A stretch of 64,000 nt of DNA, from the NCBI GenBank assembly GCA_050084985.1, contig JBITNC010000001.1:70494001-70558000 (forward strand), read 5' to 3'. The stretch comes from Nageia nagi (Eukaryota; Plantae; Pinophyta). Position numbers and translations under genes: made by a program. Below, piece by piece: positions 1 through 64,000 of this stretch. Every line of letters starts with the position of its first letter. The stretch's first letter is position 1. The notes beneath the pieces are model-generated. The model saw only the letters and a program-made list of their open reading frames with translations. It was not told where the DNA came from and searched no databases.

Positions 1-1068
1 TAAAGTATCCACCACAAATGCAATTATGATAATATGATATGGTAATCTATTGGTCACAATGCTTAATACAATGAAGAAGGATACTATCAAAAGATTTCTT
101 GTAGAGGACATCCCCTAAAAATGCATACTAAGTGGCTTGATACTTAAAATCTTGCTTCTTAATAGGATACATATAAGGAGGAAGGGTATTCCACTTAAGG
201 TACTCATGAAGCTTCTTATACCATAAGTCTTGAGACTTGATCAAAATCTTATTAACACTAGCTTTGATGAGGGAAGAAGGAAAAAGTGACTTGAGAGATG
301 ACTCCTTGAAAGTCACAACTTCCATGTGATAGATATATCAATGAGGATTAGGTGGGATGAGTTACCCTAAAAATGCCATGGTATCTACAAACACATTGGA
401 TGACCTAGGGGATGAATTGATCTTATGGGATTTTAAGCACTTGAGGAGTTTGACAACCTCCCCTCTATAATACTTGAGGAGTTCATTATTATACTAATAA
501 ACTATGAGGATTTGGTTAATGATTAAAAGAAAATTAACATATATCATGAGTCTCTCGATCTTGAGCTTGATAATAGTACTAAGATCTAGAATTAAGGCTT
601 CATGCTTTGCATTATTATTGGTATAAGGGAAATCCAACTTAAAGGAATAAAGGATAGGGATGCCATAAGGTATAAATAAGATAACTCCTGCACCACCCCC
701 TTGCTCACACTTCAATCCATAGAAATACATGGTCATGTCAAAGTCCTTATGAGTGTAAACAAACTTTTCCTCTTTGTAAATCTTAAAGATATCCTTGCTA
801 GGGAGATTGATATCTAGAGGATAATTATTTGAAGAGGGTGCTTCAACCAACTAATCTGTGATGACCTAACCCTTAACAAATATCTAGCTAACAACATTAA
901 CATCAAACTTTGATAAGAACATAAGCCATTTATATGTTCAATAATTATGATAAGTCTTGCTCATCATGTAATGGAGTGGATTAACATGAAAAATTACACA
1001 TATATATATGATTACACATGTAATGATGTAATTTCTTTGCTACAAAAATGATGATAAGGTAAAGATTA
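1..1068 (-). mobile_element. Degenerate Ty3/Gypsy (Tat/Ogre-type) pol fragment: end of RT-RNase H, additional RNase H (aRH), start of integrase
   Basis: ORF 494..850 reads MYFYG..CEQGGGAGVIL...YSFKLDFPYTNNNAKHEALILDL (aRH-type). Upstream (~1010-1050) AKKLHHYM is RNase H-like. Downstream (1-35) YHNCICGGYF is the integrase zinc finger. Truncated by the window edge and the gap. Confidence 0.85.
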
Positions 1069-1168
1069 NNNNNNNNNNNNNNNNNNNNNNNNNNNNNNNN
1101 NNNNNNNNNNNNNNNNNNNNNNNNNNNNNNNNNNNNNNNNNNNNNNNNNNNNNNNNNNNNNNNNNNNN
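1069..1168. other. Assembly gap (100 N)
   Basis: Run of exactly 100 N; contiguity across it is not established. Confidence 0.99.
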
Positions 1169-1540
1169 GGAGTAGTGGTCTAAATAAATAATAAGTTAAA
1201 ACATTAAGAGTATTTAACTTTAGCAACATTGGCTTCCTTTCTTTCAAGGAGTACTAGTTCAAAAAAATAAAAAAACTTTACATATTTAGAGAGTGGTTTC
1301 CATAGAAAATTCTAAGTTTGATTTGGCCTCAAGAGAAGGATTTGTAGATAGATTAAGGTTTTAAGGAAATTTAAGGTTCTAGATAGACCTAAGCTTTGAA
1401 TGAACCCAAAATTTGAAGACAACATTTATCATTCCCACAAGAAAAAATTTCACATTGTTGTTGTATTATTTTAGTTCACCTAATATTTATATTCCAAATT
1501 TACTTGTAAAAACTTTGCTTCAACATATTTTTCTTTCTTG

Positions 1541-3413
1541 ATGATAAATTTAACAATAAATACAATCATGAGCATGCTCTTAGGAATCTCTAGTATCGAC
1601 ACTATTTGGCAAATTACATCTATAGACTTGATCCAACATTCTTCCTCGATATTCACCAAATATTGAGCCCAACTCTCATATGGTTTGCATTCACATCATG
1701 CTTTACTTCCTATCGAAAATAACATTGATGTTGCTAAAGAAGCATTGAAGGAAGGCACTATTATTCAATTGTAAGAATATACATCCAAAAATTACCAAAA
1801 TTATATGTAAGTTCATACTTTTGTGTCTTTTCCCTTTATAGCTTATTTCCCATCTGCAATTATTTTTGTAATCATTCATGCCATTTAAATGCATGGATAT
1901 TGTAATCAATCATGTTGCCAAACTTCATAATAGTTTGCCACTTATTGGAGCTTTGAATCCTCTCCTTAAAGCTTCAAGCTATGTTCCATTAACTTCTTCT
2001 CAATACCCTTCATAATCTTTGCAATCTAGTTCTCCTCTTTCACAGGAACAAAGTTCTTGCAATCAATAGCAAGATGGACCCACTTTGCAGCTAACACCCA
2101 TTAATGCATTAACTCCATATCTTAGAAATTGGTCCATTAAAGGAAGCTCTTTAGCAAGAAATTAAAATCCATGAATATCATAATGCAAAATATGATGTAC
2201 AAGTTTTTAAGTTTGATCTCATTGATATGGATTGTTTTGAAATACATGTGACTTACTTCAATGAGGTTGCTAACAAGTTCTACAATGTTGTTTAGACAAA
2301 TTCCATTTACATTATTTCTAGTGATCACCTTAAAGAGGAAAAAAAATAATATAGCACCTCAACACACCCTTATCAAATATTTCTCACCATGTCATCAACA
2401 ATAAGTGGTTCACCATCTCTTGAAATTGCTATACCAATGATAATTTCACATATAAAGAACATAGATACATTGGTTTATTGGCTTGATAAATCCTTGGTTG
2501 ATATGATTGGTATACTTTATTTTATTTCTACTTCCATCAACTCTAAGTAGAAAATATGGCACTAAAACAAAAAGATGATTATAAATATCATGGATATTTC
2601 AGGTTTTACCATTGATTTTAACCTATGGGGTCATCATTGTGAAGGTGAAGGTAAACAACTTATTGATAAGTATAAGAAGATAATGCCTACAATTGTTCTA
2701 TCAAATATAGATGTTTAACCTCTTGGTAAGAAAAAAATATAGATTGTATCTATTCAACCACCATTCATATAAATCTAAAGTTAGAAGAGGCATTGATATT
2801 GAGAGCATGGTATTCAGCTTTGGATAGTAACTAGCCTCTTGTTTCAATTTCTAGCAATCGTGATTCCATAGCCAGCTTTGAGAATCTAATAAAATTGGTG
2901 AAATCATTGGTAAAAATTCCTAGCAAAACATAATGTCTATATTAAAGACATAATTTCCACACTCTACCTTGATAACTTTTATTATCTTTCTTGCTCTCAA
3001 GTTGTTGATGGCAAAAAATGTAAGAAAAAAGTTGAAAAAATTGGCATAAATACTTACAAATGCCCTCAATGTCCAGCTGAATGTGACTTTAACTATGTAC
3101 TAAAAATGAATATTCAAGATGACATAGGTGAGCTTCTAAAAGCAACCACATTTGAAGGGCCTACAAATACATTATTAGGTGTTGGACTCAAAGATTTCTT
3201 ATTGTTACTGATAGAACTAGATGTTGCTCATGATGTTCTTGACAAAGTTGTGAATTACCAATTCTTGATTCAGCTATCCATCATTATGAAATATTTCTCT
3301 AGACAAGATTTACAAAGCATTGTAATTATAGCCTTCAAAGCCATCTAGACATATTTTGATTGTAGTTTCCAAAGCTAGATCAACATTTTTGCATTTGGTG
3401 TGTATAGATTATA
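1541..3413 (+). pseudogene. RPA1: Replication protein A 70-kDa subunit (RPA70) pseudogene with all four OB domains
   Basis: Manual translation. N-terminal OB from ATG 1541: MINLTINTIMSMLLG...QLSYGLHSHHALL...LKEGTIIQL*EY, then a GTAAG donor at 1807. DBD-A ~2090-2340: LTPINALTPYLRNWSIKG...VFKFDLIDMDCFEIHVTYFNEVANKFY. DBD-B ~2560-2815: IMDISGFTIDFNLWGHHCEGEGKQL...EEALILRAWY. DBD-C with zinc ribbon ~2990-3348: CSQVVDGKKCKKKV...CPQC..CDFNYVLKMNIQDDIG. Several stops and frameshifts. Confidence 0.88.
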
Positions 3414-3780
3414 AATATGGCTTACAGATGATAAACTATGTTATACTTATAATCCTTTTCATTGTAAAAGGTTTCATGAAGATTTTAAAACACTTTTTTT
3501 CTAATGCTTTTTAGAAAAAGTATATACCTACTACAATAATATTATATTATTTTTGTATATGTGATATTGTATTATGACATGTTGTTACATGAAAAAATAT
3601 CATTATAAATTATACAATCAACATATTGAACATGTGTAAGATTATTTTCCCTTTTTATGTTCAATTACCTTAGAATTTCATTTCCTACTTTCGTTTTTTA
3701 CAATTTCACATGTGGCCTCATTATTTTTTGACTCAAAAATGGCATTGTTAATATTATCCTTAGCATTTCATTCATCAAAA

Positions 3781-6700
3781 ATGGAAAACCAATCAGCTCA
3801 AGAAAAAAAGGATCATAGAAATCAAATTCATCATGCACATTACCAGGTAAGAAAATAAACCATTAATGCAAGAAGTGAGAGCTATGACATATGAAGGAAA
3901 ATATCATAAGTAATCATGAAGCTTCCTTCTCATCTAATCCCCTTCCTTTGTAAGAACCTATTCCTGAAATGTGTTTGCAAAATCAGTAAGCTCTACTATT
4001 TTCTATAGAATATTTATTTGCTAGAAATAATTTTCAATCAAAATTGGATAACCTTGTAAACATGTCTACATGTGTCATGTGTATAGAAAAATATCCAAAA
4101 ATTAAAACTAGGTAGCACAATGTTCATTCTACTTGTTACCAATGCATCTCTGAAAAAATGACCATTGCTTTTCTATATCAAATAACATGGATCCTAGAGA
4201 GCAACCAGTTTGTTTAAAGTACTTACTCAAATTGATGAAATGTTGATAGCAAGAGTTAGCCCCGTGATTTAGGTTACTTATGCAAGAGAGGTTCAACTAA
4301 AATACAGTTGTCACACTATTTTTTTCCCCTCAAGATATTTCTTCAATTACAACTCAATCACCAAGGCACTTAGATGCATTGGATATTCTTATAGTTAATA
4401 AAAAGAATATCAAAGACCAATGATACAACTTCTATGTTAGCAAAAAACATATTTATGAAGCATTGTCAATACAAAATTAAATTTGATCCATACTACAAAG
4501 ATGTCTAGATAGATGAATATGCATTATCATTTTTTGCTTGATATATCAACAAACATCTCTAGTATTTTGTATACAACATGTTTGAATCCTGAATCAGTTG
4601 ATGCAAACCTCATGGAAATCGAAGACTTGGATAATGATATGCTACAAGAAAATAATCATATAGCAAGTTCTTTCATGGTAAACCTTACCCCTACATGTAC
4701 AATAGTTCAATAATTTTGATCATTATTACATCTAAGGGAAAGGAATCCAGCTTCAACATTGAATGGCCACCATTCACACTATCACCTATAAATGACTAAA
4801 AATTGAAGGGTTGTTTATAATGGCATTTCCTACTTTGTTTCCAACTAGAGCAACATCATTTGGACAACAAATATTCAAAGAAGTCAAGTTACATGAATAT
4901 GCTCACACTTGATTTGGTACCATGACAACAAATTTGGCCAGCATGCACATTTCTAATACTTTATGCTTACTATAATTATGCATCATTAAAGTCAAGCAAC
5001 AACATCTCTTTTTGCTTGTAGAAGTATCAAATTTTATCGATCATAATTGAATACCTTCGACAAATATTAAAATGACATACCAAATGATAAACTTATCAAT
5101 CATCTTATGCATTTTGACTCAACTATAAATGGTACAAGGCCATTTTGGAATCATTGCATCGTAGAAATTTTAGATATGATAAATCAAGTTGGATACCCCA
5201 CTTTATTTTTTACCCTTAGTGTAAAAGATACAAAATGGCTAGACCTACATGCTATGATGCCATCTATGATAGCCGTAACTCCTCAAATAGCTTCTAAATG
5301 GAGGATACAAAATATTATTCAAAATTTGCACCTCATAGCATTGTACATGCACCATAGGTTCACTCATTCAATGAAACCATTCAGTAACACTTCTTAATGC
5401 AAACAACCATTGGTATAGGTATTACACTACTTATTTCAATTCCTTAAACTAGCTTTATCATTTACCTACTAGCTAAAAGTTTCTCCCTATAGGATTGAAT
5501 GACAACACAAAGGTTTAACTCATATCCATGGCTTCCTTTGGTTGAAAGGCACACCTAACATTACTAAACTAGATTGGAATAATATTCAATCTGTACAAAA
5601 TGTAATCAATTACTTTGATAGATATGTATCAAGTTGGAACCATCAACCCATTTCATAACAAGAACAAACATCTTCTTCCATACTGTTCATGATCCTTTTT
5701 TGCTAGACACACAAAGATTTTGAAAAGTAAACCAATTGCTGATTACAATGAGCTTGTCAATTATGTTGAACATCATACAAAATGTACATTACAAACATGC
5801 TTATGTAAAGTAGTCATGATGTTGAATATGTTAAAAGCCCCTTAGAACCTCCAACAGACCTCTACACTTGAAATTGATGAAAATGGCTAGCCCAAATACA
5901 CTCCTACTCTAATGATGATAGATTGAATCTCCACAACCCTAAATGCTCTCAATTTGGAGAGCCAATCTAGATTGCAAAGCTATCATCTCAATTGATGCAA
6001 TCCTCAAATACATTGCAAAGTATGCAACAAAAGTAGAGAATAAATCTAAAACTTCCATCAACGCTATCCCTTTTATTTCAACCACTTATGAACCACAAGA
6101 CCAATCACAGATGCTTTTCAAAAAATGCTTGTTGATAACATAGGTGACTGTGATATTTTTGCCTAGGAAGCTAGCCACCTTTTGCAAAAATTACCACTCA
6201 CAATATGTAGTCAAAATTTTTTTTTTAAATTTAAACCAGATTAACTTACAATGTATTCCACTTTCATCCTCTTCCAACCACTTCAAAAATTTTATTGATG
6301 CATACATAGTATGACCAACATATCAGCAAGAAATGCCACTCATTGAAGTTTTTAGAAGATGTACATACAAAGATATCGTAAATTTGTGCAGTGGAAACAA
6401 CATTCAATATTAGCAATTGTTAGAGTCTCACCATGCTTTACAACAACTCCTTAAAAAGATGAAAGATTTATCATATTTTTTTTCTAACAGAGCTACTTTT
6501 ATAACATCCTTCCATAATATAGAAAATGACTTTGGAACAAATGAAGATGACATTATTGCAAATTGGGAGATATTTTAGAATTGTTACCATCCATGGCATG
6601 TACATTGAACAATAATGCAACGAAATTGAAGATACAATTGAAGAATCCTCAACTCTCCCCAACATATGGAATTACAACAAAATGAGCAAAGTGAGTGGCA

Positions 6701-8250
6701 AATCTTATCATCTATGCACCCAAGAAACCCTTTCCATTTAGATGAAATTGACATGCTTGATCATCATACTTGGATGTTAACTACAATTGGGATACTTCAA
6801 TGTTTACTCCAGAGAAAAAAATAATGGGTTCTATTTTCATTGATGAAAATCATTGTACATTTCAATTTCCACCCACTTCCATTATAAACACATTTGATGG
6901 TTGTCTACAAATCTACAAGAAGCATTTGACATAGTCAAATCGCATATAACTACAAATTATTTACAACCACCTCTTAGGATGATCATTCAAGGAATAATAG
7001 GAACAAGGAAATCACATTTAATGAAAAGCATCAAGTTTTTGTTTTCCAATTCAACAAAATAAGGAGAATCTCCATTATTAGTTCTTACACCTACATGTGT
7101 TGCAGCTTTCAATATAGGTACCTCAACAATTCATTTCACATTTCAAATGCCCATAAAAAATATGCAACCCTTGACTAGACAATCACTTGCAAAATTCCAA
7201 GAAAAAATGCTTCACATTAAATACATTATTATCGATGAGATGAGCTTCATTGGTCCAAAGCTTTTGAAACTCATGGATAGAAGATTCCATGAGGCCTTTC
7301 CCACACATAACCAAACTCCATTTGGAGGTCAATCAATAATACTCTTCGATGACCTACCCAGCTACTGCCCCTCAAAGACATCCCCATGTATGCTTGAGCT
7401 TCCTATGGGGAGAAACTATGAAACACCTTCACAATAGTGGTAACATTGGATCAAATTTTTTTATGAAAATGGTGACAATCCAAAATAGATTCGATTCCAT
7501 ACACTACTAAATAATCTACGCAATGCAAAACTTGTGGTTGTAGATTAGGAATTGCTGATGTTAAGATCATTCTCAAACCTCACAAATGATGAACAATCTA
7601 CGTTCCTTTCCTCCATGCACCTTTTTGTAACAAATGAGATGGTTTCTAATAATAATAAATGAATGTTTTTATCTCTTGCAAAACCAATCACCATTTTCAA
7701 TACAAAAAAATACAAGGATCAATCAGTTTCATCTAGAAGATGAACAACTCCAAGCACAACTATTGCTCTGTATTGACTAGTAGGTTATGTTATATTCAAA
7801 TTTGTGGGTGGAAATAGGTCTTGTAAATGGTGCACTTGGACAAGTAAAATCAATCATTTATAAGGATGGTGAGAAGTTGCCTCAACTCTCCCTTTTTGTT
7901 ATTTTCTAATTCAAACAATACATAGGCCCTCCTTAGGATGAAAATAATCCACAAAATGTTCCTATAACTCCATTAAGTTGTGGTCGATGTCGACAAATCC
8001 CACTGAAAATGGCATTGGCATTGACAATACACAAACCACAAAGACTTACACTTGAAAGAGAAACTATTGATATTGGGAGCATTAACTATCAAGAACTCAC
8101 TTTCATAACTTTTTCGAGAGTTCATGCACTTCATTGCTTTTGCATTCAACCTTCCTTCACTTTCAAAAGATATGTAAGGATGCAATAAGGTCCACATGTG
8201 CATCACCATAAGAGTGAGGAGCAGCATTTGCTATCGTTATCAAATGCTGG
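3781..8250 (+). pseudogene. Helitron2/Helentron-type RepHel pseudogene (Cys cluster, DUF6570-like domain, HUH Rep, Pif1/SF1B helicase)
   Basis: CVMC..CYQC ~4070-4150; NNMDPREQPVCL..LTQIDEMLIARV...HTIFFPQ ~4180-4335 (DUF6570-like). Rep motif 1 GYPTLFFTLS..DTKW (~5190), motif 2 WYRIE*QHKGLTHIHGFLWL (5411-5545, spliced), motif 3 KYIAKYATK (~6010). Helicase: QGIIGTRKS (Walker A), VLTPTCVAAFNIG, IIIDEMSFIG, PFGGQSIILF, NLWVEIGLVNGALG, QIPLKMALALTIHK.Q.LTL, FSRV. Confidence 0.92.
5419..5492 (+). other. 74-nt GT-AG intron splitting Rep motif 2
   Basis: TGG TAT AG|gt...ttctccctatag|G ATT GAA; removing it joins WYR to IE*QHKG.HIHGFLWL in frame. Confidence 0.8.
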
Positions 8251-9369
8251 CAAATATTTTCTTAAACAGATCAAAATATTTTTTAATAGTTTTGCTACAA
8301 ATATTATTAGCAACACAATATCACTACAAATTACTTCAAATATTTTGAAAAAATCATGTACTCGAGTTTAAATATATTGCATATAATAGTTATGATGAAA
8401 CATTGCTTTTAAGAAATAAAATTTCCTTCACGTTTGCGTTTTCATTTTCAACTACAAATGACATTTTCTTTTACAATTACTATTATTTTCTCCTATATCT
8501 AACTTGCTCTATTATCATTTTTGTGCAAATCTAACATCTCCCTTGTCTAATTTTTAGGATTAAAGACAATGGAGAAAATAAAAAATTCCTCCACACATGT
8601 TCATGTATGAATTTTGCTAAACTTCACATGAGATTGAAAAATAGAAAAATTGTCATACTATGTTACAATAGAGCTATAGATACCCTATGTATAGATGGAG
8701 TTTCCGAGAACCTTTTCATGGCATACACAATATTTGAGGAACAGGAAAAGAAAAATAGTGCATTCTCTTCATGCCTACTTGTTCCAAAACAAATACAGTA
8801 AGATTACAACATAGATCACATTATTGAACTCTAATTATATTCTTGCATTACAACTTTACATTTAATCAACTATCATTCAAAAGGCTAAACAATTTGCCTT
8901 CGTTTGTGCAGGTGACCTTCGAGTTTCAACAACTTTTTGGGTGTTCTACAATTTCAAATTGCAATATGTACATATTTTGAAAACTTTGTTGTTACCTTCG
9001 ACTTTCAGCAATAGCTTCTTTTTTATTTTGCAATTTAAAATTGCAATATGTCTTACAATTTAAAAAATGCAACGTGTACATTATATATCTCACTTTTGTC
9101 TACTTACACATTTTTCAAACATAATGACTTCCACTTTTATTTGCATTAAGATTTTCTATTTACTTCACATATTTTGCATAGTATTGTTGACTTTCCCTAC
9201 AAGAACAATCTCTTGCTTCTCATAACATTGCATATGATGATCTTGTCTTCCATGATAATTCACAAGCACAACATTCTTACGTGTACCCGTCCCACAAGGT
9301 TGAGATAGGTAGTAAATATTTAATGACATAATAATTGTATGAATCATGAATTGTTTTTATTTTCTAGAT

Positions 9370-10230
9370 GCAAGCATCGAGTAGCCAAAAGAAATCTACA
9401 TTTAAATAAGAAAATCAGAAAATACACAGGTCCACAGGCAGCCACTAGCTCACCATACACAGCTGAATATGCTGAATTAATTCTATCTAGTACTTGTGGG
9501 GCTGAGTATAGGCTGAATTTTCAATGTTGCGTAGGTGGTAAGGTCAAAGAGTCCGAATGTTACCTTGCGTGACCAGTGGAGATGGAATAAAACCCAAAAA
9601 TGGCACTTCCATGACACGACTCAACATTTACTATTGAGGGCAGCGATAGACAGCGATTGCTTTCAGGCGAGGTGAGGTGTCCTAAAGTTGGCATCCTTGT
9701 ATTATTATATCTGTTCATTATTCTGAACGCTACCCAACAATGGAAGATGATAAATACAGTCACTTAACTCCTACCCATATATTTTGAGAAGTTGAAGGCA
9801 CCTACTGTTCGTAAGTTGATCTTCTCCACAAGATCAGATCTGTAACATTTTCCAACAATAGCATCCACGAAATCTAAATGATGCTACAAAATATCATGAA
9901 AGACAAGATTTTGAGAACAAACGATGATTAAATTATAATTGCGGTGCAACATTTTAAGAACTTTACAAGCTTAACAAACACTGCATGTTCACGAATCACA
10001 ACTTTCGCAGCAAAAGATAATGAAAGCGATAGACTAAACCGAAATTTAACAGAATTATTTGGATGCATAGAGATATCGTATTGTGAAATAATACAACAAT
10101 ATATGAAAGTTTATAGGTTTAAATTTGACCATAAACATTATACGTTTATCAAAATCCTACTACCACTTGACGCTCAATCCTTCCACTCCATTCGATTAGA
10201 TCATGTGCATATATCAATCGATTTTCAGCA
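9370..10230. other. CpG/CWG-retaining segment of unknown nature (possibly a hypomethylated regulatory region)
   Basis: About 22 CG dinucleotides counted in ~850 bp plus many CAG/CTG, against only a few per kb in the flanking elements. No recognisable protein. Confidence 0.5.
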
Positions 10231-11489
10231 AGAATTTAATATTATGTATATATGATTATATATATTATGTGTATATATCAAATATATTTTCTACCATCTA
10301 CTTTTCAACAAGAATGATTTAGGTGTGTATATCAAATATATTTCTAGAAACCCAATTCCATACAATGCACAATATTTGGTGTTTATATATGCACATAATA
10401 TACCAATTTAATATATAATACGCATATAATATACCTTATATGCTCACAATATACCAATATAATAAATAATTCAATTAAAAAAATATTAAATTCTTCTTAA
10501 ACATTATACTTTCTTTCTTTCTTTATCATGATATACACATAACACTTTATACCATACACATAATTTAGTTATATGCTTGCATAATTTACTTATATAGTAT
10601 ACAATTTAATTTTTTCCTAAATAAAATAATTTCTATTAATGAAGCCTAATTGTATATATATTTACAAAATTTGGTCAATACTACAAAAGTGGTAATACAT
10701 TATTTTTAATACTATGAAACCAATGTCCATGAGAGATGCAAAATAATATAAACTAATCAATGCCTTCTGAGGTGAGAATGTAGGATGAGAGAATGATTTG
10801 TAGTGATAAAGAGCAAAGGCCTGGACATTAGTTGAATTCATTTTAGGTTAACGATAAACATACAACAATATTTCATTCACTTTGTAACATATTCTAAATG
10901 TCAAAGAGATAATACTGAGGATGCCCAATCTATTGAGACCTAGTAGGATTGCGGACAAAGAATTAGAGGTTAGAAAAATGTAACCCACTCTAACAATAGT
11001 GCACATTCTAGGAGCAAATCTGCTATGGAAAATTTGATTTTCATAGTGAGACATAGCTTTGGACCTTGGATATACCTAAAAAAGGTTGAGAAGTTATGCT
11101 TCAAAATGTGACCATAATAGGTTAGAAGATTAGTACTTTTTTAAAAGATACCATTGTTCCTTTGAATCCAAATTACCCACACAAGCATTGTTAGAGGTAT
11201 AAAATACTGGGATTTGAATACCTTACATGTTGTAGTCAGGTTCCATTGAATGAGGAGGTTTAGGATAGATGTTGGGTAGACCCATGAGCACCCAAATTTT
11301 GATAGAAGACATCCCCATGGAGAGAGTATGCAAAGTCAAATTAGAGGAAATAAAGGTCATTGGATTCTTCTACTAAATCACACATGATGTACTTGAAAGA
11401 AGATGTAATTACATGCCTTTTGCAAAGTTGGACTCATTTGAGAAATTTATTATGTATTTCTAACCATAAAGGAAAGAAAGAAAGTATAT

Positions 11490-13370
11490 TAATTTCCTTA
11501 GGTGACCAAAAGTGATCAATGGGACTAGAAAGTACAATCATGTAAATGAAGCCAACAAGCCCCTAGTGGGGCCTCTAAAGAAAATATAAAAGAATTAACA
11601 ACTACAACCATACAAGAGATACTTGGTCCTAAAAGAAAGAAGGGATACAAAAACTAAGGCTCCCTAGGCCATGTCGCTTAGGATAGCATTGGGGGAGTGT
11701 ATGATAGTGATTTTTACTATAGGGAGAGCTCATGCATGATCATTATAAGATGTGTTTATGATACTACTTTTGGAAGAGAAGAAGGCTCTGAACTGACACA
11801 TCTACGAAGGAACCTTGACACTCTATGTATGTCTCTTGGTTTGATGTGTTGGATGTAGGTGCTGATATCGATGTCTTCTACGAGCTCACTCAAGGGAAGA
11901 GGCATGAGAAAAGGACATGATGAGTTGATCCCCAAGTGGTTATTAAGCTCAAGCTAGAATTCATTGCTATAAGAGGAGGGCTTATCAAAAGTACATAGCC
12001 AAACATCATTGATAAGGATAATAGATGAATGTTCTTAGAGAGTTATGTGAGTCTCAAAAAAGGAAATAATAGCATTCTTGTATATCATAATAAACCAAAA
12101 ATTAGAAAATGAAATGGATATCAAACTCAATCTCAAAAGAGAAAAGGCAACAAACTTAAAGGTCTCTATCTATGTGATGATTGTCTCGATCCTCAATTGG
12201 TGTGAACATACTCGAAATTGACTAGGGGCTAATCTCAAGCTAAGAGGAAGATGCAAGCTAATGTATCTAGATGGCTAGATCAACCACTTATCTAACTAAA
12301 GGTAATGATGAGCATAATGGTCTAGTTTGGGCATCAACGGTTGCAAGGGAGACACTTTAGTAACTTGAATATAAGATCTATAGATAGCCTCATAAATTGC
12401 TTTATAGGAGGCTACTACCTCCTATGATGAACTCATAGGAGGTGAGAGAAGACTATCTAATGAGAAATCAAATATCTAAATCATCTCAAAGACCTCAAAA
12501 AACTAGCATCAATGGTAACCTTGGGCGAACAAGTTGATCAAGGAAGATAGGGCTCTAACTAGGAGTCTACCATTCCCATAGGAAGATAAATTATGAATAT
12601 GATGAAGAAAGAGGACTATGAAAATGAGTTCCCAAACTAGAAGAGGTTGGCATCAAATTTTGTAAGAATAATAGGATGTGGGACTATCCTCTTACTCTAG
12701 ATGAAGCATGATAGGAAGGTGATCAAGATCCTCTCTATCAATGTCCAATCAACTACCAACAAGTTGGGTCCCTAAACCTCTAGTCTATATAAGGTTATAG
12801 TATGACTAGAATTTGGAATAACTCTAACTTGGATAGAACATCTTGGAAGTGTAATTGGAAGCACTACCTCTCTAAATTAGATAAGGTCGCATATCCTTGA
12901 TGAACTTTGGGTGGTGCTGCTAACCTAATGAAGAATTTGGGACCCAAGAAGAGCACTCCCAAGTACATATAAGAGGAGGTAGTCTCTATACTACTATTGT
13001 AAAAGTTGATCTATGTTTGGTCCATCATGGCCTTCAAAATATTAAAGGCCACAACCTTAGCATTGCTAAGGTTCACTACCAACTCTTTCCTAACATTGAA
13101 TCTATCAAGAGCATTGAGTAAAGCCTATTGACCCTTAATCGAGTGAAATAACAATACAATGTCATCAACAAAAAGAAGTAAAGAAAATCTACTACCATGA
13201 AGAAGGAATCCATACTCAGAACCTATAGTCTCAAGGATAAAGGACTCCAAATCATCTATATATAACCCAAACAAAGCCAAAGCGAGAGGGCAACCTTGAT
13301 TCACCCCTATGTTGCTAAGAACACTATCAGGGGAGGCATGGGATTTGGATGGTCAATTGAGAAGGTCTTA
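11490..13370 (-). mobile_element. 5'-truncated RTE/RTE-X-type LINE inserted in the L1
   Basis: GVNQGCPLALALFGLYIDDL...LLLFVDDIVL (~13150-13310), YMYLGVLF (~12960), C-terminal HQLRIET...HF.F (~12060-12210). Boundaries approximate; no TSD found. Confidence 0.75.
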
Positions 13371-14953
13371 TACATTAAGTACACATTAAATTATCTTGAT
13401 TTGGTGAGATTCCAAAGAATATTATCCTCTATGGTACTATGTTTGAATTTGAATTTGCCCAAAAGGAACTAAAATTATTGAACTTTCATGGAAGAAAATC
13501 TTTAGAACTATAGATAGGTCTTTTCATTATTGTTGGGGAACAAAATTTACATTTTTTCAACTCTAGTAATTAGAAACAAAGTAGCCCCATTCGTTGGAGA
13601 GAAATATTTTAATATTTGTAAAGGCATCAAAAGTAGATAAGGGAGAGGATAGGAGCCAAGCCTCATTCAAGAATATGATTTTGTTATCATGGCCTATGTC
13701 CCAATGATGGAAAGAGAATGAATTTTCTATATTTTCTAAGTTCATTCCAAAAGGGATAACTAAATTAGAATCAACAATAGTTAAAATTTAGGTGGGTTCC
13801 TCTATGTCCAAGTATTTAAGATGAAGAAGTTTACTCTAAAGTGAAGAATGCTCAGTGTATATTCTCCATATCAATTTACTGAGAAGGAAAATATTCATTT
13901 ATCAGAGTCTTCTAATAACAAGGCCTCCTACAGATTCACTAAATCAAAAAATGTGCCAATTGACTAGATGGATTTTTGTTGCCTCTATGCAGCCCTTCGA
14001 TAGAAAGTCTCTGATCATTTTTTCTAAGAGCTTAATTATGTTATTTAGGAAGCAATTTAAGGTTTCCATCAAGAATATGGGTAGCACACTCATGATGGAT
14101 ATGATATTAATAAGATGACCATAGGTGGAACATCACTTTGCTTCCCAAGAGGCAAGTTTTATCTTCACTTTAGTTATGAATTGGTCCCAAAATTCCCCTA
14201 AATTTTCTTCTTCAGCAAGAGGCATGTTAAGGTATTTACTAGGGAGAGTTCCAATTATCATGCCTATTAATCTAGAGAATAATTGCAAATGGGAATTGAT
14301 TAGGTTGATATCAAAGAGATAGATTTTTAAGTTTATAGCTTATCTTGAAGTAATTTTGTAGGCATTTGGAGAAGAATATTTATTCTAATTACCTCTTGAA
14401 TGTAAGGGTGGATTGCAAGTAAGGTGTCATTTATAAATTGGGAATGAGTAATTAGAGGGCCTCTATTAGTGATATGCAAACCTTTGATGTGCTCAATAAC
14501 CAATAAGTGATTGAGATCCCTACTTAGGCTTTTACCTCCAAGATGAAAAGATAAGGAGATAGTGGATCTCCTTGCTTGAGTCCATAAGAGCTCTTTAAGA
14601 ATCTCTTGAAAACATCATTGATCAAAATAAAGGAGGGGGTGGAGAATAGTGAAGTAACCCATTTAATCTATCCAATTCAATGTCAAATTTCTTTACAATC
14701 TTGATAAGAAAATCTTAGTTTACTCTATCAAAATCCTTCTTCATATCCAATTTAATTAGAATACCTTTCTTATTAGTGCAATGGAGTGAGTGTATGATAT
14801 CATGTATTAGAGAAACTCTATTTATTAAATGGTAAACCTTGATAAAATCCTTTTGATCCTCATATATGTATCAGGTGGAGTTTGTTTTAGTCTATTGGAA
14901 TCCACCTTTGAAACAAATTTGTAGATGCCAATACAAAGAGAGATGGGTATGAA

Positions 14954-15210
14954 CACCAAGGAAAGAGGGGGTCACTATTAGGAAATGGTAAATAGAACTT
15001 GAGTGCTACTAAGGGCTATTTTTAATATATAATTAAATTATTGGTACATTGGTAAATCTATTATAAGGGGAGGGGTGTAGGGGTATTTAAATTTTATGCA
15101 ATATATTTTACAAACATAAAAAAAGAGAGGGGGGTTAATTTGAAGGGATGGGCATTATATTTAATAAAAAAAGATAGGGGGATTAGTTTGAGGGGGTTTA
15201 GTTTGTGTAG
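14954..15210. mobile_element. 257-bp G-run-rich insertion with 5-bp TSD ATGAA
   Basis: ATGAA at 14949-14953 and 15211-15215; removing the insert and one copy restores L1 ORF2 ...NSFIPISLC. Confidence 0.75.
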
Positions 15211-17249
15211 ATGAAGGAATTCAAGATTTTAACATCCATAGTTTTAGGAATAAGAACCAAGAAGGTGTGATTAAGTGTAATGAGCATTTGGTGTAAGAAG
15301 AAGGATTCTATGACCACTCCAATGATATCCTCATTGACATACTACCAAAAATATTAAAAAATTCTAGGTTGGAATGCATCTAGGTCTTGGGTGCTAGGAG
15401 AACTCTTTATTTTGAAGAGAGATTATTCAACCTCTTCCTTAGAAATAGGATATGATAAAATAACATTATTAGTAGGGGTGACAAGATTTGGAAAAAAATA
15501 TAGCAGCTGAGTTTGGGACTCATCTTTGTTAATAGGATCCTCCATTAGTAGTGATTGGAAAAAATATATGGTGTGCCTCACATTATCTTCATGAAAATTA
15601 AAAAAACTTGCTTATCTAGGGTCTCTAGATTTTATCCTTGATTTATCCTCAACTAGCACTATAAAGGAAAGGCTCGAGGGGTTACCAAGGTTCCTAGATT
15701 TTCATGGTAACTTTACAAGCTCTACTCCTTTCATTATACCCTTACTATGGGAACACTCACTTGATTACATTTTTCCTTTTAGGATGCCCTTCAGGGTGAG
15801 TGCTAGGTACCTAGGGCATTATCCCATAGTGAAAAGCCTCTAGAGAAGTAATTCAATTATGAATTCTATGGTAAATAGTAGAGATGTAAAAAAAAGGTAT
15901 TCCTATCCCCTTATTATAACCATTTTATGTAGGAATTCAGATTCTAGAAAATCTCTTCTATTTTATATATGTTATTCAACTATTTGAGGAGCAATTTTTC
16001 TTGGTGGAGAAGGGTGGGATCATTACCTTGCTATAATAGTAACTAAATCTTAGAGAGTTGTTCTAACTCAACTTTTGGTATATGAATGTCAAAAAATTAT
16101 ATTTTATTCTATATCTTGATCTTATTCATTAGTTTGGATAATTTAATGGTAAATTGGTTTATATTGATGTCATATACAACTTATTCTCCCTTCCACTAGT
16201 GTTTCACTATATTCCCAAAGTCATATAAGTTTAACAACCATATTCTTTTTATCCTAAAAGGATAAAGCTACAAATGGGTGGAAGTTTCAATGGATAGTTG
16301 TATAGGCCAGTGGTCAGAACCCCAAGAGGGAAGAACTTCATATTGGGTAAGAATGCCTCTCTCAAGCCAAGATATTATGGTGAAAAAATTGTTAAGTTTT
16401 TCAAGGATTTTCTCCTTACAAGATCTCTTATTAGAACATATGTAAAGATCTTTTTTATAGAGTGGTTCATGAATGTTTAGATTATTTATGAAATTATTGA
16501 AATTATGGGATTTCTAATTTAGTTTCTTGATGATACCTTTCTTTTAAGCAAGATGATATATGGTATTGAAGTCTCCATTAATAATGCAAGGGGTACATTC
16601 CTAAAGGATAAGTTATTGGGACAAGTGGTTCCATGCAATGAGTTTCTCTTCTATAGTTTGGGGGCCATAAGATTTTATAAGATGAAATATACAATCTAAT
16701 TAGAGACAACCATAAGAATGGATATGAAATAAACTTTTTGAGTAACAATGAGAAAATGAATTTGGAGTTATCCTAGATAATAAGAATCCCCAAAATAATC
16801 AATTGATTCATTTGAGATGGCTAGGGATTAGGATGAAATTTATTTCTTAAAACATTCAATTTATGAATTGAACAATTTAGTATTTGAACATAAATGATAG
16901 AAGGAATCTCTTTCTTAACTAGATATCTAACATACCTAATTACTGAGGGGGTATGAAATCCCATACAATTCTAGGAGATGATCTTCATATATTCACTATA
17001 AAAATTTGACAACTACTTGGCTATCTAGAATAAACTATAAAGTTTCATCTATTTCAACCATTGCTTCCTATTTTTTCATATCTTGGTTGGAATTTATACC
17101 CTTTTATTTATGTACACCACCCATTTTTATCTTTAGTTTATTGATAGTTTGAGAAATAATCAAATTCTTATATTAATGGTTGGAATATAGGATTGGCATG
17201 GGGGACTTGAGGTGTGGATATGTTGATTGTAAAGGGAAATCTTGGAGCT

Positions 17250-19078
17250 CACTACTACAATAAAGGTATTTAGCATCAAGGTGGGTGTCATTTTGTCTTT
17301 TTTTTTTTACTCATGATAAAATGAAATAACCTATGCTAAATGACATATCAAATATAGCATTGATATTTGCATCACTTCGAGATTCATTTATAGAATCATA
17401 TTTCATCAAAAATAGATTCATTTTTGCATTGGAAATAGAGTCATTTTTGCATTGAAAATAGAGTCATTTTACATTGTAAATTGAATCATTTTACATCATA
17501 ATAGATCATTTTACATAATAATAGATTCATTTTACATCAATTATAATATCATATATTAAATTATTTTTTAAAAAATTAGAAACTCGAATCCAAGGTGGAT
17601 TCTAGTTTCTAATTTCTATTTTTTTGGGTTTGGTGTTAGGGTTAGTTCCCATATGCTTTATCAGATCAAAGAGTTTAAGGGAAACACATGTATTGTATTT
17701 GGAATATACCCCACTGGCTTCATCTCACTTGTTAATTACTTTAATTTTTCATAGATATATTATGTTTGTGGGTATGATCTATATGCTACAAGAAAAGCAT
17801 GTACCCTTTTGTTAACTATAATCCAACTACATCTATGTATCTTCTTATTTTCTCTATCTATCAACATTTTTCTTACTCTTTGAACATCATCCTAGCTACT
17901 CATTTCATCATAAATATTTGAGAGAAGAATATATGATGGAGCATATTTAGGCTCCATCCAAAAAAAGGATTGTTATCACAAATTACCCTATTATTACATT
18001 TTTATGTGATATACAAGTACGAAGAAAATACATACACACATCCACTTAAAGTTATATAGAAATATTCATAAAAAATTCAAAGCTTATTCAAGATAGCCTA
18101 CATAACCAAGAAGGTCAACAATAGATATTTAATTATTCATCCCAATAATAATGTAATAAAAGTCACTCATGTTATTAAAATATTTACAACCCTCATCCAC
18201 TAGGCCTACTATATTGCATGCAAGTAGAACATATACAAAGATTATGTTGTTAGTGTTGGTTCCCAATTATTTCATTATATCAAAGAGTGTAAGCACATCC
18301 TTGTTATAGCCATGAATTGCATATCCTAACATCATTGTACACTTGTATATCAAAGTAATCACAACCATAATATTTGATGAAAAACCATTTTCAACTACTC
18401 TTTGATGGATTTCCATAACTTCTTCTAGAACTATCATGATGGTACATGTTGGAAGAATTCTTTTAAAGGTAACATAGCTTGGCTTTACATATGATAATTG
18501 CGTTTGCTTATCATTCCCAAGAGCCTTTTCAAAAAACCTATTTTATGTATATCTTACGATCAATGTAGTCCATTAAACTATATTTGCATCATGCACCTTT
18601 TCAAATAATTTGCATTCCTTCTCTATGCTTCCATATTTTATAATAAAAGGGGTTTCCAACCATTCAATGATAACTATCGATCAAGTTTCTTGACTTAGGA
18701 TCAAGAATAAATCAACTTAGATCCATGTGCATGATCTATGTTATTTTTTCTTATTTGTTTACATTTTGAATGGTAGGTTTGACCCACATTTAGTATCAAT
18801 TTTTACATCAAACCTAGAGTTAAATTTGCATCATACTTAGAGTGAGATTTAGAGTCATACCTAACATTAGATTTGCATCATATTTAGAATTAGATTTAGA
18901 GTCAAACCTAGCATCAGATTTGCATTGTACTTAGAGTCATATTTAGAGTCATATATAGCATCAAATCTATAAAAAAAAAAAAAAAAATGCAAAATGATGC
19001 CAAATGACAAATTACATTAGACATTTTTTTATTAAAGTGATGCCTAATCTGATGCTAAATGTTGTTTTTATAGTAGTG
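17250..19078. mobile_element. Non-autonomous CACTA (Pack-CACTA) element
   Basis: Left end CACTACTACAATAAAGGTATTTAGCATCA; reverse complement of right end CACTACTATAAAAACAACATTTAGCATCA. Flanks GCT/GAT (3-bp TSD, one mismatch). Subterminal repeat arrays (TAGA-TCA..TTTGCATCA-like) at ~17380-17540 and ~18800-18965. Confidence 0.9.
17685..18640 (-). pseudogene. Captured PLS-class PPR gene fragment (last PPR motifs, E domain, E+)
   Basis: GSIEKECKLFEKVHDANIV*WTTLI...ILPTC...EIHQRVVENGFSSNIMV...GYAIHG...VLLACNIVGLVDEGCKYFNNM...IVDLLG...SYILLSNIY...CSWIIVNKRVHAF...MKPVGYIPNT. Stops and an internal deletion. Confidence 0.92.
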
Positions 19079-19652
19079 GATTATTGCAAGTTAATTACGT
19101 TACATATGCTCTTTGTTAAGGTATTCATATAGTGGATGATCTGTGATTGCATGTTGTGGGACATTAGAGGGGGGATCATTTTATGGATCTAGTTTGGGGT
19201 GTGGGAATCCTTAGTTTGAGGATGATTAGGGAGAGGGATGGGATTGGTTAAAATTATATAAAGAATTATAGATTAAGATGAGGGTTCTCCTAAAAAATCA
19301 TCTAGATTATCTAGACTTTGGAATTAATTTTGACTCTTATTTTCTTGTATAGTGATTATTTATTTATTGTGATTGATATTATTTTTTGGGACTTGAAATG
19401 CATCAAATTTTGGGGTAGTTATCTCTTTATATGGTGGAGCACATGGCAAACTTCTTACTAATTCATGGTAAATTATACAATGGAATGGGAAGTTTTTGTA
19501 GTCAAGGCATAAGATCCACTCTTTGAATTCATCTTCTAATATGATATCCTATTTCAAGGGTTGAAGGAGGTTAAGATTGATGCATATAATAGCAAAGGAT
19601 ATATTATATAAGGCATGATTTCTTTATGAGGAACCAATGAAAGTACCTAAAG

Positions 19653-21400
19653 TGTTACCAATTACACATAGAATTTAGTTATATATGCACAAGGTTTCTT
19701 GCAAAGTAAGAATTAAAAAAGAGAACTCTAAACTAAAATATAATTGTAACACTGAGATAAGGGAAATATATCAATCAATACTACACAATTCTAATCCATT
19801 TATGGAGAAAAAAATTTCCATCAATAACATTCAACCATTGTTATAGAACAATAGTTCCACCAAAAACCTTCAACTATTATTTCATAACAATGTTTCTAGA
19901 ACCAAAAGGCTTCATGTAAGTTATGCAAAAACCCTAGGTCCTTGTGTATTCTTTCACATTTTTCCTACCCATCTAAAAACTACATAGGCCTTATGTATTT
20001 TTCTACATTTTGCATATCCATCACAACAATGTCACTTGTAACAATCTTGAAGCTAATCTTTTTTATCGAAAAAACCTATTTTTGTATACTTGAAAAAATT
20101 AGGCATAAAAGAGTTTAAATGGCATCAAATTAGGGTTTGAAATTGTGTATTTCTATATTTTGCACTAAAATATTATTTCCTTCATTTGCAAACATTGGCT
20201 AGAGTTGTGAAATAAACTAACTATAGTGCATAATGATAATGGGTATCTATGATTCCATGGAACACTTTTACATTTCTATTAAATAATCTAGGGTTGCAAT
20301 ATTCTTCGAATAACTACACAATTTAGGGATGTAATAGGTCCATACTATAACCTTTTTTCACTAACCTTGACATTGAGGGTGGGTGCAAGAAGATGAGTCC
20401 ACATAATAAGGAAGTCTTGCAAGAAAATAAGACTAATTGTCAAATTCTTATTTTTTGAGAATTTTAACAAATAAATTATATGAGGATAAGTTATAGATAA
20501 TTCTCTATTTTTTTTTTTAAATTGATAAGTTTAGGTCAAATTATGCATGTCACACATGAGCAGTTTTTGAAACAACAATCATGACCAATGCAAAATTAAT
20601 AATACTAAAATATTCATGAAAAAATTATAACAAAATATCTATGACAAGATTTAGTATATTAGGTATCTTTTTATAAAATGGTTTTAAAAATACCTTAATT
20701 TATATCAAATTATGCTTTATAGACATGTGCATGGTATGATCCTAAAATAGTATATTTTAAAAGTGTTTTATACTCATTCCTATAAAAAAATTGACTTTTA
20801 TTATTTGGGCATTAAAATAAATTACATATTTGAAAACTAGACTTTGACAACTAGATTTTCACCTAATGATCTTTTGCAAGATTCCATATCTAAGAGCTTC
20901 AAATTTTGAGATCAATAATGAAGAAACATAAAAATCAAAGAACACTTCCACTTTTTGGCCATAAAGTGGACCCAAATTCTTCCACTAACCTCTAATTAAT
21001 GCCCTCATATTCTATTTTTTCATATATGCAATTGTAAATAGTTTTCCTATTACATTAGCAAATTCTCACGATCATTTTTGTGTAGTACTAAGAAAAGTAA
21101 TTAGATAGGTTTGAGAACCTTAGTTGAAGATGCTAGAGTATTTTTGAGTCTAAATAAAAATATAAGTCCTAAACCACTTTTTAAATTGATCCTTAAACTC
21201 AAAATGCCTTTGAGACTTTGATTTTTTTGAAGACTTAGAAGTGACTCATATGCAATAGACCAAATGCTCACAATCCCTATCTAATCGCTCCTTAGTTACA
21301 TGTATAAAAATGATCTTGAGAATTATAAGAGGCATCAAATACATTGAAGCATATAAGGTAGATTTAAGTTTGTACTTTGGGTTTTCTTACATCCATTATT
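19653..21400. mobile_element. Unclassified non-coding, LTR-like repeat fragment
   Basis: Starts TGTTACCA where L1 ORF1 similarity stops; non-coding with TAGGGTTT motifs. No partner LTR or TSD found. Confidence 0.35.
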
Positions 21401-21779
21401 AGATCACTTTGGGTGAATAGGTTACTTATTCCCTTTTCCAAGGTACATATAAAGTAGCTGAAATACTATGATATGATTTTTAGATTATAAAAAGAATGCT
21501 TGCAAGAACTTTTCAATCTTATTGGATCAATAAATCATGATATATGTTGAATGAATTCCAATATCATATTATAATAATGAAAAATAGGAATATCTAGATT
21601 ATAAATGGGAAAGACCATAGATGATAATAGTGATATAGATAATGATAAAAGATCAATAAAATGTATCAAAGGATATATATAAGACATTAAATCACTATTC
21701 ATATGCATCCTAAAGGATAATGAGAAGGAAGCATAAATACCTATGAAACTTTAAAATATTTATCATCTTTATCACAATG

Positions 21780-22090
21780 AATACAATTCCTATTATCACC
21801 TTCTTTCTTTTTCAAAGTATTAGTGGTCTTAGTTTCTTGCTTACTTTTTCCTTTATCTTGATATTTACCTTTATCTTGTGATCCCCTTTAATTAGAAGCC
21901 TTCTAGGATTCATCATATTATCTCCTTGTTTTACCATCCTTCTCTAAGTATTATGCTTATGCACACACTTGATTAGGATTATTAGGCTTAAACAACATGA
22001 TAGTATTTTGCAAATGACTATGTAAACCTCCAATGTACTTCATTAAAGTTTGAGGATCTTTTTGTGAAACCCCATGAAAAGCAGCTTGTT
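21780..22090 (-). mobile_element. Chromovirus-type gag fragment related to the element at 24716-56881
   Basis: GVSQKDPQTLMKYIGGLHSHLQNTIMLFKPNNPNQVCA*A*YLE aligns with ORF 29271..29669 (GISLKDTSLLMKYIKGLHYHLQKILIFF..NLDKVCVQAHYFE). Confidence 0.8.
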
Positions 22091-22093
22091 TTG

Positions 22094-23169
22094 TGTAAAC
22101 ACCTTAAAAACACATCCTATGTTGTTGAATGGGTTACATATACATTTTTAATTATATCATGTGTTATAATATCATGTTGGACTAATGTATGTTTTGCAAG
22201 TCCATCGATTAGATTGGTTGACTCAATATAGGTCTTTTATTTTGCTAACACTCTTTGGTTGTAGTTGCCTAGATGACTTGTAAGTTGCCTGAATGACCCT
22301 GTAGATGTCATCATAATTAGGGAAATTTTTATTGAGTATTATAAAATTCAATTGGAACACATTCCAAGCTTCTTCAATTTTTTATGCTTTGACCTATATA
22401 GACTTTGTAACCTTTGTGTTTTCCAGCAACTGTACATGAGCATTTGGATATTGTTGTGAAGGGCTTACCAAATCAAGAACATTACTCTTCAATATTTGAG
22501 GATGCTTCTCCATCACAAATGCATTGAGGTATTTGTTATCATTTGGGATTTTATTTGAGATAATTAATGGTGTCTCTCCATGTTATTTCTAGATTTGAAT
22601 ATGCATCAAACATTTATTGAAGCTTGTATCCTTTTATCTTAATTAGCAATTACATATTGTGTGGAATTTAGGCATTAATTAAGATAATACATCTTATATT
22701 TGTCAATATTTATTGCTTAATTTTCAATTCTTATCTTATATCCATTGATTTTAGCTTTGCATTTGTGGTCTACATTATCTTGCATTATTAGTTAGTTCAA
22801 TCTTTGTATACATCACTCACATTTGTCAAATCTTGGATATCACTTATCAATTTAGTATAGATCTATCATTTCATTTTTCAATTGTCATTGTTAAAGCATT
22901 TAACACCTATCTTTGTAAGTCTAGCATACACATTTGCATTCTAGGTATGAAAGTCTTTATGAGAATCCATGTGATTATGGACTAAGGGGATCTACAACCT
23001 TGTAGAGTTGGGGTCTCATCCCACCTTTGACAATCACAAGGTCCTAAGGACTTTTGATTTGAGGTCCCCTTTCCTTATTGATCTTTCCTTTTTAGATTTG
23101 AAAACACATTTATATCATTGAAGGTAAAGGATTATTCTTATACTTTGCTCTTATCATTTTGTCACAACA
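22094..23169 (+). mobile_element. Probable solitary LTR (~1.08 kb)
   Basis: Starts TGTAAACACCTTAAAAA exactly where the gag fragment breaks; candidate end TTTTGTCACAACA. No TSD recovered. Confidence 0.45.
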
Positions 23170-24715
23170 TATCATAGGAAAATTTAGTATTGAATGCTTT
23201 GGATCTTGGAATACTCATGAGTGGTTTGAGTGTTTTTTGTGTTGAGGATTCTGAGGTTAAATTAAAAAGTGTATTCTTGAACTAATTTCCCTCTTTCTTG
23301 TATAAAAAAATATCATTTTATTAATTGTTTATTATGATACCCCAATGGATAAAATTGATCTCTTAACAAATTTTTAAATTCATTCCAAGAAGATATTTAT
23401 GATAAATTTTCATATCTAACAATTTCTACATGAATTTCCCTCCAAACTAAAGCATGTACACCCATATTGAATCTAGTAAAAGATATTTTATGAAAATAAT
23501 TTACAACACCTTGAATTTGTAAATGAACTTCCAATTATTTCAACCAATTATTTAACTTATCCACATCAACCTCTCCACCAAAAGTAGGAATGGCCACTTT
23601 AGCCTCCACCATGAATATATGGAACTCGATTTGATGAACATGATGAATTAGGTCCTCAAAATTCATTAAATTGCGCTTCTAATTAGCATTTACATTTGCT
23701 TTAGCAGCCAATAACTTAGCCAAATGAGCCAAATGAATCTCCATTTCCAAAAATTTCCTTTCAAAATTGGCATCCATCATGATACAAATAGTAGACTATT
23801 GCTCCTCCAAATTATCGATTTTCATTACTCAGCACCTTTGACCAATCTTGGGATCCTTTGGAATCAAATTTGATCTTTGAGATCTCCTCTTAAACATAAA
23901 AAAGCACACTACTAGTAGCCTAAAATCCATAAAATTTTGTTCCAAATTTTGCATACACAAGATTTGATACCATGTGATCGTAATCATCAAATGCTTATAC
24001 AATATTGGATCATCACTTATAGATTTGAACAAAAAATATTCACCATTATGAGAAACATAAAACTACATATAAATTCAAAATTACATAATGTGAAACTACA
24101 AATTAACAATCTCAATCACACACAACAAGATCAACATAATTATTTACCCTGGTTCACTCAATGTAAGCTAATATAGCATTGAATTCGATCCTTCTCTTCT
24201 CATTATCTATGGAAATTATAATATTACATGCATATAGAGAAATACCATCAAATTAATGGTAATACCATCTCCTACAACACTACTACAATCTTCTAGAGCA
24301 AGAAGAGTAAATTCAAAACTACAAAACTTATGGAATGACTCTTGGTCTTCCTTCAAATATTTACAATCCTAAAACCTCAAAAACTAACACATGATATAAT
24401 GTAGATTATTATGTAAATATTTTTTAAATATTAGTTTTTATTTCCAAATGTTTCACATATAGGTAATTGTTATACTAACTTCCTATGTATTTACCTTCTT
24501 AGATAAACTATAATGATACTAATAACTTCTTTGAACCTAAAATGAACATGCATGACATGTATCATAAATGCAATCATGAATTGGTATTGGATGGAGAGAT
24601 TGGAATCATTTTGAGTTTTTTGAAAATTTGTGAAGAATAAATGGACAACATTCTACCACTATTTGTGAGCATTATGAACTCAAAATAAAGTAAGCCTTAT
24701 TTTTCATAAGAACAT

Positions 24716-25928
24716 TTATTTATAATTTTGTTAAATATATAGATTCAAGGGAACCATCACATACATACTATAAAATCATAAAATTTGAAATGGAAACTAG
24801 AACCTAATTCCAATAAGAAATAAGAATGAAAATACATTTAAGCATCCAAAAAATTGATACAAGTTTGTTAAAGAGGTTCCTCTCAATATGAGAGTATGTC
24901 CCTTATAGTAGCCACAATCAATCCCATCATTATATTATGCAATAAATTTACAATAGGATTTATAATCCCACAAAGTGTCCTTAACATAAAATTGAATCCT
25001 AAAACATGAACATAACCTATAATAGTGATGAACATATTTACAACAAGTTCTAATTCATTCTCTAGCTTCTTCTTCTCTATTATTCCTTCTCCTCCCCTTA
25101 TCCTAACTCTCCAGAAGGATATGTAGGAAGATATCAACATCTCTAAAGAAGTCACATGACTTTCCAACTTCCCAGTAACTTCCAAACATCTCAAAATGAC
25201 TCAAAGAGCTTCATCTGCCATCCATATATGATCTATTTTTCTAGCATGGGTACTAACCTTAGTGTTGGTGCTAGTATATCATGTGTATAAGTAGGTGAAA
25301 GGTTAGGTATCACATGAACCATCAGGTGAATAATTAGCTCTTCATTAGCATCCACATTGATATTCTTATGCAATGTTTTGGTTCCCATATAAACAATCAT
25401 CATACTAACATCCTAAATATGTCAAATTAAAAATCCTACATTGTAAATCCTAAAAAATACTATCATAGGTGTGGGCATCAATGTTGGTGCTGTGTTAGCA
25501 TTGATGTTGGCAAGTTTGACACTTTTATAGAAAACACCTTGGATGGTGATCAAATCTTTAACAAAGGTAGGGATGCATATACTCATTTGAAAGGTATCTT
25601 AAAGAACTATAGAATGAAGAATAATAAACCCAATTGGATATATCTATCAAAAAATTATGAATTCCCAAATATGATTTATCCATTTTCAATAAGTTCCCTA
25701 GCATAGAAAATTCACAATATGCAACCAAAAATATCCAAACATCACCCAAAAGTGAGAGTGTTCTAAATTCTCATTCTAGGGATGTTAGCCTTAGAGAATT
25801 TAATCAAATATGGATTGATTACAAAATCAAAATATTTTCAAAAAACAAATTTTAGTTTAAATAATGGATCAAGCTCATAAAAGAAAATCTCTAGCCAAAT
25901 TAGCACTCAAGGAAATATCTCTAGATCA
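24716..25928 (-). repeat. 3' LTR of the chromovirus
   Basis: Aligns end to end with 55675-56881; 15 mismatches in the 120 bp sampled (24781-24900 vs 55741-55860). Confidence 0.9.
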
Positions 25929-25969
25929 CACCTCCCCAAAGGGAAGTGCATTTTATCCTCAAAATGCTT

Positions 25970-28900
25970 AATGATGGAAAAGGTGGGGAAAAAATTCCTT
26001 AACCTTACTCTTATTATACCATTTTTTTATTTTAGGTAATCTACCTTTCAACCCAACAAGCCAAATTTCTTCTTTTCCTCTCCTTGTATTCTAGATCTTC
26101 TTTTAAACAAAATTGAGTGCTACTTCAATTCATCCATTGCACTAGGGTAAGATCTTCAATGAATAGTAAAATTGTGCTTGAATCAATTTCATCTTTAGCT
26201 ATCATGAAAGGGTCAAATAATTTAAGGTCTATAATGTTGGAAACTAAATAAATATTCATGTAATAAGGAAAATCAAGTTTGAAGGCATTATCACCTACTT
26301 GTTCAATGATCTTGAATGGTCCATACCTGATTGTTTTAGCTTCTTTGAAGGACCCTCTAACCTTTATTTATTGAGGTGTAGCCAAACTTGATCATCGAAT
26401 TGGAAATTATGATTAGTCCTATGCTTATCATTCCTCAATTTGTATTTGGCTTGAATTCTTGTTATAAGAGTGTTGAATTTAAACAAGATACTCATTCCAT
26501 GATTTTGGATGTTTTCCATAATACCTACTAAGTAATTGTACAATAGTCTTATTAACTACCTTAGTTTAGCCATTCATTTGAGGGTGAAAGTTTGTGGTTC
26601 TCTTCAACTTGGTGTCTATTTTTTCCCACAAGGTTATCTAAAACTTATCCAGGAATCTACTATCTCTATCTAAAATAATAGAACTAGGCAATCCAAAGTG
26701 AACCCACACATGAGAGAAAAATATGTCTGCTACAAGTTTTCTAGTTATAGTCTTCTTCCATGAAATTTAAACACACATATTTCTAAATCTTTCATCAATA
26801 ATAAATAAGTAATCATTTCCCCTTTTTCTCATAGGTAAACCACCCATAAAATCTATGTACATGCTCTCCCAAGGCCTGCTAGGAATTGGTAATGGCTGAT
26901 ATAACCCAACATTTCTATTACTAGGCTTACTTGTGCAACATAAAATATACTCCTAATATATTTTGTAGCTTGTTATTGATTCTTGGGCTAGTACACATAC
27001 CTTTTAAAGTTTTCCATAGTCTTGCCCACTCCAAAATGTTTAAAAATTTGAGATGTATGTGCTTCCCTCATGAGTTGCACTCTTTCTTGTTGTGGCACAC
27101 ATAAAGCATTTTCTTTATATACTAATCTCTCTGTTACAAAATAATTAGTATCATCATTACATCTACTATTCTAAAACAACTTCAAATAAATATTCTTGAA
27201 ATTAAGATCATTAAGTTACTATTATTTATATGATTCTTGCATGAAAGGACAAAGTTTAAGAATACAACTCAGATCTAAAACAATAGTTTGTATTGGTAGC
27301 CTAGCTAACATATGTATAATTTAATTTGTACTTCCATTTTTATATTTACTAATAGTTTGTAACTATTGCAAGAAATCTATCCATTTTAAATGTATTTCTT
27401 ATTGCAACTTAGATTGAGTTTGTAGGTAAGGCAAAGGTTGGTGGTCAGTATGAATTATTGTTTCCTTACTAGCCAAGAAATTTTTCTATTTTTTAATAGT
27501 TTGGAAAAGGGAAAATAATTCTTTTTCATAGACTAGATATTTCAACACTCTTCCACTAATATTTTTTGAATTATAACACACATGTCTTGTTCCTTGCATC
27601 AATACTGCTCCAATTGCATATTCAATAGCATTTGATTATATCTCAAATGGCTATAGAAAATTGGGCAATGTTAGGATAGGTGAATTGATAATTTTCTTCT
27701 TTAAGATATTAAATGCACTATATTGTTTCCTTCCCCATTGAAAACCATCCCTCTTGACAATTAAATCATGTAATGGAGAGGCTATACTAGAAAAATTCTT
27801 AATGAATTTTCTAAGATATTGAGTTTCCCTCAAGAAGCTCCTTGTCTTAGTGACATATGTAGGCCTTGGCCAGTAAACAATGGTATTCAATTTATTTCAA
27901 TTCTTAGCTTTCCATCACCAAAAATTTCCTAAGGTACATTAAAATTTATTTTCCAAACTCACATTTCCTCATCTTTAATAATAACTTATTATCTTTTAAA
28001 TTTTGCAACACTTATTTTTGATGCACCATATGTTCTTCCCAATTTCTTCTAAAAATAAGAATATCATCCAAGTAAATAACAATAATTTTATTAATATAGG
28101 ATATGAATAACTCATTTATTACTCTCATGAAAGTGGTTGGTGTATTGTATAGTTCAAAAGGTAGTACAATCCATTCAAACAACCCTTCTCTAATTTTGAA
28201 TGCAATTTTCCACATTTCTTCCTCCTTGATCCTTACTTAATGATAACCATTTGTTAAGTCCAGTTTGGTAAATAAATTCCACCCTCATAGATACTTCAAT
28301 ATATCATCAATAATTAGCAATGGATATCTATTTTTGAATGTGATCTTGTTCAATGGTTGGTAGTCAATGTATATCCTCCATTATCCATCCTTCTTTGGCA
28401 TAGGGATAACTAGTGATCCATAAGGTGAAGTGCTTGGCCTAATCACTCCTTATTCTAGTAGTTTAAAAATATGCCTCTTCACCTCTTCCTTATCAATTTG
28501 AAACTATCTATACAACCTAATATTTGGAAGAGTTTTATTAGGCATTAATTGGATCTCATGTTGGATGTCCCTCTTTGGTGGAAGTCCCTTTGGTTCCAAA
28601 AATAACTCATCATACTCCTTTACCAATATTTGAACTTGCTGATTTTTTTTGCTTAATGTGGATAATTTCCCCATTATTGATAAGATCTCTCCAACCTCCT
28701 TTGGTCAAATTATAGCAATCATGCATTTCTTGCTAGCACTAATGAATCTTTTGGCTTAGATTGTTATCACAAACTCCAATTTGTATCTACTTTTATGAGT
28801 ATTGATATCATAATGAATAATATTCTTTACAATTTTGTATTGATTCAATTTTTTAAAATAGACACCATCTTGTCCCACAAATATGGGTTTACAAAAATCA

Positions 28901-30236
28901 CACCATTGATATTAAGAGGCACCACATCAACCACAACTTCATCAATGAAGTTCTTTGCTATTGCAAACACCAACTTGAATTATCTAGTTACTTGCATTTG
29001 AGTTCCATGATTCAGCCAACCCAAAGGATAGGAATGAGGATGAGCAACAGTCTCTAACTTCATCCTATTAACCCAAGTTTCTACAATAATATTGGCCTGA
29101 GAACTAGGGTCAAAGATAGCATCAATTCTGGTCTGCTTAACTTGGATCTTGAGATGAAATAATTTTATTTTATTTTTATTTTTCAGTTGCAACATCTTTT
29201 CTCTATGTATTAGTACAAATTATCTCATTATCAACATCAAAACTATCTTCTACTATTTCTCCTTTTTTCACTATTTCAGTCTTCTTATACTATTTCTTTC
29301 CCTTCTTAGTTCCCATTTTGGTATTGTATTTGGATGAAGTTTCCAACAAATAGTATCATTATATCCATGTTTATTACAACGAGAACAATTCTTGTCAAAT
29401 TTTATGGCTATAGTGTTATTTTTCTCTTGCTTATTCTTTTTCCCCTTGTCTTGGGTTTTACCTTTCTCTTGTTGTCCACTTGAACTAACACCTTTGGAGT
29501 TCTCATATTTCCTTCTTTGTTTTCCACATTCTTCAAAATAATGTGCTTGCACACACACTTTATCAAGGTTAGTATGATAAAAAAATATAAGTATTTTTTG
29601 CAAATGATAATGCAAACCTTTAATATACTTCATTAGCAAACTTGTATCTTTCAAAGAAATTCCCAACATGATGGCTTGTATTCTAAATACTGTAGTGTAT
29701 TCTTGGATATATTAGCCTTTTTGTTATCTCATGGATTATCATTTCATCAATTATTTCTTGTAATACCCAAGGGATAGAATTTCTCCTTCAACAAATACTT
29801 AAAATCCTTCTACAAAGAAATAGGTGGTAAATTTTCATGCCTTAATGATTCAATATTGGCTTCCCACTAAATCAAAGCATGTTCTAATTTCAACCTAGCA
29901 AATGAGATTTTTGCAAGATCACCAACAACACCTTATACTTGGAAGTACACTTCTAGTTTATTCAACGGTTTCAATTTTTTTGCATCCACCTCTCCTCCAA
30001 AAGTTGGAATCTTTACCTTGGCCTCAATTTTAAAAGGTAAACAATGAACATGTGGTGTAGTTGATGATTGAACACTATCTTATCTTCATCCAATCTAATG
30101 TATCTCTTCTCTAGACTATCTTGCCATCATTTCAATTAGTCTTGATATATTGGTATCCATTATAATAAATCTCCTTTGGAAATTTATGTTTGATTGGAAA
30201 GCTTGAGGAGGCTCTTCTTCATGAAGATCATCAATG
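25970..30236 (-). pseudogene. Chromovirus gag-pol pseudogene
   Basis: Gag with CSRCNKHG....CWKLHP knuckle; protease IDAIFDPSSQAN; RT WIVLPFELYNTPTTFMR...IYLDDILIF; integrase PWESMYIDFMGGLP and GPFKI; chromodomain-like EEIWLVGLKGRLP....WY....VKEFFPHL (~25980-26090). Confidence 0.9.
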
Positions 30237-31433
30237 GGATTTTTTACCCCCTAATTTTTAATCAATATTTTTTTCATTTCTTCCTCGAGTTCGGTATCTA
30301 GGAAAAATTTATTTTTCCCCTTAATAAATAAAAAATACATAAACATTAAATAATCCAAAAATAATGATTTTTCAAGCTCACATCTTTTTCCATCATTAAA
30401 AAGAGTTTGGATCATTGGGTAGTATCTTTCACCTTAAAGGCAAGTGCATATTCTAGACATTGACATGGAAATTGGTGTCTATGAAACCATTGAATACCAT
30501 CCTCTAATTTTGATCACAAGCACCTACCCTCAAAATGAGCGAAATTTGATCCTACTCAACTATTAAATGATGAACATAAAAATCCCATTTTTGAAGGTAA
30601 GCATTCATTCTAGATACTAAAAAGTGAAAGTCAATTCTCACCATAACCCAAAAGTGAAAAGGGTCCTCATTTCCAAAATTGAAGTAAAAAATGATGAATT
30701 TTGACTATCTTTATGATTTCTTCAATCACATCAAGTTTAGAACCTACTTGGGTGCAACTAGAGGATCTTCTTATCGCATCCTCTTTCATATAAACTCAAC
30801 ATGAATAAGGAATTTCTTTTGATCATATCTATAGAGAAGTCTACCTTATCATGAATAAAGTTTTTGTTGGGGTTGCAATGAATTTCCTTCAAACTTGGTG
30901 ATATGTAACTTGATCTATTTTGGAATTAGCTTGATCAAAATTATTCATTTATCATATTGTATTAACTTTTAAACTAAAGTAATTAAGTTAAAATGTCACT
31001 ATCACATTAACATGAACCTAACCTTGAAGTGACTAAGTTAAATTCTTTTGTTGCATTGAACTTAGTGTTAACTTTGGAATGACTACGCTAAATTTCTTTA
31101 TCACATTATTTTGGAAACCTGGTCAAAGTAATTAAGTTAATCTCTATTATCATATGAAGATAAACTTTAACCTTGATGCAACCAAGGAATATTTTATTAT
31201 CATACCATTTTATCCTTCTGTTTAGAGTGACCAAGGGGTTATAGTTGTTGCACCATTTTAACCTTCATATCAAAGTGACTTAGGCATTTTTAATGGTCGC
31301 ACCCACTTAGACTATTAACTTGATGTGACTAAAGAAAAATGAATAATTTTGAGAAAATAAATTTTCTAATAAAATTATGATTTTTTTCTTATCTCAAAAT
31401 GATGCCTAATAAATTTTTTTATCATTTTACAAG

Positions 31434-34400
31434 ATGAGAAAGGTAAAGAAGGATGTAGGTGGCTATTCTTGGCTAACTAAGAGCAACTTTGTCAAATTAT
31501 AAAAAGATGAAAAAACCAAAATGAGAGCCTGCTATTATGATAGACTTTAGAACATTAGGGATCCAAAGTGTAATCATACCAAACCTGTGTTGATGTTAAG
31601 AAAAGTCAAGAGGATCCCAAAAGAAGTCATGGAGAAATATATACTTCATTCATTAGGTTTCTCTGAAATCATTATTATACCTTTCTCAATAAATTTCCTT
31701 GATTTGGTGATGGAAGTTATGGAACATATTGACTTTGAGAAAAGGGTTGTTATTGATGTCAATGATAAAGTTATTGTTAACTTAACCAAATAAGGTATTG
31801 AGAAAGCAATGGGATGGTCCAATCATGATATTATCTTCACCTAGGAAGATGTCAATCAGAGGTATTAATAATATAATAATAGACATAGGCCCAATGAATT
31901 CATTTGATCTCTATTGAAACTAGAGAATCATGGTATGGATCATTAGGTTGTAATGAAAGCACAAAGATTCTTCTTTCAAGACACCTTAAATAAGGCAATT
32001 AGTTTCATTTGTAGAATTTTCAAGAAATCTCCAAATATTAGATTTGAGAAGGATCTATTTGGTTTCATTTATAAAGTGAACAAAGGAGAAAGTATCTATT
32101 TGAGCCAAGTTATTAGTGATGAAATGATAAACCAACTAAAGAAAGTAAATAAAAAATCCTATATGGTTTTCCTACTATTGAAAGGGAAAAATTGACCTCA
32201 TGCCCATGCCATCAAAAAGGTTATCTATAACTAGAAGGCTACAATATACATGGTTTATCTAAAATTTCATAAAGTAAATTAATGGATCTACATTCATATG
32301 AGAACTGATGAGTGGGAGTATGCAATCATCAAATAATTGAAAGGGGATCAACATATCCCTAGGATTTCCATTAAGGTAATTGATTTATTGAAGAGGTTCA
32401 TCAATTTTTATCTTGAAGAGTTTGATAATTCCTATATCAAAATTTTTGATGTTGATGTGGCCCTTCTCAAAATTCCATGTTACCTTAGTAATAGAATGGT
32501 GTTCCTCGAATTTGTGATGTGGATGTTTTACTTTCATGAAAAATTTTCCTAGAAGAAGAAAGAGGCACCCATCAAGATGCCTATTACTCTCTCTTGGTAT
32601 TGTTGTAATAATTGGTTGGAAGTAGAGACAATCAAGTGTAAAATTCAAGGCTATGATTTTGAGAGTCATATATTGAAGATACATTATGATCCAACTAGTG
32701 TATTGATATATTTTGCCAAAGATTTCACACTAAATATGCATGCCACTCTCTTGGAGATCTTGAAATATAAATAAATGTTTATTCAAAGGTTAAAATTCAA
32801 AGGATATTTTAATAACTAGCTCAAGAGGAAAGAGATAGAAATAAAGAAGTAGACAAAGATAAAAGTTACAAAATCCTACCTCATCTATCTATAGCTTAGC
32901 AAATAATTGAGCAAGAGTGACTTTGATAATGATGATTAATGAAAAATAGATAGTGGTGATAATAGGTTGAGAATTCATAGCAGAAGTGAAGAAGAATTAG
33001 ATGGAAATGATGAAGGTCATATGGAGGCCACTTTCAAGGAGTGTTGAGAACCTATCTTAGCCATGTATACTCATATCGAGGGGAGTGATAATTTAATCAA
33101 TGTCATGGATTCTAAAGAAGAAGGTGAAATCAAACATGATGCCCATACTCCCCCAATAATTTATTCTAGGCTAGAATTAATTATCACTTATTCTTCCTCC
33201 ACCTAGAAGATTCATGATGAGAAGAGATCACCTCAAAAGTTCTTATGTGAAAAAGAAGCAAAAGGATCCTCATAAATCATAGAATGCCCAACTATGAGGT
33301 TAGAGACCAAGAAAGGTTGCACTCCTCATAAACCCTAGTTCACAAACATCCTCATCCAAGCATTCATCTAAGGAAACTAGAGGAGAGGGAGATGGTTATG
33401 ATGATGATGAGAATGGAGGAAAGAAAAGGAAAAAAAAATAAGATAAGCATGATAAAACAATTATCACTATTGATGATTATAGTAGCCTTGATCAACTTAG
33501 TTCAAAAAATATTCTAAAGAATATAGATATTTATGCATATTTGAAAAGGCTCTAAGAAGTTAGCAATGGTAGTGAAAGAGAAGAAAATATGGATGTTACA
33601 AAAGAAGCTACCCTGATACCAAGAAAACTACTAATTTTCATAGATTTTTGCAAAGAGACTCTACACGTAAGTCAAACTCTCAACTAGTGTTAAGAATTTG
33701 AAGGAGAAAAGGCACATAAATTTTAGCACAATAGAATATTACATTGGACCTTTATGGATTGAATGAAATGTATATATCATTGATCAAGGTACCAAGAACC
33801 TGACCAAATTAGCATAAGAAAGGGAATTAGAGATCAATAAACCTAAGAACAAGGTAAATTTCATGAAGAATATTTGAAGTCTAAATATAGAAGAGGTTAT
33901 GAATTGGAGAAGAGAATTGATAAACTAATTGATAAATTAGTTAAAATCTTTATGAAGGCTTATCATGACCTAATGTATTTTGATAATATTAATTTTTAGC
34001 TTTATGATGTCAATGAGGATATCAACAAATTTGTCAATCAATGGGTAGAATAAGTAGGAAATGTTTCCAAGATTGAATGTGAAGAGATAAGTGATGATAT
34101 GATGATAGATTTTTCTAAAGAATTTTCATTTCTTTTTAATTGGTTATCGAGTGCTAAACCTAGATGTAAATCTTTCAAAGAGAAATTTGTTGATGCATAT
34201 AAAGAAAATCAAGATACCATTCTTTAAATAGAAATTCCCTTCTCTTAGAAAATCTATTAATTTGAGGAGTGATGAGAAAGAACAACAAAGTTTGAAAGAT
34301 ATATTAGAGAAAAAATTGAAATCTCAAGCTATAGAAGAAGAGATCATTGAAGCATATGAACACTACTGATCATGGACTACACAAGTTAAAACACCTCATT

Positions 34401-34467
34401 AGAGGATAAAAAGTTGTATGATAGGTTAGGTGATTTGTTGGTACTAGAGACTATTGGAAGGCAATGA
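31434..34467 (+). pseudogene. Decayed ~1000-codon accessory ORF inside the 5' LTR
   Basis: Reading from ATG 31434 continues through C>T-type stops (track ORFs 31587, 31953, 32337, 32577). N-terminal LVMEVMEHIDFEKRVVIDVNDKVIVNLTK resembles plant-transposon/PMD-like accessory proteins (inference); acidic middle, coiled-coil-like C-terminus. Confidence 0.7.
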
Positions 34468-35526
34468 TATAGTTCATAAGTTTTTTAGAAGGAGACATCA
34501 AGGTAGAGATCGTAAGGTTGAGGACTTTGATCCCTTCTTCTTCATTGGTAAATTGATAAAATGCATTGCATTATTATTGGTCCTATTATTATCATTGTAA
34601 ATGGAATCAAAGGAATTAGAAATATTTCCCCCCTTAATATTTAGAGTTAGATTATTTTCTAAGTTTTTATTTTATGAAGACTTAGTTACTTTTACAAGTT
34701 GTCTATGTTAGACTTAGCAAAAAATTTGATGCTATGTAATTAGGGTTTTCTAAATTAGGTTTCCAAATTAGTGTTTCAAGGTAATTAGGGTTTTATTTTA
34801 AACCTAAATACCTCCAAGTACTACTTAAAGGCATGAAAGCCGCATTTGTAACTCTATCTCTAAATTCTAAAAGTTGCACATTTGAAGCTTCAACAATATA
34901 AGATAGTGTCTTTGGTATCTCTCTTATGTATACTTATTTCTTTGATACTTATTTAAGTTAGAAAATGAATTTCAAGTGTATGCAATAATTCATTTTCTAT
35001 ATTTGGATAATGCTAGCTTTTTTCAAACTTAAAAAGTAATCAATGTTTGAGCTAGTTAAATAAATATGATATATTATGCAAGCTATGCAACATAATGTTT
35101 CATTAAGGGAAATAAATGTTTTTGAATAATAAGTAAAAGATAAATGGTGCAAGGTATATTACATGGAGCATATCACTTCTTACTTGTAACTTGATTAAAT
35201 TGAGCAAGAATCTTTTAGCTTGGTTAAAAAGGTTAAGTGATTGTTTAGTTTTCTAGAATTAGTGGAATGATCATTTAATTCAAGGATAAGAAAAGTTGTG
35301 AGAAAATCAAATTAAGTCTTTACACATTCAGAGAAAAAGATGAAAAAATACAAAAATATTCATTTAATAAGTGAAGAGATAAATATTTAATCTAAGTATG
35401 GGAAAGATCATGAGAAATATAACATAAGTCTTAACAAAATTCATTAGCACTAAGCAAACACATCGAGGACCACCTCATTAAAAGGAGGATCTTAGATCCC
35501 TATTATCACTTTTTTCTATCCAACAA

Positions 35527-38500
35527 TATCACAACCCACCTCAAGACACTATTTTACCTCAAGTATCATCAAAGATTTGAGTGGATTATGTTTTAATAAT
35601 GCTATGGTAATGATAAGTTTGATAAGAAAATATGTATCATTTATGAAAATGTGATGTTGGCATCGATATATTTTGACATAGGTCACCTCGATATGGAGAA
35701 GTAATCCAAAGACCCTAAGGACCAAAGGTGAATTAGTGATGGAAACAAAAGGGTAATAGGAGGAAATGATTGGTGTTGAATCATTGCAACACCCTATGAC
35801 CATTATAAATCATGTAGTTACATGTAGAATAATTGCTATGATTATCAATTTCTCAAAGAAATTATATTTCCCAATTTATGTGGATTAATCTTTCCTTACA
35901 AGATGAGGCGAGCATCATAGGTAAAGGTGTGTTTCCCTTGTTTTGTGTTTTTGAAATTCAAATTTGAAATGGAGGTAAAAAGGAATATAACCTATTTAAA
36001 TTTGAAAATTTATATAAGGTTATAAAAGTAAATTTAATAAAAAAAATTAATTAAAATGAGTGCCCATACTATTGCCACATGGGGTTAATAGTAAAAATAT
36101 TATTAGAAAAAGACTAAGGTCACCTTGTGGTGTTACAATAAATTTAATAGTAAGGAAAATAATGGATTAATGACCTTACTTAGTTTTGTTTTCTTGTGTT
36201 AGGTATGGATAATAGTTGACATTAATTTATTAGTTAATAAAAAAGGTCACAAGGTATTTAATACTATTTCAATCATCAACAAATTTAACCAAACCTACCC
36301 CAAAAATTATTAAAGGTGTGAGAAGACATCCATTTGGACACACTTGAACCTCTTTGACTATAAATAAAGTGGTAGAACCTTAAGCAAAACACCTACCTAC
36401 CTATCTTTTATTATTTCATTCTTGTTATTCTCAATCTTGGTGCAGAGTTATATGAAGAAAAGAAGTCTCTCTTCCCTCTTCAAGTCAAGGTGCATTCTTT
36501 TACATTTTTTTGCCTAATTAAAGTATTCCTATTTTGAGGTATTTATTGAGTTGTATGAAAGTAAATAAGTAGGATTTTCTTTGTTATTATACCTTTATTT
36601 AGATGTCAGAGTGGAAAATTTTATGTACAAATTATATTATGTATTTTATGATATTTTAAGGAGACTATTCAAATATTTCACCTTATGCTTTTAGCTAGAG
36701 TTTAATGAATTTATTAAAGTCCTAATATGATGTTTATCATAATGTTTGATAAAGTTTCATAGAAGTAATTATTGTTAGAAGTGTTGTACCATTTAAAGAG
36801 ACATAGTGGTTATTTTATTTAAAGGTTAGTACCATATCTTTTTCTTTAAAAAGTAAATGAGTGGAATTTTCTTTTGTTATTCTCCTTTTATTTAGATGTA
36901 GAAGTGGAAAATTTCATGTATAAATTGTATCATATATTTTATGATATTTTAAGGAGACTAGTCAAATATTTCTCTTTATACCTTTAGCTAGAGTTTAATG
37001 AATTTATTAAAATCCTAATATGATGTTTATCATAATATTTGATAAATTTTCATAGAATTAATTAATGTTAGAAGTGTTGTACCATTTGAAGAGACATAAT
37101 TTTTATTTTATTTAAAGGTTGGTACCATGTCTTTTTCTTTAAAAAGTAAAGGAGTGGGATTTTGTTTTGTTATTATCCCTTTATTTAGATGTAGGGGTGA
37201 AAATTTTCACTTACAAATTGTATTATGTATTTTATGATATTTAAAAAGACTAGTCAAATATTTCACCTTATGCCTTTAATTAGAGTTTAATGAATTTATT
37301 TTTACATAAATTTTACTAAAGTCTTAATATAATGTTTATCATCTTAGTAAAGAAATATTGTTAAATTCATATGAAAGAGATGAAAGATGAATTAATAAAA
37401 ATATGTTTGCTTGTTATTATCTAAATTTATCAATTAAACTAATTAGTATCTAATGAGGTGATAAGTTATATTTAATATTTTTAATAAATAATTCAAGAAC
37501 TCTTTATAATCTTGTATTAAATAACATATGGTTTTGAGATTATGATATTGATAAAAATTTTAGTAAAATAATTCATATGGTACCAATTACATTAATTAAT
37601 TATTAAGGTATCCAAGACCTTATTATGAATGATTTAATTATTTACAATGGATTAATTATATGGTAAATAAATCATGGATTAATATACATTAAACAAGGAA
37701 AGGAGATAATTTCTCCTAAGGTATATAGTTAAATTCATTTGCATAATGATCAAGTTTTAAAAGGATTGTCTTGATTCTCTTCCCTCTTAGTACTTAATCC
37801 ACCTACCAAGCTCTAAGGGGATGTTTGATGCTTGTTGCATGAAGATCGATGGATATGTTTAATGGTTGATACAACAATCAAAACCATATGACATGAACAA
37901 ATTTGAATTACAAATTAATTAGATATGAAATAGTATGATTTGTCAAAAAGATTCTATTAGTGATTAAATGGGTTGTATTATATTTGAATTGCCCTTGTAT
38001 AATGCATGATTTCTACTTGTAATAAATTATGGAAGCTTCAAAGTTTATGAAAGTAAATGTCATTCATACATTTCATAGATAGATTATTTTAGATATTAAT
38101 TAATGAATCTTGTAGATTACTTTTATTTATATGATTTTTAGAAAATTTTTAACATTATGATTTAATGAGCTTTCTTTTAATTATGTTATCAAATACTACA
38201 ATTAGTATTGATTATATGGATTACTAGGAGTAGGAATTACTATTTCTTTTATGAAAATGATTAATGGGTATTACAAATTAGTGAAGTAAATGATTTAAAT
38301 AAAACTTCTAAAGAAGTAGATTGATTAGAAATAATCCTAATTTGGAATTAAAGTTATAAAAGATAATTTAGGAGTATTTGGGATATTTTAGGGACTCTTG
38401 GGATCAAATTGGATACAAATGGAGCCCAATGGGATTAAATGGGATCATTTAGGATCCTTCAAAATGAATGTGAAAATATGATGGAGAACCTTCACCAAGT

Positions 38501-39533
38501 AAACCTACCCCACTAAATGATAAACAAAAGGAATATTGCTTGTGTGAGGATAGCTTAGCACTACATTACTTTTATAGCAATTATGGATAGACTTTTCCTC
38601 ACAATCTGCTACTTTCATATGCATGGGGACTTTTAAAAAGTAGACCCATATATGTGATAGAATGCATACATGATAAATAGAATTAGGAGACTTCCTAAGC
38701 AAGCATATAACTAAAATTTATGATGTACAACTTGTGGGCAAAGATGAATGGTGTTAAAATCTAGGTCATATTTGTGTATGGTGTCTTGTACCCTCTTCAC
38801 TATTTGAAAATATTAGTTTATGGTTAGTATGCCATGGGTGGTTTTTTTTGTCAACACATTTAATAATAAATTAGACTAAACAACCACTCAAAGATATTGT
38901 TTAATAGCTATGTCTCCCCAAGTTATGGGCACAAGGATGCCAAACCACATGGTGAGCCTAACTGATAGTTATGGGTAGGCTAGTCACTCATATCCACCAC
39001 CAAGTGAGTCAAATGGGCATAGCAATAAAAAAAATACTATTACCAGGTGAGGGTAGCTAGTATTCATACCACTTATAGTTAATAGATAGGTATATGATGA
39101 TTGTTTTATAGGTGATGCTACCTGCTCATATGGAAGTTCACCTAGGAAAAACTATTTGCTCCTATAAGATGGAGATTTATCATTAGATGGAAATGCTAAC
39201 TTGGTGGAAGTGCGATCTCTCGGGTGGTATGGGCCCCAAGTAGAAAACCACAATGCTATGATTGGAAAGCTTATTACACATTAGACATGGAATAGGTATG
39301 GTGAGGTTACTTTTGAGGTGTCTTGTCAACAAGATGAGTGAATAGAAAAAATGTTTATTAGGGTTCATTACCCCAAGTTCTTGACCAATCTTGCCATATG
39401 AGTACTGAACTAGCTAAAAACATTATTAAGCTTAGGTTCATTTCTAAAATATCGATTACTAAACTAAATATATATTAAAAAGTAGGTTTAAAATTTAGGA
39501 TTTTGGTTGATGATAATAAGTGGATGAATTATA
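35527..39533. mobile_element. ~4-kb non-coding insertion, probable solo LTR of another family
   Basis: Absent from the 3' LTR; starts TATCACAACC (TGTCACA-like) and ends ...ATTATA. TSD is not clean. Confidence 0.6.
36560..37340. repeat. Tandem repeat, ~293-bp unit, ~2.7 copies
   Basis: GGATTTT..TTTGTTATT...TTTATTTAGATGT recurs at ~36572, ~36863 and ~37157. Confidence 0.9.
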
Positions 39534-39558
39534 AAAATGAAAAAGCAATTAACAAAAT

Positions 39559-39574
39559 TAGCAACTCTATTGGA
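39559..39574 (+). promoter_or_regulatory. Degenerate Tat/Ogre-type primer binding site
   Basis: TAGCAACTCTATTGGA 4 nt after the LTR end; matches TGGCGACTC..CTGGG after reversing transitions. Confidence 0.65.
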
Positions 39575-41598
39575 TAAGTGAGTCTGGAACTACCATTCAA
39601 CTAGTCAAAGCTAGTTTGGTGAATCTGAACTAAGTTAGTCACTTGGAAAGTGTTCTAGATACAAGTCAACATTGAAATTTACTATTTTTTAAAAAGAGAA
39701 CTTTTAAAAAAAATGTTGAAAAAATATGGTGAATTCTCATCCTAAATCTGCAAGATATCATGCTTTATAAAATCAATAGGTTAGGATAATTCAAAAGGAA
39801 ATAAGAAATAAGATTATATTTTTCAATGAATAAATCTTTAGTACTTTGGCTCAAAGTGAATAATAAATGTTTACTAGATCAAAAGATAGGTATATCATTC
39901 CTACACTTCAAATTGAGAACTAGAAAACTAGAAGATTTTTCCTTAGTAGGACCTTTAGAGTGAAGCAAATTCAAAGGTACAAAAGCCAATCAAACCATTA
40001 GGCACATTTGATGAAGAAAATATAATCATTTTAGGATATCATATAGAATCAAATGGTGAATCAGATAAGGAAGATTTAGTTGAGTTTAAAACTAACTTAT
40101 TACCTATCAAAATAAACTTGATACAATTATCTTTGCAATTTGTAGTTTTGGTAGGGGTTAATAGTATTTATTCAAGCATAAAAGAGTTAAGGTCAGTTCC
40201 TTAGATTTTTAAAATCATATCAAAATAATTATTGATTAGAAATCAAGAGAGAACTTTATCATCAAAAAATCAATGAAGCAACCAAGTTGTTAGAAGAGAT
40301 GTATATCTTTTTCACCTTGAGACAAAAGTTGGGTTGAATCTTGTTGATAACCAAGAAATAATCAAAAGAATTTTCTTGGAGAGATTTTGGAAACCATTGG
40401 GTATCCAATAGATGATAGTGATTTGGACGAAGAAGAATCAAATAATTAAAATTCAAAATTCATTCTTGATGTTGAATTTTGACCTTTGACATTTAATCCA
40501 AGAAATTCTTTGAGAACAAATCAAAGTCTAACAATGCTCATTAACTTTTGATTTATCAAAACTAGCTCATCTCAATATTAAAGACAAAGCACTTCATTTG
40601 TAAGCAAAGAATTTCATGAACTATATCATATTAAAACATATTACACTACTAGAAGCTGACACTTAGAAAAATTATGGTTAGAAATCATATCAATCATTCA
40701 CTATAAAATATTGAAAAGGTCAAAAAATAAGAGCTTTTTATTAGAACAACAATATTTAAGTCAAGCATTTCAAAGAGGGTTATATCTAAGATCACTTAGA
40801 GAAAGAACCAACTTAAACAAGCATGGTAGGGTTATAGATACACCAATCTATGAAGAGAAGGATATTGAAGAAACAATATACAATTTGATGTTAGAAGGGG
40901 AATTATAATAAGAAGAATTTTTCAATTATCAAATCAATTTTCTTTTACCCATTGAAAAAGATCAATCCATATCACAATTCCCTTGGTCTGAGAAATCAAA
41001 ATCTTACATATAGCTCTACAAAAATCAATATATTTTAAAGAAATTTCTACTTGGTCAAATATCATTTGCAAAGAACTTGATCTTCTAAAATTTTAGAAGA
41101 GATTTTTATTTGTTTTAAATTAGTAGACAAATTGTCTTGTTAAAACTAAAAGATAGTGAAAAAACTCAATAAATCATTATAGTAGAAATAATTAGATTAA
41201 GAGAATATCCTTTTGATAGTGATTTAGAGGAAGATAGTATTGAATTTATTAAATTTAGATAACTTATTCTTCCATTTGAAAAACATCTATTCATAAATTT
41301 AGATTTAACCAAATTTGAAGTTTCTTTTTCAAATTGGAAATTCCTCCTAGAAGAAAAACTCAAAGTTCATGATTAGTTGAAATACGTTCTTGGAATACAA
41401 CCTTATATAATTATAAATATACTTATGAAGGATTCAAAGAGAATAGATAAATACAAATCCAAATATTACACTATTAGAACAAGAAGCCCTACTCCATTAA
41501 GGAGTATATCACCTAAAAAATTTGAAACAAATATTGTAGGTTCTAAACCAAATATAGAAACACTAAGAATGGCTAAAAAAGGAAAAAAACTTCCATGA

Positions 41599-44500
41599 AT
41601 GTGGAAAAATAATTCAATACCTTTGAATTTACAAGGGGTAAGACATAACCTCCCAAAAGAAACTAGAGATCTTAATTTTTCAAGAGATCTATCTAGTAAT
41701 ATGATAGAAGAACTCCTTAAAAATTTCAATACTTATTGTGAGGTAAATGGGTTTGAACATGAAGATGTTGTAATACATATGTTTGTTAAAAATCTTATAG
41801 ATTCAACATTGCATTGCTATAATTCTCTCCCCAATGGATCAATTTCTAGTTGGGATGATCTATTAGATGCATTTCAATCAAGATTCAAAAGTCAAGTATT
41901 AGGGAAAAAATTAATCAATGAGCTTTTACATATAAAGAAAGAAGATAAAGAGTATATTCTACAACTCATAAATCATTTTAATAAAATATTTCAGAGAATC
42001 CCTAGGAACTTACAACTTGCTAATCTAGTTAAAAAAATGTTTCTTTTTTAATTCCCTAGATCCTGAGTTGGGATACATGGTAATAGTTTGTGAACCTAAG
42101 ACATGTCAAAATCTAGTATATAAAATAGGGTTTTAGGCATTAAAAAATTTTAGATCAAAAAAGAGGCAATTACAAGGATGAGAGGAAGACAATACTTATC
42201 CCTTTAGATAGACCAAAATATTCAACTCTAAATTCTTATTATAATCTTTGTAAGTATGGACATGATCCTAACAATTGTATTACTTTGAATATATTGTAGG
42301 AAATGATTTTAGAGAGTTAAGTATTATTGGGAAATAATGATCTAATCAAACAAGAAGAATTTGATTTGCTTCAAGAAGAAAATAACAAATATACACCATA
42401 AAAATTTCTTTTAGGATAATGATGAATCTTTTGAATGTTATACCATGAAAACTTGATCCCAAACAAAACTTTATACTTAATAGAAAGATAAATATCAAAT
42501 AAAATACAAAGAAATATAAATTGAATAGAGCAAGAAAGACTCTTCTAGTTCTAAATACAACATTGTAGTAGATTTATCTAAGAAGACAACCAATGTCTCA
42601 ATCTTATAAAGCTTACATAATAACCCCTAAGTCATGAAGGAACTCTTAGAGGTTATTAAACTTGCTAAAATATGTGTGAATCTAATCATGGGGAAAGCCA
42701 ATATTAGAGAACATGTTTATGTAGCTCATTAAAAAATGACTAGGCTCCCCCCATTTATATGTCTCTTTGGGTAAATATTAGAAAATTATGCAATTGTATC
42801 TTAGATTAGGGATCTCCAGATAATATTATGACTTTAAAAGTAGCTCATATTTTAAAATTAAATTATACTAAATATGAAAATTCTTGCTTCTAGATGGATT
42901 CATCCAATGTGAAGACAATTGGTAAAGTCAAAGATATCATCATCAACTTATCTGCATTCTCATCTAGAAATATTCTCATGAATATGTTAGTGTTTGATAT
43001 GCACATTACTTATGGGATGTTACTAGGGAGGATGTTTAGAGCCACTATGTGTAGTATGATTTCATTAGATTGGTATTTTGTACAAATGTTAGTCAAATAT
43101 ACATTGCAAATCCTTAAACTAGAAGCCAAACAAAAATGGGTAGTTGTATCTAAAGAAAATAAGTTTGAAGGGAACATTCAAAAGAGTCTCATACATGAAG
43201 TAAATTTACAAGAAAATAAATTGATATATTTTTTTCAAGATGTGAAAATTAGTTCATATCAAGATATTGAATAAGAGCTCAAAAGAGAAATAAATATCAT
43301 AAATTTGAATCATGAGTGGAAGATGTATTTTGATAATAGTAAATTTAGAGAAGGAAATGGAGCAGGTGTTATTTTCATTGTGCCTAATGGAGAAAAGAAA
43401 GTTTATTCAATGAGATTGAGCTTTCACTACACCAATAACATTATTGAATATGAAGCATTATATAAAGGATTAAATATAGCAAAGAAAGAGTTACATATTC
43501 AAAATTTGATTTATTTCAGGGATACAAAATTAATTATCAAATAGGTTAAAAATCAATTTTAGACTAAGAACCCTAAGTTGCAAGATTACAAATATCTTAT
43601 TTAGGATATGACCAAAACCTTTGATTTTTTCAACATAACTACTATTACTCAAAACCAAAATTCTCAAGTAGACACTTTAGCTATATTAGCTTCTATGATA
43701 AAACCAAACCCCTCTCTTAGATTAGGGCATTACTAGATTGAGTTAATTTTTAGGCCAATTGTACCAAATAACATTGAACATTGGTAAGCTTTTAATTTTG
43801 CTAGATAACTCTTATGTTTCCTACAATGCATAGAATAATATTCAATAAGCTTTATGGAATCAAATAAAGTACTGCAATTGGAATTGAATAGAATCCCTTC
43901 CAGAATGATTAAACTAGAGAATCTCTATGATCAAAATGATCACTTCAATCATTAGAGTTTAATCAAAGAGATATCTAAGACTATGATAAATTTTGATCTA
44001 AATCCAAATAGAACACCATAGTAAGTTTTTATTAGCATTGGGTACACTTTAAATGAGTGAGAAGAATTGATTAAAGCATTCAAAATACTTAAGAGTATTT
44101 TTTCTTGGAACTATTATGACTTAAAAGGATTTTTAGCATATTATCCCTGAAGATTCAATCCAAAAATTGAATAAATGATCAAAAAGAAAGTAGAAAAGAT
44201 GCTAGCTTCACATATCATTTATCTAATCAGACATTCTTATTAGGTAGGTAACATTATTCTAGTTCAAAAGAAAATGGATATATCAAAATATGTATCAAAA
44301 TTTGAAATCTCAACTTGACATCCATTAAAGATAATTACTAGTTTCCCATAATGGATCATCCTTTACAAATTGTCAATGGATCTAAAATATTTTCATTATT
44401 AGATGGTTATTCTAGTTACAAATAGATTTGGCTCGTAGAGGAAGATCATTTAAAATAGCATTCACCATGCCTTTGGGTACATTTTCTTACAAGAGGATGC

Positions 44501-46380
44501 CATTCAAATTAACCAATACATGAGCTACCTTTGAGAGAGATATGAATTTCAATTTGAAAGATCCAATCAATAAAATTATTATTATATATTTGGATGATAT
44601 GATAATATTTTTAAAGCAAAAAGAAGACTATGTGAAACACATTGTTCAAGTGTTAGAGATATGTAAAGAGTTTGGGATGTCATTAAACCTAAAGAAATCT
44701 ATTTTTAGGGTCATTGAAGGGAAACATTTAGGACACATCATCTTTAAAGATGATACTTGTATCGATCTATAATGAGTAATTGCTATCAATAAACCTCATT
44801 TAATGATAAGTAGAAAATCTCTACCATCATTCTTTGGAAAGGTAAATTTCTTAAGAAGATTTGTTCCAAACATTGCACAAATCATGTTTTCTTTAAGTAA
44901 AATGCTGAAACAAAATGTATAATTTAAATGGTCTAATGAAGGAAAGTTGGCATTTGAAAATATTAAAGAAGCTCTTGCAAGCATGCCTACTATAGTGAAG
45001 CCCTATTTTAGTAAGCCTTTCAAAATGTACACTTATGCATCAAACATATGGTTTCGTCAATATTAACACAAGTGAATGATAAAAATAAATAACATTTGAC
45101 TACTTTCATGATTCATGCTCTGAAAAGTGCATAAGAGAAATACATCTTCTTGGAAAAATAAGCATTTGCTATAGTCAAGGTAGTGAGGAATTTCAAGGTC
45201 TATATTTTTGGACAATAGGTTACCATGTTGACACTATACTTAGCCGTAAAATCCATTTTGACATAGGTAGAATTAGGTGTTCTTAGTTGTTATTAGATAG
45301 CTAAAGTGGAAGAACATAATTTTGTTTTCAATCTAATTAGGTTGGTTAGAGGAAGAGGATTATGCAAACTCATTTCAAATCTTTCTCCCTTAGAAGATGA
45401 TTAATAAGCCCAAGCACTAAATATTATGACTAATGAGGAAAATTAGTTTGATGATATTTCAAAATATCTAAAGATGGGACATACACCAAAACATCTATCA
45501 TTCAATGCAAAATGAGCTCTCAAATTGAAATCAAGGAATTATTGTTTGCATGACAATATTCTTTTTCTAAATTTTTTGATGGTATTTTATTAAGGTGTAT
45601 TGAAAATGAACAAATTCCTAAAGTCCTCAAAGAATTTCATGATGGAGTTTGTGTAGACATTTTTCTCTTACCATAAATAGATATAAAATAATTAAGGTTA
45701 GATACTATTGCGAGACTATGTTTCAAGATTGTAACGAATATGTCCATAGTTATTTGGAGTATCAAAAATTTACTAGAAGAAAGAAGTTTAGAACTACCCC
45801 TTTGAAATCAACTATAGTTGATGCCCCATTTGCTAAATAGGGAATTAATTTTGTAGGGCATTTTAAACCTCTATCTAGTAAAGGTCATATGTTTATGTTT
45901 ACAATTGTTGATTACTTCCCCAAGTGGGTAGAAGTCATACCTACTTTTCCAAAAAAATTTATAGTTTTCATCATCATTGATAATGCTAAATGTTTTGATT
46001 GCATTGAAATTACCAATTATTCTTTAGAATATAATATTCTAGTTCAACTAGTCTCAAATTATTACCCTAAGGGAAATTGTCTTATTGAATCAATGAACAA
46101 TAATATGAGATGAATCATTACTAGAATTTTTTGTCTCAAAATGAGAAATTGGGATAATAAATTGAATTTTACTCTTTGGGTAGATCAAATCACACCTATA
46201 ATTAACCAAATATTTCTCATTTCATCTAGTTTATGGTAGGGAAGCTATCCTTCCAATCCAACTGGAAAGTACTAGTTTAAAGCTTATAGAAAACATCAAA
46301 CAAAAGGAACCTTTGACCAATAGGCACTTTGAATTGATTGAACTAGAATAAAATAGAGAACAAGCCTTGAAAAATTAAAT
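41599..46380 (+). pseudogene. Tat gag-pol pseudogene, order gag-PR-aRH-RT-RH-INT
   Basis: Gag EHEDVVIHMFVKNL...LPNGSISSW (41599..42051); protease ...YGMLLGR (~42790-43030); aRH WKMYFDNSKFREGNGAGV...TNNIIEYEAL (43305..43544); RT IYLDDMIIF (~44590); RNase H ~45000-45350; integrase VDYFPKWVEVIP, YYPKGNCLIES. Confidence 0.9.
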
Positions 46381-49224
46381 AAAAAGATAAAAAAAATGCA
46401 AATGATAAAAAATATCATAAAGTTTTTTGTATTTTTTCAATAATTGTGATTTGATCAACTTAATATTTTAAAGATTTATCTTTCCTTCCAAGTTTTTATA
46501 CCGGTAATTCTCTTAGAATTTATCTAAAAATCAAAGAGGTTTTTATGAGATGATTTCTTTGAAGTTATTTTATTCTCTTTTCAACCATAAAATACCTCAA
46601 GGTTTCTTCTAAGTTGTTAATATTTAAACTTCCTAAGACTCAATTTCATAATATTGGACCCTAAAAAGAAATTGATGATATGGGAAAATTGGAGAAGTCT
46701 TATGAATAATACTAATGTAATAATGATTTTCCATTGATCTTCTTCTTAATCTAGCTATGATAATTCAAAATGTTGGAATGGATGATGAAAGTTTTGTTTC
46801 TTTCCAAATTTATTTTTTTGACTTTGTTAAGATTGAGAAAATAAAAGATAAAAAAAAATGAATGATCAAAAATAAAAAAATAAGAAAAATAAAGATGAAA
46901 AATATTCTCGACTCTCAAAGAAATTCCATCGGAGCTATAGATGCTTGCTAGTAGTATGAGCAATTCTTCAAAGTCAAAGGTATCCCTATTGGGGCATAAA
47001 TGCATGTTATAAGTAGAGGCAATCCTATTATAAATAGGTACTAAAAATATATATAGGTAAAATATACATAGGGCCAAATTAACAAGAAAGAAATGTTGGA
47101 TTAGTATAAAAAAATACATTTTGAGTTCAATATTAGCAATGATGATTGCATAGTTTGTTATCATGATATTTAGAAATTATTTTTAAAATAGCATTCTTAG
47201 ATAGGTTATCTGATTAACTTATACCTTCTATTTCTTTTCAAGGATTATCCAATAAATTATTTATCAAGAGGATTAGGAAGATTTTAATTAAGGAGATTCC
47301 TATAATTTTTTTTGTATTGATGGATTATGAGATAATTTTCTAAGTTTCCCACATCTCATGAAAAACTTCTATCATTTTAAAACTATACAAGAGAATGAAT
47401 GGAAATTATTAGGAAGGATTTTTATTTTCCAAAAATGAAATATTTTATTTCTCTAATCATAATCAACATGTTGTTGTTTTTCTAAAAATTGATGGCAATG
47501 GTAACTAGAGATGCTAGGATCTTTTGTCTAACCAAGGCAAGACATCCCCAAATAGAGCCAGTGTTATCACCCAATTTTTTATCAATACTTTTTTCATTTT
47601 TTCCTTGAGTTAGGTATCTAGGAAAAATTTATTATTTCCCTTAATAAATAAAAAATACATAAAATTAAATAATCCAAAACATAAAAATAACAATTTTTAA
47701 ATCTCACATCTTTTTTCATCAATAAAAAGAGGTTGGACTATTGGGTAGTATCTTTCACCTTAGAGGCAAGTGCATATCCTATACATTGACATGGAAATCA
47801 ATTTCTCTAAAATCATTAAATAACATCCTCTAATTTTGATCATAAGCACCTATCCTTGATATGAGTAGAATTTGATCCTACTCAACCATTGAATCAAGAG
47901 CATCAAAATCCCATTTTTGAAGCCATGCGTTCATTCTAGACACTAAAAAGTGGAATTTGGTTCTCACTATGACCCAAAAGCCAAAAGGGTTCTCATTTCC
48001 AAAATTAGAGAGAAAAGTGATAAATTTTGACTATCTATATGATTTATTCAATTGCATTAAGTTTAGAACATACTTGGGTAGGACTAAGGGCTTTTCCCAT
48101 TATTGTCTCCTCTTTCATCTTAACATAGCTTGACTAAGGAATTAATTTTGGTTGCATCCATATAGAAGTATACCTTTTTATGATTAAAGCATTTATTAGG
48201 GTTGTAATGAATTTCCTTTTAAATTACTGTGATAAGGAGATTTCTCTCTAGTTGCATCGGGTTGATATTATACTTGAAGCAACTAAGGCTAGCCCTAGGT
48301 CGCATTAACTCTAACTCCTAGTCAATTTTACCAAAGATGGCCTACTAATTCTCTTGGTCCAACAATATAGGAAGAAGAATCACGAGATGCTACCATATGT
48401 CCATTCCAACCCAATGTGCTTATAAATACCATGATCCACTTATCATTTTTCATCTAGTGCTTTATTCATCCTTTTGTTAGAGCATGTAGAGCCTTAAGTT
48501 GGAGTGAGTTGGAGATAGCCTTCTTTGTGCCAAGTTGAGTGTAAATGGGAAGATACTGAAGTGGTCATGGTGAGTTGATTTTTTACTAAAAGTTACTAAC
48601 ATTATCATAGTGTGTTGGAGTCCAAGCCAAAGCAACTAAGGTTAAAACCTTTATCACATCCAATTTCTTGCCTTTTTCTTTGCATGACTAAGGAGTCCTA
48701 ATCAAGTCTAGTTTGGATTTAGCCTGAACAAAATGTTTCTTTTGTCACATCATCTTGAATTTTAAACTAAAGTAACTAAGTTAAAACCTCATTGTAACAT
48801 TGACATGAACCTAACCTCAAAGTGACTAAGTTAAAATCTTTTATCACTTTGAACTTGATGTTAACTATGGAACGACTAAGTTAAATTCCTTTATCGCATT
48901 ATTTTGGAAACTTAGTAAGAAAGACTAAGTTAAATTCTATTATCGCATGAATATGGAATTTACCTTGATGCAAACATGGAATATTTCATTATCACACCAT
49001 TTAATTCTTCCTTTTGAAGCAAACAAGGAGTTATAATTGTTGCACCATTTTAACCTTCATATCAAAGTGACTTAGAAATTTTTGTTGGTCACACCCACTT
49101 GGACTTTTAACCCGATGCAACTAAAGAAAAATAAATAGTTTTAAGAAAATGAAATTTTTGATTAAATTAAGATTTTTTTCTTATCTCAAAATGATGGCTA
49201 ATCAAGTTTTTTTCATTTTACATG

Positions 49225-52200
49225 ATGAACAAGGTAAAGAAGGATGTAGGTGCCTATTCTTAGCTAACCAAGAGCAACTTTATTGAATTAAAGAAAGATG
49301 GTAAAACCAAATTGAGAGCCCCCTATTATGGTAGACTCAAGAATATTAGAGATCTAAAGTGGAATCATATGAACCCTATGTTCATATTAAGAGAAGCCAA
49401 GGGGATCTTGAAATAAGTTGAGGAGAAAGATATACTTCATTTATTAGGACTCTTTGAAGTTATTGTTATACCTTTCTCAATAAATTTCCTCAGGTTGGTG
49501 ATGGAAGTTGCAACATATTAACTTTGATAAAAGGGTTACTATTAATGTTGAGGGTAAAGTTATTACTAATTTAACCAAAGAAGGTATTAAGAAAGAAAGG
49601 GGGTGGTATAATCATGATATTATCTTTACTTAGGAAGATATCGATCAAAGGTATGAATAATACACTAATAGACATAGACCTAGTGACTTCATCCAATCTA
49701 CATTAAAACCAAAGAATCATGGGATGGATCATTAGGTTGTAATGAAAGAACAAATATTCTTCTTTCAAGACACAAAAAATAAGGAAATTAGTTTCCTTTA
49801 TATAATTCTCAAGAAATCTTCAAATTTTAAATTTGAGAAGGATTTGTTTAGTTTCATCTCTAAAGTGAACAAAGGAGAAAGTATCCATTGGAGCCAAGTT
49901 ATCAATGATAGAATGATGAATTAGTTTAATAAACTAAAGAAAATAAAAAATTTCTTCTATGTGTCCTATCTATTTTTCCTACTTGTTAAAGGGAACACTC
50001 AACCTTGTACCCATGGCATCAAAAAGGTCATCTATAATCAGAAGGCTACAATCTACATGGCCTATCTAAAATTTCATTAAGTAGAGGAATGGAGGTACAT
50101 TCATATGAGAACTAATAAGTGGGAGTATGCAATCATAAAATAATTTAAATGGGTTCAACATGCCCCTAGTATTTCCATTGAGATAGTTGATTTTTTGAAG
50201 AGATTTTTTAAATTTTATCTTGAAGAGTTTGATAGTTCCTATATCAAGTTTTTGATGTTGATATGGTCCCTCTCAAACTACCACATTACCTTAGAGATAA
50301 AATGGTGTTCCTTGAATTTGTGATTATATATATATTACTTTCATGAGAAATTTTCTACAGAGAAGAAAGAGGTACCCATCAAGATGCCTATTACTCTCTC
50401 TTGGTATTGTTGTAATAATTGGTAGGAAGTAGAGATGATCAAGTGTGGAATTAAAGGATACAATTTTGAGAGTCATGTATTCAAGATAAATTATGATTCA
50501 ACTAGTGTAGTTAATAGATTTTACCAAATATTTCACACTAACTATGAATACCACTCTCATGGTGATATTGAAAGATATAGAAATGTTTGTTTATAATTGG
50601 AAATTCAAAGGATTTATAAACAACTAAAACAAGAGGAAAGAAAATAAAAGAAAGAAGTGGCCAAAGTTAAAAACCACAAAAGCCTCCCTCAACCACCTAT
50701 AGCTCAGTAAATAGTTGAGCAAGATTTAACCAAGGATCTTGATTTTAATTGGTTTAATTCAATGCAAGGAGTTGATGTTTTAAAGATAATAAATGCACCT
50801 ATTCCAAATATTCTAACATATGAGGTTGTAGAACCATGAGATGTCAAGCACCTAATGTTGTATTTTGAAAGTGGAGAAAGTAGATGCACTGCTAGTCCTG
50901 GTGGATATTCTTCTTCTAGCAACAACTCTTTATAGAGCTCTAACAACTTTGATTATGATGATCAATTGAAATTAGGTAGCAATGATAATAGGTCAAGAAG
51001 TTGTAGTAGAAGTAAAGAAAATCAAATATAAATGAAGAGAATTATGAAGGTCATATGGAGGTCACTTTAGATGATAAGGAATAAAAAATAATATTTTTAA
51101 TTAGGTATAATAATGAGGAATCAAAATAATAAAGTCTATAATTAGGTATCTAAGATAAGATTAAATACCTAGAAGCATTTATTTAATATCCTTTAATGTT
51201 TATAATTATCTTGTAATACCATGTCCTCAATATCATATGCATATTACCATATTATTCTTTGTAATATTTCCTATTTAAAGGCCTATTTTGTAATAAAATG
51301 TATTTTGAATTTTAATTTCATATCATTGGTACCAAAGAATGGTTTTACACTATGACCTTACTCTTAGATTTCTTTATGTGAGATCTAAGGGGGGATTATA
51401 TTCACACCAATGATCTCTCCCTACCATCATCATGATTTTGGTTAGATATAATACTCTCCTCATTTCTTTGGTCTTCTTTCCATCTCTTGGAATAAGTGAA
51501 TCCAAGGGAGAGGCCATTGAGTTGAGGTTGCTATTCTTCATATCGATTCTACATAAATACATTTTGGTGATGATGAAAAAAAAATATTTTAATGGTTCTA
51601 ATGGGATGAAATTTTGTATGTGAATTATACACATCTATTCCTTTCCAATGGTATAAAGAAATTGCAAAATGGAGTTGTAGATCAAAAGTTATGGCTTCTA
51701 CAAGTTGCCTATTTTTATAGGGATAGTAGCTACATTTTTTAGGGGGAGATAATTGGATAAAATGTAATGGGTGGTTTTAGCCCATATTTTTATGCTCATT
51801 GAAGGTTTTATATTCATAAAAATTTAGACCTCTTTTTGATGCTAACTCATCATTTATTGGTATCCATTGGGCATCATGGCAAAATCAAAATTGTAATTAA
51901 TTGTGTAATTTTCACCTTTGAAGGAATTTTTGTCATAACTTCTTCCTCAGATCTCCATTTGGTATTGCATCAATTTTGTTGGCTTGATCACTTCAAGAGC
52001 TTTGCAATGAGTTGTTGCATGGTATAGTTTGCCTCTTTATATTCCATGTGATTACCATTCATTTATGTTGGGTTTACTTCATTAATTATTTTTCATTAAT
52101 TAATGAAATATTAATAATGTTGCATCTTTATCATCTGAAGTTTGATTTTGAATTTGTTTGAAGCATTGTTTTTCAACTTTTGAACTCTTCCTTCTAACAT

Positions 52201-54368
52201 ACTTCCATCATAAAATAAAATTTTATGCCTTGGTTCTAGTTTGAGGGACTCTCTTTGTATCCTTTCTTTGGTAGTTGAGTTACCTTTTTGAGATACTTGG
52301 TATTCATACTATTTTGATGCTTCCATGCTTCAAAGATTTTTGTAGTGTTCTATTAGTTCTTATAGGAATAAAATTAATTATTGGGATTCTTTTTGTGACT
52401 ATTACCATTTTTCATTAGACATTGCATAGCATATGCATTTGGTACTCCATCACTTGGAGTTGTAGTTCCATTCTACCATAGCATGTCATTCATTAGACTT
52501 CCATATGGTTACTCTTGAAGATAAAAGAGTCATAGTAGACATTCAAATAATTATTTGGTCACCATTTTGAATCTCTTGCATTGCTTCATATTTTACCTTT
52601 GGAGATTACATCGATATCAACCACTTTGTATCTTGATCATTTTGGTTTTCTTCTCAACCCCTCCTATGGAACTAAAATCCATAATATATTATACACATAG
52701 GCAAGATTACAATGAATACCATAGTGTTATACACATGGTATTGAGGACATGATATTACAAGATAATTGTAAACATTAAAGGATATTAAATAGATTATTCT
52801 AAGCATTTAATCTTATCTTTGATACCTAATTATGGACTTTATTATTATGATAACTCATCATTATACCTAATTAATAATATTATTTATTATTCCTTATCAT
52901 TTGAGGAGTATCAAGACCATATACCAGCCATGAATACTCATACTAAAGGGGATTATGATTTAGTCAATGTAATGGATTATGAATAAGAAGGTGAAATCAA
53001 ATATGATTCCCATACTCCCCCGATAATTTCTTCTAGGATAGAATTAATTTTCACTTATTCTTCCTCCCCCTAAAAGATTCAAAACAAGATGATATCACCT
53101 CGAAAGTTCTTAAATAATAAGCAAAAAAAGGGTACTCATAAACTACAAAAAACCCAACTATGAGGTCACAGACCAAGAAAGGCTCCACTCCTCATAAAAA
53201 CCCCATTTCACATAAATCCTCATCTAAGCATTCATATAAGGCAACTATAGGGAAGGGATATGGTGATGATGAGAATGAATAAAGGTGAAAGAAAAGAAAA
53301 CAAGATGAGAATGATAAATAAATTATCACTTTTGATGATGCTAGTACTCTTGATCAAATTAGTTCAAATAATCTTTTGAAGAATTTAGATATTGATGCGT
53401 ATTTGGAAATCTTTAAGAAGCTAGCAATGGTAGTGAAAGAGAAGAAAATGTAGATGTTACAAAAGAAGTAGTTTCCTTGATACAAACAAAACTACCAAAT
53501 TTCATAGAGTTTTTCAATGAGACTCTATGCATAAGTCAACTCTCAAATAGTGTCAAGAAGCCAAAGGAGAAAAGCCACATAAATATTAGCACAACAAAAT
53601 ATTACATTGGACCTTTAGGGATCAAATCAAATGCATATATCATCGATCAAGGCACCAAGAACCTAACCAAGTTAGCACATGAAAGGGAACCCGAGTTTAA
53701 TAAGTTGAAGAATGAGGTAAAGCACATGAATGAGACCTTTAAAGAATTCAAGGATATGGGAGATGATAAATAAGATTTGAATTCTAAATATAGAATAGGT
53801 TGTGCATTAGAGAAGAGAATTTATAACTAATTGATAAATCAATTAAATTCTTTAGGAAGGATTATCATGACCTCATGTATCTTGATAATATTAATTTTTA
53901 TATTTATTGTGCCAATGTGGATGTCAACAAATTCATCAATCAATGGGAAGTAGAAGTGGAAAATGTTTTCAAGATTGAACATGAAAAGATCAATGATGAG
54001 AGGTTGATAGATTTTTAAAAAGAGTTTTCATTCCTCTTTGATTGGTTATTGAGTGTTATACCTAGATGAAAATATTTTAAGGAGGAATTTGGTGAGGTAT
54101 ATATAGGAAATTGAGGTACCATTATTTTAATAGAAATCCCTACTCTTGGTGAATCAATTCATTGGAGGACTAATGATGAAGTGCAACAAAGTTTGGAAGA
54201 GATATTCGAGAAAAAATTCAAATCTTAAGTTACAAAAGAAGAGATCATTAAAGAATATGAACACTACCTATCATGGACTATACAAGTTAAAATAGATCAT
54301 CAAAGGATAAAGAGTTGGATGATAGGTAATATGATTTTTTAGTGCTAGGGACTATTGGAAGGTAATGA
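49225..54368 (+). pseudogene. Second copy of the LTR-embedded accessory ORF, interrupted by 51072-52899
   Basis: Track ORF 49742..49924 matches 31953..32195; ORF 53477..53773 matches ~33615-33870. Confidence 0.7.
51072..52899. mobile_element. 1828-bp non-coding element with ~203-bp terminal inverted repeats, TG...CA ends and 5-bp TSD
   Basis: 51072-51274 is an imperfect reverse complement of 52697-52899 (TGATAAGGAATAA.AAATAATATT.TTAATTAGGTATAAT...). Flanks TTAGA/TTTGA; the empty site in the 5' LTR (~33033) has a single TTCAA. Confidence 0.9.
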
Positions 54369-55674
54369 TATAGTTCATAAGTTTTCAAGAGGAGACATCA
54401 AGGAAAAGGTCTTAGGAATGATGGCTTTGATTGCTTCTTCTCCATCGATAAATTGATAAAATGCATTGTGTTGTTATTTATTATATTATTATCATTATAA
54501 ATATAATTAATGGTGTTAGAAATGTTTTCCCCCTTAATATACAAAGTTAGATTATTTTTTAAGTTTTTATTCTACAAAGACTTAGTCATTTTTACGAGTT
54601 AGCCATATCAGACTTAGTAAACATTTTGATGCTAAATAATTAGAGTTTTCTAAATTAGGTTTTCAAATAAGGGTTTCATGGTAGTTAGGTTTTTATTTTA
54701 AACCTAACTACATCCATGTACTACTTAAATTCATGAAAGCCTCATTTGTAACTCTCTCTCTAAATTCTAAAAGTTGCACATTTAAAGCTTTAGCAGTATA
54801 AGATAGTGTCTTTGGCATCTCGCTTATGTATACTTGTTTCTTTGATACTTATTTAAGTTGGAAATGAATTTCAAGTGTATTTAGTAATTAATTCTCTATA
54901 TTTGGATAATACTATCTTTTTGTAAACTTAAAAAGCAATCAACATTTGAGTTAGTGATAGAAATATGATATATTATGCACGCTATGTAGCATAATGTTTT
55001 ATTAAGGGAACTAAGTTTTTAATGAATAAGAAGTAAAAGAGACTAAGTGAAAGTTAACTTACATGAAGTATATCACTTCTTACTTATAACTTGATTAACT
55101 CAAGAAAAAATCTTTTAGCTTGGTTAAAAGGTTAAGTGATTGTTTACTTTTCTAGAATTGGTGGAATGATCATTTAGTTCAAGGATGAGAAAATTTATGA
55201 GAAAATCAAACTAAGTCTTTGCAAATTAAAAGAAAAAGATGAAAAAAATATAAAAATATTTATTTAATATGAGAAGAGATACTTATGTGAAGCATATTAC
55301 TATCTTCCTTGTAACTTGGATAACTTGAGCAAGTTTAATACAACTAAGTTAGAAACATTAGATAATTGATTACTTTTCAAGAATTGGTAGACCAAATATT
55401 TAATCTAAGTATGGGAAAGATCATTATAAATATAACTTAAATATTAACATAATTCATTATCACTAAGCAAACACATCGAGGATCACCTTGTTAAAAGGAA
55501 GATCTTAGATCCTTACTATACCCTTTTTCTATCTGATAAGAAAAAGTGGTTAACAAGATTTGCTCTTCTTCTTCTTCTTCCAATCTTAAGATTTATTGGT
55601 ATTGGGATAGGATATTTAGTTATTCTTTCTTCCATCCAAAATATTAAATTTAATCATTTATCTACAATACTAGT

Positions 55675-56881
55675 TTATCTATAATTTCCTTGAACTTATA
55701 GCTTAAAAAGGAACCATCACATATAGATTGAAAAATCATAGAAGTTGAAATGGAAACTAGAACCTAATGCCAATAAAAAATAAGAATGAAAACATATTCA
55801 AGCATTCAAAAAATTAATACAAGTTTATTAGAGAGGTTCATCTTAGTATGAGAGTATGTTCCCTATAGTATCCACCATCAAGCCCATCATTCTATTATGC
55901 AATAAGTTTACAATAGCATTTACAATCCTTCAAAGTATTCTCAAACCCAAAATTAAATCCCACAACATGCAAACAAACTACAATAGTGATGAATAGGTAT
56001 ACAATAATTTTGATTCATTCTCCAACTTCCTTATTCTCTATTATACCTTCTCCTCCCCTTATCACATGTCTCCATAAGGATATGTAGGTAGAGACTGACA
56101 TCCCTAAAGCAATCACATGACTTTTCAACTTCCTAGTAACTTGCACTACACATATAAAAATGACTCAAAATGAAACACCTTCCATCCATACCTGATCTAT
56201 TTTTCCATTCCAAGAAATAACCATAGTGTTGGCACTAGCATGTTGTGTGTATAAGTAGGTGAAAGATCAAGTACTAGGTTAGGTGTCACACAAACTGTCA
56301 AGTGAACGATGGGATCTTAATTAGCATCCATGCTAGTCTTGATATGTAATATTTTGGTATCCATATAAAAAATCATAATAATAATATACCAATTACATCA
56401 AATTCATTATTTTATCCTAACTCTTGAGAAACACTAGTGTGGGTGTTGGTATCAATGCTAGCATTGGTAGTTTTGACACTTCTATGGAAAACATCTTAGA
56501 TTGTGATCAAATATTTGACAAAGGTAGGCATTAATATACTCATTGGAAAGGTATCTTCAACAATTATTCAATGAAGAAATAATCAACCCAATTGGATTAT
56601 TCTATAAAAATTTACACCTTACCAAATATGACTTTTCCATTTTTGATAGGTTCCATGACAGAAAATTCACAAGACATAATAGAAAATCTCCAAACATCAC
56701 CTAAAGGTGAGTGTTCTAAATCCTCATTCTAAGGATTTTACCCTTAGATACTTTGATCAAACATGGAGTGATTACAAAATCTAAACCTTTTCAGAAATAA
56801 TATTTTAGTTTAAATAATATATCAAGCTCATAAGTGAAAGTCTTTGGCCAAATTAGCACTTAAGGCAAATTTTCCACATCA
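55675..56881 (-). repeat. 5' LTR of the chromovirus
   Basis: Begins TGATGTGG on the minus strand at 56881; matches 24716-25928. Confidence 0.9.
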
Positions 56882-57000
56882 AACATGAAGAGAAAAATAT
56901 ATATACAAAAAAAAGGAATAATATTAAGATCCATAAATAAATATTTGGATGGAGATGATGTGTCCTACATAGATTCCCAATATCTATATCCTATAACTTT

Positions 57001-57084
57001 TGATGTTGAGGAGACTCATAATGATGTTATAAAGACTTAGATTGATGTTGGGGAGACTTGAATTAATGTTGGAGAAACTTAAAA
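57001..57084. repeat. 21-bp minisatellite, 4 copies
   Basis: TGATGTTGRGGAGACTT...-like units at 57001, 57022, 57043, 57064. Confidence 0.85.
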
Positions 57085-57126
57085 TGAAGTATACACATAT
57101 GATCCAATTTAAATATTTTGTATCCA

Positions 57127-57279
57127 ATTTTGGATTAAATTATTTTATTGTAGGAATTCAAATATCACTTGCACATGATTTTAGATTAAACTATTTTATT
57201 GTAGGAATCTAAATATTACTTGCATGTGATTTTGGATTAAACTATTTTAGTATAGAATTGGAATATCACTTGCATGTGA
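57127..57279. repeat. 51-bp tandem repeat, 3 copies
   Basis: ATTTTGGATTAAA.TATTTTATTGTAGGAAT..AAATATCACTTGCA..TG at 57127, 57178, 57229. Confidence 0.9.
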
Positions 57280-58129
57280 TTTATGTGGCCTTCCATGGTA
57301 CAATGCTTGGCTGTAATGTCAATATAAACATGTTGGTGTTCAATATAAACTTGTTGGTGCTCATATGTATTTATCATGGTTATAAGAATTGTAATTCTTA
57401 ACATATTTAGAATGAAGTGGGTTTCATTTGACTATAACATATTCCTTGGATAAATGTGTAAATGCATTGGGAAAATGGGTGACATTGCATTATGATTATA
57501 AGACCACATGAAAGATTAATATAAGTTTTTCAATGAATCATAGGGGTTTTCAACTTAAATAAATATTGCAAGTGTGTATCCTTTGATATTCTTATTTTTT
57601 CATCTTTTAAGCATATTATGATAGACCTTGTAAAATAAGTAAGTGTTGATTAGTACATTGTAAAATTAGGCTAGTTTCTATTGAGATGATTTAATAAGTA
57701 CAAGCATGAAAATTTAAATAAAAATGGAATCTTAATGAATAGGAACTAATGGTTGGATAAACCATGATACTTAAAGTATTCTAAAAGAAAAATAGAACAC
57801 AATGCTTAAAGCATAATGAGCTAGTATGTTAAAATACCTCATTTGGCTTTAATGACCATGAGAATATAATTATTGATATATACAATTATGATCAATTTAG
57901 AAAATTTATGATATCATTACTTGTTCTCCAAATATATATTAGTAAAAGTCAATAATTAAACTACTACTTTGATCTCATAGAGCTCTAGAATTTGATCTTA
58001 TTACAAGTTTAACTCAATATTGTTAATTTTGTTGTAGAGATTACAATAATTTAGTAATTTCAAATTCCCAATGAATTAGAGAATACTTATGTAGTAAGAT
58101 TAAGATACTCATAAATATACACATTTGCA

Positions 58130-58311
58130 AAAAATGAATATATATATATATAACAATTAGAAATGATAAAACATAATAAGTTTGTATGTATAATATCAAA
58201 ACACATGCATATAAATGCATATATACACATGCTTTCTTTATATATGTATAATTTTATATATATACACATAAGCTATATATATATATATATAATAATATAT
58301 ATATATATATA

Positions 58312-58354
<43 letters not shown>

Positions 58355-58366
58355 ATATAAATATAT
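58130..58366. repeat. (TA)n-rich low-complexity tract
   Basis: Interrupted TA runs, purest at ~58275-58350. Confidence 0.9.
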
Positions 58367-61010
58367 GCCTAGTCAAACATGAAAAGTATGGAGATATATT
58401 ATATATATTGAAATCTAATTTGAAAGAGTCTTTGATGTATGTATAAACCCTATTTCAAATCCCCCAATTTGGTGCATGCTTTGATAACATTTGTCAAGGT
58501 GAATTGATTTTGCTAGACTACTATTTTTTGTTATATTTGATGAAATAATGTTAATTCCTATCAATAAAGTCATGTCTTATACATCAAAAGTATACACAAA
58601 GATTGTATAACTCTAATATTTTATATATGTAAATTCAAAAAGCTTTTATGTACACATTTGCAAAGTTTTTATTTTCATAACACATTCACATAAATTATGT
58701 CTATATAAAAGCTTCAACATTGTACAAAGTTAGCTTTCATTTCCTAGCACATTTGCAAATTACTTGACATTGTTATATTTTGACTTTATGCTTTAATTTT
58801 CATTCATCCCAAAAGTATCAAATCATATTCAAATTGGGAATTTGTTAACACCAAAAAAAGAATTTTTATTTAATTAAAATACATCTTTTAGGTATTTGAA
58901 ATGATTTATTTAATTAAGTGATTTATTATGCACACCCAACTACCTTTATGTTTTATGATAATAGGTCAACCTAAAGATAAGCCCAAGGAGGAGTGTTAGC
59001 ACATGTGCACCCAAGGAGGAGCTTTAGTACTATGCCTACTATTTATAAATGTGGAAGGGTTGTGCATGAAAAATAATAACATGATCTACAATCCTTGAAA
59101 GGTGGTAATATACTTGGTCCCATTTGATCAGTATTTCTCAAAGTCACCCATCATATCTAGATTTCTTATACTTTGAATTTTGTTATACTCAAAATTTTGT
59201 TACACTCAAAATTTTGCATTCCTAAAACCTTTTGAAATCATAATATGTGATAATTTGATCTTCAAGGAGGAATCGACAATAATGAGCAAGATTCTAAGGT
59301 TTTCTGGAAAGAATGTTGGGCAATTATGCTCCATTTTAAGTAGTGGTGATCTATGAAGGAAACAATGGTGGTCTCATTTCATGGGAGAGGTTTTTCTTCA
59401 ATCTCTTTGGGTTGGATAGTTCTTACAATCATTGTAACATATAAATTAATAGGTTTGTATTTTCATTAATCTAGTTTTGATATGTTAAGGTCAATTTGGT
59501 CAATTATGATCATTATCATATTTCATGTTATTATAAAATTATTATCATTTTGTTATTATTATATTAAATTTAATATATTAAATAACCCTAATATATTATT
59601 ATTTTGTTTATAACAATAATACAAAACTAACTTTATTTAAAATCAAGTTTGATGATAAGATAAGAGCATTATTAATATCGTATTTTCTTTTTTATTGTTG
59701 GAATAACTTTATTATGGTTGTTAGTAATTCTTATTATAACATGAACTTAGTCTTTGATGAAGTTGTTGGAACTTTTCTATGTGAAGACATGAGGATAAAA
59801 TATACAAGTGAAAGTTCTAATGTTTCTATCATGGTTATGAAAAGAGGAAGATCAAGGGAAAGAGAAAGAAGCAAGTTAAGAGGGAAATACAAAAGGAGAT
59901 CACAATCTAAAGGTAAAAAAAAAATTGAATTGTTAGCATTATGATAAAAAATATCACCTTAAAAATGAATGTTGGAATAGAAAGGAAAATGAAAAAAGGA
60001 GAGTAATAATAATAAAATAGTAGTAATCAAGAAGAAAATATAGTCAATAAAATACTACAATATGCATTGGTATTATCTCTTCATAGAAATAGTGGCTATT
60101 ATGGTGGTTGATTATGGTGCTTCCATTCATGCTACTTCACATAAAGAGTAATTTATAAATTATATTCTTGATGACCATGGTCAAGTACTATTTGGTAATG
60201 TCCATCTATTCAATATTATTGTTATTGGAAATATAACATTAGAATTACCTTCTTGCACATAATGGACTTTAAATACAACAAGATACATTACTAATCTTTA
60301 AAAAACTCTTATATCAATAAGTAAATTGGATAATGAAGGATATATTATTACATTTGGTAATTCTACTTGGAAGGTTTCAAATGGTTCAATGGTGTTTGCA
60401 AAGGATAGAATGGTAAGCACTCTTTATTTTGTTACAAATGTATCTAATTACTCCATTAACCTAGTATCCATAGGCAAAGATGAAACTCTATGGAATATCA
60501 AACTTAGACACATGAGTGAAAAGAATATAAAAATTTTACACTTTAATAAGTTTCTTCAAAATATAAAAGAACTTCATATGGAATTCTATGAAATTATGTG
60601 CATGAACAACAAATAAGAGAAAGCTTTTGTAAAAGCAGGCAAAGATAAGAAAAAGGAAAAGTCAAAGTTGGTTCATACAAATGTGTGGGGTTCTACATAA
60701 GTAACTTAATGGCAATTCTTACTTTGTAACTTTTATTGATGACTCTATAAGAAAAATATGGATTTAATGCATTAATAATAAATCATATGTATTTGAAAAA
60801 TTTAATATTTAGAAGGCACTAGTTGAAAATTAAATAGTTTTAAACTTGAAACATCTCAAATTTGATAATGGTAGTGAATTTTGTAGTAAAGAGTGTGATA
60901 CCTTTCATTCATATAATGGAATTATAAGAATAAAGGTAGTTCCAAAAATACATCAAGAAAAATAGGGTTGTAAAATGAATGAATAGGATAATTTTGAAAT
61001 AGGCTAGAAG

Positions 61011-62025
<1,015 letters not shown>

Positions 62026-64000
62026 AGAAGCATGATGATACATGCATAATTACCTTTATATCTTTGGGCTAATGTTATTGATATTGTTTTTTATTTTATT
62101 AACAAGGTTACATATACTACTTTATATGGAGGCATTCTAGAGGAAATGTGGATAGGAAAAAGGGTAAATTACTCATTCCTTAGAGTCTTTGGTTTTTAGG
62201 CTTTTGTACACATTGATAAAGAAAATTAGAAGAAACTTGATACAAAGTCTCAAAAAGGCAACTTCATTAGATATGGTATTGATGGTTTAGGTTTCAAATT
62301 ATGGGATGATGATAATTAGAAAATCATTAGAAGTAGAGATACAATATTCAATAAAAAATGCATGTACAAATATAGGTTGTAGGTTAAGAACAAACAAAAG
62401 GAAGAGGAACCAAGATTTCTAATTCTTAGTGATGTTGATGAATATGAGAAACCTAAAGAGTAAAGTCAAGGTCCTAAACAATAAGAATCAAAAACTCCAC
62501 ATACAATTATGAGGATATCTTTAAGGGATAGTAGATCTCTTGAACATTATTCTCCTTCTCTTTATTATGTGCTTTATACTGATAGTGGTAAACTTGATTT
62601 TTTTGATGAAGCCATGTAGATGAGTACACAAATTAATTGGAAGCTTGCTATGAAGGAAGAAATGGATTCTTTATTTCATAACAAAACTTGGAATTTTGTT
62701 AAGCATCCTAAAGGTAAAAGAGCACTTACTAATAAATGGGTGTACATGTTGAAGGAAGAGTGATATGGTCAAAAGAGGTACAAAAAAGACTTTCGATAAA
62801 AGATACCACTCAAAAGAAAGGTATAGATTTTGATGAGATATTTTCTTTAATTATAAAAATGATATCTATTAGAATAATATTAAGTATTGTGGCCATTGGA
62901 AATCTATATCTTAAACAATTGGATGTAAAGAAATATTTTCTTTATGGGGATTTAGAGGAGGATATTTAAATGCAACAACCTCAAGGTTTTAATGTTAAAG
63001 GTAAAGAAGTTTATCTTTGTAAGTTGGAAAAGATCTTCTATAACCTCAAACAAGCTCCTAAATAATCATACCTTAAATTTGACACTTTCATTGTAACTAA
63101 TAAGTTCACTATATATCAATAAGATCATTGTGTATTTCAAGAAGAAAAATAATGATAACTATGTTATCTTGCTTTTGTATATGGATGATATGCTGGTAGT
63201 AGGAACTAGTATGAATGATATTATTGATCTTAAAGAAAATTTACCTAAAATTTTTATAATGAAGGATTTGGATGAGGTTGAATAAATTCTTTGAATGAAA
63301 ATTATTGGAGATAAAAAAAAATACATGCTAGAGTTAAATCAAGAAGTTTATATTGAAAAGGTGCTAAAAAGGTTTAATATGAAAGATGCAAAACTTGTTA
63401 CTACTTCATTGGCAAAGCATTTTAAACACACTAAATATTTATTATTCTAAGAGAAGATAGGAATGACTATCTATGAAAAAGGTTCCCTATACTTCAGTAG
63501 TTGGGAGTTTAATGTATGCAATGGTGTTTACTAGACAAGATACATCACAAGCAATATAAACTGTAAGCAAATTTATGAACAATACAAGAAAGGATAATTG
63601 AGAAGAAGTTTAGTGGATTCTTAGGTATTTGATGGGTACTTTTCATTACTCTTTCTATTTTCTAGGTTATAACATTTTTTGCATGGTTATGTTGATTCAA
63701 ATATGGAATATAATCTTGATGGTGGGAGAAGCACTATAGATTATATATTTACCTTTTGTTGTACACTAATTAGTTGTATCTCTAAGATCCAATAAATGGT
63801 ATCTCTCTCAACCATGAAATTTGAATATGTTACTTCTATATAATCTAGCAAGGAGTTGATTTGGTTGCAAAGATTATCAAAGGAATTGGGTAAGAAGAAA
63901 GGATATGCAAATCTATAAATTAATAGTCAAAGTGCTATCCATTTTGCAAAGAAATCAACCTTCCATTAGAGAACCAAACATATTTAACATAGGTATCACT

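What the first reader, a model, noticed from the sequence alone, without database searches (positions are those of the whole stretch)
1541..8250. Helitron2/Helentron-type RepHel paired with a full-length RPA70 gene in a seed-plant genome
Seen: a four-domain RPA70 pseudogene lies ~370 bp upstream of, and co-oriented with, a DUF6570-Rep-Pif1 pseudogene, both decayed to a similar degree. Established: canonical plant Helitrons carry RPA70-like genes and have EFQKRGLPH.H in motif 2, whereas DUF6570 with W.R.EWQ.RGS.H.HG.LW is typical of the Helentron/Helitron2 side, best known from fungi, animals and algae. Inference: reversing three transitions (TGA>TGG, AAA>AGA, TTA>TCA) gives EWQHRGSTHIHG. This would be a group-2 rolling-circle element with its own ssDNA-binding protein and no endonuclease after the helicase, possibly an independent RPA acquisition and a poorly described plant lineage.
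Basis: partly seen in the sequence, partly recalled or inferred. Interest (0 to 1): 0.82.

Follow-up and report, generated by a model that had tools for sequence, protein, structure and literature searches.

The report
Conifer-type Helitron carrying its own RPA70

Summary
A four-domain RPA70 pseudogene (1541-3348) lies 432 bp, not ~370, upstream of a co-oriented DUF6570-Rep-Pif1 pseudogene (3781-~8250) with no endonuclease after the helicase. The closest named relatives are from Cryptomeria and Ginkgo. The Rep tree puts it among group-2 (HLE2) proteins, away from Helitron1-motif proteins. The linkage is not chance: contigs from four runs cover RPA, spacer and RepHel alike as one repeat ending near 9310, and an independent, diverged contig (L001) has the same RPA-then-RepHel order. 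But HELIANO (PMC11417382, 2024) already reports HLE2 in two conifers, DUF6570 as HLE2 marker, RPA upstream of RepHel in HLE2, and independent RPA capture. Not found in my searches: this RPA70 scores as core-like, apparently ends ~20 residues early, where the trimerization helix lies, so it likely worked without RPA32/14; the tail holds a likely captured crooked-neck exon; one other copy appears to end in CTAG, as Helitron1 and proto-Helentron do. The 5' end was not found. New member of a known kind; interest 0.33.

The parts
1541..3348 (+). RPA70 (RPA1) pseudogene, domains F, A, B, C with C4 zinc finger; ends about 20 residues short of human RPA70
1807..1894 (+). likely intron of the RPA70 gene (GTAAGT donor; acceptor reads CAT, likely a decayed CAG)
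   Evidence: 88-nt insertion against P0028; sequence
3349..3780 (+). 432-bp AT-rich spacer, part of the repeat
   Evidence: covered by contigs of all 4 runs (bin 3341-3702)
3781..8250 (+). RepHel pseudogene: basic N-terminus, Cys-rich stretch, DUF6570 (about 4150-4530), HUH Rep (FFTLS about 5200; HxH 5521-5529; YIAKY 6009-6023), Pif1 helicase (about 6900-8200); end approximate
5419..5492 (+). likely 74-nt GT-AG intron in the Arg codon of WYR just before Rep motif 2
   Evidence: sequence; about 80-nt insertion; two Cryptomeria gene models (P0005, P0021) lack two residues at this very site
8558..8797 (+). likely captured host exon, HAT-repeat fragment resembling crooked neck (CRNKL1), bounded by AG and GTAAG
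   Evidence: Atlas 0.97, HAT family on 32% of top cluster; PDB crooked neck E 0.059; Pfam gave no HAT hit; strongly covered by other copies; boundaries
9287..9312 (+). candidate 3' terminus: this copy ends GTAG then T; one other copy reads CTAG then T at the same place
   Evidence: cover ends in bin 9270-9320; 19 of 27 ungapped matches of one loose end, p about 4e-4 after 30 offsets; no hairpin in this copy
1169..1540 (+). 5' non-coding part of the repeat; 5' terminus not located (assembly gap at 1069-1168)
   Evidence: covered in all 4 runs; N-run; no sub-terminal inverted repeat found

Best explanation
Window 1169-9312 is one decayed copy of a repeated group-2 Helitron (HLE2) of a likely gymnosperm host, with an RPA70 gene upstream of an endonuclease-less RepHel gene, and the RPA70 likely coated the single strand displaced during rolling-circle transposition. 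Shown: gene order, domains, decay, repeat nature, recurrence of the linkage in a diverged copy, Rep placement. From established knowledge of HUH rolling-circle elements: the Rep tyrosines nick the donor end and the Pif1 helicase peels off one strand that is joined into a new site. Inferred: the RPA70 was once selected (its four DNA-stacking aromatic positions and C4 finger are kept, and it diverged from L001 mostly at third codon positions); it was taken from a core eukaryotic RPA1 gene, separately from the angiosperm Helitron1 RPA; and, because all seven copies seen stop where the C-terminal trimerization helix should begin, it likely acted alone, without host RPA32/RPA14. The element also likely picked up a crooked-neck exon near its 3' end before amplifying. 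This copy is dead.
For: Linkage: L001 has RPA (49% to P0025), a 265-bp spacer and the RepHel start on one strand, with only two short 74-75% DNA matches to the window; 1 of 1 family contigs found. Repeat unit: summed contig depth in X1 is 321-3118 in every bin from 1169 to 9132 against 5 and 0 in the next two bins, same shape in 4 of 4 runs from 3 studies (depth is not copy number). Rep tree, 44 rows: 12 Helitron1-motif proteins on one side 100/100; window with 8 gymnosperm proteins 99/98 inside the GS-motif set. Helicase tree, 29 rows: 4 Helitron1 rows apart 100/100. Selection: window vs L001 differences at codon positions 1/2/3 are 0.35/0.28/0.47 over 232 RPA codons and 0.20/0.22/0.41 over 46 RepHel codons. 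Core-like RPA: P0028 scores 353 bits on TIGR00617 (cut-off 334); its last residue aligns to 596 of 616 of human RPA70; all copies end at the same place; the C-terminal helix is essential for the trimer (PMC8329085, passage).
Against: No listed contig spans the whole spacer of this subfamily, and only one independent locus shows the linkage. The AU test on the helicase did not reject a tree with the gymnosperm and Helitron1 rows on one side (p 0.30, long-branch warning). This copy has L, the Helitron1 letter, in motif 2. The Helitron1 references are unnamed eukaryotic contaminants of prokaryote assemblies picked by motif, none a proven plant element. No terminal inverted repeat or hairpin was found. 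In L001 a GTAAGT donor overlaps the RPA stop, so a further exon with the helix cannot be excluded. The codon-position test used protein-guided local alignments, which lean toward that pattern. Whether the Cryptomeria RPA-like genes sit in elements is unknown.
Confidence: 0.85

Rival explanations
1. RPA70 is inside the element but is a passively captured host gene, like the crooked-neck exon, with no role in transposition.
For: Helitrons capture gene pieces often; HELIANO notes RPA is not always present and may be dispensable; the same element holds a likely passenger exon.
Against: The gene is nearly whole, kept in the same place in a strongly diverged subfamily, diverged mostly at third positions and keeps its DNA-binding residues.
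Confidence: 0.08
2. A host RPA1 pseudogene and a Helitron are chance neighbours, or were co-duplicated in a segmental duplication.
For: Only one independent locus was examined; the 5' end was not found.
Against: L001 repeats the order with a different spacer; RPA, spacer and RepHel are covered alike by many diverged contigs while the flank at 9495-9856 has none; RPA-like copies lie on three different Cryptomeria sequences at 90-98% identity.
Confidence: 0.03
3. It is a canonical Helitron1 whose motifs drifted, or a chimera with a group-2 transposase inside Helitron1 ends.
For: L at the motif-2 site; a possible CTAG-T 3' end; helicase AU test not significant.
Against: DUF6570, WYR before motif 2, S in the closest homologues, YIAKY spacing and the Rep tree all point to group 2. 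A CTAG end alone would fit proto-Helentron, which is group 2.
Confidence: 0.04

Closest known systems
HLE2 subgroup a of HELIANO (Li et al. 2024, PMC11417382)
   Same: DUF6570-Rep-Pif1, no endonuclease, RPA upstream of RepHel, present in land plants; the two conifers sampled have only HLE2 rows in Table S10
   Different: The text does not name the hosts of the RPA-bearing members or describe their RPA, introns or ends; figures 7, 8 and S16 are images I could not see, so this family may be among them
Helitron2 (Bao and Jurka 2013; Fusarium FoHeli, PMC5148889; Helitron-5_SMo listed as Helitron2 in HELIANO Fig. S15 legend)
   Same: group-2 RepHel without endonuclease
   Different: described with asymmetric terminal inverted repeats and hairpins, a single ORF, no RPA in FoHeli; such ends were not found here
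Helentron of mite and Drosophila (Thomas et al. 2014, PMC4067079)
   Same: group-2 Rep signature; separate RPA70-like ORF
   Different: Helentrons have a C-terminal AP endonuclease, absent here; the mite RPA is 358 aa, intronless, with DBD-A and B hits, and Helentron RPAs branch far from core RPA
proto-Helentron of Phytophthora
   Same: group-2 RepHel, no endonuclease, 3' CTAG (tentative here)
   Different: reported only from Phytophthora, carries SET and TIR domains, no RPA mentioned in the passages read
Angiosperm Helitron1 with PHRPA (Roffler et al. 2015, PMC4683698)
   Same: plant rolling-circle element with an RPA70-like gene
   Different: Helitron1 transposase; RPA mostly downstream; PHRPA lies outside the core RPA clade, about 21% mutual identity, 8 exons in Mothra, reported only in monocots and dicots; the protein here passes the core rpa1 cut-off and has one intron

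Membership tests
HLE2 (Helitron2/Helentron group) | HUH Rep fused to Pif1 helicase | tested here: met
HLE2 (Helitron2/Helentron group) | DUF6570 before Rep | tested here: met
   weak in the window fragment (E 0.006), strong in collinear homologues (E 2e-22 to 2e-26)
HLE2 (Helitron2/Helentron group) | (F/Y/W)xR before motif 2 and S after the G of motif 2 (Thomas et al. 2014) | tested here: met
   WYR present across the intron; this copy has L (TTA), its nearest homologues S; 109 of 117 motifs S. Met for the family, not letter for letter in this copy
HLE2 (Helitron2/Helentron group) | Rep groups apart from Helitron1 | tested here: met
   references chosen by motif, tree rooted on them
HLE2 (Helitron2/Helentron group) | Helicase groups apart from Helitron1 | tested here: inconclusive
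   outside the Helitron1 rows 100/100, but AU p 0.30 for a sister position; 4 Helitron1 rows only
HLE2 (Helitron2/Helentron group) | short terminal inverted repeats, 3' stem-loop, T-T insertion | tested here: inconclusive
   none found between 1169-1545 and 8900-9330; 5' end may lie in the gap; no hairpin in this copy
HLE2 subgroup a | place in the HELIANO tree | not testable with these tools
   no subgroup reference sequences available; RPA upstream and no endonuclease fit the description
Helentron in the strict sense | AP endonuclease fused after the helicase | tested here: not met
   8243-9302, three plus frames; homologues end after Pif1
Helitron1 (HLE1) | ExQxRGLPHxH Rep clade, no DUF6570 | tested here: not met
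Helitron1 (HLE1) | 5' TC, hairpin, 3' CTRR, A-T insertion | tested here: inconclusive
   CTAG-T in one other copy, GTAG-T here, no hairpin, 5' end unknown
proto-Helentron | group-2 RepHel without endonuclease and 3' CTAG | tested here: inconclusive
   protein part met; CTAG rests on one contig end
proto-Helentron | 5' TT end, distal 5' stem-loop, SET domain | not testable with these tools
   assembly gap at 1069-1168; no genome held
PHRPA (angiosperm Helitron RPA) | clade outside core RPA1 | tested here: inconclusive
   passes core rpa1 cut-off and has all four domains, against membership; no PHRPA sequence was on hand for a tree
core RPA70 | four OB folds, C4 zinc finger | tested here: met
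core RPA70 | C-terminal trimerization helix | tested here: inconclusive
   7 of 7 sequences stop at human residue about 596 of 616; predicted models too poor; a hidden last exon not excluded

The most novel reading that the evidence does not exclude
Gymnosperms harbour their own RPA-bearing lineage of group-2 Helitrons that captured a core plant RPA1 gene (a capture separate from the angiosperm Helitron1 and animal Helentron RPAs), trimmed off its trimerization helix to make a stand-alone single-strand-binding protein, and ends in a Helitron1-like CTAG, a proto-Helentron-type structure so far reported only from Phytophthora.
Probability: 0.22. Interest if true: 0.58.

Novelty: new member of a known kind. 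Interest (0 to 1): 0.33.

Why it matters
It puts a concrete anatomy on a lineage that HELIANO only counted, and that seems to be the main Helitron type in conifers (only HLE2 rows for both conifers sampled). Annotators should know that multi-copy 'RPA70 E-like' and Pif1-like genes in conifers can be transposon-borne. If the helix loss holds, the long-open question of what Helitron RPA does becomes testable: a core-like RPA70 that cannot join RPA32/14 should bind single-stranded DNA alone and would serve the element without titrating the host complex. If the CTAG end holds, terminal structure and transposase clade are uncoupled in plants too, and tools that look for inverted repeats would miscall these ends.

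Tried and rejected
No whole genome is held, so copies could not be counted. Viral contigs: no RepHel relative, no Helitron1 motif; 120 matches to the candidate 3' motif were chance, 0 of 120 resembled the tail. No second copy or non-autonomous end elsewhere in the window. No sub-terminal inverted repeat beyond AT-rich noise; no significant hairpin in 5 end regions. No RPA fused to RepHel in any fetched RepHel protein. No host or PHRPA RPA in 5 of 5 contaminated assemblies. L002 is a distant RPA70 without RepHel, from another eukaryote. Spacers of window and L001 are not alignable above shuffles (score 54, shuffle max 70). An 86-nt apparent insertion at 6827-6912 was rejected as an intron: P0009 has coding sequence there and other copies show a frameshift at 6898. 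AlphaFold models of P0028 (pLDDT 46) and of the window's DBD-C (pLDDT 48) were too poor to test the missing helix; VIA Z at most 3.5. The first helicase tree lacked Helitron1 rows through a filter error and was redone; one alignment timed out. Trees used about half of the 50-odd long unnamed homologues (every second one). Earlier findings of this scan: none in 3 look-ups. No complex was predicted.

Full report
Observation. The window is AT-rich plant-like DNA with a 100-N gap at 1069-1168 and retrotransposon-like debris elsewhere. Two decayed genes lie on the plus strand. The first (1541-3348) aligns over residues 1-550 of a Cryptomeria japonica 'RPA70 E-like' protein, 44% identical over 549 residues, with Rep-A_N, OB and Rep_fac-A_C matches and a likely intron at 1807-1894. 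The second (3781-about 8250) is a RepHel, 51% identical over 1417 residues to a composite of close homologues, with Helitron_like_N and PIF1 hits and a weak DUF6570 fragment hit that is strong in the collinear homologue. The spacer is 432 bp. A 74-nt GT-AG intron likely splits the WYR triplet just before motif 2; two Cryptomeria gene models lack two residues at this site. Lesion densities of the two genes do not differ significantly (p 0.07-0.53). No Pfam domain below E 0.1 follows the helicase in the plus frames.

Relatives. The best named RepHel hits are Cryptomeria and Ginkgo proteins with DUF6570; the four RPA hits are two Cryptomeria proteins and two unnamed ones, one 74% identical to the window. 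The host is therefore inferred to be a gymnosperm, likely a conifer. Of 117 motif-2 matches in 116 fetched homologues, 109 have S at the site that Thomas et al. (PMC4067079, passages) give as diagnostic for Helentrons, 1 has L. This copy has L, one transition from S, and its nearest homologues have S.

Clade. Helitron1 references were obtained as 23 motif-bearing eukaryotic contaminants of prokaryote assemblies. In the Rep tree (44 rows, 319 columns) the 12 Helitron1-motif rows form one side at 100/100 and the window sits with 8 gymnosperm proteins at 99/98 among the GS-motif rows. In the helicase tree (29 rows) the 4 Helitron1 rows are apart at 100/100 and the 4 gymnosperm rows together at 100/100, but an AU test did not reject putting the two groups on one side (p 0.30; long-branch warning). 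So it is not inside Helitron1; the Rep and DUF6570 make it group 2.

Is RPA part of the element? Yes, by two lines. A metagenome scan with the RPA alignment (17 of 64 parts scanned) gave 2 loci; the one of this family, L001, has RPA, a 265-bp spacer and the start of RepHel on one strand, yet shares only two short 74-75% DNA matches with the window. Second, contigs from 4 runs of 3 studies, mostly under 95% identical, cover every bin from 1169 to 9132, spacer included, and none of 9495-9856; finer laying shows cover ending in 9270-9320. The summed depth is not a copy number and no listed contig spans the whole spacer. Between window and L001 both genes differ most at third codon positions, so both were likely under selection when the subfamilies split.

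The RPA. P0028 passes the curated cut-off of TIGR00617 rpa1 (353 against 334 bits) and keeps aromatic residues at human F238, F269, W361 and F386 (alignment; their role in base stacking is recalled) and the C4 finger. Roffler et al. (PMC4683698, abstract and passages) place angiosperm Helitron RPA outside the core clade and only in monocots and dicots, and Helentron RPA further out still. A separate capture from a core RPA1 is thus likely but untested by tree. Its last residue aligns with 596 of 616 in human RPA70, and all 7 sequences seen end there. The C-terminal helix of each subunit is essential for the trimer (PMC8329085 and PMC10122647, passages); that the missing 20 residues are that helix is inference. 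Structure models were too poor to confirm it, and a splice donor overlaps the stop in L001.

The 3' tail. An AG..GT-bounded 240-nt stretch at 8558-8797, well covered by other copies, resembles HAT repeats of crooked neck (Atlas 0.97; PDB E 0.059; no Pfam support): a likely captured exon. At the end of cover, one loose end from run X4 matches 9287-9313 at 19 of 27 positions after a 6-nt offset (p about 4e-4), reads CTAG then T where the window reads GTAG then T, and differs in the 3 letters visible beyond. This copy folds no hairpin there, and no inverted repeat links the two ends. The 5' end lies before about 1419 or in the gap.

Mechanism. Established for HUH rolling-circle elements: Rep nicks and stays bound through tyrosine, Pif1 unwinds, one strand is displaced and integrated elsewhere. 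Inferred here: the element's RPA70 coated that strand, likely without RPA32/14. This copy can do neither. Confidence 0.85 in the element and linkage; the stand-alone reading about 0.55; the CTAG end about 0.3.

What is known. HELIANO (PMC11417382; sections 22, 23, 24, passages, supplement part 1 and table rows; preprint passages) reports HLE2 in 13 of 74 land-plant species, 3,367 insertions in Taxus and 111,638 in Sequoiadendron, DUF6570 as HLE2 marker, RPA upstream of RepHel in HLE2 and confined to subgroup a, land-plant HLE2 in subgroups a and b, independent RPA capture, and no proto-Helentron-like element in 404 species. Its figures are images that I could not see; they may already show conifer RPA-bearing members. 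Eight literature searches listed no paper whose title or abstract start describes a gymnosperm RPA-bearing HLE2, the helix loss, or a CTAG end in plants; most subscription journals and Repbase are not in the library. Other papers seen as passages: PMC8788227, PMC5148889, PMC4731521, PMC13085455.

Verdict. Real, correctly read by the first stage, and largely anticipated in print. New member of a known kind, interest 0.33; most novel reading 0.22 likely, 0.58 if true.

Noticed in passing
window 8558-8797: Likely captured crooked-neck (CRNKL1-like HAT repeat) exon inside the element's 3' tail, shared by many copies; 9 of 14 listed differences to other copies fall at third codon positions (p 0.017).
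   Followed up: partly
L001:1190-1461: A GTAAGT donor overlaps the RPA stop codon and a pyrimidine-rich AG lies right before the RepHel ATG, hinting that the two genes may share a spliced transcript; the direct join would be out of frame.
   Followed up: partly
window 11472-11750: Start of another very abundant repeat, with many loose ends at 11472 in all four runs; a 20-nt inverted pair 10505-10524 / 11469-11488 is 95% complementary.
   Followed up: no
window 494-850 (minus strand): RNase H-like remnant of a likely LTR retrotransposon left of the gap (RVT_3 E 0.12 only).
   Followed up: partly
window 29271-29711 (-), 41599-43274 (+), 59582-60616 (+): ORF remnants that look like gag, protease and Copia-type pol pieces (read by eye, not searched).
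   Followed up: no
window 61230-61600: About 350-bp (GA)n microsatellite.
   Followed up: no
L003-L025: 23 Helitron1-motif contigs sit in bacterial genome assemblies of GTDB, six in one Dehalococcoidia assembly and four in one Rhodobacteraceae assembly: likely eukaryotic contamination.
   Followed up: partly
proteins P0009, P0029-P0032: A second, nearly intact gymnosperm HLE2 subfamily in Cryptomeria (five members over 90% alike, full 1573-aa RepHel) would be a good source of young copies; its link to RPA is unknown.
   Followed up: partly
L002: An RPA70 gene on a short contig ending in telomere-like repeats, as in a ciliate nanochromosome.
   Followed up: no
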